A stretch of DNA of 64,000 nt from NCBI GenBank assembly GCA_965113315.1, contig OZ220377.1; one strand, given 5' to 3'. The notes below the pieces were generated by a model. The model was not told the origin of the DNA. It did not search any database and worked only from the letters and a program-made list of their open reading frames with translations. Positions 1 to 64,000 of this stretch are shown piece by piece (the stretch's first letter is position 1; every line of letters starts with the position of its first letter). The position numbers were made by a program, and so were the translations under genes. This stretch comes from Podarcis vaucheri. Its lineage: Eukaryota.

Positions 1-108
1 AGATTTGTGGGAATTGGTGTTATCACTTGAGATCTGTGTTCTCAGGTATAAACCATTCCCTTTAAATCACTTAATATTAAACCTGCACCTAAAGGTGTTT
101 TAAAAACC

Positions 109-790
109 TGGTTTAAGAAGGATGTTAACAAGCTGGAAGGTGTGCAGAGGAGGGCAACCAAGATGACCAGGGGTCTGGAAACTAAGAAGAAGAAGAGTTT
201 GAACTTGATATCCCACGTTTCACTCCCCTCCAGGAGTCTCCAAGCGGCTCACGTTCTCCTTTCCCTTCCTCCCCCACAACAAACACTCTGTGGGGTGAGT
301 GGGGCTGAAAGACTTCACAGAAGTGTGACTGGCCCAAGGTCACCCAGCAGCTGCATGTGGAGGAGCGGAGACGCGAACCTGGTTCACCAGATTAGGAGAC
401 TACCGCTCTTAACCACTACACCACACTGGCCGAAACTAAGCCTTATGAGGAGCGCTTGAAGGAGCTGCGTATGTTTAGCCTGGAAAAGAGACTGAGAGGA
501 AATAGGATATCTTAAGGACGCTCACATGGAAGAGGGAACAAGCTTGTTTTCCCCAACTCTGGAGGGTAGGACTCGAACCAATGGCTTCAAGTTGTAAGAA
601 AGGAGATTCTGACTAAACATTTGGAAAAACTTTCTGACAGTAAGACCTGTTTGGCAGTGGAACAGACTCCCACAAGCGGTGGTGGACTCTTGGAGGTTTT
701 TAAACAGATGTTGGAAGGCCATCTGTCATGGATGCTTTAGCTGAGATTCCTTCATTGCAGAGGGTTGGACTAGATGACCCTTGGGACCTT
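109..790 (+). mobile_element. Older CR1 LINE 3' fragment, interrupted by a SINE at 187-431
   Basis: Reads [35 protein letters not shown] and ends in a CR1-type ccaactctgattctatgatt tail. Confidence 0.85.
187..431 (-). mobile_element. tRNA-derived SINE (Squam2-like, (CTT)n tail)
   Basis: Minus-strand head gccagtgtggtgtagtggttaagagc. 9-bp TSD gaaactaag at 178-186 and 432-440. Near-identical copy at 44240. Confidence 0.85.
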
Positions 791-1709
791 CCAACTCTGA
801 TTCTATGATTTTAAGTAGAAGCCATTACCTTATTTTTGGGTAGACCTATGTATTTTGCTTTCAGGCTGAAAGGAACTCAACACCCAAGTTCACTGTTAGG
901 AGGAATGATGTCTGTTCAATCCTACATCTTCAGAACACTCATTTAAGATGTTCTTTTTGTGCGCTGTTTACAGATATTTTACTGAAAGATGTAAAGTGGC
1001 TTTCATGTGCTGCAGCTGCAGCTTCTTTGGATTATTTAGTACACACTTAGGATGGCATAGTGCCCCTAGACTGTAAAACGTGATGAACAGCCAGTTGAGA
1101 ATTAATTTAGGCTTCTTTGATTTAGTAAATGACCTACAGTATGTCCATCTATGAGGCTGGGCAACAAGGGGCATCAGAAAAAGTGTAGCTTGCAATATTT
1201 ATTTTTCAATATATTTTTATGGTGTTTTCCTCTATTTAAGACAATCTAGAGGAAAATGGGGGTCTGAAGCAAGGAGGTGCAGTTACTATAAGTGCAAAAG
1301 CAATCAAGGCAATTCCAGGCTGACCCTGAAAAGACAAAGGAGAAGCTATCAAAGCTCTGGCTATTTGGATGTCCAGTAGCCCATCAGTGCAGCTATGAGA
1401 CCCGGCACTAAGAAAGCTGAACAATGTGCCTAAAGAGACAATTGCTGTTTTCTGGAAAACAAATTGATGGCAAACTGATTTTGGAAACAGATTTAGGGAC
1501 AATTTACACAACCTTTTTTAATGGAGCAATGTCAACATTTCCAGTCTTTAGTAGATTTTAGCATACTGAGCAATTTTTTAATGCCTCAACACTTAGCTGC
1601 AACAGTATGAAAAATCTTTTAAAATTAAGTTTTAAAATGAATCATAAACATCGCAAAACAAGGTATGACTGGGGAATAAGGTAGGATAAAATGGCAGCAT
1701 TAAACCTTA

Positions 1710-2067
1710 AAAGGTAAAGGACCCCTGACAGTTAAGTCCAGTCACAAACAACTCTGGCGTTGCGGCGCTCATCTCACTTTACTGGCCGAGGGAGCCAATG
1801 TTTGTCCACAGACAGTTTTTCCGGGTCATGTGGCCAGCATGACTGAGCCGCTTCTGGCGAAACCAGAGCGGCACACTCTGCCGTTTACCTTCCTGCTGGA
1901 GCGGTATTTATCTACTTGCAGATTGACGTGCTTTTGAACTGCTAGGTTGGCAGGAGCAGGGACTGAGCAATGGGAGCTCACCCTATCACAGGGATTCAAA
2001 CCACCGACCTTCCAATCAGCAGGCCCTAGGCTCAGTGGTTTAGACCACAGTGCCACCCGCATCCCCT
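1710..2067 (-). mobile_element. Sauria SINE
   Basis: aaggtaaagggacccctgacagttaagtccagtc tail and tRNA-like head. 12-bp TSD cattaaacctta at 1698-1709 and 2068-2079. Confidence 0.9.
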
Positions 2068-3088
2068 CATTAAACCTTACTAAACACTTATAAGGGTTGG
2101 GCAAATGAAACAAGTTTTCCCTTCACACCAAAAAGAATTAAAGAAAAATACTACAAGATGGGATGCCACAGCACAAAAGCCGCATCTGCTGCCATCACCC
2201 ATGTAATCTCTGAAGGTGGCGGGATCCAGATCAGCACCTCAGAGGCTTCTCTTAATTCCCCAGCATGTTTATGTTGGCTTTGCTGCACAAAAAATGGCCC
2301 TGTGAATTCACCATTGACTTTCCATATAGCTTCTCATGCAAGGCTGAGGGACACATTGCAACACAGTCATAACATCATCTACCACACATGCACAGAACAA
2401 AGATGCTGCACTCCTTATTATCAAACCCCTCAGCAATTGCTGTGGGTGCTAATTAGCTGCCCTATTCCACTGAAGAGGCGGCTGTATTTGCAAGATCCCT
2501 AATGAATGTTATTTATCCCTTAACATTCTTTAAGCACTGTTTTATCAACATGATTCAAGCGATTAAAGAATGAAAGAAGAGTGCCTTTCTTATATTCTTT
2601 CACCCTCCTCCTTTTATATGTATGCAGTCATGATTTTAATTCATGGTTAATTTTGCGGATACGTGATAATTTATTGTGGATTGGAATAGTGAGGTCTTGT
2701 GAATTAATCTAGAATGGAATAGTGTAGTTTTGTGTTTGCCCTTACACAGCAATCCTCATTGGTCAGGGGAAGCCACAGGGAATGATTGATTGATATTTAC
2801 ACAAAACTCAACAAATCAAGTATTCTAGCAATACTAATTAGCTTTATTGTTGTGATATGCCTGGGTGATATAAATCACCTTGGTATCTTGCAGGATGAAA
2901 GGTGCTATAGAAATGCAGGTTATGATTATTAGTTTTGCTGTGCTATAAATGCTATTAAACAGAAAGCAGTGATTAGTGGACACAGCAGAATTTGCTGATT
3001 ACATGGCATGCAAAACGGAGATTTTAAAATATCCAATACATGCTCTGGGAGTAGGGATGGATCTGTATCTAGTACATTCCAGTTTCAT

Positions 3089-3478
3089 GGCTAAGGGAGC
3101 TGGGCATGTTTAGTCTGGAAAAGAGGAGGTTAAGGGGTGATATGATAGCCATGTTCAAAAATATAAAATTATGTCACATAGAGGAGGGAGAAAGGTTGTT
3201 TTCTGCTGCTCCAGAGAAGCGGACACGGAGCAATGGATCCAAACTACAAGAAAGAAGATTCCACCTAAACATTAGGAAGAACTTCCTGACAGTAAGAGCT
3301 GTTCGACAGTGGAATTTGCTGCCAAGGAGTGTGGTGGAGTCTCCTGCTTTGGAGGTCTTTAAGCAGAGGCTTGACAACCATATGTCAGGAGTGCTCTGAA
3401 GGTGTTTCCTGCTTGGCAGGGGGTTGGACTCGATGGCCCTTGTGGTCTCTTCCAACTCTATGATTCTATGATTCTATG
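3089..3478 (+). mobile_element. Young CR1 LINE, 5'-truncated 3' end
   Basis: ORF 3106..3399 is the CR1 ORF2 C-terminus; (ATTCTATG)n tail; near-identical to the other young copies. Confidence 0.95.
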
Positions 3479-4326
3479 TATGTCTGTTCCTAAGTCTGTT
3501 CCATCCCATTTACTAATTAATCAACCATTTAAAACAACTAATGTGAAAATAACACATATTAAATTATAAAATATTGTTTAAGTAACTAGGGTTGTATTCT
3601 GATAAGTCAGTTTTATAAGATTTTTTTATGAAGATTTCCCCATAATATAGTAAAATTGCAGCTACAAAAATACAACTTCTTGCAGTGAGGGAAGGCTGTC
3701 AGAACTGGACCTCAGTGTCAAGGCTGAATGATGAAGGCAGAGACTCTCCTTCAAGTATACAGGGCTGAAGCCATTAAGGGCTTAGTTTGGTCACATAAGT
3801 AGCACTTGCCTTCATGCATGTATGAATGTATGCAGACTATAATTTGTGAAGGGGAGAGACTAGTGAGAGCCTAATAATTTCTGTTGGATGAGCTGCAAGC
3901 AGGTATGGGTAGATGATAGGCATATCCTGAGTGCCTTAGCCTGATGCTCACCCTTACAGCCTTCCTCCATAGCAAATGAAGATTTGCTATTATTGCGCTT
4001 ACAAATCCAAACACTTAATGCCAATAAGGAGAGAAAAAGCTCAGTGCAGAACAGGCTGGGTTAGACTGTGCTTCCAGACATTCACTGGACTGCTGCTATT
4101 GTGCAGGAGGGATTCAATTGCATACTGGCAAAGTCACACATCTTCATCACTAGATGAAGAACTCAAACTTGGGGTCAGTTTCTGCCAAAATATGTAATGC
4201 TCAAATCAGTGCAGTACTGAAGACAAGGGTTAAGAGACACAACAGGTGGATTGCATGGTGAGGGTTACGAAGAGGTTGATCCAACGTGCCCCCCCCCCCG
4301 CTCCTTGCTTTTAAAGAGTGGGGCAG

Positions 4327-5430
4327 TAGGGCGTGTCATTTTAGGAGATAGAACTTAATTTTTGCAAATTTCTTTGGTGAGGGGTCTTAAGATACGTTTT
4401 TAGGTATGAGGAATTCAAATCTGTTATTATTTTTGTGATTGGACAACATTTAACTAGTTAAATCTACATTTGATTAAAAAGCACATTAACTGTCCTCGCA
4501 AAACCAAATTATTTTAATTTTACATTCCGAAAATGTCAGCTAATGCTAACAAAATTGTTAGTTTCCCTGCATAAAACACGTCCCACTAAGCATACAACGT
4601 TACCTTGTAATCATAAAACAACATCAGAAAGTAAGACATCAATTAATAAGAAATTTAAACAATAAGTTTCATCAAGTGTGGCTTTGATTCATTCTTGGAC
4701 CTCAGCTGATGACTTGCTTCTTGGCCTCTGTAGCCCTCGCATTTCTCATGGGTATAAACCCTGCCTGCTGCCTCTGTGACATGTTTCACACAACATTCTA
4801 TAGACTGAACATGTTGACTATGGAATTTGCAAAGGCTTGGGAATGAACTTCTTCATCTTTACTTCTGCTGTATTAAGTTTACATGTCAAAGGAGGTTCAT
4901 ATACCCCATCAGACCAGTCCATCAGCTCCAACAGGGATGAAGCCTTGGGGCTGATGGAAGGTATGTCTTCCTCAGACATACAGAAAGATCTCCCAGGGTG
5001 TAATCTCTGCCCCTCAAGTCAATGATCTTTTCAATGTTATCTGAGCACAAGAGTGTCTGGATCAGGGGTCAGCAACCCGCGGCTCCGGAGCCGCATGTGG
5101 CTCTTTTACATCTTTGCCGTGGCTCCAGGGTGGATACTAGCGAGGGGAGGAGGCGCATTGTGCGCCCCGACACTCCCCACTGTGGCAGGCGCTGTACTGG
5201 CTGTAACGTCGCATGGGGGCGGTGTGTGCGTTAGTCACGCACCGCCCCGACATCACCTTCCCGCCCGCTGTCAGATCGCGGCTCCGGAGATATATTTGTT
5301 TTAAATGTCACAATGGTTTTGCGGCTCTCAGTGTTTTTTTTCTTCGGAAACAGGTCCAAGTGGCTCTTTTTGTCTTAAAGGTTGCAGACCCCTGGTCTGG
5401 ATGATCATTTCATGGAATGCTGAGTGCTGC
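4327..5430 (-). mobile_element. Degenerate hAT-superfamily (hATm-like) transposase 3' portion with terminal sequence
   Basis: After removing the MITE at 5063-5394, the minus strand reads HEMIIQTLLCSD..IEKIIDLRG...GDLSV..RK.P.I..KASSLLELMDW.DGVYEPPLTCKL...HVQSIECCVKHVTEAAGRVY, with frameshifts and a stop. Putative terminus tagggcgtgtcatttt at 4327. Confidence 0.65.
5063..5394. mobile_element. Non-autonomous hAT MITE
   Basis: TIRs caggggtcagcaacc / ggttgcagacccctg; perfect 8-bp TSD gtctggat (5055-62, 5395-5402); CpG-rich, so young. Confidence 0.92.
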
Positions 5431-5469
5431 ATTCATCACTGCAGCCTTCTTTTGCAGCCTAACTCACCA

Positions 5470-5741
5470 CAGCTGAAACAAGATGGGCTGGCATGGGACT
5501 GGCCTGACTGGGGTCTTCTGAAAGCACAGAACACAGACTTTTCCCTGACATTCTTCTTGATCGCTCCCCAGGATCCGCTCCTGCACCCTTGGGACCCACA
5601 GCCTCCTCTGCCAGCTCTGAGACTTCTTGGGGGCCCAATGGACCCTGTCCCAGCCCACTAGGATCCCCTCTGGTATTATCAGAAGCAAGCTTTTGTGCTC
5701 CTCCTGTTCCTCCTCTTCATCCAACCACCCCTTCCAGGACA
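5470..5741 (-). mobile_element. Possible LTR remnant
   Basis: Minus strand starts TGTCCTGGAAGGGG..gaagaggaggaacaggagg, similar in style to the TGTCAGGG-initiated remnant at 27990. Ends not defined. Confidence 0.3.
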
Positions 5742-8499
5742 CTTCCAGGGGACTCTTGATAATATTGCACCATTAAAGAGGATTTGGTGCTGTTGCACAA
5801 GCCCATTTAAAATAAAAAATAAAAGAGGACTGTATGTGTTAAGGAAATTATGCCTCTTTCCTGTAGCTGGGAAAGTGTTTCACAGGCTCCTTCTCTGCTC
5901 AGCACCCAGTATGGAAGAACTGGGTGTGTTGTCCTAAAGAAACAAGCATTGCCTGAGTTTACAATGCAATATAGTAACAAGACTAAAATAATTAAAAACT
6001 GGAGGAACAAAAGAAGAATGCCAAAATTAAAACCATAGCAACTTGGTCATAGGCTAGTTTAAACAGATGATTCTTGGTCCTTTTTTAAAACCAGGAAATA
6101 GAATCAATTAGCTGAATTCCCACAAGAAATGAATTCCATTAATAAGAAGCAACAAAGGGGCTGCAAAGATGAAAAACGGGTGGGAAAAATACGTTTAATT
6201 AGCAATTGACAACCAAGGAACTCACAGATCAAGAATGAGAATATACAGAAATTAAAAAAAAGAAAGATAAGCAACAGCAAAAGAACTGATACATTTTAAA
6301 AGTAAGTAGCATAAACACTTCCAAAATAAAGAGGGAAGCAATAGCAGGAAGCAGTAGAGAAACATGGAACTTAGAATTGCAGAGATGGGAAGGACCCCAA
6401 GAATCATCTGATCCCACCCACTCCAACAACAGCTAAAAAGGGATGTTTCAGATGAGAACAGGGGCTGAAAATAGCTGCATTTTGTGCCTAAAGATTCTCC
6501 ATTTGCGAGCACCTCAAAAAGCCTGGGTGCCATTTTTTGCACCCGGTTGACCCTCAAGGATTACTGAAATGTGTGTGCTTTGAAGCCTTGAAGTATATGT
6601 TAAGGATGGACAATATGTTAAGGAGTTTAGTAATAAAGAGCAGTTTTGAAAACCAAAGTATGGCATCAATATTTTCATTGTAAACACCCAATTAAACACG
6701 CATTAACAATTTCTATTAAAAATGTGATATTAACAGTGTCACATATGAATTGCGTATGAGTTCATGCTTATCAAAATAATAAATAAAAAGTGTTGCCCCT
6801 CCCCCAAATGGCAGCTAGACGTTTGGCTCCTGGTTCTTCTATTCTAGTTTCTATCACTTGATACAGAAGACGGATTAGCGCCTCATGCTCCACCAGCTGA
6901 GCTTGTGTAAACCTTCTCAGTTTCAGCAGGAGCCATTATACACATTATGCACAACCCTTTTGAAATGCAATTGTTATAAGTTGAGACCTCTACAATATTT
7001 TAATTTTATAACATTTGAAAATTGATAGTTTTATTCGTCTGGTGATATTGGTAGACCTGGTTTCTGTTTGTTGGCAACAAAATTAAGAGACCTTGTAGAG
7101 TTCCAAGCCAACTGATTCCATGAAACTGAGCAAAATCCTTTGAACCAACAAGGACAAGGAATACAAAATCAGATCCCATGGCAGCAGAAATTCCACCCCT
7201 GTCTGCCCTTTTACATCCCAGCGTCAAGCCACTGCACTGTGGTATTAATAGGTTAACAGTCTGACCATAGTGGAATATGATTTGAATGAAGTGTGGCGAT
7301 ACCCAGCAGAGAGGAGCAACAGCTCTCAAGTGACTGATTGATCTCTTGTCATTTACATTCATTAAAGCCAATTCACTTTAGATGGATCAAAGTGTCTGGG
7401 CAATTAGCTGCAGGCATAAAGTTAATCTCAAATTTCCAAACATCTCAGAGACAAAACTAGTTGCAGTTGTCCTATCACCCACAACAACCCACTCTAAGAT
7501 AGCTATACATTTCCTATTTTCCAATCTGCTGAGAAACATTTAAAATGTAAGTTACATTAGTTTTATAAGTAGCTTTCCCCAATCTAAGGCAAATGTGTTG
7601 ACAACTAGAACTGTCAACTTCCTTTTTCTCCTCCAAACTGTATTTCCACCCTCAGACTGTCCTCTTGGGACACCATTTTGTGACTTGGTCCTTGTCAGTG
7701 AATGAAAGAAACCCGCTGAGCTAGATTTCCCCCAGGTATTTCCCTCATGGAAAGCCAGAACATTTGTTTCATTAGTTTGGATGTTTAGGGTGCAAGTAGC
7801 CCATGGGGGCTGGCACTCAGTGGGACTGCTGGGCCAGAGCCCATGACAGGCAGAGTCACCTAGTTCTAGTTTTGTTCCATATCCTTGTCCCTGATGAGAC
7901 TTCAGAGAATGTTGCCACCAACAGGATTGGCAGGCGTGTGGATGCTGATTTGGGACAGAATGGGGTTGGTGAGCAGGACCCCATTCTCCCCAATGGACCA
8001 GCCTCCACTGCAAATACTTTGCAGTGTGAAAAATATTTCTGCTTTTCAGGTCTCTGTTTCTTCCTTCCCCTTGACAGTACATTGAGGACACTCTTGCCTT
8101 TCTAGTAGCTCAGTCAACTGCACAGGAGTTTTTTCTAATAAAAAACCAGCCAAAAGTCAACACAATCCTATCATTCCCAACTAGTGTTGCCAATATTAGA
8201 CAAACAAAAAAAGAACCACAACGTGGTGAAGGTTGTCCCTGAGCCAAGCTGAAATCAGCTATTCTTTGATACCCAGATACTTGGGGACATGCTCACTGAT
8301 TTCAATCACCACACTTTGCATTGCATCCTTTTAAGGGTGAGAAGAGTGCTGCTGCATGCTAAAGATAAGAATCGCCTGCTGTTCATTGAATGATGCATCA
8401 ACATATATGTTTTCCACAAAGAAAAATATCCTGGATGAGAAAATATATTGGGGGGGGGAGCTAATCTTATATAATTTTCTTGCAGATTAGTCTGTAATA

Positions 8500-8734
8500 C
8501 AGGGGTCAGCAAGCTTTTTCACCCGTGGGCCGGTCCACTCTCCCTCAGACCTTGTGGGGGGGCCAGACTATATGGGGGGGTGACGAATTCCTATGCCCCA
8601 CAAATAACCCATTTTAAATAAAAGGACACATTCTACTCATGTAAAAACATGCTGATTCCCGGACCATCCACAGGCCAGATTGAGAAGGCGATTGGGCCGC
8701 ATCTGGCCCACGGGCCTTAGGTTGCCGACCCCTG
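8500..8734. mobile_element. Non-autonomous hAT MITE
   Basis: TIRs caggggtcagcaa / ttgccgacccctg; imperfect 8-bp TSD ctgtaata / ctgagata. Confidence 0.85.
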
Positions 8735-8904
8735 CTGAGATATGAGAGCCTAAGCATTTTGGAAGGAATGTATTTGCTGCAGTATTTGCTATCAGTTTCC
8801 GGGGCCTTAAGGATAGCTTTGAAAAGAGAATGGAGGAAAGAATAAAATACCTGGAATATTTTGTAATCCTTTCATAATCTTGTTTTGCAAATTATTCAGC
8901 ATTA

Positions 8905-9900
8905 TTTTCCCCCAACAGATTTTATTAAAGTTTGAAGGAAAATATGCAAAAGTTAATATTAAATATCCAGTATCTTTTTATCAAAGATAAAATAAACTAA
9001 TCTCAATAAAAACACAAACCCAAAGAAGGGAAAAGGGAAAAGGAAGAAGACTTTCTAGAACAATATTATTTTTTCTTTTTTTAGTTTACAGTATTTCCCC
9101 AAAAAACTTCACAAAAAGAAAACACACACACACAAATAAGTTAAACACTTTTTTAAAAAGCGTTTATACTTACTCCTTGTCCCCCATTGACAAAGAGAGG
9201 TCTACAAATTATCTACTCAGGGATAGTGCCCTCATCTTTCCAGGCACAGGTTCGAACTTTAAAGTTCCACCTTTTTGTTGCCCTGGAGTTTTCTCTGCAA
9301 AAATCTGCTCTTTAAAGCTTAATGAGAGCAAACAGCTATTTGGGTTTCCCGTGGATTGACATTTGCTCCGAATGAGCTTTATAGAGTGGTTGTTCACAGA
9401 GAAAGCAAAAGGGGGGGGGTGTACACCATGGAGCTTTAAGGTGCACACAGTGCCTGGAAAGCATAAAGAAAAGGTAAATGTGGATAATAAGCCCTTGTGA
9501 TAGATATGTTACCATTAACTTTATCATTCTAGTAAACAATGCCCATCTTTCTATCAATTTGTCATGTTGAATATTGATTAGAGCTCTCTCCCCCCCCCAT
9601 CATTTTTCATCCATGGAATTTCCAATTTTTTCCAGCCAGTTTCTTGTAGTAGGAGGGGACTTTGTCCATTTCTTGAGAATGCCTAACCTTGTGCTTAGTA
9701 AGCTGGAAACCAGTTGGATATCTGTGGTTTTTATTTCTGTTTATAATGTATATAGAAGGGTACATATAGCATCTCTTGGTATATTATGCCCCACAATAAT
9801 TTTCAATATAATATTCAACTGTACATTTTCTTTTCAGTGTTTATAATATCCGTATTTTCATTCTCCATGGTTATTTACTTTTCTATATATATGTAATAAT
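8905..9900 (-). mobile_element. Old L1/Tx1-clade LINE 3' fragment (boundaries approximate)
   Basis: Minus strand near 9600-9700 reads ARLGILKKWTKSPPTTRNWLEKI, typical of the L1 ORF2 C-terminus. Confidence 0.55.
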
Positions 9901-12900
9901 TATTGAACTTTCAAAAACGTTACATGGGAATAAGATATTATAGCTGCAATCCTTTATATATGAATTCAGTTGGATGTATTTACCTAAGAACATAAGAGTT
10001 TTCTGGATCAGATTAAGACCCTGTCTAACCCAGCATCCTGTTTGCAAAGCCAACCAGATGCCTATGGGAAACTAGCAAGTCGGACTTGAGGAGATATGCA
10101 TACAATTGTTCTGTAAGTGCCCATTTTCACTTCTCACTGCTAATCAGGTTTCCAGAAGAGCAGAGGAAACTGCCTTACATTGATTCAGATCATTGAGCCC
10201 AGTATTTTGTAGTCTGACTGGTTATAGCTATCCAACCAGTCCTGCCACCCAGGAGTCTTTTAACTGGAGATGCTGGGGACTAACTAGACCATCTTCATGA
10301 AAAGTATGGGGTCTACATCTGAACTCTGGTCCTTCCCAGATTTGAGGCAAGAGCAGAAGAATGTCCACAGAAAGACATCTGTATTATCATTAATCCAAAC
10401 AGTGTGACACTAATACCCCCTTAGTTTGATGGGGCAATGTCTTGCCATGCTGAAATTTAGGAGTGGTTCCTATCTCCCTTTGCCCAGTGCAAAGAGAAAG
10501 GTGTGGTGGATTTCAGCTAAGCCTGATACAGTTTCCTGTTTGCTTGTGGCAGTTGCCAAACTATGGATTTCTTCTTTTTACTCACAGTTCCTGGATTTTC
10601 TTCCTAGTGGATCACATCACCACCTCCTTCCAGAACTACCCATGGGATTTGCAGGACAGCATTCCTGCAGTACATGATAGTCCAGAACATACTGATGATA
10701 CTGTTGGCAAGGCTAAAACATAACTCAAAAAGTGGTGAAAGTATCAAGTCAAGACTAAAGATCAAAGTTATTTGGGGCACACCCAAGGGCATGTCCACGC
10801 CTAGTAAATTTACATTTTGCTTTGAAAAGAAGGCCCACATTAAAATTCCCCATCATTTCAAAATGTGCTGCATGAGAAACCACAGTTAGATCAACTTATC
10901 AAAGTGACACACCATTGGGTGCATGAAACTAATTATATAGCTCTTTGGATCCTAACCCAAAGAAAAGTTAATTTATTATTATTTTATCAAACTATGACGT
11001 ATGTCATTGAATATAATTAAGCATTTTATAATGATTGGAATCAGTGTTTTCATAAATTATTGTACATTCTTTTGTATGCTAGAATGTATTAGGAATGAAA
11101 TTTGTCAGACTATAGTTCCTACTACCAGTCTTGCTATTTCTTGTTCTTCAGAGCAAAAAGCAGCATTTTCTTCTGCTTCTTATTTCAGAAGCAGTTGCAT
11201 TAAATTCTAAGGGTTTTAAAAAATTCTCTTCTTCTGCAAAGGGGCCCTCTTAGAATTTGGGGTCCTGTTTGTTATGACCCGTACTATAACAGACCTGTGG
11301 AGTAGAGTCTTTACTGGGTAAAGAGTAAAGTAGAGAAAATATGGTGTCTTTCTCCCATGCTGGGCTTTATCTGTTGCATGCAGAAAGGAAATTCCATATA
11401 GATCACAGTTGTCCCATAATGTAGTCTGTGGCTGTGCAACACACTTCACAATAATCTGAATTGTGGCAGGGCAGCAAAGGAAACAGTAAAATAAGGCATA
11501 TTGGGTGAACTCTTAAGTTTGAAGGATGCAGAGAAGTGGAGAAATGTGAATTTCTGTTCAATTACTTTATTATGTGTCAACATAACCGCCCTGAGACCTC
11601 TGGGTATAGGGCGGTATATAAATTCAATAAATAAATAAATACATATGAAAACCTCTGCTTATATACTGTCACGAGACTATCAGTTTAATTTCACTTTTAA
11701 AAGCAAGCATCTGAGGTATTATTAGTTTGGCAGTGAGTAAGGTCTGATAAAACTTCAGCAAGCATGTTCCCAGTGGGGGGAAGCATCAGAGAGCAGAGAT
11801 TGTAAGCACCAGGAAACCATAACTGTGTGACCTGCCTTTGAATTGGGGCAGATGATCAGTTTTGCTAGATTAACTCAACCATTGAAGGAGGTCTCTAGGG
11901 GAACCTCAGCCTCCGCAGGCTTCTCCTTCCTCTCCCCCTCCCTTCCGTGTGAGTCCCCTGTCCTATTTCAGAGCCCAGCTAGAGATGAGTCATCCAGAGG
12001 ACGGAACCATCTGCGTGGGATTCCACGACTTGATGTTTTCCAGACAGGGTCATTTAACTGCATACTCAAATCGGGAGGGTGTGTAATCCTAGAAATCATC
12101 AGTCAGGGATGGAAGAATGAGCAATTCACAGCATGCGGGTGGGTGTTGCATGTGCACATCAGCAAAATGTTAAGAGTACAGGCTTATGTCATTACTGATC
12201 CCTTCTATTTGATATGAAAAAGGTAAGGGTACCTTACAAGGTGTTGTGGTAGCAGGTCACAATATGCTATCAGGAACTCACTTAAGTTCACCAGTTTTTG
12301 ATCAGGCATGTATCAGTATAGCTACACAGTAAGCACTCTAAGTTTAGCTGTATAGCTTAGAGATCTATCAGTGGTCATTACTGGCTGCTGATATTCAGAA
12401 CTATCATATTCTAGGATAACAGTTTTCAAATTTTCTGTCCTTTCCTTATACACTGAGGAACAACCTTCAGACAACAGGTGAAACCTGATCAGCTGAGGCT
12501 TTTATTTTGCTTTTGTGCTGTTGGGTACTGCCTTTTTCTTTTGCTTGTTTCCATTCAGTCTTTTGTGTTCTGTTGATTTTATAATTATTGGTTTGTTGAA
12601 TTTGTTGTAAGCCACCTTGCACCTTTCTTTATTAATATTTTTTCTTAAATAAAAGAAATACATTACTGATCTGCTTATTGAGAAACTCCAGTAAGCTTCT
12701 GAAGAACCTCAGGGCTGCCCAGAAGACAGTTAAAAATATCTAAAAGAAGCAGAAAGTTCAATAGGAAGCCGGGTGAGAATCAATAATCAATAGATCAGGT
12801 TTGTGGTTGCCAACACTCAGTCAACAAAAGGGTTTTTATGATTTTGTAGCCCCAGTGCAGGAAGAAACTTGTGCAGTTTTTACAGGCCTAGTATTGTATG

Positions 12901-13883
12901 GCAGGCCACTTCTCTCACCTTCTGCTTGGAGTTGTCTTCCTTAGCTGGATCTGGTGTGGCAGAGACTGGGCAAGAACAAAGCAATAGTTCAGGAGGAGAG
13001 CTGGGGAAGGAAAAGGTGGGAGGCAAGCTACAAAGATAATAAAAGTCCTCTATCTATCACCATTCCAAAACATCTGCATGGAAGTCGTTATATTGCTTGA
13101 GTACCTCATAGATTTTCACATGCCTGCATATTCCATAGAGATGTACAAGGAGTTTGTAGAACTCTCACCAGGCCGCTCCAATCAGCCTCAGCCACCATGG
13201 CCACTGGCCACAGGTGGTGGCAGTTGTCATTCCAAGCATATGGAGGGCACTAGGCTGGTGAAGGCTAAGGCAGAGCATTCCTAGACATTCCAAGAGTGTT
13301 GAAGGGACCACCTGCTTTTCAGTGAAAGGGCTGGCCGGGGCCTGAGAAGGCTGGCAGGCCGTCCTGTCAGCTGTACTTTAAACATTTGCAAAGCCGCTGC
13401 ATCAGCTACGCCTTCAGGCTGCCTATGAAATAAAGCCACAGGGAGGAGATTTGGGAAGTTTTACTTCTGTTTGCACAGCTCTTTGTAATTTCCTTTGAGT
13501 AGTTAGAGCTCCTACAAGAGAGAAATCTCACTGGCCCTTCGGAGTTTTGCTTCTTGGACAGATCTTAAATATTTGGGAGGTCTGAACTTATCAAGGAACT
13601 CCTCTACAGGTGCTGTTTGTGTTTCCAATTTGCACAGGGTTTAAAAGGGGATGACGAGAAATTCATAGGGGTAGGTCAATAAGCAGTTATTGGCCAGGAT
13701 AGCTAAGCAAAACTTCCAGGTTTAAAAGCAATACACCTCTGAACACCAAAGAACATTGTTGTTGTTGTTGTCCCCTGCCTTTTTATTGATGGAACTCAAG
13801 GTGGCTTAAAACTAAAATAGAAACATCTAAAATTATATTTTAAAAGCAGTAATTAAAAGCAATTAAACAGTAATTAAAAGCAA

Positions 13884-14874
13884 TTCATCCTGGAGAAGAG
13901 TGACTAGTGGGGTGCTACAGGGTTCTGTCTTGGGCCCGGTTTTATTCAACATCTTTATCAACGACTTGGATGATGGACTCAAGGGCATCCTGATCAAATT
14001 CGCAGATGACACCAAACTGGGAGGGGTGGCTAACACCCCAGAGGACAGGATCACACTTCAAAACGACCTTAACAGATTAGAGAACTGGGCCAAAACAAAC
14101 AAGATGAACTTTAACAGGGAGAAATGTAAAGTATTGCACTTGGGCAAAAAAAATGAGAGGCACAAATACAAGATGGGGGACACCTGGCTTGAGAGCAGTA
14201 CATGTGAAAAGGATCTAGGAGTCTTGGTTGACCACAAACTTGACATGAGCCAACAGTGTGATGCGGCAGCTAAAAAAGCCAATGCAATTCTGGGCTGCAT
14301 CAATAGGAGTATAGCATCTAGATCAAGGGAAGTAATAGTGCCACTGTATTCTGCTCTGGTCAGACCTCACCTGGAGTACTGTGTCCAGTTCTGGGCACCA
14401 CAATTCAAGAAGGACACTGACAAACTGGAACGTGTCCAGAGGAGGGCAACCAAAATGGTCAAAGGCCTGGAAACGATGCCTTATGAGGAGCGGCTAAGGG
14501 AGCTGGGCATGTTTAGCCTGGAGAAGAGGAGGTTAAGGGGTGATATGATAGCCATGTTCAAATATATAAAAGGATGTCACATAGAGGAGGGAGAAAGGTT
14601 GTTTTCTGCTGCTCCAGAGAAGCGGACACGGAGCAATGGATCCAAACTACAAGAAAGAAGATTCCACCTAAACATGAGGAAGAACTTCCTGACAGTAAGA
14701 GCTGTTTGACAGTGGAATTTGCTGCCAAGGAGTGTGGTGGAGTCTCCTACTTTGGAGGTCTTTAAGCAGAGGCTTGACAACCATATGTCAGGAGTGCTCT
14801 GATGGTGTTTCCTGCTTGGCAGGGGGTTGGACTTGATGGCCCTTGTGGTCTCTTCCAACTCTATGATTCTATGA
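13884..14874 (+). mobile_element. Young CR1 LINE, 5'-truncated (RT 3' half plus 3' UTR)
   Basis: ORF 13900..14709 contains [21 protein letters not shown] and KFADD; premature TGA at 14707; ATTCTATG tail. Confidence 0.96.
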
Positions 14875-14948
14875 AATTCGATGAAATTCTATGCATGGGA
14901 TTGCACTGTAAAAAATTGTTTTAGACATGGGAGGGGAAAGTAAGTTTA

Positions 14949-15532
14949 TTTTTTTTTTTGCAAGTAAATTTTTATTGTTTTCCTTACATATTCTTTTCCA
15001 ACAAATTGTAATAGCACCATACATTTCCTTTGACTCTGCCGAGTCACAACCCCCCTCCTTCCCCACAACTGGTATATTTATCCTCTTTCCATCACACACA
15101 TCATTCTCAAGTTAGTACTATTATACATTGGAGGTATTATGTCAATCCTGCTAGTGTCTTGACCTCTTTACAATTCTTCTTTAAGTATTCAATAAATTTA
15201 CTCCAGTTATTTTGGTATCTTTGATCTCCCTGGTCCCGGATCCTCCCTGACAGTTTGGCAAGTTCTGCATATTCTGTCAACTTCGCCTGCCACTCCTGTA
15301 TAGTTGGTATATCTTGTACTTTCCATCTTTGGGCCAGAAGGGTCCTCGCGGCAGCTGTAGCATACATGAACAAATTTTGATCTTCTATTTTAATTTCTGT
15401 TCCTATTAAGCCTAATAGACACGCCTCTGGTCTTTTGGGAAAAGTATATCTAAATATTTTTTTGAGTTCATTATAAATTGCTTCCCAAAATTTTTTTACC
15501 TTATCGCAAGTCCACCACATATGGAAATAATC
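14949..15532 (-). mobile_element. L1-clade LINE 3' fragment with poly(A)
   Basis: ORF 15137..15520 (HMWWTC..FW..AARTLLAQRWK..PT..EW). Poly-T at 14949. 18-bp TSD gaggggaaagtaagttta at 14931-48 and 15533-50. Confidence 0.9.
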
Positions 15533-18500
15533 GAGGGGAAAGTAAGTTTAAAAGAAGAGCATATACTCCCTTCTTTGGTGAAAACCAGCCTCTGTAGTTA
15601 ACACAGCAAGTAGAAGAGGGGCTCAAAAAGCAAATGTGATTCTTAATTTCGAACCTTTTTTGTTTACAAAAGGCTGTTTGAAAGCCCCACTGTTTGCTCT
15701 GCTGTCTCAGTACAGTAATTGGGACTTCAAAGGGAAGCACCACTTGACATGCCATGACATTAGGTGATAACTTTGGTCCACCAGGGGTGGGGGAGATAAA
15801 GATCTGACCCTCAGGGCAGAAAAGGTGTCCCACCTCTGGTGAAGGGAAAAGGGGTTGTGGAGCTGCAAGGAGAAGGACGGTTGGCAACTTAGAAAGTGTG
15901 GGTGGCAAGGTGTCAGGGGGAGGGATGGCTTTGGTAAGGAGTGAGGGAAAGTGAGGGGGAAGAGGTGGCTTTGGCAGGAGCTGGTGACGATGTACCATTG
16001 GCAAGCAGAGCGAGCAAGCAGGGCAGCCCCTAGTTATATCAAAATAAAATAAAGAGGATATTGGAATAGACAGCCTTTGGTCTGGTCCAGCAGGACTCTC
16101 CTGATGCTCACCGTTATTCAGACATAGAGCACAAACAGAATCCAATGGCAAAATTGCAGAAAATAGACTGGGGGGCGGGGAGGTGTTTGGCAAATGTATA
16201 TGAAGGTGAGTAAGGCAGAAGAATCCTCTTTGGCTAGGCACTGTAAAATTAGGCACCTGGAAGCTTCTCCTCCTCCTCTTCTTTTAACATACAAACCTGT
16301 GACTTCCAACCACTAAAAGTGCCCCAGCCCTCTAAATTAAAATCCACCAGTGGCATCCAACAAATTGGACTGAATAATAGAACAAAATAGCCTGCTATAA
16401 GACCGGGTTCTAGCATTCATTGAAGGGAATCAAAGCTTGAGGCACATAGGGCAAGGATGACATTTAGCAAGGCACATTCAGCGTTTATTGCACTGAGTCA
16501 GACAAATGGTCCATCTAGCCTTGTGTTGTCTACTCTGACTGGCAGGGTCTTTCCTGGAACTGCAATCTGATAGCCTTTTGTTTAGAGAAGCTGAGAACTG
16601 TGCCTGGGGCCAAGATTCATTGCATACAAAGTACGGGCTGTGCCCCTCCCCATTTCTCATGTATTGCGGGTCACCAGATCTTGCACTTAGAACGTATGAC
16701 TGAATTGATATTCTTCTCTAATTTAGTGACCGGTGCCACATTTCCATTTTGAGCTCCAAAGCTTTGGAAGAAGAGGCAAAACAAACAAAACAGAGGCTGC
16801 AAGAGATGGCTTCATAGTGCCAAATAGATAGCAGTCTTTACAGTCATCTGCATAATTGTCTTTCCTATCAAGACCACTTTCCAGCTCTAGAACTGATTTT
16901 GTGGGAGATCCCTTGAGGTTTTATTCTCTTCAAAGTAGTTTAGCCCATATCATCCTTCCTTGTGTTTATAAGAGCAATATCATCTTGGTAAATATATTCA
17001 AGAGAAAGTGTGTGAAAGAATAATACATACATTTAGATTTCTGTCTGTACAAACTTTAAAGCTGCCCTCCACTACTACTACTCTAGTGTGCTTTAAAACA
17101 GGTAGTGGAGGAGGTAGCGGCCTGTTTGGAGATTAACTCTCACTAATTGTTGCTTAATCCTAGTGGTGTGCTGTTAGAACAGCACTGCCAATGCAACCAC
17201 ATTATGGAATGACACTTGACCAACCATATATGCCACTAGAGGTACCAGGAGTGTGAGAAGCAGTGCTCCATCCTGTCTTGCCATGTGCTGCTTGTTCTCT
17301 GCTAACTGCAAGGCTGAGGGTGGGGGGAGGGGAGGGGGGAATGTATAACAAATGCTATCTGTTTTCATTCACAGATCTCAGTCCAATCAGTCATCTGTCG
17401 GTCTTGGGTTCCTGCCAGTTATTGTGTCAATTCCCACACCCACTTTCCTGTAGCTGGAGTCCTTAGAAAGCATTTTTTCCTCTGTCTTCCACGTTCCTTC
17501 CTTTCCACCCTGCTTGCCCTTGATCAGGATCAGACATGTTCTGGAGATGACTTACTGTAGGGAAGGAGTAGTTCACTTTATTTGTCCCTCACACACATCT
17601 CCCCAACAGTTTTCAGCCATGGAAGAAATTGTGGCAGTGGCCAAAGCCATTCCAGCTAAGGGAGCCTTGCCGCTGAACAGCAAATGAGTCACAACTGTCT
17701 TGAAGCAATCTGCTTCTGTTATGATTAGGGCTGGGGTAGGAGGAGAAATTTGATGCAGCTTGCTTTTAAAGGCAAACCTTCCTAATTTACTCTTTCCCAA
17801 ACTATAGGAACAGAAATGCAGCCATTCTTAGAAATTTGCACACTTCTGAATTTTGCAGGGCAGCTCTCCACCCACGTAATGTGTACAAAAATCCATGCAC
17901 TAGTGCATTAAATGCATATATTAGTGAAAATAACCTGACCTGATCCAGCAGGGCTCTTCTTATGTTTTTACTTGTTACTGGTGTTTTTCAAGTGGTCATA
18001 TCCGCATTCATACACCCCTCTCTCCTTCATGCCTGGCACCTTCACTGTACACCTTTAGGCACCAGCCTTTGGCTGATTCACATCCAATGCCCTTTTTAAA
18101 TGTGTTGGGGGAGTTATTGGGTTGTTTTCCCTTTATCTTGATTGTGTATTTTGTGTTTTTATGTTGTGGGTTTTTTTCCTGTGAACCACCCTGAGACCTG
18201 CAGGTATAGGGCGGTATACAAATTTAATAAATAAATATAAAAATGCCTCTCTCTAATGTTCTGAAGGCAGTTAGAAGGAACTGAGCGTGAAGATGCTCAT
18301 CCTATAATGGGAGGAAGGAGTGAGTGCCAATTACCTGATTAAAGCTTTACAAATTTTTGAAGTTGTTCTATGCAGGCTCAGATTCCATCAGAGCGATTGA
18401 TTGAATGGATGAGCACTTGAAAAACATTTTTTTACAATAACTTTGTTTCTCCTTTAGATCTGGTTGAGGTGGTGTCCTGTTTTGTGGCTTTCTTCCAGAC

Positions 18501-18579
18501 ACTTGGAGATCATGACTTAATGCTGTATTCATTGAGTAAGGAACATGCAAGGGTGAATTGGCCCACACTTACAGCATAG

Positions 18580-19020
18580 TGTTAGAATTCCTGCTCCGTG
18601 ATTGCAGTCATGGGATTGTTGTCTATCACATGACGGTGTATGTTTTGACTCCACAGAGTGGCAAGTGATGGAGACAGGATGTTTGTGTTACTGTGTTCCT
18701 TGAGGTGGGACTATTGCCCTTTGTTCTTTCTCTTTGCTGTCTGATACTAGAGAGAGAGGGAACCATGTTGCAGTGTTCCATGTGTGTTTATATGTAAATA
18801 AAGTTGATTAGCCAAAATGCTGAGTTGCTGAGATCTGTTACATGAACTGCGCAGACTCTGCGGATCCCTAAGTCTGTTGGTGTCTGTTGGCATCGGTCGC
18901 TGTGATGTTTGGGCTGAAGAAAGTTTTTGAAGCTCCCGATCGACCAGGAGGGAGAGAACATGCCAGTCGGGCATGTGTCTCTGCCAGGGTCCTACTCGAG
19001 TGTAGGACGAGCTCCTGACA
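18580..19020 (+). mobile_element. Solo LTR (441 bp), probably Gypsy-type
   Basis: Starts TGTTAG and ends CTGACA (imperfect terminal inverted repeat); internal AATAAA; 5-bp flanks catag / cataa. Confidence 0.8.
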
Positions 19021-19609
19021 CATAATACCTAGCAAGTAGAAGGTGGCATCACTGATCATCCTTTATCCCACAGACTTAGGGAAGCCATGCCTTTCTCCTT
19101 CTCCCCTTAGAGCTGGCCACAAAACTTATTCGCAGGATTAAAAAATAGACACATTAAAACCAAATGGTGTCATTAAGAAATATTAATGTGGTCATCAATG
19201 AGCATTAAGAGCCATGGCAGCCCATCAGTGTCCATTAGCTTAACTCGCGTTAGAGGAGAGCAGTGGCTATGCAGCAATATGTGAATCTCTATCGGCAGTT
19301 ACAGCTGAGTAGCCTCCCAGCAGACAACATGTTGACAGTGCTATTAAAGTAAAATTTGCTCATCCTAGGTGGCATTGATGTGTCGCAGCCCAGCCCAACT
19401 CCCTACCACAACTCTCTTGTGCATTTAGCCATTTCAGAGAGCGCCGGGAAAATAAAGCAGCTTTTGAAGCTTCACAGAGGTTGACGCCTCCCTTTGGTGA
19501 ATCTGCTTCTTTGGCCCCATTATATAATACATTTTGCATCAACAGGCCAGAACAGGACACAGATGGAGACATTTGTACACATATTGGAACATGCAACAAG
19601 AATGTATAG

Positions 19610-20050
19610 TGTTACATGTTTGCTTCTTCCTGATGAGGTAATTGCCTGGGTGATGAGCCATTAAAAGAACAAAGGGAAGGGGGCTCTGTGCCAGATGACA
19701 AATGGGTGGGCCCCTCCTTCAACTCTTAAATATTTAGAAGGACAAAACCTGAGTTGGACAGTGGGAGTAGCTGTTATGTGAGCCAGAAGCTGGAAGGACA
19801 GCTGCCGTCTGGAAAGGCAGAGAGTGTCATGACTACTTTCTGCTGGAATCCAAGGCTCCATCTATGGGAGAAACAAGACCCTTTTGTGGTATTAATGCTG
19901 TGAGCCCCTCCAGCGCAGGCTCAGGTTGTATATATGTGTAAATAAACCATAAATCCTAAAGACACCACAGTCTCTGTCATGCCTCATTTCCAAAAGGAAA
20001 CATGAATCCTGACCTAGAACCCTTGAAATTTCACACCACTTGGACAAAAA
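19610..20050 (+). mobile_element. Older solo-LTR-like element (3' end uncertain)
   Basis: Starts TGTTAC; contains gtaaataaaccat signal like the neighbouring LTR; no clear TSD. Confidence 0.45.
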
Positions 20051-20227
20051 AAATTATATTGTTGCACACCACCAAAATTTCCAAGATGACAGCAGCTTAG
20101 ATTGCTGCTTGGGTCCTTTAGAGTTCTTGGTTGAATGCATTTCATAATAAATCTAGTTTATTGGTAACCAATTTTTTGCTACTTTTTTATGTTTCTCATT
20201 ACAAGAGTTAATCTAAACCAGTCAAAA

Positions 20228-21580
20228 AAATTAATTCTCTGCAGTGGTCTTTCAGGTATTGTTTAAATATATTCCAATCTTTACTAAAAAAAATTCACTT
20301 GATCCCTTATCTGTCCTGTCAGTTTATCCATCTCAGCATATTCCATAAGTTAAATCAGCCAATCTTTTTTTGATGGTATCGTCTCACTTTTCCAATTCTG
20401 TGCAATTCTGTGGTAGTGTACATAAATAATTTCTTTAACTTTCTTGGTGTCTCCCTCCTGATAATCCCTAAAAGAAATGCCTCAGGGTTTTTGGGGAAAT
20501 GAAATTTTGAACATCTTTTTCAACTCATTATAGACTGAATCCCAAAATTCTCTCATTCTTATTCAGGTCCACCAGACATGGTACATCCCACCACCTCCTT
20601 ACATTTCCAACATTGGTCTGAATTATTTTTATACATTATCGCTAATTTCCTCGGGTGTTATATACCAGCGATAGAATACCTTCATGTAGTTTTCCTTAAT
20701 AGAATAACATGCTGCGAACTTAAGATCTTCCCTCCACAATTTTTGCCATTCTGAGAGTTATATGTTATGACCTAAATCTCTTGCCCACTTTATTATGGCT
20801 GATTTTACCTCCTCGTCCTTCACTGACCATTCTAATAAGATTTTATACATTTTGGACAATGTTTTCTCATTGTTATATATCAAATCTCTTTTGAACTTTG
20901 GTAGTTCTTTGTTAAAGCCTCTTGGTTTGTCTTGTTTGAATAAGTCGTGCATTTGATGGTACTGTAACCCATTGTTGACTCTACTTTTTATTCCTTCAAA
21001 AAATTTGAGTTTTAATTGGTTGCCTTCTTCACAAAGAATTTCTTTATATGTAACCCAATCATTCATCATATTGACCTTTTTTACAGTCATGGCTTCTGTT
21101 GGTAACAACTACCTTTTGTTCCAGGATACCCTTGTTTTTTATCTAGACAGAGTACAGAGATCTTATTACATGATTTGTAAAGTCTCTGTGGGCTCTCACC
21201 TTGTCGTAGCATAAGTACGCATGCCAGCCAAAATGATTATTAAAGCCCTCTAGATCTAATATCAGTATTTTTTAATACTAGCCATTCCTTGATCCAAGAA
21301 ATGCATGCGGCTTCATAATACAACTCAAGATTTGGCAGTGCAAAGCCTCCTCTTTCTCTACTGTCTGTCAAAAGTTTATAACTTATTGTTGGCCTCTTGC
21401 CCTGCCAAATGAATCTTGTTATATCTTTCTGCCAGGTCTTAAAATGTCTTGCACTGTCCACTACTGGGATGGCTTAGAATAAGAAAAGTATTTTAGGCAA
21501 CACATTCATTTTTACTGTGGAGAGCCTACCCCAAAATGATAATCTTAACCTGTCCCATATTTCCAAGTTTCTTTTTATCT
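20228..21580 (-). mobile_element. Degenerate L1-clade ORF2 3' fragment
   Basis: ORFs 21240..21461 (FIWQGKRP..GGFALPNLELYYEA) and 20758..21108; downstream CWKC..HVWW zinc-knuckle remnant. Confidence 0.88.
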
Positions 21581-21592
21581 CTTACCCACCGC

Positions 21593-21650
21593 TGTCCCTC
21601 AGTGGGCTCAAACCACCAACCTTCTGCTTAACAGCCAAACACACTGACTC
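21593..21650 (-). pseudogene. tRNA-Asn(GTT)-derived fragment (probably a SINE head), not a functional tRNA
   Basis: Minus strand tttggctgttaagcagaaggttggtggtttgagcccactgagggac matches the tRNA-Asn 3' half (GTTCGGCTGTTAACCGAAAGGTTGGTGGTTCGAGCCCACCCAGGGAC) with CpG decay; 5' arm missing. Confidence 0.75.
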
Positions 21651-23165
21651 AAATAGCAGCCATGCTAAGCCTGCCATCATTTTCTGAAATTCTATTCTTA
21701 CACAGATTTTGGAGAAAGGGTAATTCACTGCAGGTTAATTCCATCTGGCCATTAATCCAACACTTACTGCGCAACACTTTTCACAGGGGAAACAAATGCC
21801 AATTCTGATTTCCACCAGCAATATCTTCACAAGGCAAATCCACTTACCAGTACTTAGTTTAATTGTCAATGACCATTCATTCTGGAGTGGGCCTTAGATA
21901 AGCAACATCTGTGTTGGCTATTCAGGGAGCAGAGTACCACAAGATTTCTATGGTTTTAAGCTTTAGTTAAGCCTAGCCAACTCTCCCAATAGATTTGTAC
22001 CACTATGGATGCAAACTATGCATGAGCTAGGAGTTATAATTCCTAAGACTTCTGACTTCTAAAGCATGTCAAAATCTTATACACACACTTACCTGGAAGT
22101 AAATCCCATTAAACTCAGTTGGGCATACTTCTGAGTAGACAGGATTGCACTGCAAGTCTTCTCTTTCTTAGCAATATATGTAGAGTAAGAAGAACATAGT
22201 GCTCATCTTTTGCTGTGCACTATGTACAGCCAGATTTGAGGGGAATAAAACCCATGTTTTTGTTTTGTTTTGTGTTTTGTTTTGGAGGTTTCATCAGTGC
22301 TTTTTTCCTTTAAAAATGTTTAAGGGTACTCTCATTTCGACTCAAGAAAATCATCATTTTATAGTTCAAATCAGGAAAAACAAACAAACAAATAAATACC
22401 AATCACTGTGCTAGATTCCAACTCCTACTTCACACATTAAACACCCGCTTCCATCTGAGACTCAGGAAACACTGTGACAGCAAATGAGGCCGCCATCGGG
22501 GGTAGCAACAGAACTGACGATTCACCTTGCTAAAGAAGAAACTAAAAAAATTATTTTTTTTAGTTTCTTCTCCCGTTAGATTCACAAAATGTTTAGGGGT
22601 ATGCATACCCCTGCGACCCCTCAGAAAAAAGCACTTGCTTTCATAATCCAAATCTTCAAATACCCAGATTTCCAAAAGTGCTGTGCTTTCAGAACAGCCA
22701 CGTGTGTTACGCTGAGTAAGTAAGTAAAGAGAGATTCAGAACAACAGGACAGGACAGAATTGGTGTACAACACCAGCAGATTAGAAAAGTGGTAATTTAT
22801 TCCCTTTGCACATCTTTTGCACTACAGATGGCAGGTGTCCTTTATTTTAAAACACGTACTTTATTTCAAAGGCTGTTTCACAAAACACAAGGCAACAAAA
22901 TTCCCCTTATTCGATGAAAAGCTAAAAGGGTTTGGGTTTTTCAATTCAAAAAGCTTTGGGTGTGTGGTAGAGGGAAATAAAATTATCTCCTCACAGAACA
23001 CTGAGGATCATTGAGATAATGTATGTGAAGCGCTTTGAGCATGGTGAAGCTTTGTATAAATGCTTAGGTATTGCTGCAGTAGAGTTCAATAAAAAGGTTA
23101 GACAAATTCATTATATGCGTCAAATAGCTGTTGCTATTAACAAAATGCTTGGGACATACTTCCTG

Positions 23166-23421
23166 AGCTGAGACTCCAATACTTTGGCCACCTCATGAGA
23201 AGAGAAGACTCCCTGGAAAAGACCCTGATGTTGGGAAAGATGGAGGGCCCAAGGAGAAGGGGACGACAGAGAATGAGATGGTTGGACGGTGTTCTCGAAG
23301 CTACGGACATGAGTCTGACCAAGCTGCGGGAGGCAGAGGAAGACAGGAGTGCCTGGTGTGCTCTGGTCCAGGGGGTCATGAAGAGTCAGACACGACTAAA
23401 TGACTAAACAACAATAACAAC
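23166..23421 (+). mobile_element. BovB (RTE) LINE short 3' fragment
   Basis: ORF MRREDSLEKTLMLGKMEG..RWLD; (CAA)n-like tail; homologous to 55870-56120. Confidence 0.92.
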
Positions 23422-24026
23422 GTGTTATTATCTATGCACTATTTAGTTATTAGAATATGTCTGTTCTGCCATTCTTACACAAAAGAAATCCAAGGTTAAT
23501 TAGGATAAACAATCAGGATATAAAAGATTGTACAAATAGATTTTTTTAAAAAAATCTAATAACAAGAAACAAAACTTTAAAACAAGAGTAATGCTCTTGC
23601 TACGTAAAACTAGTAGTAGAGACATTATTCTAAGATAGCTGACTACTGGAACAATATTGTTTGCTTTGTGCGGTTTTTCTGAGACATCAATCCAATATAT
23701 CTTTTTCAAAATAAATAATCTGTTCCCTACAATCTGAATTAAACCAGGCACGGACATCAAGACCGTCAGGTACCTTCCAGCCAATTAGACTCAATGCTTT
23801 TATTTCCATTTTGGGTCCATGTGCCACAAGCATGAATTCGAGTAGTAGACTGTGGTACCCTCAGGGAATACCTAGTATATTTACCTTTGGGGGGAAATTA
23901 AATGACTTACTTTTGTATTTAGGGGTTCTGTTTATTGTTGTACTGAGGTGTTAATCAGCACATTCAAGGAAACAGCAGAAGCCAGCAACTCCCATGCCAA
24001 AGGCAGAAGCAAACACCAGGAAGCTA

Positions 24027-24383
24027 CCGTATTTTTTGCACCATAACACTCACTTTTTTCCTCCTAGAAAGTAAGGGGAAATGTCTGTGCGTGTTATGGA
24101 GGGAATGCCTACGGATGGCAGGGGGATCTGCTGCAGTCATGAGCGGAGGATCCATGGTTCCCCTTCCTTCCCTCCTCCGTGGTTACAAAGCATGGATCCA
24201 CATGGATCCTCAGGATTTTTGCATTGGGCTACTCCAAACTGTCAGATCACATGTCTGTGGCCACAGCATGAACCACAAAAATCATATATCCACTATTTCG
24301 TTTAGATTTTTTTTCTTGTTTTCCTTCTCTAAAAACTACGTGCGTGTTATGGTCTGGTGTGTGTTATAGAGCGAAAAATACGG
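24027..24383. mobile_element. Tc1/mariner-type MITE
   Basis: TIRs ccgtattttt / aaaaatacgg flanked by TA on both sides. Confidence 0.85.
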
Positions 24384-25490
24384 TATTTTCAAAGGAGGCG
24401 GGTTCTGCCTGACTCCATCTTCCACCAGCCCATGAGCTTGGCAGGCAAAGGAAAGTGATTTATTCCTCCTGATAAATGGGAAAAAGTGGATGAAAAGATT
24501 AAATCATCTCTCCTTGCACTCACAGAAATGTGCTGCTGACCCCATGCTCTGGCAGGGTCAGGAGGAGTCAGCAATGAGGGGCTAGAAAGCTTCGCAGTGG
24601 GCGGGCAGTTTGCAGTCGGTAATTGAAGTGGAATGAGGAAATGCTCTGTGCCATTGCTGGGACCCCGTCTGTCCAGAAGATTGTTGCTGGTCCCTTTAGT
24701 TTCCTTGCTGGGTGGGAGAGGGAGGCATCCTCGATTCTTAGTGACTTACTATTCAAACAAGGACCATTAAGCTAATAAAAAAGTCAAAAGGCTTCTGGTT
24801 ACTGATATGATTCCCAGTTATGAATTGGGGTCATGGAAGTTTGCCAAAAAGTGAAGGGAAGAGCAGTAGCTAAGTGGTGGAGCACATGGCTTTGCATGCA
24901 AAAAGAATGCAGGTTCAATCTCCAAATAAGGAGCCCAACTAGACATGACACTATTCACACAATTAACAGCTGTGTGAATCCTCTGGACTGGGGTCAGGAT
25001 TAGGAGCACAACAGGAGGCAAACAGTTAAGTTCCCCCATTTCTCCCCTCTGCTAAAGATAGAATGCAGACTGTGGAGGTGGGGAGCCCCCCCCCCCATTT
25101 ACTTTGGTGGGTGGTATCCATGCAATTGGTGATTTCATGAATGGTGTCATATCTATGATGGGCCTTTGGACCCCTGTCTTAAACAGGAGTCTAGTGTAGA
25201 CAGCACTAAGGTAGATAAACCAATGGATGTCATGGCTAAAAGTCCAATGTAGTAACCACCACATCATGCTTTGCTAGTTCAGTAATCTATTTTTGTCACC
25301 TGATACTAATAAAGTGGGAATTCTGTTATTGTGCTGCTGATCTTTAATCTATTTTGACTGTTCTTTGTGCTATGGCATGGGACTCTGAGGGTGTGGCTGT
25401 AAGGGCTCCTGCATTTCATAAATTACCACTACAGCACTGGCTATTGGATCAAGATGCCTTTGGCCTGATCCAGCAGGGCTTTACTTAAAT

Positions 25491-26305
25491 TAGAATCATA
25501 GAATCATAGAGTTGGAAGAGACCACAAGGGCCATCGAGTCCAACCCCCTGCCAAGCAGGAAACACCATCAGAGCACTCCTGACATATGGTTGTCAAGCCT
25601 CTGCTTAAAGACCTCCAAAGTAGGAGACTCCACCACACTCCTTGGCAGCAAATTCCACTGTCAAACAGCTCTTACTGTCAGGAAGTTCTTCCTCATGTTT
25701 AGGTGGAATCTTCTTTCTTGTAGTTTGGATCCATTGCTCCGTGTCCGCTTCTCTGGAGCAGCAGAAAACAACCTTTCTCCCTCCTCTATGTGACATCCTT
25801 TTATATATTTGAACATGGCTATCATATCACCCCTTAACCTCCTCTTCTCCAGGCTAAACATGCCCAGCTCCCTTAGCCGTTCCTCATAAGGCATCGTTTC
25901 CAGGTCTTTGACCATTTTGGTTGCCCTCCTCTAGACACGTTCCAGTTTGTCAGTGTCCTTCTTGAACTGTGGTGCCCAGAACTGGACACAGTACTCCAGG
26001 TGAGGTCTGACCAGAGCAGAATACAGTGGCACTATTACTTCCCTTGATCTAGATGCTATACTCCTATTGATGCAGCCCAGAATTGCATTGGCTTTTTTAG
26101 CTGCCGCGTCACACTGTTGGCTCATGTCAAGTTTGTGGTCAACCAAGACTCCTAGATCCTTTTCACATGTACTGCTCTCAAGCCAGGTGTCACCCATCTT
26201 GTATTTGTGCCTCTCACTTTTTTTTTTTTTTTTTTGCCCAAGTGCAATACTTTACATTTCTCCCTGTTAAAATTCATCTTGTTTGTTTTGGCCCAGTTCT
26301 CTAAT
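25491..26305 (-). mobile_element. Young CR1 LINE, 5'-truncated
   Basis: ORFs 25661..25915 and 25931..26197 are CR1 ORF2 with a CAG>TAG stop and an expanded poly-T at about 26218-36; (CATAGAAT)n tail at left. Confidence 0.96.
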
Positions 26306-27989
26306 TCTTAACCTCCACCTGCAGGCCATAACATAGTATTTGAATTGACCTGGCAAATATGTCTCAACTTCTACAAGATGTGATAGAATTGATTCCCAGA
26401 AAGGAGAACCAAATCACAGAGAGGCTAGAGTCATCTATACAGGGGCTATAGAGTCATCTTGTAGAAGTTGAAAAGTTATTACTAGCCATCATAGAGCACA
26501 ATATGCCATCTCTACGTGTGTTACTATTACACTGAATTTTACACAGTCTGAACTGTGAGGAAAAAGTGAAGCTGAACAGGGAAATACAGTATAAGAGGAG
26601 GATGTCTTGTTCATGGTGTTGTGCAGATTCCCAGTAAAAATTGAGTGAACAAAGTGTTGCTATTCCACAATAAATGCCCAGTTCATGATGGGGGGGGGGG
26701 GACTTAATTCCATTTTTTTTGGAACCCAACATTCTCAGTTATTTCAAACAGTAATCAATATGCATCTTCAAATGCTAACAACTGCTGTACTTGGAGCAGG
26801 TCAGACCTGAAATGTATTAGTGGTTCAGAGGTGTGTGGGTATGACTGCATTAACAGGGGATGTTGCAAAGCAGAATTGAGTGGGAGGGGGAAATAAGAGT
26901 ACAGTAGCAACAGATGTGGCAGGAAATTACACAGAAACATTTGGCACACAATGCATGCAAGCGCTGCTTTGTATTACTGCCTTATTCCTTATTGTATTAC
27001 TACCTTGTTCCTTATGTCTCATTACTGTTAGCTTCCTTAACCTATTTCTGTACTTACTTGCTACCTAATTATTCAACAGCAGTTAAATTATTATTAAACA
27101 GCTGCTGATTTATTTAAAAAAATATTATTTTTTAGATTACCCTATAGCCTAATCAGGAGATTTTAGAAATGTGTCTATTTGCATTATACTTCATTGTAGT
27201 ACAGTACATGTTATCACTTGAAATAGTATCAGAAGCTTATGGCTTTGCCTTTCAGAACATCTAGGTCTGTACCACAATCAGTACTACTTTAGGACTGAAA
27301 AAATGGAGCAAGTACTTTGTGAGGGAACCAAAACACTGGAAACAGACCAATAATACTTTGGTTCTCTAAATTTTTCATTTTTAGAAAATCTTAAATTCAG
27401 TTATCTAATTTCTATACCAATTTGTGATTTGAAAATAACCCTCATTAAAATTCATCAGCATTTTAGTGCAGATTTCTCCCCAAAAACACACCTTTGTACG
27501 CAGTTTTCACATTTTTGCAATCAATATCCCCATAGATAATGATTTCTTGTATCTTGTTATTCTGCTTCCGAGTTCCTCAAACTCAGAACTTGAACCATTA
27601 CCATAACAGGAAAAATTTAAAGCTCTATTGATTAAATCAGTACAGCATTCCAACATGGGTCTGCAGGTTACAAACGGCTAAAGCACAACTAAGCACTGTG
27701 ATATATGGCCAGGCTTAGCTAAGACCCTGGTTCACCATTTGTCATGTGCCCTATACATGCCAGGCATAGAGTAGGACAGGCATAGATATTCACACAGGTT
27801 ACATCAGGACTGGGCAAGCAACTGGGTCCTTCTCCTCCATAGAGGCTGGGCAGGCATGGTTTGCTCACATTGGTGCTGTCGCCGCCACCGCCTTGGAGAT
27901 GGAGATGTAGTCAGCTGGGCTGGAACACTGACAAGATTTATTCCCAGATGCCTTCTCTGAAGGGGAAGGCTCTTCAGTGATAGGGGAAG

Positions 27990-28340
27990 TGTCAGGGACT
28001 GGACAGACAAAGAGGAGTGGTGGAGACAGCCTCCCCAGGAGCCTTCCAGAGAGGAGGAAGGGGCAGATAGTATAGATCTATAGGACTGGTTTGCCACTGG
28101 GCATACTGGAGGAGGAGGAGGAGGAGGAGGAGGAGGAGGAGGAGGAGGAAGGAAGGAAGGAAGGAAGGAAGGAAGGAAGGAAGGAAGGAAGGAAGAAGTT
28201 GGGAAATAATGGGAGAGGAGGAGCAGGAACCACATAGTATGGACAGGCCAAGCCTGAGCAGCAGTTGAATGACACGCTGTCATTGGAGTTTCCCAGAACC
28301 CGTACCCTCCTCCAAAACCAGGCGTTCATTGTAGTTGTAA
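27990..28340 (+). mobile_element. LTR-like remnant containing a GA-rich microsatellite
   Basis: Starts TGTCAGGGACTGG followed by purine-rich gaggagtggtggag..cctcccc. 3' end not identifiable. Confidence 0.4.
28108..28197 (+). repeat. Compound microsatellite (GGA)n(GGAA)n
   Basis: Direct reading of the sequence. Confidence 0.97.
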
Positions 28341-29822
28341 GCTGCCTTATAATGGATCAGACCATTGCTCTGTCTAGCTCAGTATTGCCTACAGTCTACA
28401 CTGATGGGCTGTAGTTCTCCAGGGTCTACATAAAGTCTACTTTGACTACACTGTACATTTGACACATCTTGAATTTTCTCTCACATTAACAGCGTTCATA
28501 TGTGACACACAAAAACATGAGAGATCAAATACACATTTTAGCATCACATATGAAATTCCCCACTGAATTTGCTAGAACTTTGTTGATGAACATATAGAAA
28601 TATGGAAGTGGGCCTTGCAAGGTTTGCAGGCATTTTGCTCATACTGTACCTGCTGTCTGTGTGCCAGCTGATGTGCTTTCTAAAACTGCAGTGACCTTTT
28701 TGCCATTGCAAAGATATTAATTAGCTACTGCCTGAATACCTGTGCACACAATGGTGTCAGGGCTTTAAAAGCAAGCTTTTGTAGCCCTCTTAGTAACCTG
28801 TTGCCCAGATAACAGGTCCAGTGTGATCAGTCTGTCAGTTCCTCTGTGGCACAGTGACAGCACAGCCTGTGATTCAGGGGAACTCTACAATGTGTTGGGC
28901 TGCCATATACAAGGCTATGACACTTTAAATATAAATTAGCAAGCAAACTACAGCTCCCACCAGTACATTTGCCCTCTCCATCATTTCTGCTTAGATTAGA
29001 CACAAAACAATGTGTCAAGTGGGTTTTTTTGAGGGGGAAACAAAGTTAAAGAATGCTAAGTAAACTTGAAGAAACTTCTGTTGCAACAACCAGACAAGAC
29101 TTTGTAGTGAATTATTATATCCTCTGTTTTGTATAAAGCAGCTAAAAATAACATTTATTCTCCTGGTATGAAAGGCTTTTCATCAAAGGTTGTAGCGGTT
29201 ATTTGCCACAGCTAAAATTTCCAGTTGAAAGTAGTCAGACTGCTGTTCCCTAGTTCTGCAACCCCTCAAGGCTAGGAGTGGAGAGATATAACAGAGATAT
29301 AACAGGTTAGGAGTGGCAACCATGAAACCTCATTTACAGGGAAGAACTGACCAATGAGGTGGAAGCAATGGGAACCTTGGGAGGAAGCATAGGCACCAAC
29401 TCCTAGGGGTTCAGCTCCCTTCACACACACCCCAGTAAAATACCATTGCCATTAAAATGGTGTGCATGCATATGGGGCAGGGCTAACACCCCCCACACAC
29501 ACACACACACCAGTATTTAATTCTAGTTGGCATCCCTGGGAGGAAGTGGCCTGCAAACAGTAGGACTGTCCATTTTATTGGTTTTGCTTTCAGCATGTGT
29601 CAGGAGATGAGGACCTCTAGCCCAGAGATCAATTTGCTGGCTTTGTACGAGTTATTTTGGCTTCTGGCTGGTGTGCAACACTCCATCTTTGCCAGCTTCT
29701 GTACCTGCTTTGTTATGTTTGACTAAACAAGGACTATGCAGAATAATGAAACATAAAGGCTGACTGCTTTGTTTCTTGGTGAGGCACAACACTGAGCTGC
29801 AAAATTATTCCTCTCATTTCAG

Positions 29823-29868
29823 GGTGCTGACCTGAAGAAAGGGAATCCAAAAGGCCGTGTATTAACAG
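29823..29868 (+). CDS. PEBP4: PEBP4 internal coding exon (46 nt, phase 0 to 1): GADLKKGNPKGRVLT(D)
   Basis: Acceptor ttcctctcatttcAG at 29821-22 and donor GTaaac at 29869. Peptide matches my recollection of mammalian PEBP4 GADLKKGKIQGQELS, which is also a 46-nt exon. Splices in frame to the 35270 exon (ACA G|AC TAC = T-D-Y). Confidence 0.9.
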
Positions 29869-30476
29869 GTAAACAGAAACTGGACACCTCCTACCAAGAG
29901 TCTTGACATTGAATGGAAAGCAGACTCTGGATTCTATTTTTGTGTAGGCGTTATGGATTCCCATTCATGTATGTGATCTTGGTTGCTTTTAAGTCAAATA
30001 AGGCCACAGCCCTTCTCAGTACAGGAAAATGAATCCCTAGGGCTTTGGATATTGTGACACAGCCACCAGGTCTCTAATCCGTTAAGAAGCAGTCGGGTGG
30101 TTTAAAAAATGTATTTCTTTAGTGCTCTTGCTGACTAGAAAGAAGATAGCTCCCTGAAAGCAGATTAATAAATCCAAGGAACATAAGGATCCTTATTCAC
30201 GAATGAAAAGAATCCAATGGAAACCCACAGAAGGAAGCATTTCACTACCTTGTCTTTTGTTCAGAATCCTTAAAAAAAATTCCAGACAACACAAGACACA
30301 AAACCCACAGCACCTCTCTGGATTCCACTTCTTTCCCTAGACTAGTTAATGATCTTAGACCTGGCACCTGTCCTTTTCCCAATCTGCAGCATGACACTTT
30401 TAAAATAATATTTTATTAAAATAGTTGGTTGCACTTTGGCCAATCAGGCATAAGTATACATACACTTATGCTAATA

Positions 30477-30706
30477 CAGTGGTACCTGGGTTTAAGAACA
30501 GTCCGATTTAAGAACAATTCGGTTTACAAACTCCGCAAAACCGGAAATTTGAGAACTTCACCTCGGTCTAAAAATGGAATCCGAACAGGGGAAGGGCACT
30601 GGCGGCAGGAGGCCTCATTAGGGAAAGCGCACCTCAGTTTATGAATGGTTTTGGTTTAAGAACAGACTTCTGGAATGGATTAAGTTCATTAACCGAGGTA
30701 CCACTG
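30477..30706. mobile_element. Tigger/pogo-like MITE
   Basis: TIRs cagtggtacct / aggtaccactg with TA TSD. Confidence 0.9.
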
Positions 30707-30949
30707 TACCAATATCATAAAGCAAAAGTAAGCATCAAAGTAAGCACATACAGAATACATTATCATGGTAAACTGTTTCATTCTTTATAATAACAGTGTA
30801 AGAATGCCATGGCACAGCCCCTATTGGAGGTGTTGTAGTGCCACATTGCAATCCTGGATTTGCATGAAGACAGGCTGCCCAATAGCAGCAGCCATGGCAT
30901 GGAAACGAGAAGTGTGGAACACTGAAAGGGGAACAGTGGTGGTTTAAAA

Positions 30950-31250
30950 CAGGGGTCGGCAACCTAAGGCCCATGGGCCACAAGCAGCCCATGGGGGTTG
31001 TTTAACCAGCCGCCCCCGAACCAAGCCACTCGCTTGACGAGTCCCCGTGCGCTGCGCTAAACTGGTATGGGAACTCGCTTCCGCAGTGCTGAAAATCACA
31101 CATGCGCAGATGTCAAAAATCATGTCTGTGCAGACGCAGACACCAGAAATTGCGGGCGCACATGCTCAAGCACACACATGCAATCCGGCCCACAGAGGGA
31201 TCTCCACTGGAGTGAACCAGCCCAGGCAAGGTTAACCTTGCTGACCCCTG
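30950..31250. mobile_element. Non-autonomous hAT MITE
   Basis: TIRs caggggtcggcaa / ttgctgacccctg; perfect 8-bp TSD gtttaaaa. Confidence 0.92.
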
Positions 31251-33461
31251 GTTTAAAACAAAGGCAGAAGTTTGAATAGAGCAAGGACAAAAGGAACTGA
31301 GAGGCAAATGGTGGTTTAAAACAACAGAGGTTTGAGTAAAGTGATATGGATAATTACAGGTGGATACAAATGACTTTCTCCAAGATGGGAACCACTTTGC
31401 CCCAGAATTTAAACATTTCCCAGAAACATTTTATTATGGAAGACTACCACCATCACTCACCCCTCTGTGTGCACATACACACCCTGCAAGGCCTTCCACT
31501 GCATCTGTGAGGACCACATGGAGTCTGAGATTAATGTGGCTGCCCCTCTAGAAAGTGTCATGTTCCTACCATACACACAGCTCCTCACCCAGGGTATTTT
31601 GTATTCCTCCTAAAAGTGATTGTTCTCTTTGCCTTTAAATCCTTCCTCTAACCTCCTATTCCATATGGTCTGAGGCTTATCCCCTTAATCCTTATTTCCA
31701 GCTGCAGCTAATGTGCTTTAAGTACATACAACAGCATTTATATCTGCATACCTTCCTAGTCTTGTTTTTCTCTTTGCTGTTTTCCCCAGTGTGTGTGTGC
31801 ATAGCTATATATATCTTAGACTATTTGGTCCTTTGGAATCTGTTTTGCCTGTGTAACTCTGTAAGATGTCATACATACTGATGGTGCTCTGTACAGTAAG
31901 TCATTAATTAATCATTTATCTTTACCTGTTGATCCCACCCCATTCAAGCACCAAAGAAACAGAAGTGGCAAATACAGTATTAACAACGTTACCTCCTTCC
32001 AGTGCAGCAGTGCCACCACTAATGCTTAGACACTTTCCTTAAAATAAAAAAAGTTGTTTGTAGGACTATGCACCACCTTCCCCAAAAACACTGCAGCACA
32101 CATCTTCTTCAAATGCTTTTTTTTAAAAAAAATAATAAAACTGTCAATTGAACTTCTCTACTTTTGATCGCAAGAGAAATTGACCAAAAAAAGACACCAA
32201 TAAGCAAGCTGAAGGCTCCATTTCTATCATGGTACAGTGACTCAATATATGATTGTTTGCAGGAGGATCATTAGAAAGGGGGATGAGGTTGGGATGTGCT
32301 GTGCATCATGATGCAGATATGCCCTTAGGCTGCTATTCTCCTGCACACATTTACCTGGAAGTTAGTCACATTGAACTCAGTGAAACTTACTTCAGAGTAG
32401 ACATGTATAGGTCTGCAGAATTCTCCCTGCCCTACCCATTGCAGTCTCAGGGCACTCCCTGAGGAGATCTCAGCTGAACAACAAAGCTAAGGAATCCTTG
32501 TACACTCAGGCTGGACAGCAGATATTAATCTCTTCTTTATCTAGTACAACAAAATGAAGAGGTGGTAAAAAGTAGTGTGGATAAACCTTTCCATCAGAGA
32601 TGTATCTTGGGCTGGTAGTTGTACCCTCCCATTTCATCATCTCAGAGATGGTTTTTGTAAATTAAAATACTCTGTAGTGAGAAAACCATGGGTAACATAT
32701 CTGCTCATATTATTTACTCTATGCCAGCAGTGACAGCCTGTACACTCTCAGCTCTAATCCCTGTTAATAGCAGCAGCAAATCATGCAGAACATTTGAAAA
32801 ATGTGAACCACCATTTATTTGAGCATTTGTATATGCAATGCTAACAATGGTTTGCACTTAATACAAGTGAAAACCTTACATTAGATAGAATGTTGATTAC
32901 CTAGATTTTTCTTTCATAGACTACTCTGCATCAACAATATAAGCACATGGCACAAATAGCTTGACCTTGCAGCATCTTCCACCAGCTGGAGGGTTTTCAG
33001 GATTGGGCCCAAGCAGGAGTCTTGTTGCCCAAAGAAAACAAAATGGAGAAAGAGCATCAGCTGTGAATTAAATATGTTTTCAATAAATGTGTTCAACCAT
33101 CTGAGATGCTGTTCAAGGAAGATTCCCACCCCCACCCCACCCAAAAAATCATTATACACTCTGGAGGAATTTTAGCCTCTCTGGTCCGGTCCCTTCACAT
33201 CACATCTTCTTTTCCTGAATCCAATCTGAAATGCCCTTCAAGCTAAGATTGGGGTTTTAAACCGGTAGCATCTGCATACATAATAGCTCTGCTTGGTATT
33301 AGGCTCTTTTTCATGACACAGGGGGAGTGGGGAATTGTCAACTCACTAGGGAGGCACTGAAGGTTGATAGCAAGTGATATCCTGGCTCCATTTAAATCTG
33401 AGCTCTCCAGGAATCAAGTGTAGCTTCCATCTGCTGATATAGTACAACCCATGCACTAGAC

Positions 33462-33597
33462 CAGGCATAGGCAAACTCGGCCCTCCAGATGTTTTGAGAC
33501 TACAATTCCCACCATCCCTGACCACTGGTCTTGTTAGCTAGTGATCATGGGAGTTGTAGGCCAAAAACATCTGGAGGGCTGAGTTTGCCTATGCCTG
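33462..33597. mobile_element. Short palindromic hAT MITE
   Basis: Long TIRs caggcataggcaaactc..ccctccagatg; perfect 8-bp TSD cactagac. Confidence 0.92.
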
Positions 33598-33609
33598 CAC
33601 TAGACTCAA

Positions 33610-33960
33610 ACGTATGGAAGTCAAACAGTCTTTCTGCCCTCCTGAGACCACCAAGAAGCCCTCTTCTGATTGTTCGCCCAGGTGGGCACTTAAACTGGAC
33701 CTCTGAAGCAGATTGTAGGGTATGAGCAGAGGTGATCCTTTAAATATCCCATCCCAAATTTCCCATTTAACGCTTTCAAGATCACCACCAATATTTTCAG
33801 TTGGGCTTGGAAACACACGAGTAACCAGTGCAACCGGTATAATATAGGTGTGTTATGTTCTGCCTGCCTGGCACCAACCACTAATCAGGTGGTTGCAACC
33901 CAGTTTCCAAAACTATATTTAAAGGCAGACCCACACAGAGTGCACTCTAGCAGTCCAACA
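33610..33960 (-). mobile_element. Old L2 LINE fragment
   Basis: ORF 33690..33881 HNTPILYRLHWLLV..KALNG..GYLKDHL is the L2 ORF2 C-terminal motif. Confidence 0.75.
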
Positions 33961-35269
33961 TGGGGGGGGGGGAGAATGCGACAGAAAGTGCCTAAAGAAA
34001 AACCTGAGGGAGAAATAGCTGCTTAGGGGAGGGGCTGCAGAATGTTGAACAACATGATAGATTGTGTGCATGGAGTACTGAGAAGCAGACAGTGACTGGA
34101 ATGAGTCTAAATGATCCCTTTAGGGAATGCTTTAAGGCTTGGATGTCATCCTTTGGGAGACAGGTTAAGGGAGGTAAAGAGAGGTGGGGTTTGGAGAGAG
34201 GAACTGATCTGAGCTCCAGTCGCTGGGAAAAGTAGGTAAGGTTAAAGGGAAGTTTTTCTAAAGGGAAAAAGGCAAGAGCACGCTTGTGAGCACATGGCAA
34301 GGAGCCAGGCACCAGAGGAGAGGAGGGAAGTGGGAAGGGTGGGAAAGGTGCTCAGAGCGCACCTATACACACCAGGTGCTCTTCAAGGAGATGTGAGGTT
34401 TACACCACAAATCCCCATCTGCTCTCTTAATCAGAACTGCCCATTTAAAAACCATAACAGGGTTGTAATGATGGCTAAATAGGGCCTCTCTGAATAGGAA
34501 TCAGAGCTTTAGCTGGATAAAATAAAATAATCTAGTCCTAAAGTCTGGTGCAACATTGCAACACAAACAAATTGATATGGAGCAATATAGAGTTAAAAAT
34601 ACAGCCACATGCCTGGGAGGGAAAGGGAAGAAAGAAGGATGTACTCACACATCAATCTTGGTATAGGAATGCGGGAAGGCAGCAATTTCCACTCCAACCT
34701 GTGTGCTTCACAATCAGCGCTGTCCCTGTTTAGCTGCAGTTCGGTTTCTTCAATCTACATTATTTGGCTCATTGTCCACTATTTAACATGAGTTATATAA
34801 CTTAAATAATTATTTAACACACAACTTAGATTCATTTCAATGTAAAGGAAAGTCAAAACAATGTTTAAAAAGTAATTAAGTACATATCTTTTACAGACTT
34901 AAACAACAGCAATGTGAGTGAATGTTGATCTTGTTCACTTGACTAACGTCCATTTCTAACCACAGAGTAACACATGAAAAGCAGCAATTTCCATTTCCTT
35001 TTACATTTTCAACAGAATTCTCCAGTATCCCTAGCTGAATAACAGGTGAACTTGACCAAGAAATCAAGGGAAATTGCAGATGGGAGGAGACTGGGTATAT
35101 AGCTCCTGGAATAAGTAAATAAATAGGATGATTTAAAAGCGCAAGAAAGAAACTTTGGCTGATTTCTATTACAAAGAGGCCATATCTTGGATTGTCAAGG
35201 GGTGGGTGTCTGTTGTTAAGAGAATAAATACAATGCATCCTTTGAACATCATTGTTTTATACCTCATAG

Positions 35270-35386
35270 ACTACCGAAGACCCACACCACCACCCAACAG
35301 TGGTTACCACCGCTACCAGTTCCTCCTCTATGAACAGCCAGGTGACGAAACTATATACCTGAACCCAGAGAAAAGTGCATCTTTAG
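35270..35386 (+). CDS. PEBP4: PEBP4 internal coding exon (117 nt, phase 1 to 1): (D)YRRPTPPPNSGYHRYQFLLYEQPGDETIYLNPEKSASL(G)
   Basis: Acceptor ttttatacctcatAG at 35268-69 and donor GTaagg at 35387. Contains the PEBP-family P-x-PP-xx-SG-x-HRY motif and resembles PEBP4 [22 protein letters not shown]. Lies within track ORF 35155..35415. Confidence 0.93.
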
Positions 35387-35705
35387 GTAAGGGATTATGT
35401 CACTTTATTCCATAAGCAGAAAAGGACATTTGTTCTTTTAGTACATTGCAAAAATAATGCATCAGTGTATTAATTTTCTCCAGTTTGTATCTCTGTCTCT
35501 GTTTTCAGCATGATAAAATGTAATTGTGAATATGTGGAGGTACTTTAGAATGTTTGTAGAGCTAATCAAAAATACCCTAGCAGCGGGCATGGTTGTGTAC
35601 TATGTAAAGGATGCATTTCATGACAGCATGGGAACCAGCTTTTCCTGTTGTTATCACCAGTCTTAATTCTTTGAATTGACGAGGTAGGAATGACCATGAG
35701 ATACT

Positions 35706-35714
35706 CTATCTATC

Positions 35715-35767
<53 letters not shown>
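35706..35767 (+). repeat. (TATC)n microsatellite
   Basis: Direct reading of the sequence. Confidence 0.97.
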
Positions 35768-35768
<1 letters not shown>

Positions 35769-36056
35769 TTTTAATTTCTTTTATAAATAGCTTCCCATGA
35801 AACATCCCAAAGTGATTAGCAATAAAAACATCAATGATTCTCTCTCTGTGTGTGTAATTTCAAATCCGATACAGATATAGACTGCATTAAGAATCTGCAC
35901 TTAAAAGGTTTGTTGAAAAAGGAAAGTTTTCAAAAGGCATTGAAATGATAATTAAGACAGCACTTGTCTGCTATGTAATGGGATGAAGTTCTGAAGAGTA
36001 GGTGCTCTCACAGAAAAGTCCTAATTCCTATGTCATATGGAATGGCCTTACCCTAT

Positions 36057-36422
36057 GGGTAAAAAGTAAAGGACCCCTGGACAGTTAAGTCCAGTCAAAG
36101 GCGACTATGGGGTTGCGGCACTCATCTCGCTTTCAGGCCGAGGCAGCTGGTGTTTTTCCACAAACATGTGGCCAGCATGACTAAACCACTTCTGGCGCAC
36201 TGTGACAGAAGCCAGAGCACATGGAAACGTTGTTTACCTTCCTGCCACAACAGTACCTATTTATCTACTTGCACTTTGATGTGCTTTCGAACTGCTAGGC
36301 AGGCAGGAGCTGGGACCAAGCAACGGGAGCTCACCCTGTTGTGGGGATTTGAACCGCCAACCTTCTGATCGGCAAGCCCAAGAGGCTCAGTGGTTTAGAC
36401 CACAGCGCCACCTGCATCCCTT
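36057..36422 (-). mobile_element. Sauria SINE with internal deletions
   Basis: Homologous to 1710-2067; flanking taccctat duplication. Confidence 0.88.
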
Positions 36423-37354
36423 CCTACCCTATAAAAGGACTGTCACATAGAAGAAGGCAAATCCCTCAATACCAGTTTCTGGGATTTGAGAGTAGAAGAT
36501 GACTTGCACTCAGGTCCTTACAGAGGGCTTCCCATAGGCATATCATTAGTTACTCCCTGGGGGGGGGGGGAGAGACCAGATCAAATGGTCTTAAGTTAGA
36601 GGAGGATAGATTTTGGTTGAATGTTAAGAGTAAGAGTACCTTGTAAATCGAATTGCTTAGAGGAGTGACCATGGGTTAATCTGTGTTGCCCGGTTTAGCT
36701 GCATCCAAGATAGCACGGACATGGGGCAAGAGTCTTCTATGTCACCTTGAGCTCCGTGGAAAAAGTCTGTATCTGTATCTACCTACCTATTAATGTGGAA
36801 TCATAAATGTCACAGACTGATCTCATCACTACAAGAACTGTTGCAACATTTTGACTATAGATCTATCCCAGTTAGAATTCGAAATGGCCGAGGAGGGGAA
36901 AACTGGCTACTTTTCAAAAATAATCATCGTGATAATAATTATCTTGCTTTCAAGCCAGTTGATAGAACAGCGCAGCAGAGGGCAAGGCTGCCTTTTTTCT
37001 CCTCCTCCAAATCTCTTCTTAGAGTGAGAAATACTTGGAAATAAATTGCAGAGAATGATGTACTTTTGAAATGAGCATGACTATGATCTCCAGTGGGGAG
37101 ACGTATGAACCTGGGAAAAGCAACAGGAAGCAACTCTAGTGTTGAAAGAGCAGGTCTTTCCTCAAGGATGGAGCTGCAATGCCAGGGGCAGGGGACCTTC
37201 TTTGCTGCATTTCCTCTTGGCCAGCCCTCTGGGGTTGCACAGTCTTTAAACAATGCTTATCAATAGCACCTCTGCTGACCTTCATCACAGAAGGCCAAGA
37301 CAAAAGTGCAAGTGGCTGGAGTGGATGTGGTCACTATTACAAATGAATGCATGC

Positions 37355-37848
37355 TAGGGGTGGGGAGAGATTTAGTTCAGTTCACATTGAAAGGTGAACC
37401 TAACTAATTCACACTTTCTAAAACAATATGCAAGTCAAATCACAGCTGTCTTCAAAATTTGCATTTCTCTGAATTTTGTACTGCAGTTCTCCACCCAAGC
37501 AATGTGTACAAAAATGCATGTACTAGGGTAAAACATGCATTAAATTGCATTTATTTATTCATTTTATTTCTTACATTTATGTACCGCCTTTCTCCCCAAA
37601 GAGCTCAAGGTTCTTCCCTCCCCGTTTACCCTCACAGCCACCTGGTGAGGTGGGTTGTTAGTGACATAGCATTCAAAAATTAGGGGAAATTGCATACAAA
37701 ATTATGTACATTAGGAGAAATTAACACTAAAACACTCATAAATTGTTGTGAGAGCTTTTGTTTTTTAATGCAAACTGGTTGAAAATGTAGAGAGCTGAAC
37801 AAGAGTGGGAAAATGAGAAACAAAATTTGACAGCCCTGCCCATCCCTA
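37355..37848. mobile_element. Old non-autonomous DNA transposon (TAGGG..CCCTA termini)
   Basis: Termini taggggtggg / cccatcccta; partial homologous copy near 17730-17935. Confidence 0.55.
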
Positions 37849-39200
37849 CACACAGCAAACACACCTATAACCTGCACAATCCTCAACTTTTTGCTGATCA
37901 GTGAGGGGGGAGACGAGAGCAATAATCAAAAGTGGGTGTTTAAACTCCCCTCTTGGATTCCTCTTTCCACTCAGCTGACACAAGTGAGCCCAGGACAAAG
38001 AAGGAGCTGCTCCTTTGAGAACCACTGCTTCAAGGCATGCAGTACACCTCGAGGCAGTGGCTCCTCTCATCTTTTAGTCTTCCCAGCAGGAAAAGTGAGG
38101 GAAGCCCCTGGGAACTGCTGCTTTAAGGTGGGAAGGTGATGGAAGGCTTCGTGAACTTGCTGCTTCAAGTGATAGCTGAAGAGGGATGGAGGCAGAGCGT
38201 TGTTAACAAGGCTTGGATTGCTCTGTCCCCTCTTCCCTTCAGGTAGTGCTTGAAGTGGTGGTAGCTGAAAAAGGTGCTTTTGCAGGCCTATTTGGCTTGC
38301 TGCCAAGAAGGCTGGTGGGCCAGTGCAAGAGGCTTAGCAGGGCACAGCAAGCCATCAGTTTCCCCAATCCTCCTATAATGGAAGCAGAAGCACCCATTGT
38401 GAAACACTTTACCTGAGAAGCACAGAATGTCTGCTGCGTTGTTGTTTTGGTTCGGGTTGGTTTTTTTTTTTTTTTTTGCACTAATTATCCAGCCATTGAC
38501 AGGGTAAGTAATAGTAGCCAGGTTTAAGGTATTACTATTCATATATAAAGCCCTAGACTGCTTGGGGCCAGTTTACTTGAAGGGACGCTTTGCCCCATAT
38601 ATGCCTTCTTGTCCACTTTGAGGAGGGGTCTTAGAGGCTGTGAAACGGAGAACAAGACCTTGCTGGTACATCTAAGAGCTGCAGGAGTTTCATCAGTGAC
38701 ACCTCAGAGCTATTATGCATATCAAGCAATGAGATAAAATCTTGAATAATTAGATTTGGCAATTGAGGTTGCACAAACAGTCTTGAAACAATGCTTATAA
38801 AATAACAGCTCTGCTGAGCAAGGCACGTCTTTGTCACACGGGGACAGCTAGGCTCCTAGAGCAAAACACTGCATTCAGAATTTTTGCACAAGCAGAATTT
38901 CAGGAGGGAGATGAAAGGAATGTGGATGCCTCACCCATGGCGACGTTGCAGCACACGAGAATCCTCAGCCATACATGAAATCTGTTTGTGGAGCCAGAGA
39001 AACAGCAGGTGCAAACTGTAAGAGGCATTAGTCACCTCTACAAGAGTCAAAGTCTGTGCAAGCTGCAAGAAGAGCAACTTTCCAAACAAGGTTGCACTTC
39101 CCTCTCCACCTGTAAACCAAATGCTATTAGGTTACATCCTCTTGTTGGCCTTAGCTAGACTGAAGAGTCCAGCAAGACAGTTCAGAGTTTTGGATATGAT

Positions 39201-39954
39201 TGTTATTGCACTTCAAGGCCCCCAGACCACCCCCCAGGAGAATAAAGAAACAAGGACACAGAATTTAGGCTAATGTTAATGGGCAAAATTTAGGCCACAA
39301 CTTTATTGGTTACAGAATGTGAGCGGTATTGGCTTAGGCATTGGCATCAACAGACTATATCTGCCCATCTTGCAGTAAGTCTGGAAGGGTAAACCACCAG
39401 CAGGGGGAGCCCCGCTGATGCGGATCGACTCGAGCCCCCCCCCCCCCGGGTTCCTGCTGGGGTCGTGGCATGGTCCCTAGCCCCTCGCCAGGCTTTGGAC
39501 AAGATCCACACCCCCGGATTCCTTTAACGGAATACCCTTACGCATGGAGGGGCAGGTGATGGCCGCACCTCCCCTCCCCCACCCATCGCTATTCCAGTGC
39601 CTAACCGCCAAACCTTGCAAAGTTGTGACGATTGCTACGAGGTAGGCAAAAACCAAGTGGCCAGTGCCAATTTGCCAAGTGGAAAAAGTCCTACCAGGCC
39701 CCTCAACGGCAACCAACTGAAGTTTTAGGCCAGCGCCGCCGCCTAAAAAAGGGTGGTGTGAGGCTGAAAGAGGAGCTTCCAGAGTCACACCGTGGTTTAA
39801 ATTAGCCCCGGCCACGCCCCCACAGCGCCCTGGTTGGTCGCCTGGCAAATGGCGTGGCTGAGACCCCCTCAGCGGGACGCTACCCCACACCACGCGGAGG
39901 CAGGGGAGGGACCTGGTCGCCCAAGCGCAACCTGGTCCCACTTGGAAGCGGAAC
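39201..39954 (-). mobile_element. CpG-rich LTR-like element, possibly a DIRS/Ngaro-type terminal repeat
   Basis: Minus strand has a GC-box (ggggcgtggc) and TTTAAA near its 5' end and aataaagttgtggcc near its 3' end. Flanked by tgat(t) on both sides. Sharp GC/CpG contrast with the flanks. Confidence 0.55.
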
Positions 39955-40085
39955 TGATTTGTCAGATCACTTTTTTTGACCTGAAGTAGAATACTACCAG
40001 GACACTTCTGCCTCTGACTTTTGAATAATGGAGAAGAAATCTAAGGTGTCCTCTTCCTTACTTTATTCTGTGTTCCTTTTATGTA

Positions 40086-40330
40086 CAGTGGTGCCTCGCA
40101 AGACAAAATTAATCCGTTCCGCGAGTCTCTTCGTCTTGTGGTTTTTTTGTCTTGCGAAGCACGGCTATTAGCGGCTTAGCGGCTTTAAGAAAAAGGAAAC
40201 GAACTCGCAAGAACTCGCAAGACGTTTCGTCTTGCGAAGCAAGCCCATAGGGAAATTCGTCTTGCGGAACGACTCAAAAGACGGAAAACTCTTTCGTCTT
40301 GCGAGGCATTCGTCTTGCGAGGTACCACTG
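40086..40330. mobile_element. Tigger/pogo-like MITE with internal cgtcttgcg repeats
   Basis: TIRs cagtggtgcctcgcaagac / gtcttgcgaggtaccactg; TA TSD. Confidence 0.92.
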
Positions 40331-40400
40331 TACTCCTAAGGTGGTTTGGGCCTCTCAGCAAGTTTCCAACCCTGTTGGCCACTAGTGTTGCTATGATTGC

Positions 40401-40529
40401 TTAGAGCATCGTGCGGATAATGCCAAGGTTGCAGGTTTGATCCCCGTCTGGGACAGCTGCCTATTCCTGCATTGCAGGGGGTTGGACTAGATGATCCTCA
40501 GGGTCCCTTCCAACTCTATGATTCTGTGA
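40401..40529 (+). mobile_element. Short SINE: tRNA-Ile-like head with CR1-type tail (Squam3-like)
   Basis: ttagagc..ataatgccaaggttgcaggtttgatcccc head followed by ggggttggactagatga..ccaactctatgattct. Confidence 0.8.
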
Positions 40530-40934
40530 ATTAGACCCTGGTTCATGGGCCCTTCTACACACAGCTGAGCATTTCTTTCTTTCTAGGATTCTTCTCCAAG
40601 CTTTTTTGCACAGTGGCAGCAGTGCAGTACCTCATCCATACATTATAGATTGGGGGGGGCGGGTAGGAAGGGTATAGGTGTAATAGCAGGCATCAATAAT
40701 CTTACTACATGTGTGTTGCTAGTTCGGCGCTCATGCTGAGTTGCATTGGGGCTGTGCAAGAGGGAATGCCAACAGCTTTGTACCCTTTTGGACACCAGGG
40801 AAGTATCACATTTTCCCAGCTAAAAAATGTTATGCTATTTCTGCTCAGAAAATGCCCACAGTGTAAGTCCAACATCAGTGGTATAGATAAGACTGTGTGC
40901 AACAAATGCCTAATAAGTTTGCATTTATTGGACA

Positions 40935-41296
40935 ATAATAATATTATAATAATTTATTTATTATACCCCACCCATCTGGCCAGGTTGCCCCAGCCACTCT
41001 GGGCGGCTTTGAACAAAAATACAGGAAAAACAGCAATAAAACAACACCAGCAAACAATAAAGCTTCCTGAAACAGAGCTGCCTTCTGATGTTGCCGAAAA
41101 ATTATACAGTTGTTTGTCTTATTGACATCTGCCAGGAGCGCTTTCCACAGGGCGGGTGCAACTACCAAAAAGCCCTTCTGTCTGATTCCCTGTAGTTTCA
41201 CTTCTCACAGTGAGGGAACCACCAGAAGGCCCTTAGATGTGGACCTCAGTGTCCAGGCTGAACGATGGGGGTGGAGATGCTTCTTCAGGTATACAG
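40935..41296 (-). mobile_element. L2 LINE 3' end
   Basis: ORF 40944..41201 GFLVVAPALWKALLADV..FRQHQKAALF; gggtataataaataaa tail. Confidence 0.8.
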
Positions 41297-42188
41297 ACGT
41301 GTGTGGAGAGGTAATTGATCAGAATCTTTGGGTGGTGGATGAGTGCATATGTGAAAGGCCCTGTGTTATTCTTCTAGAAAAAGAGGTTCCAGAACGCACC
41401 ATGAACACTCCCCTGGTTCTCTTATGGCAGTGGTGCCCACCTGGGAGGTTCCAGAATTGAGTCTCGTGCTCAGAGTAGCAGTCCATTTGCATACGGCTCT
41501 GGACGCTCCCCAAGGCATGCAGGGCTTCAGGTTACTTAACCCATGAGGCAGTCCCCATCCATGAAGCATTCCTATTCTCAAGTCCTGGGTCTGCAGCTGA
41601 ACCAGAGTGTCAAGGCAGCGTGGAGTTCTGCTGGAATGCCCAGCACGCCTTGCTTCTCATCAGGTTCAAACTCTGGGAGGGGCTGAACCCTGACAGCTGC
41701 TGATCCCAGTTGCCTGGCTTTTCTCATCCCATGTGCCCCACATGCTGCTGATAAAATTTGGGACATGGGCCTTGTGCCTCTTTCCCAAAGCCCTGTAAAC
41801 TTCTGCCCAACTTAGGGAAGGAGGTGCTATGTTCTGACAGGGTGTGAGAGCCCTCCTGCCTCCTTCCCCAAACCCCGTATGTGCTTGCTGGCTTTGGGAA
41901 GGAGGCAGGAGGGCTCTAGGAGCCTGTCAGAGCCTCGTGCCTCCTTCCCAAAAGCCAGGAAGCGTTCCTTCACAATGTTGCTGCCATTGCAGGAGCTGCT
42001 TGCATGAGCCCCATCCACAGCCAGTTGAGAAATTGGCGTGCCCCAGGACAAAGAGCTGGAGGCACCTTCAAGGAAAGCATGGCTGTCCTTGAAAAATCAG
42101 GGCACTTGGAAGGTTTGCAATCCAAGTGGCCTACCAGAAGCAGGAAGCAATTATTTTCATTTGCAGTGAGTAAAGGTTTTGATATGCT

Positions 42189-42193
<5 letters not shown>

Positions 42194-42233
<40 letters not shown>
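42194..42233 (+). repeat. (TAT)n microsatellite
   Basis: Direct reading of the sequence. Confidence 0.97.
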
Positions 42234-42234
<1 letters not shown>

Positions 42235-44239
42235 CTTCTTCTTCCTTTTGTGATTTATATAATATGTGGTAGGATTACTATTTATTTTGAGAGTAGGCAT
42301 TAGATGGAGTTTCTGCTAAGAAGTGCAGGAACAGAAGCCCGCTGTACTGTGTTTGTGTATCTGTTCTCCCCCATCTCATTCTTAGCTTTTTATATATATC
42401 CTTCACTCTAAAGAAAGTTTTGTTGGAGTTCATGCTGCCTCTTGAGTGAAGCTTGAGTGTGACTCTCTTCTCCATTAGTACTGTCAAATCCCTGTTCTGA
42501 GGATTTTCTCCCACTCTGTATAGATTTCCAAATGTCATGAAATATGACTCTAAAAGAAGATGTGTCTCTTCTCTGAGCTCAATCATTTTGTCCCTTACCA
42601 TTCATTGTCTTCTTCTTTTTTCCTTTTTTTGAATCTTTAAATAGCTTTAAGGAGGATTTTTTATTAAAAACTAAGCTGGTTGATGTGCTGTGATGATACT
42701 TTCAGACACAAATGTTTCAAGTAGCTTAGTCCTAATAATAATAATAATTATAATGATCATCCAAACAATGGTAATATATTTGTTATGAATGCCATGTTGG
42801 ATATTTTCTGGCATCACACCACCCTAGTCATAACATAGCAGATTTCACTTGGTTTGTCAGGAAAGGGTCCCTATGTTCTAGTATGATTTTCTTCTCTCTT
42901 AAACATCAGCGAACACCCTGTGGAAATCAGTATATGGCTTGTAGAGCGCTGTGGAAGGAACAGGTATGTTTGATAAGTTCTGAGATTCTAGAAAAATCAT
43001 GGGTGTCTCATTTATTTTTCACAAAATTAGCCATCAGTTTTTTCTTCAGTGGGCATAATACAACATTTGCATGACTTGAACGTAAGTTAGGTTTCAGGAG
43101 CAGTCAGCAGGAAGGGCCACTGGCTTACCAGGAGGGAGAACAGCAAGGTGGCAGAGAGGGCGGCACACTATAAACACACCAGAGGGACTGATGCCAGACT
43201 GGCTCCACCAAGATGTTCATACTGTGGCACCCTCCCCACCGCCTTGCCCCTCTTCCTACCCAAAAGCCATAGCAAAGTCCCTGCCAGGAGGCCAGGTAAG
43301 CATTTCTGCCCCTCCCCATGGACCACTCCTATTAGGTGGGTTGGATTTATGTATCACTCCCTACAATGAAAGCATCCCAACATGAAAAAATACAGTAATG
43401 AAACATAGACATTAAAAACATCCAAAGTAAAAACATCCAGTTATAGGTGCTGCCCAAAGACCCAGAAAAACAAAAACCTATTGGTCTGGTGCCAAAATGA
43501 TGATGGGCCTCCCTCAGGAGAGCATCCCAAGACAAAGAACGACTCGGGAAAGCTTGTTCTCTCATCACCACCCTCTGGGCCTCCATCAGAAGTGCCATAT
43601 GGAAAGGGGCCTTTGGGAGGAAGTGATCCTGTAGTAATAGGGGGCCTGAGCTGTATAAGGTTTTAAAAATCAAAACCAGCACTTTGATTGGGCCTGGAAA
43701 CAAATTAGCAGCCAGTACAGTTAAGCTAGAACCAGTATTGCATGTTTATGCTTTCTTGTCTCAATTAACAATCACCATATTCTGCACTAACAGTAGGTTC
43801 CAGATCATCTTCAAAGGCAACCCCACATGTAACTCATTGCAGCAGTCTAACCTGCAGTTTACTAGAGCATAGATCACTGAAGCCACGCTATTCCCATGCA
43901 CATAGGATTGCAGCTAGACTACCAGTAAAAATTGATAGGAGGCTACTGGCACTTTCTATGACATTGTTGGATGCAAGGTACTTCCAGGCTGCATATCTGC
44001 TTCTTCAAGGGGTGTATAACCCCATTCAGAACAGGAAGCATTCCATACTGAGGAACCACCCACTAAGAGTGGCTCAATTGACCTTCAATTTATTGGCTTT
44101 CATTCAGTCCTTTACTAAGGCCAGGCACCAGTCTCAGCACATCCCTTGCCTCACCTGCTTGAGCTGCTAAGAAATAGTATTGTGTGTCATCAGCATGCTG
44201 AAGACAATGAACTCTAAAACTCCCAGTGTCCATACTGAG

Positions 44240-44487
44240 AAGAAGAAGAAGAAGAGTTTGGATTTGATATCCCGCCTTTCACTCCCCTTCAGGAGTCTCA
44301 AAGCGGCTAACATTCTCCTTTCCCTTCCTCCCCCACAACAAACACTCTGTGAGGTGAGTGGGGCTGAGAGACTTCACAGAAGTGTGACTGGCCCAAGGTC
44401 ACCCAGCAGCTGCATGTGGAGGAGCGGAGACGCGAACCCGGTTACCCAGGTTACGAGACTACCGCTCTTAACCACTACACCACACTG
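44240..44487 (-). mobile_element. tRNA-derived SINE (Squam2-like)
   Basis: Near-identical to 187-431; flanked by actgag on both sides. Confidence 0.87.
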
Positions 44488-45494
44488 AGCAGTTTTATGT
44501 AGATATTGAGCAGATTGGGGGATAAAATTGAACCTGAGAAACCTCACACCTGAGGTTCCATGGGGCCAAGCAAAATCTTCTAAGCAGCAACGTCTGGAGA
44601 CGACCATCCATGGAGGAGCACAACCACTGCAAAGCAATACCCTCTATTCCCATCTTAGATCATCTCCCATGACTGATGGTATCAAAGGCCACAAAGACGT
44701 CAAGAAAAATCAGCAGGGGCATACTTCACCTGTCCCTCTCGCAATCTTGGTGCCTAAATGCAATTGAAATGGATCTGTAAAACAGTCCCATCCAAGGGAA
44801 TCTAAAGTTGATCAGTGACTGCCTGGTCCAAAACATTATTCAAGGAGATATATGTAATTGGCATAGATTTGTTCAAGTCTTCTGGGTCCAAGGAGGCTTT
44901 TAAAAGGAGAGGTTTTACTGCTGCCTCTTTCAGACAGCCTGGAATCACTCTCTCTCCTAGAGACGCATTAATATTTGCCCCTACTGGACAGAGGCGCTGA
45001 TTGGACCCCACACTGTGGGTGCCCAATGTCGTGGTGTGCGCCGATGTATTACATTGCGACATGTGATGTGATGATGTCATGTCACATGGCACCATAATGG
45101 CGGTGCTGCTTGTACGCTTTGGCGCAGTGGTGGCAACTAGCAGAGCTGCAGGCCCCGGTCCAGTTGCTGCCACCTGCCTCCTCTGCGCAAAGGAGGCCAC
45201 AGAAATGGCAGCAGTGTGGCCGCTGTGGGTGGTGAGCAGAGGTGGCTGTGCATGATAGGCAGTGTGCGGAGGTGGCCATGGAGGCAGTAGGGGGTGGAGG
45301 CAGCTGGGCACCCAGGGCACCCACAGAAAAAAAATATGGGACCTGGGGTAACCCACACCCATCAAAGTGCCATATTATTGTATCAATATCCCCAAGCCTT
45401 ATCAACTGAAATTCAGCCACTAAAACTTGAATAGACAATGCTCTGGATACTGCTGGAAACTGTCCTGCTATAATATTGCAGTCCAGATCCCAAT

Positions 45495-45828
45495 AAACTA
45501 ACAGGAAGAATTCGAAACCGGCGGGACCAGAAATTCACGGAAGACTGGAGTAAATTTATGGACTATTTGAAAAGTATTTGTGAAGATCAGACAACGTTTG
45601 TAGGTTTGCAAGAAGTTTTGTGAGGAGTACTACTAGAAGTATTGCAAAAATGGATAAGGGGAAGGATAATTTGTTAAGAGACTTAAAGGCAATATAAAGT
45701 TAAGAAATGTATAAGAAGTAGATAAAACGGTGGATCATCAGAGGTGCTGATGGAAGTCTAAAAAGATTGTATAAGTGATAAGTTTTGTGGTACATTTTAT
45801 AATTTATCTGTTAAAATCAATAAAAATT

Positions 45829-45877
<49 letters not shown>
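45495..45877 (+). mobile_element. L1-clade 3' fragment with AATAAA and (TA)n tail
   Basis: Reads KLTGRIRNRRDQKFTEDWSKFMDYLK, homologous to ORF 15137..15520. 22-bp TSD atattgcagtccagatcccaat at 45473-94 and 46436-57. Confidence 0.88.
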
Positions 45878-45879
<2 letters not shown>

Positions 45880-45961
45880 TTTCGTAGATTTTCACGGGTA
45901 CAGGAATGCAGGTTTTGGTGTCTTTGGGTGTCTTCCCGTGTAAGAGTCGGGGTGTCTGGGC

Positions 45962-45995
45962 GACGTTTCGACGAGGTCTCACTCGTCATCTTCAG
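45962..45995 (-). ncRNA. Minimal hammerhead-ribozyme motif (identical antisense copy)
   Basis: Exact reverse complement of 46336-46369. Confidence 0.7.
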
Positions 45996-46335
45996 GCTGG
46001 TGCTTTCGGCTTCTTGTTACTGGAACAGAGCAGAATCTGGTGTTTGAGTTCCTATAAATACTGTTGAGGGGTGTGGTGTATAGCCTCCAACGTTCTGGGC
46101 AGAGAGGAAGTTCCTAGATTAGTGTGCCTTTTCTTCTTCAGAATATCACTCATGAAATCACTCAAGATATCCCTCAAGTAATTAAGGAACAAAAGAAGAA
46201 AAGGCACACTAATCTAGGAACTTCCTCTCTGCCCAGAACGTTGGAGGCTATACACCACACCCCTCAACAGTATTTATAGGAACTCAAACACCAGATTCTG
46301 CTCTGTTCCAGTAACAAGAAGCCGAAAGCACCAGC

Positions 46336-46369
46336 CTGAAGATGACGAGTGAGACCTCGTCGAAACGTC
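46336..46369 (+). ncRNA. Minimal hammerhead-ribozyme motif (Penelope type)
   Basis: CUGAAGA-U-[GACGAG ugagac CUCGUC]-GAAA-CG-UC: both conserved boxes, a 6-bp stem II, a palindromic ACGU in place of stem III. Only about 2 bp of stem I is evident. Confidence 0.7.
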
Positions 46370-47425
46370 GCCCAGACACCCCGACTCTTACACGGGAAGA
46401 CACCCGAAGACACCAAAACCTGCATATATATATATATATTGCAGTCCAGATCCCAATGGTTGCAAGCGATTTTATCCTCAAAATGACTTGCAAGTAAATC
46501 ACAGTGGGCTATTGAGGGTTCCTCCACCACCTTTGGGCCAGAATGTAAGAGACCCTCTAAAGCTGTGCTGGACGAAGGACATAACAGAGGCAGAGACGTA
46601 AGTCTTCACTGCGATCACCACCACAAAGTAGGTTCAACAATGGGCATACACCTGTTATATCTGTCTTTGGACCTGCTTCACTGTCCTCAGTGCATTAGAT
46701 CAGGAGAAGAACGCTCCTCTCCCAAGTGTCAGTGGTCCAATGAAATTCAGAGCCTCCTGCGCCTGTCTTAAAATTAAGAAAACATGGAGAGATCTGATCT
46801 TGGATCTCCTGCATAACATGTGGTTTGAATTTCAGGACTGCATCAGGGTGGCATTCAGAATCCAACCTGTAGCTGCTTGATAGCCAGGGAGGCCTCCCAC
46901 AGCTGGGTCCATTATTTATTGATTATTAAAAGAATGTCTTGCTCTATCCTTTAGTTCAAAGCACTGTTTTAACATTTATGTTAAAATTGTTAGCATCATA
47001 AAAACAAATGCAATTGAAACAGAACCATCAGTTTAAACATTACCTGCAAAAACAACTACAGAGGCCAAAATAAGCACATTTGAAAGCAGGTAAGCAGCAA
47101 CAATGTAAACAGAAGGCCTGTTGAAACAGGAAGGATTTATGAGTCTTACTGAATGCCTGCGGCTACAGAACTAATTAATATATAGGAGGCAATTCCATGA
47201 TAAAAGGACCACCATTGCAAAGGCCTTGCTCTAGCAACCCACAGACCTAAATACCTCCAGGAATGGGATACAAGCCAGAATTTCACTCACTCATCTTAAG
47301 AGGGATGGGGGAAGTATTATGAATAGTGCTATTCTTTGAGGTGTGCTAGTTGCAGCCTATGGAGGAATCTAATGGCTAAAGACAATACTAGGGTGTCTAG
47401 AATTGGACAGTAAGTAATCATAGCA

Positions 47426-47570
47426 ATCATAGAATTGTAGAGCTGGAATGGTCGCTGAGAATCATCTAGTCCAAGCCCCTGCAATGCAGGAATAGGCAGC
47501 TGCCCCATATGGGGATCGAACCTGCAACCTTGGCGTTATCATCACCATGCTCTAAAACAACTGAGCTATG
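47426..47570 (-). mobile_element. Short SINE: tRNA-Ile-like head with CR1-type tail (Squam3-like)
   Basis: Minus: tagctcagttg..agagcatggtgatgataacgccaaggttgcaggttcgatcccc...ttggactagatga..ctacaattctatgatt. Confidence 0.85.
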
Positions 47571-47763
47571 CTTTCAGGTGAAAGCCAGTGTGGTGTACAG
47601 GGTAGAGTGCTAGATTTAAACTGGAGAAATCTGAGTTCAAATCTTCATTTTACCACAAAGCTTACACATTGGTCTTGGGGTAGCTCTGAGCCTAACCTTA
47701 CCTCTCATAGTTGCTCAAATGGTTAGTTCAAATGGCAAGTGGGGCTTGTATGCAGGCCTGAGC

Positions 47764-49260
47764 TTTTTTCTTGTTCATTTAAAAATCGTTTATTTGCCAA
47801 ACATTCTCATAATCTTAAAAACCATAAAATAACATACCATGTGCTCCTATCTCATTAAAAGGAAGGAGTACATTATATTTGCAACAATTTTAAAGGTTAA
47901 AATGTATACTTCTATTCCAAACTATGTTACCCACCCCAAACGCATGTGCCTCACTACCTGTGTGTTCAATAAAATTGTCCCATGCTGCATAGAAGTTATC
48001 ATTTTTCTTTTGGTCTCTTGCTACCCGCAGTTTCCAGGTTAGGTTTTCCAACAAAGCTGTCTGCCAGACTGCTTCATACCACTTATCTATGGTTAACAGT
48101 TGCAATGTTTTCCATGTTCTGGCTATGGTCGTTATAAAGTATAAGAACTTTATTTCTAATTCTTGGTGAGTCCTGGCTGTACAAATTAAGCAATTCCAGT
48201 CCTGGGGACTGTCTGTCTTGTAATGAAAGATATATCTGCAAAGACATTTCCCTAGAATTTTTCTATTTTTGAACACTCCCACCACATATGTCTGCATGTC
48301 CCGATAGTGGGACACCCTCTCCAACACATAGGAGAGCTGTTGGGTTTTATATAAGCTAGAGGTCTAGGTATTAAATGTGCTATTTTGTGCTATTTTGAGG
48401 GCTCTTTCTCTTGTCGTTGCCAAAATAGATTTATACAGGCTTTGATCCACAGTCCATTCCATGCATCTTCCTCAATTTCTAAATCCCAATTTGATTCCCA
48501 CCATTCTCTCATACTATTCTGGGAAGAGAAATATGCCTCTGTAGTTGATTTATATAGGGATGATATTAATCCTTTCATTGCTATGTTCTCTAATAATCCA
48601 ATGAATTTTGGGCCAAATCCAAACTTTTTTATCACTTCAATCAAATCAAATACCTGGGTTCTACACAATCAAATTCCTTAAATATATCCAATGATAGACA
48701 GGCTAATGTTGAAGTTATCTGCTTGCTATGATATATTAAGTTCAGTAATTTTCTAATTGGGTCTGTAATTTTGCATCCTGGAACAAACCCTGCTTGGTCC
48801 AGGTGGATGTACCGTAGATTCCGGCGTATTAGGCGACTGGGCATATTAGACGACCCCCCAAATTGGCAGCTGCAATTTGGGGGTTCGTCTTATAAGCCCA
48901 GTTGCCTAATACGCTGGGCAGCTCCACGCCGGGAGAAAGCTGCCCAGAGCGGAGCACGCCGCCCCTGCTGCTGCTTCCAAAGCAGCAGTGGGCGGGCTCC
49001 GCGCCAGGCGGCTCTCTCCCAGTGTGGAGCTGAGTCCGCCACTGCTGCGGCAGCTTCGGAGCTGCCACAGCAACAGCGGGGGGGTGGATACTCGGTGTAT
49101 AAGATGACCCCTGACTTTTTAACCTCTTTTCTAGTGTTAAAAAGTCATCTTATATGCCAGAATTTACGGTATTTCCCAATAAATACAAGGCTCTTTGCTA
49201 AAAAGTATCATAAATATATGAGTCAAATATGCTATTTTCTCCCCAAACAAGGGGAGTCCA
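47764..49260 (-). mobile_element. Degenerate L1-clade ORF2 fragment with internal deletions, split by a MITE
   Basis: YIHLDQAGFVPG..LSLDIFKEFDCVE (RT N-terminus), KFGFGPKF and C-terminal ARTWK..KWYE..WDNF peptides in the ORF track. Confidence 0.8.
48812..49169. mobile_element. Tc1/mariner-type MITE inserted in L1
   Basis: TIRs ccgtagattccggcgtat / atatgccagaatttacgg; TA TSD; CpG-rich. Confidence 0.85.
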
Positions 49261-49460
49261 CTTTTGTTTATGGGCAGTGTTCTCTCTAGAGCACGTCTTC
49301 AACATTTTCAGTCCTGAGACCTGCCTTTAACTTAAACATGTATTTGGGGACCCATTTCTTTTCTTTCCTTCTTTTTACCACTAAGGCAATAGTGTAATTG
49401 TAGCCATTGTAGACCAGACTATGACCCAGTAGGGAATTCCTGCAGACCAGTGCTCCAGAG

Positions 49461-49982
49461 TAGAGCTTCCCTAACTGTGGTCCACAGACATCATTCAGGT
49501 GGCCTGCAATCGTTCTCTGGATTTGTGGTTAAAAATGAGAGATCTATCAAATTAAATATGTATATTGAAATTTTAATTGTGTTTATATTGCTTTCTTATT
49601 TCTTTTATTTCCTTTTATTGTATTACATGAAACAATAAAATACAATAAGAATGATTTTTTAAAACAAAAGCAATAAAAATACATTTAAATTTATGCAGCT
49701 TTTGACAGAACACATTACAAGGCAAAAAACAAACAATTAAAATGTATTTATTTATTTTATTAAAAAATTATACACTGCTTAATTTTTATAAAACCCCAAA
49801 GTGGTTTACAAAAAGATAAAAGAAAAAAAATCAAGAAAAAATGCAACCAAACTTTAAAACATACAAAAGTAAAAATACTAAAAGATGTTAAAATTACTTC
49901 AACTTTCCTTTCAAATTAAATGTTCTACCAACACCCTCAGCAAATTTCAAGTGGTCCATTAGGGGCAGTTTGGCAACTGCTG
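49461..49982. mobile_element. Old hAT-type non-autonomous element
   Basis: 8-bp flanks ctccagag / ctctagag; degenerate TIRs. Confidence 0.5.
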
Positions 49983-50030
49983 CTCTAGAGCATATTGTGG
50001 TGTCAGTGTTACTCCATCAAAGATTTAGAT

Positions 50031-50155
50031 CAGGATGGCCAAACTTGGCCCTCCAGCTGTTTTGGGACTACAACTCCCATCATCCCTAGCTAACAGTACC
50101 GGTGGTCAGGGATGATGGGAACTGTAGTCCCAAAACAGCTGGAGGGCCAAGTTTG
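50031..50155. mobile_element. Short palindromic hAT MITE, right TIR tip missing
   Basis: Same family as 33462; 8-bp TSD atttagat at 50023-30 and 50156-63. Confidence 0.88.
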
Positions 50156-50309
50156 ATTTAGATGAACCCAGCTGTGGATTTCAGACTGACAACCCCTTTC
50201 TAGTTTTTGAAATTATCAGGAATAATTTCTTTTCGCTTATGTGGGGATGAAACGGGAAACAAATGCACATCAGGATGGGAAACTTGACTTTGGTGTCTTA
50301 ATTCAGACC

Positions 50310-50640
50310 CCTTCCTTTTATCTTCGTGAGAGGACAGAAATGTTTCCACCAGGCGTATAAGTGTTGAAGCAGAAGGTGCTGCTGAACCTCTCTTGGCAGA
50401 GCATCCCACAAGAATGGGCCGTTGACACCAAAGGCACAGTTTCCTGTTGTTGTCCAATAAGCCTCACCAACTCAGGGAATGTCCAGCAACGCCCCTGCTG
50501 ACGATATCGCTGATTGAGCTGGGATAAAGATCCAGGCAGCCCCTGAGATACTCTGGATCGAAGCTGATGAGGGATTTGTAAATTAATGCAAGGACTTTGG
50601 ACCTGGCTTGGTAGTAGATGGTCCATAATATGGCTGCACT
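50310..50640 (-). mobile_element. Old L2 fragment
   Basis: ORF 50464..50646 ARSKVLALIYKSL..PEYLRGCL resembles the L2 C-terminus. Confidence 0.6.
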
Positions 50641-51024
50641 TTGCAATAGTTAAGTGTGTGTATGTGTGTGTATAGAATCATCAAGGTTAATATCATCAAT
50701 ATTGATATTGATATTATTAATATAAAGTTGCTAACCTGCAACTTTAATAATATATGGAATTTAAGCTAGCTGCTATATTGCCTTTGACTTTAAATAGGCT
50801 TACATGTGGCTGTTATCCAATCTCCTCCTCACTACACCCCCAAATCCAATCCCAACCATGTACAGTATTTGTCTTTTCTGGTCAGCCAGGTTGGCTCTTT
50901 AATGCACATTGAAAGGACATTGCTTCCCTCAAAGAATCCTGGGAAATGTAGCTCTGTGAGGGGTAGCTGTAACTCTGTAAATCACCATTCAGCTTCTTCT
51001 TTAAAAGTGTTTTGCATAATGTCT

Positions 51025-51345
51025 GAACTGATCCAGAGAGACCAAGAGCGAGCGGCTGCTGCAGTGACGGGACCAGCGGCAGCAAGGCTACCAAAGAGGA
51101 AGCCCAGGCCCTCCTCTTCTTCGCCCTGGCCATCCCAGTTGCCAGCCTGGCTGGTGCTCTGCAGACTGGGCTCCAACGGGATCTCTGCAGCTTCCCCACT
51201 CAGAGGCGGTGACTTAGCCGCCATCTCAACAACCGAGGAGGCAGCTTCACTCTCAGCCTCTGCTGCCTCCTCAGCAGCAGAGGAGGAAGGGGGCAGTGGC
51301 TGCCCCAACCGAGGAGAGTCCACCATGTCACTCAGCTTGGCTCTC
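51025..51345 (-). pseudogene. AEBP2: Orphan fragment resembling AEBP2 exon 1 (N-terminus of the PRC2 cofactor)
   Basis: Colinear matches to remembered AEBP2 sequence: LSDMVD/ITDMAD, RLGQPLPP/RLSPLPP, EAAEAESEA/EAEAEA, EPSLQSTSQAG/EPSPESASQAG, GEEEEGLGFLFGS/GEEESSAESLVGS, RSWSL/RSLSP. Several differences are CpG deaminations. Confidence 0.65.
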
Positions 51346-51735
51346 TCACACCTTTGCTTGGCTGCTCTCAGAGGCTCATACAGCAACAATGCGGGAGGAG
51401 TGGGGATTGGTTGAAAAACCAGCAGAAAAAGGCCAGGCCACCACCAAGAACAGGTCAGTAGCACAAATCGGAAGTGGAGGAAGATCTGGGGGAGAGTAAC
51501 GGGAGAATCCTGCCGGTGTAAATAACACAATAGGAAAAACTTGGGCTTTCTTTACCAATAAAATGCAGCATTAAGGAAAGTCATTTTCACAGGTCTGGCT
51601 GTTCAGGTATTTGCATCAGCTGTTTATATAGTGAGGTTTGGGTACAAATTCCTCTTGTTTGGATAAGTGAATTTTCATGTAATGAGCATTCAGACAGCAG
51701 GACCTGCATGTATTGAGATTTCTGTTGGACATACT

Positions 51736-51904
51736 CAGTGGCGTAGCGTGGGGGGTGCAGGGGGGGCCGGCCGCACCGGCCGCAACATCTGGGGGTTAGG
51801 GTTAGGGGGCGCAAATCCACGGATAAGGGGGCGCAAATCCACGGGTTAGGGGGCGCAAATTACTTGCCTTGCCCCGGGTGCTGACAACCCACGCTACGCC
51901 ACTG
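51736..51904. mobile_element. hAT MITE with internal tandem repeats
   Basis: TIRs cagtggcgtagcgtggg / cccacgctacgccactg; perfect 8-bp TSD gacatact. Confidence 0.93.
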
Positions 51905-52906
51905 GACATACTGTAGTCGTTGCTCAGATGTATACTAGATGTTAGGACTAGCAAACATTCTATAGATGTGCTGAGCAAAATTTGCATATCCCAAAAACTA
52001 TTCTCTTTCAGCTATAATGATACATTGAATCTCTGCAAGTAATTAAATACACTAATGCTAGATCTACTCTACTTAATGAAGAGGAAAGCTTGAGACCCAT
52101 GCTACTCTGCAGTGTTCTCCTGTAATTATGTCCAAAATTGTTTTTTAATTATTTCATCTGCAGTTTATTTTGCTCCTCCCAGCTCCTTGTAAGCTAAATT
52201 TGGCTGTTTATAACACTCACTTATTTTCTCCTAGATGGATCAGGAAACTTTAGCTGAGTTGTTAGTCTTTAAGATAATTGGGCACTTACACTATAGAGAC
52301 AGTTCACTCTTAAGCACGCTCCACTTTGCTGTAATATGGGCAGGAATATTTGAAAGAAATTGCTTTGTAGAGGTGGTAGTGTGGTACAGCACAGTGCATC
52401 ACGCAGTCTCACCTCCATGTGTGTCCTTATTCGGAAAGGTGCTGATCACCTGTGCCTCAGTGATTAACAGAATTGAGATGCCTTTATCAAAGAGCTTTCT
52501 ACACCAGACAGCTCCTGATCAGATAAAAGGCTGCATGCAGAGAAATGATCTTATTATTTCAATAGGAGTTTGAAGGGCTCAGGCAGCCCCCCAGAATCAG
52601 GGCATATATGGCTTGAGAGGCATATAATTTGAAGCAAACAGCCAATGTTCAAGAGCAGGAGTTCCCAAACTGTCCACAATGTTCCCTACAGCTTTCAAAC
52701 TTGCAACATATAAATAAAAAAAGCATCAAGTCAACAGGTTATCTGGAAGGTTATCATTCTTCTATTGGGGCTGAGTAGCAAGCAGAGTAAAGTTATTATA
52801 GCTTACAGAGAACAACTTGTCAAAAATTCTCAGCATCAAAAATCCACACAAACAGAGAGCTAGGCAAGCTACAGTCCTGCTGAAACTAGTAGACTAAAGT
52901 GCATCT

Positions 52907-55900
52907 CCCCTTCATGGATCACTGCCTTGCTGTGGCGAAGGGGCTTGAATAACTCAGAGAAGCTATGAGCTATGCCGTGCAGGGCCACCCAAGATGGACA
53001 GGTCATAGTGGAGAGTTTTGACCAAACATGATCCACCTGGAGCAGGAACCGGCAAGGCACTCCAGTATCCCTGCCAAGAAAACTCCATGGACAACAGCAA
53101 CAGGCATATAAAAGTTAAGATGCTGGAAGATGAGCCCCTCAGGTCGGAAGGCATCCAACATGCTACTGAGGAAGAGCGGAGGACAAGTACAAATAGATTC
53201 AGAGCTGATGAAGCGGCTGGGCCAAAGCCGAAAGGACGCTCAGTTGCGGATATGCCTGGAAGCGAAAGGAAAGTCCAATGCTGTAAAGAAAAATATTGCA
53301 TAGGAACCTGGAATGTAAGAACCATGAACCTTGGTAAGTTGGATGTGGTCAAAAATGAGATGGCAAGAATAAATATTGACATCCTGGTCATCAGTGAACT
53401 GAAATGGACGTGAATGGGTGAATTCAGTTCGGATGACCATCATATCTACTACTGTGGGCAAGAATCCCGTAAAAGAAATGGAGTGGCCCTCATAGTCAAC
53501 AAAAGAGTGGCAAAAGCTGTACTGGGATGCAATCTCAAAAATGATTGAATGATCTTGATATGAATCCAAGGCAGACCTTTTAACATCACAGTAATCCAAG
53601 TTTATGCACCAACTACCAGTGCTGAAGAAACTGAAATTGACCAATTCTATGAAGACTTACAACACCTTCTAGAAATGACACCAAAGAAGGATGTTCTTCT
53701 CATTATAGGGGATTGGAATGTTAAAGTAGGGAATCAAGAGATAAAAGGAACAACTGGCAAGTTTGGCCTTGGAGTTCAAAACGAAGGGCAAAGGCTAATA
53801 GAGTTCTGTCAAGAGAACAAGCTGGTCATCACAAACACACTTTTCGAACAACACAAGAGACGACTCTACACATGGACAGCACCAGATGGGCATCATCGAA
53901 ATCAGATTGATTATATTCTCTGCAGCCAAAGATGGAGAAGCTCTATAAAGTCAGCAAAAACAAGACCTGGAGCTGACTGTGGCTCAGATCATCAGCTTCT
54001 TATAGCAAAATTCAAGCCTAAACTGAAGAAAGTAGGAAAAACCACTGGGCCGGTAAGATATAATCTAAATCAAATCCCTTATGAATACACAGTGGAAGTG
54101 AGGAACAGGTTTAAGGATTTAGATTTGGTGGACAGAGTGCCTGAAGAACTATGGATGAAGGCTAGTGACATTATACAGGAGGCAGCAACAAAAACCATCC
54201 TAGTGAAAATGAAATGCAAGAAAACAAAATGGCTGTCCAACAAGGCCTTACAAATAGCGGGGGAGAGAAGGCAAACAAAATGCGAGGGAGATAGAGAAAG
54301 ATACAGGAAATTGAATGCAGATTTCCAAAAAATAGCAAGGAGAGACAAGAAGGCCTTCTAAAACAAGAAATGCAAAGAAATAGAGGAAAACAACAGAATG
54401 GGAAGAACCAGAGATCTGTTCAAGAAAATTGGAGATATGAAAAGAACATTTCGTTCAAAGATTACCATAATAAAGGACAAAAGTGGAAAGGACCTAACAG
54501 AAGCAGAAGACATCAAGAAGAGGTGGCAAGAATACACAGAGGAATTATACCAGAAAGATATGTCTTGTACACCCCGGGTAGTGTGGTTGCTGACCTTGAG
54601 CCAGACATCCTGGAGAGTGAAGTCAAATGGGCCTTAGAAAGCACTGCAAATAACAAGGCCAGTGGAAGCGATGGTATTCCAGCTGAACTATTTAAAATTT
54701 TAAAAGATGATGCTGTTAAGGTGCTACACTCAATATGCCAGCAAGTTTGGAAAACTCAGCAGTGGCCAGAGGATTGGAGAAGATCAGTCTACATCCCAAT
54801 CCCAAAGAAGGGCAGTGTCAAAGAATGCTCCAACTACTGCACAATTGCACTCATTTCACACGCTAGCAAGGTTATGCTTAAAATTCTAGAAGGCAGGCTC
54901 AAGCAGTATGTGGACCGAGAACTCCCAGAAGTGCAAGCTGGATTTCAAAGGGGCAGAGGAACCAGAGACCAAATTGCAAACATGCGCTGGATTATGGAGA
55001 AAGCTAGAGAGTTCCAGAAAGACATCTACTTCTGCTTCATTAACTATGCAAAAACCTTTGACTGTGTCGACCACAGCAAATTATGGCAAGTTCTTAAAGA
55101 AATGGGAGTGCCTGATCACCTCATCTGTCTCCTGAGAAATCTCTATGTGGGACAAGAAGCTACAGTTAGAACTGGATATGGAACAACGGATTGGTTCAAA
55201 ATTGGGAAAGGAGTACGGCAAGGCTGTATATTGTCTCCCTGCTTATTTAACTTATATGCAGAATTCATCATGCGAAAGGCTGGGCTGGATGAATCCCAAA
55301 CCGGAATTAAGATTGCTGGAAGAAATATCAACAACCTCAGATAAGCAGATGACACAACCTTGATGGCAGAAAGTGAGGAGGAATTAAAGAACCTTTTAAT
55401 GAGGGTGAAAGAGGAGAGCGCAAAATATGGTCTGAAGCTCAACATCAAAAAAACGAAGATCATGGCCACTGGTCCCATCACCTCCTGGCAAATAGAAGGG
55501 GAAGAAATGGAGGCAGTGAGAGATTTTACTTTCTTGGGCTCCATGATCACTGCAGATGGTGACAGCAGTCACAAAATTAAAAGACGCCTGCTTCTTGGGA
55601 GAAAAACAATGACAAACCTAGGCAGCATCTTAAAAAGCAGAGACATCACCTTGCCAACAAAGTTCCGTATAGTTAAAGCCATGGTTTTCCCAGTAGTGAT
55701 GTATGGAAGTGAGAGCTGGACCATAAAGAAGGCTGATCACTGAAAAATTGATGCTTTTGAATTATGGTGTTGGAGGAGACTCTTGAGAGTCCCGTGGACT
55801 GCCAGAAGATCAAACCTCTCCATTCTGAAGGAAATCAGCCCTGAGTGCTCACTGGAAGGACAGATTGTGAAGCTGAGGCTCCAATACTTTGGCCACCTCA

Positions 55901-56120
55901 TGAGAAGAGAAGACTCCCTGGAAAAGACCCTGATGTTGGGAAAGATGGAGGGCACAAGGAGAAGGGGACAACAGAGGACGAGATGGTTGGACAGTGTTCT
56001 CGAAGCTGCCAGCTTGAGTTTGACCAAACTGCGGGACACAGTGGAAGACAGGAGTGCCTGGTGTGCTCTGATCCATGGGATCATGAAGAGTTGGACACGA
56101 CTAAACGACTAAACAACAAC
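52907..56120 (+). mobile_element. Full-length (about 3.2 kb) BovB RTE LINE, inactivated
   Basis: APE endonuclease (GTWNVRTM, IIGDWN, NQIDYIL, CGSDH) and RT (GVRQGCILSP, INNLR*ADD) in fragmented ORFs 53018-56112. (CAA)n tail. 11-bp TSD aaagtgcatct at 52896-906 and 56121-131. Confidence 0.97.
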
Positions 56121-58947
56121 AAAGTGCATCTAACTGCACACAGAGCCACAGAATGGTGCTAAAAGTTTCCTTTGGGAAGGGATGGAGAGAAAAGTTGCTT
56201 GATTGCCCTGCTTCCCAGCGTTAGCAAGGCATACTTTGAGAAGGGATTGAAGAAGGCATCCGTGTACACAAGGCACAGCATATCCATTGACAGAGTTATT
56301 TAAGGAGATCTGCCTTACTTTTTTCAAGAAAAAAGAATTACAGCAATCTTACTGTCCGGCAAGAATTCCCAAGAATGGGATATCAAAGACCTGACACTCC
56401 CTACTACTTCTCTGTATGGCAGATATAGCTTCTCTGCCAAAAGCAGCCAAAAGCACAGAAAACTGAGAGAAGACTCTGTGTAGTACAAGACTAGTAGCAA
56501 AAACCAACTCCCAAAAGATTCTGTATCAAACCTTTTAAAAAGGTAATATTATAATCCTATTGCAGTATCATTCAGCTACAGGCTGTTGAGCTTTTAAACT
56601 GTGGATTTTTCTTGTGTCTACAGTTTTGGAATAATCTAGTACATTAGTATTATAAGTTGTCAAACAGCTGTGCCAGGATGTTGACTCTTACCAGAGAGGC
56701 TCTGCTACTAAAACACTTGATGTAAGATTATTTTTAGCTTTTTTTCACTGCTGAATCATAAAGCTATTCTCAGAATTTTCTGCCAAATTCACAGAGTACA
56801 TTTATGAGGGTTTTTTTTTTTTTAGATAAAATTTGTTGAAACAGATGACCTGATCATCCACCATATGGCTCCATTGCGAAGCATTTTGCCCAACATTGTA
56901 TTTTGACTTCTATACCAGTAAAGACAGATAAAAATCACATAGTGACTTTTACATTGTTGTCAGAAATATAAAAAGACAATAGAATCCAATGAATTACTTG
57001 GAGATATATTGGCAAATAAAACCATCCATTGCTGTGACGATACTGAGACCCAAGAACCATGTGGGAGTTGAGCTAGCAACCTTGACTTATCATATTCTAT
57101 CTGATCTTGTAAGACAAACTGTTAAATATCAAGCATGGTTTTAAAAATACTCTGAGATTAAGAAGGATCTAGGAATTATTGTTGTGATCTGTTCTGTGCA
57201 GGGCAACAGGTGGACTATAAATAATATATTTCCATTTGAAAAGCATAGTCCGGCCAATGAAACGCAACTGAGTCTTAGGCATATTAGCAGTGGGGGCATT
57301 TATTGAAGCAGGCCCCTGCCCCACCCCAATGATGGTAGTCTCAGAGCTCTTGGTGGGCATGGAGCAGGAGCCCCCATGCTGGCACCCCCAGCACAGTCTG
57401 TCCTGGTGCTCCTCTCCACCAGGGTTGGGTTCTCCAATGGGCTGGGCAGCACTAGGGGCACCTGCTTTGCCCCCCTCAAAAATTCACACCCGGGGCCAGG
57501 CTCCCTCTGCCCCCCCCACATGCCATGCCCCTGGGAAAGAGACATTCTCCCACAGTTCGCTGACTGAGTAGCTGGGTGGCAGGTGCAGAGGAGAGTTGTG
57601 AATGTTTTTGCATTCTGTTCTTTGGACAGATCGGTTTCTCTTGGAGAAGAGTGTGTAATAGACAATGGCCCTGTTACAATGAACACTCATACCACAAGGA
57701 ATGCTAATACTTACAGCGCCTCATGTCTTCAATGACATGGGAAACGTTGCCTTTGAGCAAGCCCTAATTTAATACTACATATTAACATTGGCCAAAAGTA
57801 CTGCTTGTAATTATGTATGTAAAGTCCTATTAATTTCATTGAAACTTAGTTGTATATAATTGTGCCCAATATTATGACCATAGCTTTCTTTGATGAGATC
57901 ATAGATACTTCTGTAATTAAATTTCCTTCCAAAATACTTTCATGTACACTGAATGTAAAATTCAAGTAAAGGTTTTTCTACATTTATATTATTAATATTA
58001 TTTTCCAAGTCTAGATAATTCCATTTCACAAAACAGACTGAACTTTTAATGATAGACATAACTTCTTCTTTTTGTAGAGGTTTTATTTTTATCATAAAGA
58101 CCCCAGAGCTGCTTTCATAGAATAACATCAATAAAATAAAATAAAATAGTATAAAATAAATACAATTTTAAAATAATGTACAGTTTTAACCTCCAGTACA
58201 AACAAGGGTCCAGGTGGTGGTGGGGAATCAAATTTCATCACGCAAAGGCTTCAGAAAAATTTAATGGCAGACATTCCTAAAGTTTCAAGTGTCCAGAAGA
58301 GGGCACTAAACTGTGGCCTCTGTTGGTCTTTAATTTAAATACTTCATTAAATCAGTGGGAAATGGAAAGAGGAAAGTGACACTAACTGAAGGAAGTTAAA
58401 GACAAATAAATCTTTGCAGAATTGTAGCAATTATGTTTGATATGTCCTCAGCATACTAGCAAGCTGTGTGAGATTTTTTCTGGATAGGGTGAATCTGTAT
58501 GTATTTGTAGTTTTTTTCAGGGGTAATGTGAACTGACACATTCAGCAGCATAGAGAAAAGTAAATGAAAATAGAAGATTATTTGACTGCAGTTGAGATAG
58601 AAAGATCACTTTGCCCTCTCGCTAAAAGGGATTTCTGCTGCTGTATAGTTTATGAACTGGATTCATAAACTTCATTCTGTAGATACTGGAACATCCCAAA
58701 CCCAGTGAGGATTTTAGTAAGCTACATACCAAGACTGCAGCTTCCCTGATTAGGGCAGAGCCAGCTACCACACTGTGCTTCCATACATCCTGAGACTTGC
58801 ATTGGTGAGAATTTGAATAGGGCATCCCTGTGTGGATCATACTAAAGATAAGAATTAATGCAAAGATCACATTGGGATAGGTTATGGTTAGCTACAGGAG
58901 TCAGCTCACATAATTTTTTTTTTTAATCCCTAGTATGTTTTAAGTAT

Positions 58948-59305
58948 AGGGACACGGGTGGCGCTGTGGGTTAAACCACAGAGCCTAGCTGATCAGAAGG
59001 TCGGCAGTTTGAATCCCCACGACGGGGTGAGCTCCCGTTGCTCGGTCCCTGCTCCTGCCAACCTAGCAGTTCAAAAGCACATCAAAGTGCAAGTAGATAA
59101 ATAGGGACCACTCCGGTGGGAAGGTAAACCGCGTTTCCGTGCGCTGCTCTGATTTCGCCAGAAGCAGCTTAGTCATGCTGGCCACATGAACCGGAAAAAC
59201 TGTCTGCGGACAAATGTCGGCTCCATTGGCCAGTAAAGCGAGATGAGTGCCACAACCCTAGAGTCGTCCACGACTGGACTCAACGGTCAGGGATCCTTTA
59301 GCTTT
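58948..59305 (+). mobile_element. Sauria SINE
   Basis: gggacacgggtggcgctgtgggttaaacc head; 14-bp TSD tatgttttaagtat at 58934-47 and 59306-19. Confidence 0.92.
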
Positions 59306-60221
59306 TATGTTTTAAGTATGCACCTAAAAATGTAAGGTGGTGATGTAATGAAATGTGTTTCCATTATCTTCTAAGTACACATCCCAAGGAGCCATAATGT
59401 CATCATGGTTTTTCTCTGCTGTTGGGTCCCCACTCCTCAATTGGTGAATTGTTATTATATGTAAATGACTGTATAAAGATAATCTTAATATAAGCAAACC
59501 TTTGCTGCTGTAGAACTTAATATTTGTGCAGTCTTTTTAGAATTAGCTAATGTTGTTCCAGAAGGAATCAGCTGGTCATAAACCATGGCGGCATGCTCTA
59601 AAACTGATTCTCTCCCGGTCCCTTTAGACCTTCACAGCCAACACTTGTATGAGCCCAGTATTTCTGCCTATGCAGCTGGAATTGGAGAATTAAAAAGGAA
59701 TTAAGCAGAAGTATAAGGAATTCCTAGAACATCATCCAAACTCACCAGCTAGCTTCTCAGTAGGGGTTACCACTTGGCAGTCTCCTCAAGTTAAATGAAC
59801 TGGGCTACAACATGAGTGTGTTCAGCAGTGTAATCAAAACTACACAAGACTAGGTACTGTTAATTGCAAAAAGGATTCCCGCCTTCCGCCACTGGGACAT
59901 CATTAATCTTTGCAGAAAAGCTTCAGGACCCCTTTCACCCAGAAGAGTCCCAATGATGAGACAGATAAATTATAAAGCACCAACTCTGCTGATACCAGGA
60001 CAAAGTATGACTGTGACTGTGTGAGTTCTTCTGTCAGTGGTGAGAGTCAACATCCAGGATATTATAGCCTGCAAAGCTGTATGCTGGATGGTTTCTGGGG
60101 CCATTCTTCTTGTGTCTGCATGCTTAGTAACATGACCTTGGATTTGCAGTGATACCACAGCCAGGCTCAGCTGTTTTGTTCAAAACAATGAAATGTTGAT
60201 GGAGACATCCAGTTCATATGA

Positions 60222-60278
60222 ATCATAGAATCATAGAGTTGGAAGAGACCACAAGGGCCATCGAGTCCAACCTCCTGC
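60222..60278 (-). mobile_element. Extremely 5'-truncated young CR1 (3' UTR tip only)
   Basis: Nearly identical to the terminal ~57 nt of the young CR1 copies; catatga on both sides. Confidence 0.88.
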
Positions 60279-61183
60279 CATATGAGAAATGGTTGATGAA
60301 AACACACAGCAAGTAGGCTGCAAAAGAACTGCAGGATTGCTGTGACAAGCAGTGAAGAGCAGAACTGTGCAATGGATAAATCTCAGCCTCAAGATACTGG
60401 TTAGTGTTGCTGTGGCAGGCAGAAGGGAAGAAAGATGTATGATGGTAATGGACTTGGCACTATCATGGGCCTTGAGAAGAAGATGAATTTTACTAAAAGT
60501 AGTTGTATGTCAGCAGAATGGGAGCAGAATCTGCATCACCCTGGGAGCATCAATACTCATTATCATCCCAAATGCCAAACATTGGGCCTCTTGCTCTTAT
60601 TTACAGTTTGGCTATTATGATTTGGACAAAACAGTTCTCTCCCCACTGTGCTTCACTTTTGCCATCTGTTCAATAGAAACGATAGCAATGGAAAGAGCAG
60701 ATGTTTGCTGTATGTTTTCAACTTCTTAGGCTGAGTAAGAGCTCCGATAAGGGCAAGACACTATGATATAATTCTGCAGGAAATGAGCTCCAACCACGGG
60801 CCAAGCCAAGTGTGAAGTCCCTCATTGTTCAGACACAGAATGGATTTCAGCCCTTCTGACCTACAGTGGCTCACTCTTCCTTCCTTCTTTCCCACCCCGA
60901 CCCCTTTTTGGTTATTAAAGAGTTCTGGTGAGTCACCAACACCCAAGATTAGTGAATGAGTTGGCCATTTCATATCAAAGCAATAAGGATTGTAACATAT
61001 TCACAAGAGAGAGAGAACTCAATCTCTGCTCTGTAAGGCGGGATTGGGGAAGAGGGCAGGAGTTCATTGAATTCCCACTTCAGCAAGCAAGTGTGGGCTT
61101 GTCAGAGGGAGGCAGGGAAGCTTGCGTCTCATGCCTTGTTTTTTATAAGGTCAAATATTTAAAGGAATGAAATGAAATATTGC

Positions 61184-61325
61184 AGGCACATCCAACAGGT
61201 AGATCATGATCTACCAGTAGATTACTAGACATCTGTGGTAGATCACTGATAGATCACTGGCTCCCCCCAAAGCAGCTCAACAACTTTGACCTGAACCCCA
61301 AAAATGGGGTAGATCACTGCCAGTC
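61184..61325. mobile_element. DNA-transposon end with repeated tagatcact subterminal motifs
   Basis: caggcacatccaac start followed by several tagatca(c/t) repeats; other end not seen. Confidence 0.5.
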
Positions 61326-61331
61326 GCTGTT

Positions 61332-61457
61332 GAGTATGAGACTCTTAATCTCAGGGTCATGGGTGTGAGCCCCATGTTCCTGTGTTGCAGGGGGTTGGAC
61401 TAGATGACCCTCATGGTCTCTTTCAACTCTACAATTTTATGATTCTGTTATTCTATG
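61332..61457 (+). mobile_element. Short SINE: tRNA-Lys(CTT)-like head with CR1-type tail (Squam3-like)
   Basis: gagtatgagactcttaatctcagggtcatgggt..gagcccca matches tRNA-Lys(CTT); followed by gggggttggactagatgaccctc tail. Confidence 0.83.
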
Positions 61458-62430
61458 AACCCATATCAAATACCTAGCATTAGGTCAAGTCTCCCTTACT
61501 TACCGTAAATGTTCTTTGCACCATCATCACCAGTTTTCCAGCACATACAGTGCATAGCTTTGCTTCACCGTCATCTAGCCATTTTGGCAGAAGGGTTAAG
61601 AACATAAGATGAGCTAATGTCCCATCTAGTTCACCATCTGTTTTGTCACCTGGGCAGGTAAGGTCACGCCCATCTCTAGTCACATGCAGAGGAAGTTTGT
61701 CCCAGCCCAGGAGGAAACAGGAAGTTTTCTACTGGCTGAACCAAGCATCCCCTTGCATGTCCACTCTAGGAATGAGGACTTGACTGCTGTGTTTCACATC
61801 CCACACTTACTCCCCACATCCCAGTCAATTTTTCCAGCTTCCATGGAAACGTAGAGATTGATAAGAGGCTGGATGCATCCTTAAACTGGAAAGTGGTCTG
61901 TTGAGTATAAACATGTTTACTATTTGATGGCACTGGTTAGGTTTTTATCCTCAGCTCCATTTGTAATTAGTGATTGTCGGGACTAGGCCAAGACTCTGAG
62001 AAGCCATATTTGAATCCACACCCATGAGGGTCTTTCTCAACTAAGGGATTGGGTTTTCTTTTGCTGAACTGGAGAGATGAAGCTGCCAGTGCATGCAGAG
62101 GATGCTGCACTATTGACCGGGCAAGAGCAGAAAGCCAAACACATCGTATTTATTTTATTCTTAGCCAACATTGCCTGTCGGTCAAAGGGGCTAATGCTGG
62201 AACTCCTATTTCCAAGTGCTATGCCTCTGAGGTGTGTGAGGCATGAACCAACACATTCCTAGGGGGCCTACTAATCTAAACTCCAGTCCAATTTTGAATC
62301 CCCTATAGTAGTAAGTACCCTTTTATAGTACACAAAGTGCTGGTCCGCCCAGTGAATTTTATAGATTATTAGGGGCTTTCAATGAAAACTCAGGTGTCCA
62401 AACTAAGCAATCTCTCTGCAATACCACATT

Positions 62431-64000
62431 TCATAGAATCATAGAATCATAGAGTTGGAAGAGACCACAAGGGCCATCGAGTCCAACCCCCTGCCAAGCA
62501 GGAAACACCATCAGAGCACTCCTGACATATGGTTGTCAAGCCTCTGCTTAAAGACCTCCAAGGAAGGAGACTCCACCACACTCCTTGGCAGCAAATTCCA
62601 TTGTCGAACAGCTCTCACTGTCAGGAAGTTCTTCCTAATGTTTAGGTGGAATCTTCTTTCTTGTAGTTTGGATCCATTGCTCCGTGTCCGCTTCTCCGGA
62701 GCAGCAGAAAACAACCTTTCTCCCTCCTCCATGTGACATCCTTTTATATATTTGAACATGGCTATCATATCACCCCTCAACCTCCTCTTCTCCAGGCTAA
62801 ACATGCCCAGCTCCCTTAGCCGTTCCTCATAAGGCATCGTTTCCAGGCCTTTGACCATTTTGGTTGCCCTCCTCTGGACACGTTCCAGTTTGTCAGTGTC
62901 CTTCTTGAATTGTGGTGCCCAGAACTGGACACAGTACTCCAGGTGTGGTCTGACCAGAGCAGAATACAGTGGCACTATTACTTCCCTTGATCTAGATGCT
63001 ATACTCCTATTGATGCAGCCCAGAATTGCATTGGCTTTTTTAGCTGCCGCGTCACACTGTTGGCTCATGTCAAGTTTGTGGTCAACCAAGACTCCTAGAT
63101 CCTTTTCACATGTACTGCTCTCAAGCCAGGTGTCACCCATCTTGTATTTGTGCCTCTCATTTTTTTTGCCCAAGTGCAATACTTTACATTTCTCCCTGTT
63201 AAAATTCATCTTGTTTATTTTTGCCCAGTTCTCTAATCTGTCAAGGTCGTTTTGAAGTGTGATCCTGTCCTCTGGGGTGTTAGCCACCCCTCCCAGTTTG
63301 GTGTCATCTGCAAATTTGATCAGGATGCCCTTGAGTCCATCATCCAAGTCGTTGATAAAGATGTTGAATAAGACCGGGCCCAAGACAGAACCCTGTGGCA
63401 CCCCACTAGTCACTCTTCTCCAGGATGAAGAGGAACCATTGATGAGCACCCTTTGGGTTCGGTCAGTCAGCCAGTTACAAATCCACTGAGTGGTAGCATA
63501 GTCAAGACCGCATTTTACCAGCTTCTTTACAAGAATATCATGGGACACCTTGTCAAATGCCTTGCTGAAATCAAGGTAGGCTACATCCACTGCGTTCCCT
63601 TCATCTACCAGGCTTGTAATTCTGTCAAAAAACGAGATCAGGTTAGTCTGACATGACTTATTTTTCAGAAATCCATGCTGACTATTGGTGATCACAGCAT
63701 TCCTTTCTAGGTGCTCACAGACTGTTTGCTTAACGATCTGCTCCAGAATCTTCCCTGCTATTGATGTCAGACTGACTGGGCGGTAATTATTTGGGTCCTC
63801 TCTTTTCCCCTTTTTGAAAATAGGGACAACATTTGCCCTCCTCCAGTCTGCCGGGACTTCGCCTGTTCTCCAGGAATTCTCAAAGATGACTGCCAGTGGT
63901 TCTGAGATCACATCTGCCAGTTCTTTTAATACTCTTGGATGCAGTTCATCTGGCCCTGGAGACTTGAATACATCTAAACTAGCCAAATATTCTTGTACTA
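62431..64000 (-). mobile_element. Very young CR1 LINE running off the window edge
   Basis: (CATAGAAT)n tail at 62431; uninterrupted ORF2. Confidence 0.97.
62511..64000 (-). CDS. CR1 ORF2 reverse transcriptase domain and C-terminus (partial, open at window end)
   Basis: At least 491 aa without stops: [45 protein letters not shown]. The frame stays open to position 64000. Confidence 0.93.

Follow-up and report, generated by a model that had tools for sequence, protein, structure and literature searches.

Head-to-head truncated Penelope-like element copies in a TA microsatellite behind an older LINE fragment, presumably within the last intron of lizard PEBP4

The DNA analyzed here, a 64-kb stretch that we call the window, holds two coding exons of PEBP4, both upstream of the insertion that is the subject of this report:

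29823..29868, + strand: PEBP4 coding exon before the penultimate one
35270..35386, + strand: penultimate PEBP4 coding exon (Pfam PBP; 98% identical to Podarcis muralis PEBP4)

The 98% identity to the Podarcis muralis exon identifies the host as a lacertid lizard. The penultimate exon lies 10.5 kb upstream of the insertion. Neither the last PEBP4 coding exon (best score of 26, against a self score of 161) nor the three first coding exons were found in the window. An earlier description made from the letters alone (the sequence-only reading) had placed the insertion inside a PEBP4 intron. The two upstream + strand exons support this placement and, with the last coding exon lying outside the window, we infer the intron position: the insertion would lie in the last PEBP4 intron, which would be more than 28 kb long. 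This presumed intron also contains a GC-rich island (50794-51551) with long open frames on both strands, which could be a nested exon, a promoter or a processed gene.

The insertion and its immediate surroundings consist of the following features:

45473..45494, + strand: left copy of a 22-nt direct repeat (the two copies are 100% identical), read as the target-site duplication of an older LINE
45495..45831, + strand: 5′-truncated LINE 3′ end of 337 nt, with the last 42 codons, a stop at 45621-45623, the 3′ UTR and AATAAA
45832..45877, no strand: (AT)23, the left part of an interrupted microsatellite and likely the LINE tail
45878..45905, − strand: 28-nt tail, a 3′ extension of the inverted copy only, ending at +112 from the ORF ATG
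45906..46138, − strand: left arm, an inverted, 5′-truncated element copy (ORF end and pLTR) in which TBLASTN of P0001 and P0002 matches the − strand
46138/46139: head-to-head junction with about 1 nt of microhomology, judged from the family's own upstream sequence
46139..46192, + strand: 54-nt spacer, element ORF sequence present in the right copy alone
46139..46279, + strand: end of the Penelope ORF, the last 46 codons and a stop (46277-46279 in the frame of this copy)
46193..46425, + strand: right arm, the forward copy without the tail, with its 3′ end at +84 from the ORF ATG
46424..46439, no strand: (AT)8, the right part of the interrupted microsatellite, overlapping the right arm end and the 22-nt duplication
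46436..46457, + strand: right copy of the 22-nt direct repeat, overlapping the AT run by 4 nt

Comparison of the window with itself reproduced every dimension that had been claimed for the inverted pair, namely two 233-nt arms with one mismatch (T45925 vs G46406), the 54-nt spacer, the 28-nt tail on one arm and TA repeats on both sides. Each arm has private sequence, the tail on the left and the spacer on the right, such that the forward copy is 287 nt long (46139-46425) and the inverted copy 261 nt (46138-45878). Both element 3′ ends, at 45878 and 46425, stop at GC and then AT, which would allow 2 nt of pairing between the element RNA and an (AT)n primer at either start site. Self-comparison and TBLASTN detected no further copies of the same Penelope family within the 64-kb window, a search for the tail sequence in metagenome contigs gave 0 matches, and no target duplication belonging to the Penelope pair itself was readable inside the microsatellite.

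The 22-nt direct repeat, which was absent from the sequence-only reading, has a rough chance bound of 4e-5 (its first 4 nt could be AT-run sequence on the right copy) and encloses 941 nt comprising the LINE 3′ end, the AT tract and the Penelope pair. The peptide encoded by the LINE end gave six matches, five to related short proteins (47-89% identical), in which no relevant Pfam domain was found, and one to an unrelated 3319-aa protein. This peptide is also 50% identical over 38 aa to that of a second LINE end at 15137-15547, which resembles RT zinc-binding clusters with a weak recognition score. The LINE 3′ end at 45495-45831 may belong to the L1 clade, in which an APE endonuclease and an RT precede the C-terminus of ORF2. 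The simplest order of events would be that the LINE inserted first and that the Penelope pair later entered its (AT)n tail. Microsatellite-tailed LINEs exist in squamates, where the accessible part of PMC6050309 describes CR1 and Rex elements with AATAG rather than AT; our literature search found nothing direct on Podarcis Penelope or Poseidon microsatellite targeting in squamates.

Several other elements populate the window. The second LINE 3′ end (15137-15547, − strand) has a 3′ UTR extending to ∼14940 and an A10 tail instead of (AT)n, and adjoins a fragment at 13884-14887 that is presumably CR1-like. One young LINE family is represented by four copies that are 97-98% identical and occur in both orientations (3089-3478, 13884-14887, 25491-26305 and 62428-63429); relative to the copy at 13884-14887, those at 25491-26305 and 62428-63429 are inverted, and read-through RNA could pair into further long duplexes. 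The endonuclease and RT frames of a near full-length LINE (52960-56112, + strand), which we assume to resemble RTE/BovB, are interrupted by stops and frameshifts. Short MITE-like palindromic repeats lie at 33456-33603, 41812-41963, 48821-48917 and 50031-50155, and the palindromic repeats at 33472-33597 and 50031-50155 are kin.

The identity of the inverted pair was traced through the coding stretch that the spacer forms together with the right arm's first 84 nt. The 46-residue peptide matched two longer proteins among eight candidates, P0001 (95%) and P0002 (86%). P0001 is a Podarcis muralis translin-associated factor X model whose ∼100 C-terminal residues derive from the same Penelope family, either through an annotation error or as an exonised copy. 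P0002 has a GIY-YIG domain (Pfam E of 6e-4) and shares 89% identity over 316 aa with P0024, a Podarcis protein that has an RVT_1 domain (E of 4e-16) with DKG and YVDD motifs and a GIY-YIG match (E of 1e-3) slightly short of the Pfam cut-off. Through this chain the proposed link of the arm to an RT plus GIY-YIG ORF was found, and the element is therefore of the Penelope/Poseidon type. P0024 has a single cysteine between residue 381 and the GIY motif and hence no CX2-5CxxC linker; this linker between RT and EN is present in Neptune and Nematis and absent from Penelope/Poseidon, according to the portion of PMC8557442 at hand. A single ORF with RT and C-terminal GIY-YIG, as expected of EN+ PLEs, is found in the family and not in the truncated locus itself. 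The locus does have an inverted 5′-truncated copy beside a forward copy, as PLEs do, and the optional tail at one end, which measures 28 nt (30 nt with the following AT) against 30-40 nt quoted in PMC8557442. By sequence, we conclude that the unit is two 5′-truncated copies of a lacertid Penelope/Poseidon-type element. The earlier proposal of a Penelope-like identity, with minimal hammerheads and an inverted pLTR that has a tail, is supported.

The hammerhead motifs and the ATG built into one of them are placed as follows:

46336..46369, + strand: hammerhead core, minimal type I (C3 = 46336, C17 = 46369, palindromic ACGU, stem I of 2 bp)
46344-46349 paired with 46356-46361: stem II of the + strand core, 6 bp (GACGAG/CUCGUC)
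46342..46344, + strand: ATG built from hammerhead A9, the unpaired U and G10.1
45962..45995, − strand: hammerhead core, minimal type I, of the inverted copy (the match runs 45995-45962)

A search of both strands of the window with the pattern CTGANGA-N-N14-30-GAAACGTC gave two matches, one per arm on opposite strands, and none in 100 shuffles used as the control, in agreement with the two opposed cores originally described. The core has the features that the available text of PMC4209133 gives for minimal hammerheads (C3-A9, G12-A14, U16.1-H17, the extra base after A9, G10.1-C11.1 and the palindromic 15.2-16.2), except that helix I, given there as 4-5 bp, has a contiguous pairing of 2 bp. The short stem I had been pointed out before, and it stays at 2 bp with the common family variants at 46372/46373. 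The motif is therefore graded down to a variant of the minimal hammerhead. Searching with hammerhead models, which had been proposed as a check, did not detect the cores: the Rfam models matched neither, whether at the gathering score or at E up to 10. Cleavage is predicted after C46369, which is +28 from the ATG. When an arm was folded alone, stem II was seen at a stability that was not significant (z of −0.9 to +0.6), and cofolding of two cores gave −25.8 for another pairing vs −20.3 for the forced dimer in a model that ignores the tertiary contacts of the core. The sequence-only reading had suggested dimeric cleavage from palindromic stem III motifs. The ACGU palindrome is indeed present, but the cores lie on opposite strands and are never same-sense in one RNA; a dimer therefore cannot form in cis.

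The ATG at 46342, absent from the sequence-only reading, is likely the start codon of the element ORF. The peptide that it would begin ends in RENLRKHI, a motif similar to the N-terminal sequences of two distant PLE proteins, P0027 and P0029 (a similarity reached in 5 of 2000 shuffles, with the motif chosen post hoc), and BLASTP of this N-terminal peptide against P0027 gave no significant match. The pLTR thus spans the end of one ORF (stop at 46277-46279) and the start of the next (ATG at 46342), with modest support from the N-terminal motif. When P0001 and P0002 are compared with 46280-46352, the ORF of the related copies is seen to extend as far as the stem II loop of the hammerhead, where its stop overlaps the ATG of the next ORF, whereas that of the window copy stops at 46277-46279; this ORF-end difference follows species labels.

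Four of 24 sequencing runs were aligned to 45878-47200, a stretch without the LINE and the long AT run: X1; X6 (same species label, other sample); X10 (DNA, organism G); and X23 (RNA, organism G). The Penelope family is clearly very abundant, with a summed depth on the element in X1 of 2e5-1.6e6 vs 96 on the unique flank, a ratio that is not a copy number. We rejected private decay as the origin of the frame differences from P0001 and P0002: few X1 sequences have the extra bases, which organism G shows more often, and the differences are therefore family differences. Loose ends behind 46439 begin with additional AT letters in all four runs (29, 18 and 21 contigs; 13 reads), and in many family copies (AT)n follows directly on an end at the +84 site. 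(AT)n also adjoins some of the 5′ truncation points, which argues that the microsatellite is a target and not just a tail.

Head-to-head junctions at other truncation points numbered at least 11 (11 of the 15 among the joints listed). Ten of these 11 were in X1 (depths of 50-164 vs 96 on the unique flank) and one in X6; their spacers ranged from 5 to 208 nt, and 0-4 nt fit both sides. An unusual structure is not supported, since head-to-head copies with one tail are a described PLE layout that recurs at many family loci. Three of the 11 other joints listed fall close together in AT-rich sequence surrounding the ORF stop (46253-46279; mirror 46075-46078), which suggests a preferred truncation or cutting point.

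The single mismatch between the arms is explained by a CpG-to-TpG change that departs from the majority state of the family (96% of the X1 depth), and one such change in 233 positions suggests that the Penelope insertion is young. At the locus itself, the X1 contig runs from the flank through (AT)8 into the arm as far as 46414, giving 10 element-specific letters, fewer than our 31-letter bridging rule. The X6 and X10 contigs aligned through (AT)8 to 46424 and then continued with 8 and 29 letters, respectively, that do not fit the arm; the X6 contig may carry a longer AT run and then the element. These contigs fit a young, unfixed insertion, short of proof. The depth at 46440-46500 is far above single-copy (6550 vs 96 in X1), and the target site itself may lie in an older repeat.

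Taken together, we conclude that the locus holds two 5′-truncated lizard PLE copies, head to head in (TA)n behind an older LINE fragment, most likely produced by recent double priming on element RNA and likely inert beyond a predicted read-through hairpin; we assign this reading a probability of about 0.8. For the route itself, the odds are slightly in favor of each nicked strand having primed its own cDNA, one per start site, followed by joining. After the LINE insertion had given the 22-nt duplication and the (AT)n tail, the Penelope endonuclease would have nicked both strands of the (AT)n tract. The top-strand end would then prime cDNA at the distal start site (+112), yielding an arm and the tail, and the bottom-strand end at the proximal start site (+84), yielding an arm and the spacer; both cDNAs would halt early and be joined end to end with ∼1 nt of microhomology. 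Because the tail is present only on the left and the spacer only on the right, fold-back of either cDNA cannot yield both, and the private sequence in each arm argues for two primings rather than fold-back. The route is also in line with PAc, the Anolis carolinensis Poseidon element (Penelope/Poseidon clade): its protein, a predicted dimer, both nicks and extends each of the two strands, and its tail lies between two RT start sites (PMC11167929), although the accessible part of that paper does not derive inverted copies from two-ended priming.

Among alternatives, we regard as unlikely, yet worth serious consideration, that the inverted copy of the same element arose by self-priming on an antisense template instead of by two primings on sense RNA. 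The available text of PMC3846280 reads rotifer head-to-head junctions with palindromes in this way, and the family RNA in X23, with its 2:1 strand bias, has about one third of its depth in the minority polarity (132 vs 267 summed bin depth). The junction here, however, lacks a palindrome and is accompanied by a 54-nt unpaired spacer, with 5-208 nt in the 11 other joints listed. Furthermore, the left arm end coincides with the position that matches the PAc sense-RNA RT start, and the tail is not obtainable by fold-back of the right copy.

A single composite event, in which the Penelope machinery carried the LINE fragment with its (AT)n and made the 22-nt duplication, seems improbable to us. One duplication does enclose both elements, and PLEs can mobilise unrelated DNA flanked by duplications, as reported in the consulted part of PMC3846280, but the LINE end lies outside the arms and not between pLTRs, the X6 and X10 contigs show the AT run at the site without the arm in register, and (AT)n follows the end of the family element at many other places. 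We see very little chance that the inversion is an assembly artefact: such structures trouble assemblies (per the portion of PMC8557442 available) and no piece bridging the inner junction of the window copy (46138/46139) was present among the pieces listed, but the arms differ by a CpG-type change, the tail and the spacer, the right junction is present in the X1 contig, and the other head-to-head joints occur in short-read contigs independent of the assembly.

The long dsRNA stem that had been proposed for read-through RNA is supported by folding, with a predicted hairpin of −493 kcal/mol that is fully paired on the PEBP4 strand, where the single mismatch becomes a U-G pair. Holding a hammerhead core open against this hairpin would cost ∼61 kcal/mol by folding prediction. 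In read-through RNA of either direction, the antisense arm would be made first and would zip up the sense arm as it emerges, such that the hammerhead would be kept both from folding and from meeting a partner for dimerisation, while ADAR could act on the duplex. In this model, the hairpin likely blocks both hammerheads. The sequence-only reading was correct that the antisense arm comes first in PEBP4 pre-mRNA, but this order is a property of the geometry in both directions and is not specific to the gene. Because the antisense arm comes first from either side, intron cleavage is unlikely, and the proposal of co-transcriptional cleavage is further weakened by the 61 kcal/mol cost, the absence of a cis dimer and the protein dependence of the PAc hammerhead.

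A working ribozyme device, in which the hammerhead cuts PEBP4 pre-mRNA or small RNAs from the hairpin regulate PEBP4, is for these reasons scarcely credible. Both cores are intact, the hairpin pairs without interruption in PEBP4-strand RNA as noted, and the PAc hammerhead can cut with protein present (PMC11167929, part available). Set against this are the arm order and energy penalty given above, a stem I of 2 bp that the common variants at 46372/46373 do not extend, and the report that minimal hammerheads are inactive as monomers and need a dimer for cleavage (available text of PMC4209133). In addition, the 208 X23 RNA reads, too small a set to be decisive, showed no accumulation of ends at the cut site, nor were read ends found there in the anole in the accessible part of PMC11167929, and the pair was not seen in register in two other samples (X6 and X10), which argues that it is not conserved. 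There is no sign of function of the Penelope pair at the PEBP4 locus.

Feeding of ADAR, which had also been suggested, is plausible for the family, and the data contain nothing on the PEBP4 locus. X23 is organism G RNA of which ∼12% was read, and its 208 aligned reads are family-wide, with zero depth on the unique flank (46463-47200). The differences private to X23, deduced by subtraction from tallies and seen as counts alone, without positions, strands, frequencies or same-animal DNA, were A>G (14) or T>C (9) in 23 of 24 rows. With six visible RNA-only rows added, A>G or T>C stood against other changes at 24 vs 6 in X23; the corresponding split for X10 DNA was 10 vs 15 (p = 0.005 by Fisher test). 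This excess matches the ADAR pattern, at the family level only and silent on the PEBP4 locus.

A more general proposal, which we offer tentatively and with the balance of probability against it, is that head-to-head Penelope insertions are the footprint of double-ended priming by one EN/RT dimer, with one cDNA per nicked strand and one per internal start site. Each insertion would be born as an antisense-first hairpin that silences its own hammerhead, and such insertions would chiefly account for the massive ADAR editing seen in lizard Penelope RNA and perhaps also for small-RNA silencing across the family. Neither the two-ended-priming reading of inverted copies nor the link to editing was found in the literature searched, from which subscription papers mostly fell outside the scope. 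The single locus, a young member of a very abundant family arranged in a layout already described, carries little weight, yet it is a clean test case, in which one arm per start site and the private sequence separate two-ended priming from fold-back. If the insertion is polymorphic, it would also allow an allele-by-allele view of the effect of a 233-bp intronic hairpin on PEBP4 expression.

Several classes of known element can be set aside. A MITE or foldback DNA transposon has symmetric terminal inverted repeats at both ends and its own duplication; we rejected this class, since the tail makes the ends asymmetric and the arms consist of a retroelement ORF and pLTR. A microRNA precursor was likewise rejected, as all Rfam miRNA scores were far below gathering (for example, 63 vs 211 bits) and the matches were to the stem only. 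L1 twin priming is a related process, which likewise starts from both target strands and joins an inverted piece to a forward one. Its second priming is internal and the pieces barely overlap, whereas both primings at the locus in the window would start near the same 3′ end, giving a 233-nt overlap and a hairpin. Non-LTR retrozymes are tandem same-strand units, each with a hammerhead (bioRxiv 2026.07.22.740005, in the part available), and were rejected because the cores here lie on opposite strands without a tandem array.

Among the closest known systems is PAc, for which the available part of PMC11167929 gives a cut at +26, an RT start at +111-118 and an ORF that begins at stem II, together with a ribozyme that cuts only with the element protein and is dispensable for insertion in vitro. 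Our element likewise has an ATG at the start of stem II, a predicted cut at +28 and a distal 3′ end at +112, and shares the tail between two ends, the AT-rich target and the combination of RT with C-terminal GIY-YIG. It differs in belonging to a separate lacertid family, in being represented at this locus by only 287 and 261 nt without a functional ORF, in its pure (AT)n tract and in the possible 2-nt pairing with the target, whereas the PAc start site is described there as non-homologous to the cut DNA.

An inverted 5′-truncated copy and a tail at one end only make up the standard arrangement of PLEs, as given in the Fig. 2 legend of PMC8557442 and in the accessible text of PMC3846280. The insertion is real, young and ordinary. 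One such case is Adineta vaga Pen2/Pen2a (PMC3846280), in which an inverted head-to-head copy with one tail also lies inside another retroelement. In contrast to the copies described in the consulted parts of these two sources, the arms in the window do not enclose a full-length copy; a spacer of 54 nt separates them, the junction lacks a palindrome and the pair has no readable duplication of its own. Pairs of minimal hammerheads on opposite strands 100-700 bp apart were reported in 2014 (PMC4209133, part available), and those in the window, ∼340 bp apart, fall within this range; their stem I of 2 bp resembles the D. virilis variant rather than the 4-5 bp form, and stem II is 6 bp. Finally, the available text of PMC5625713 describes lizard Penelope as a massively edited repeat with more than 40,000 sites, and that of PMC10636886 describes Penelope as a top editing target in X. 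tropicalis. Like these hyper-edited repeats, and like the palindromic Xenopus Harbinger, the pair is predicted to fold on itself into a tight hairpin, and its family RNA has the A>G/T>C excess. In the accessible parts of these reports, no structural reason is given for the signal from lizard Penelope; built-in head-to-head copies would offer one for the known hyper-editing of its RNA.
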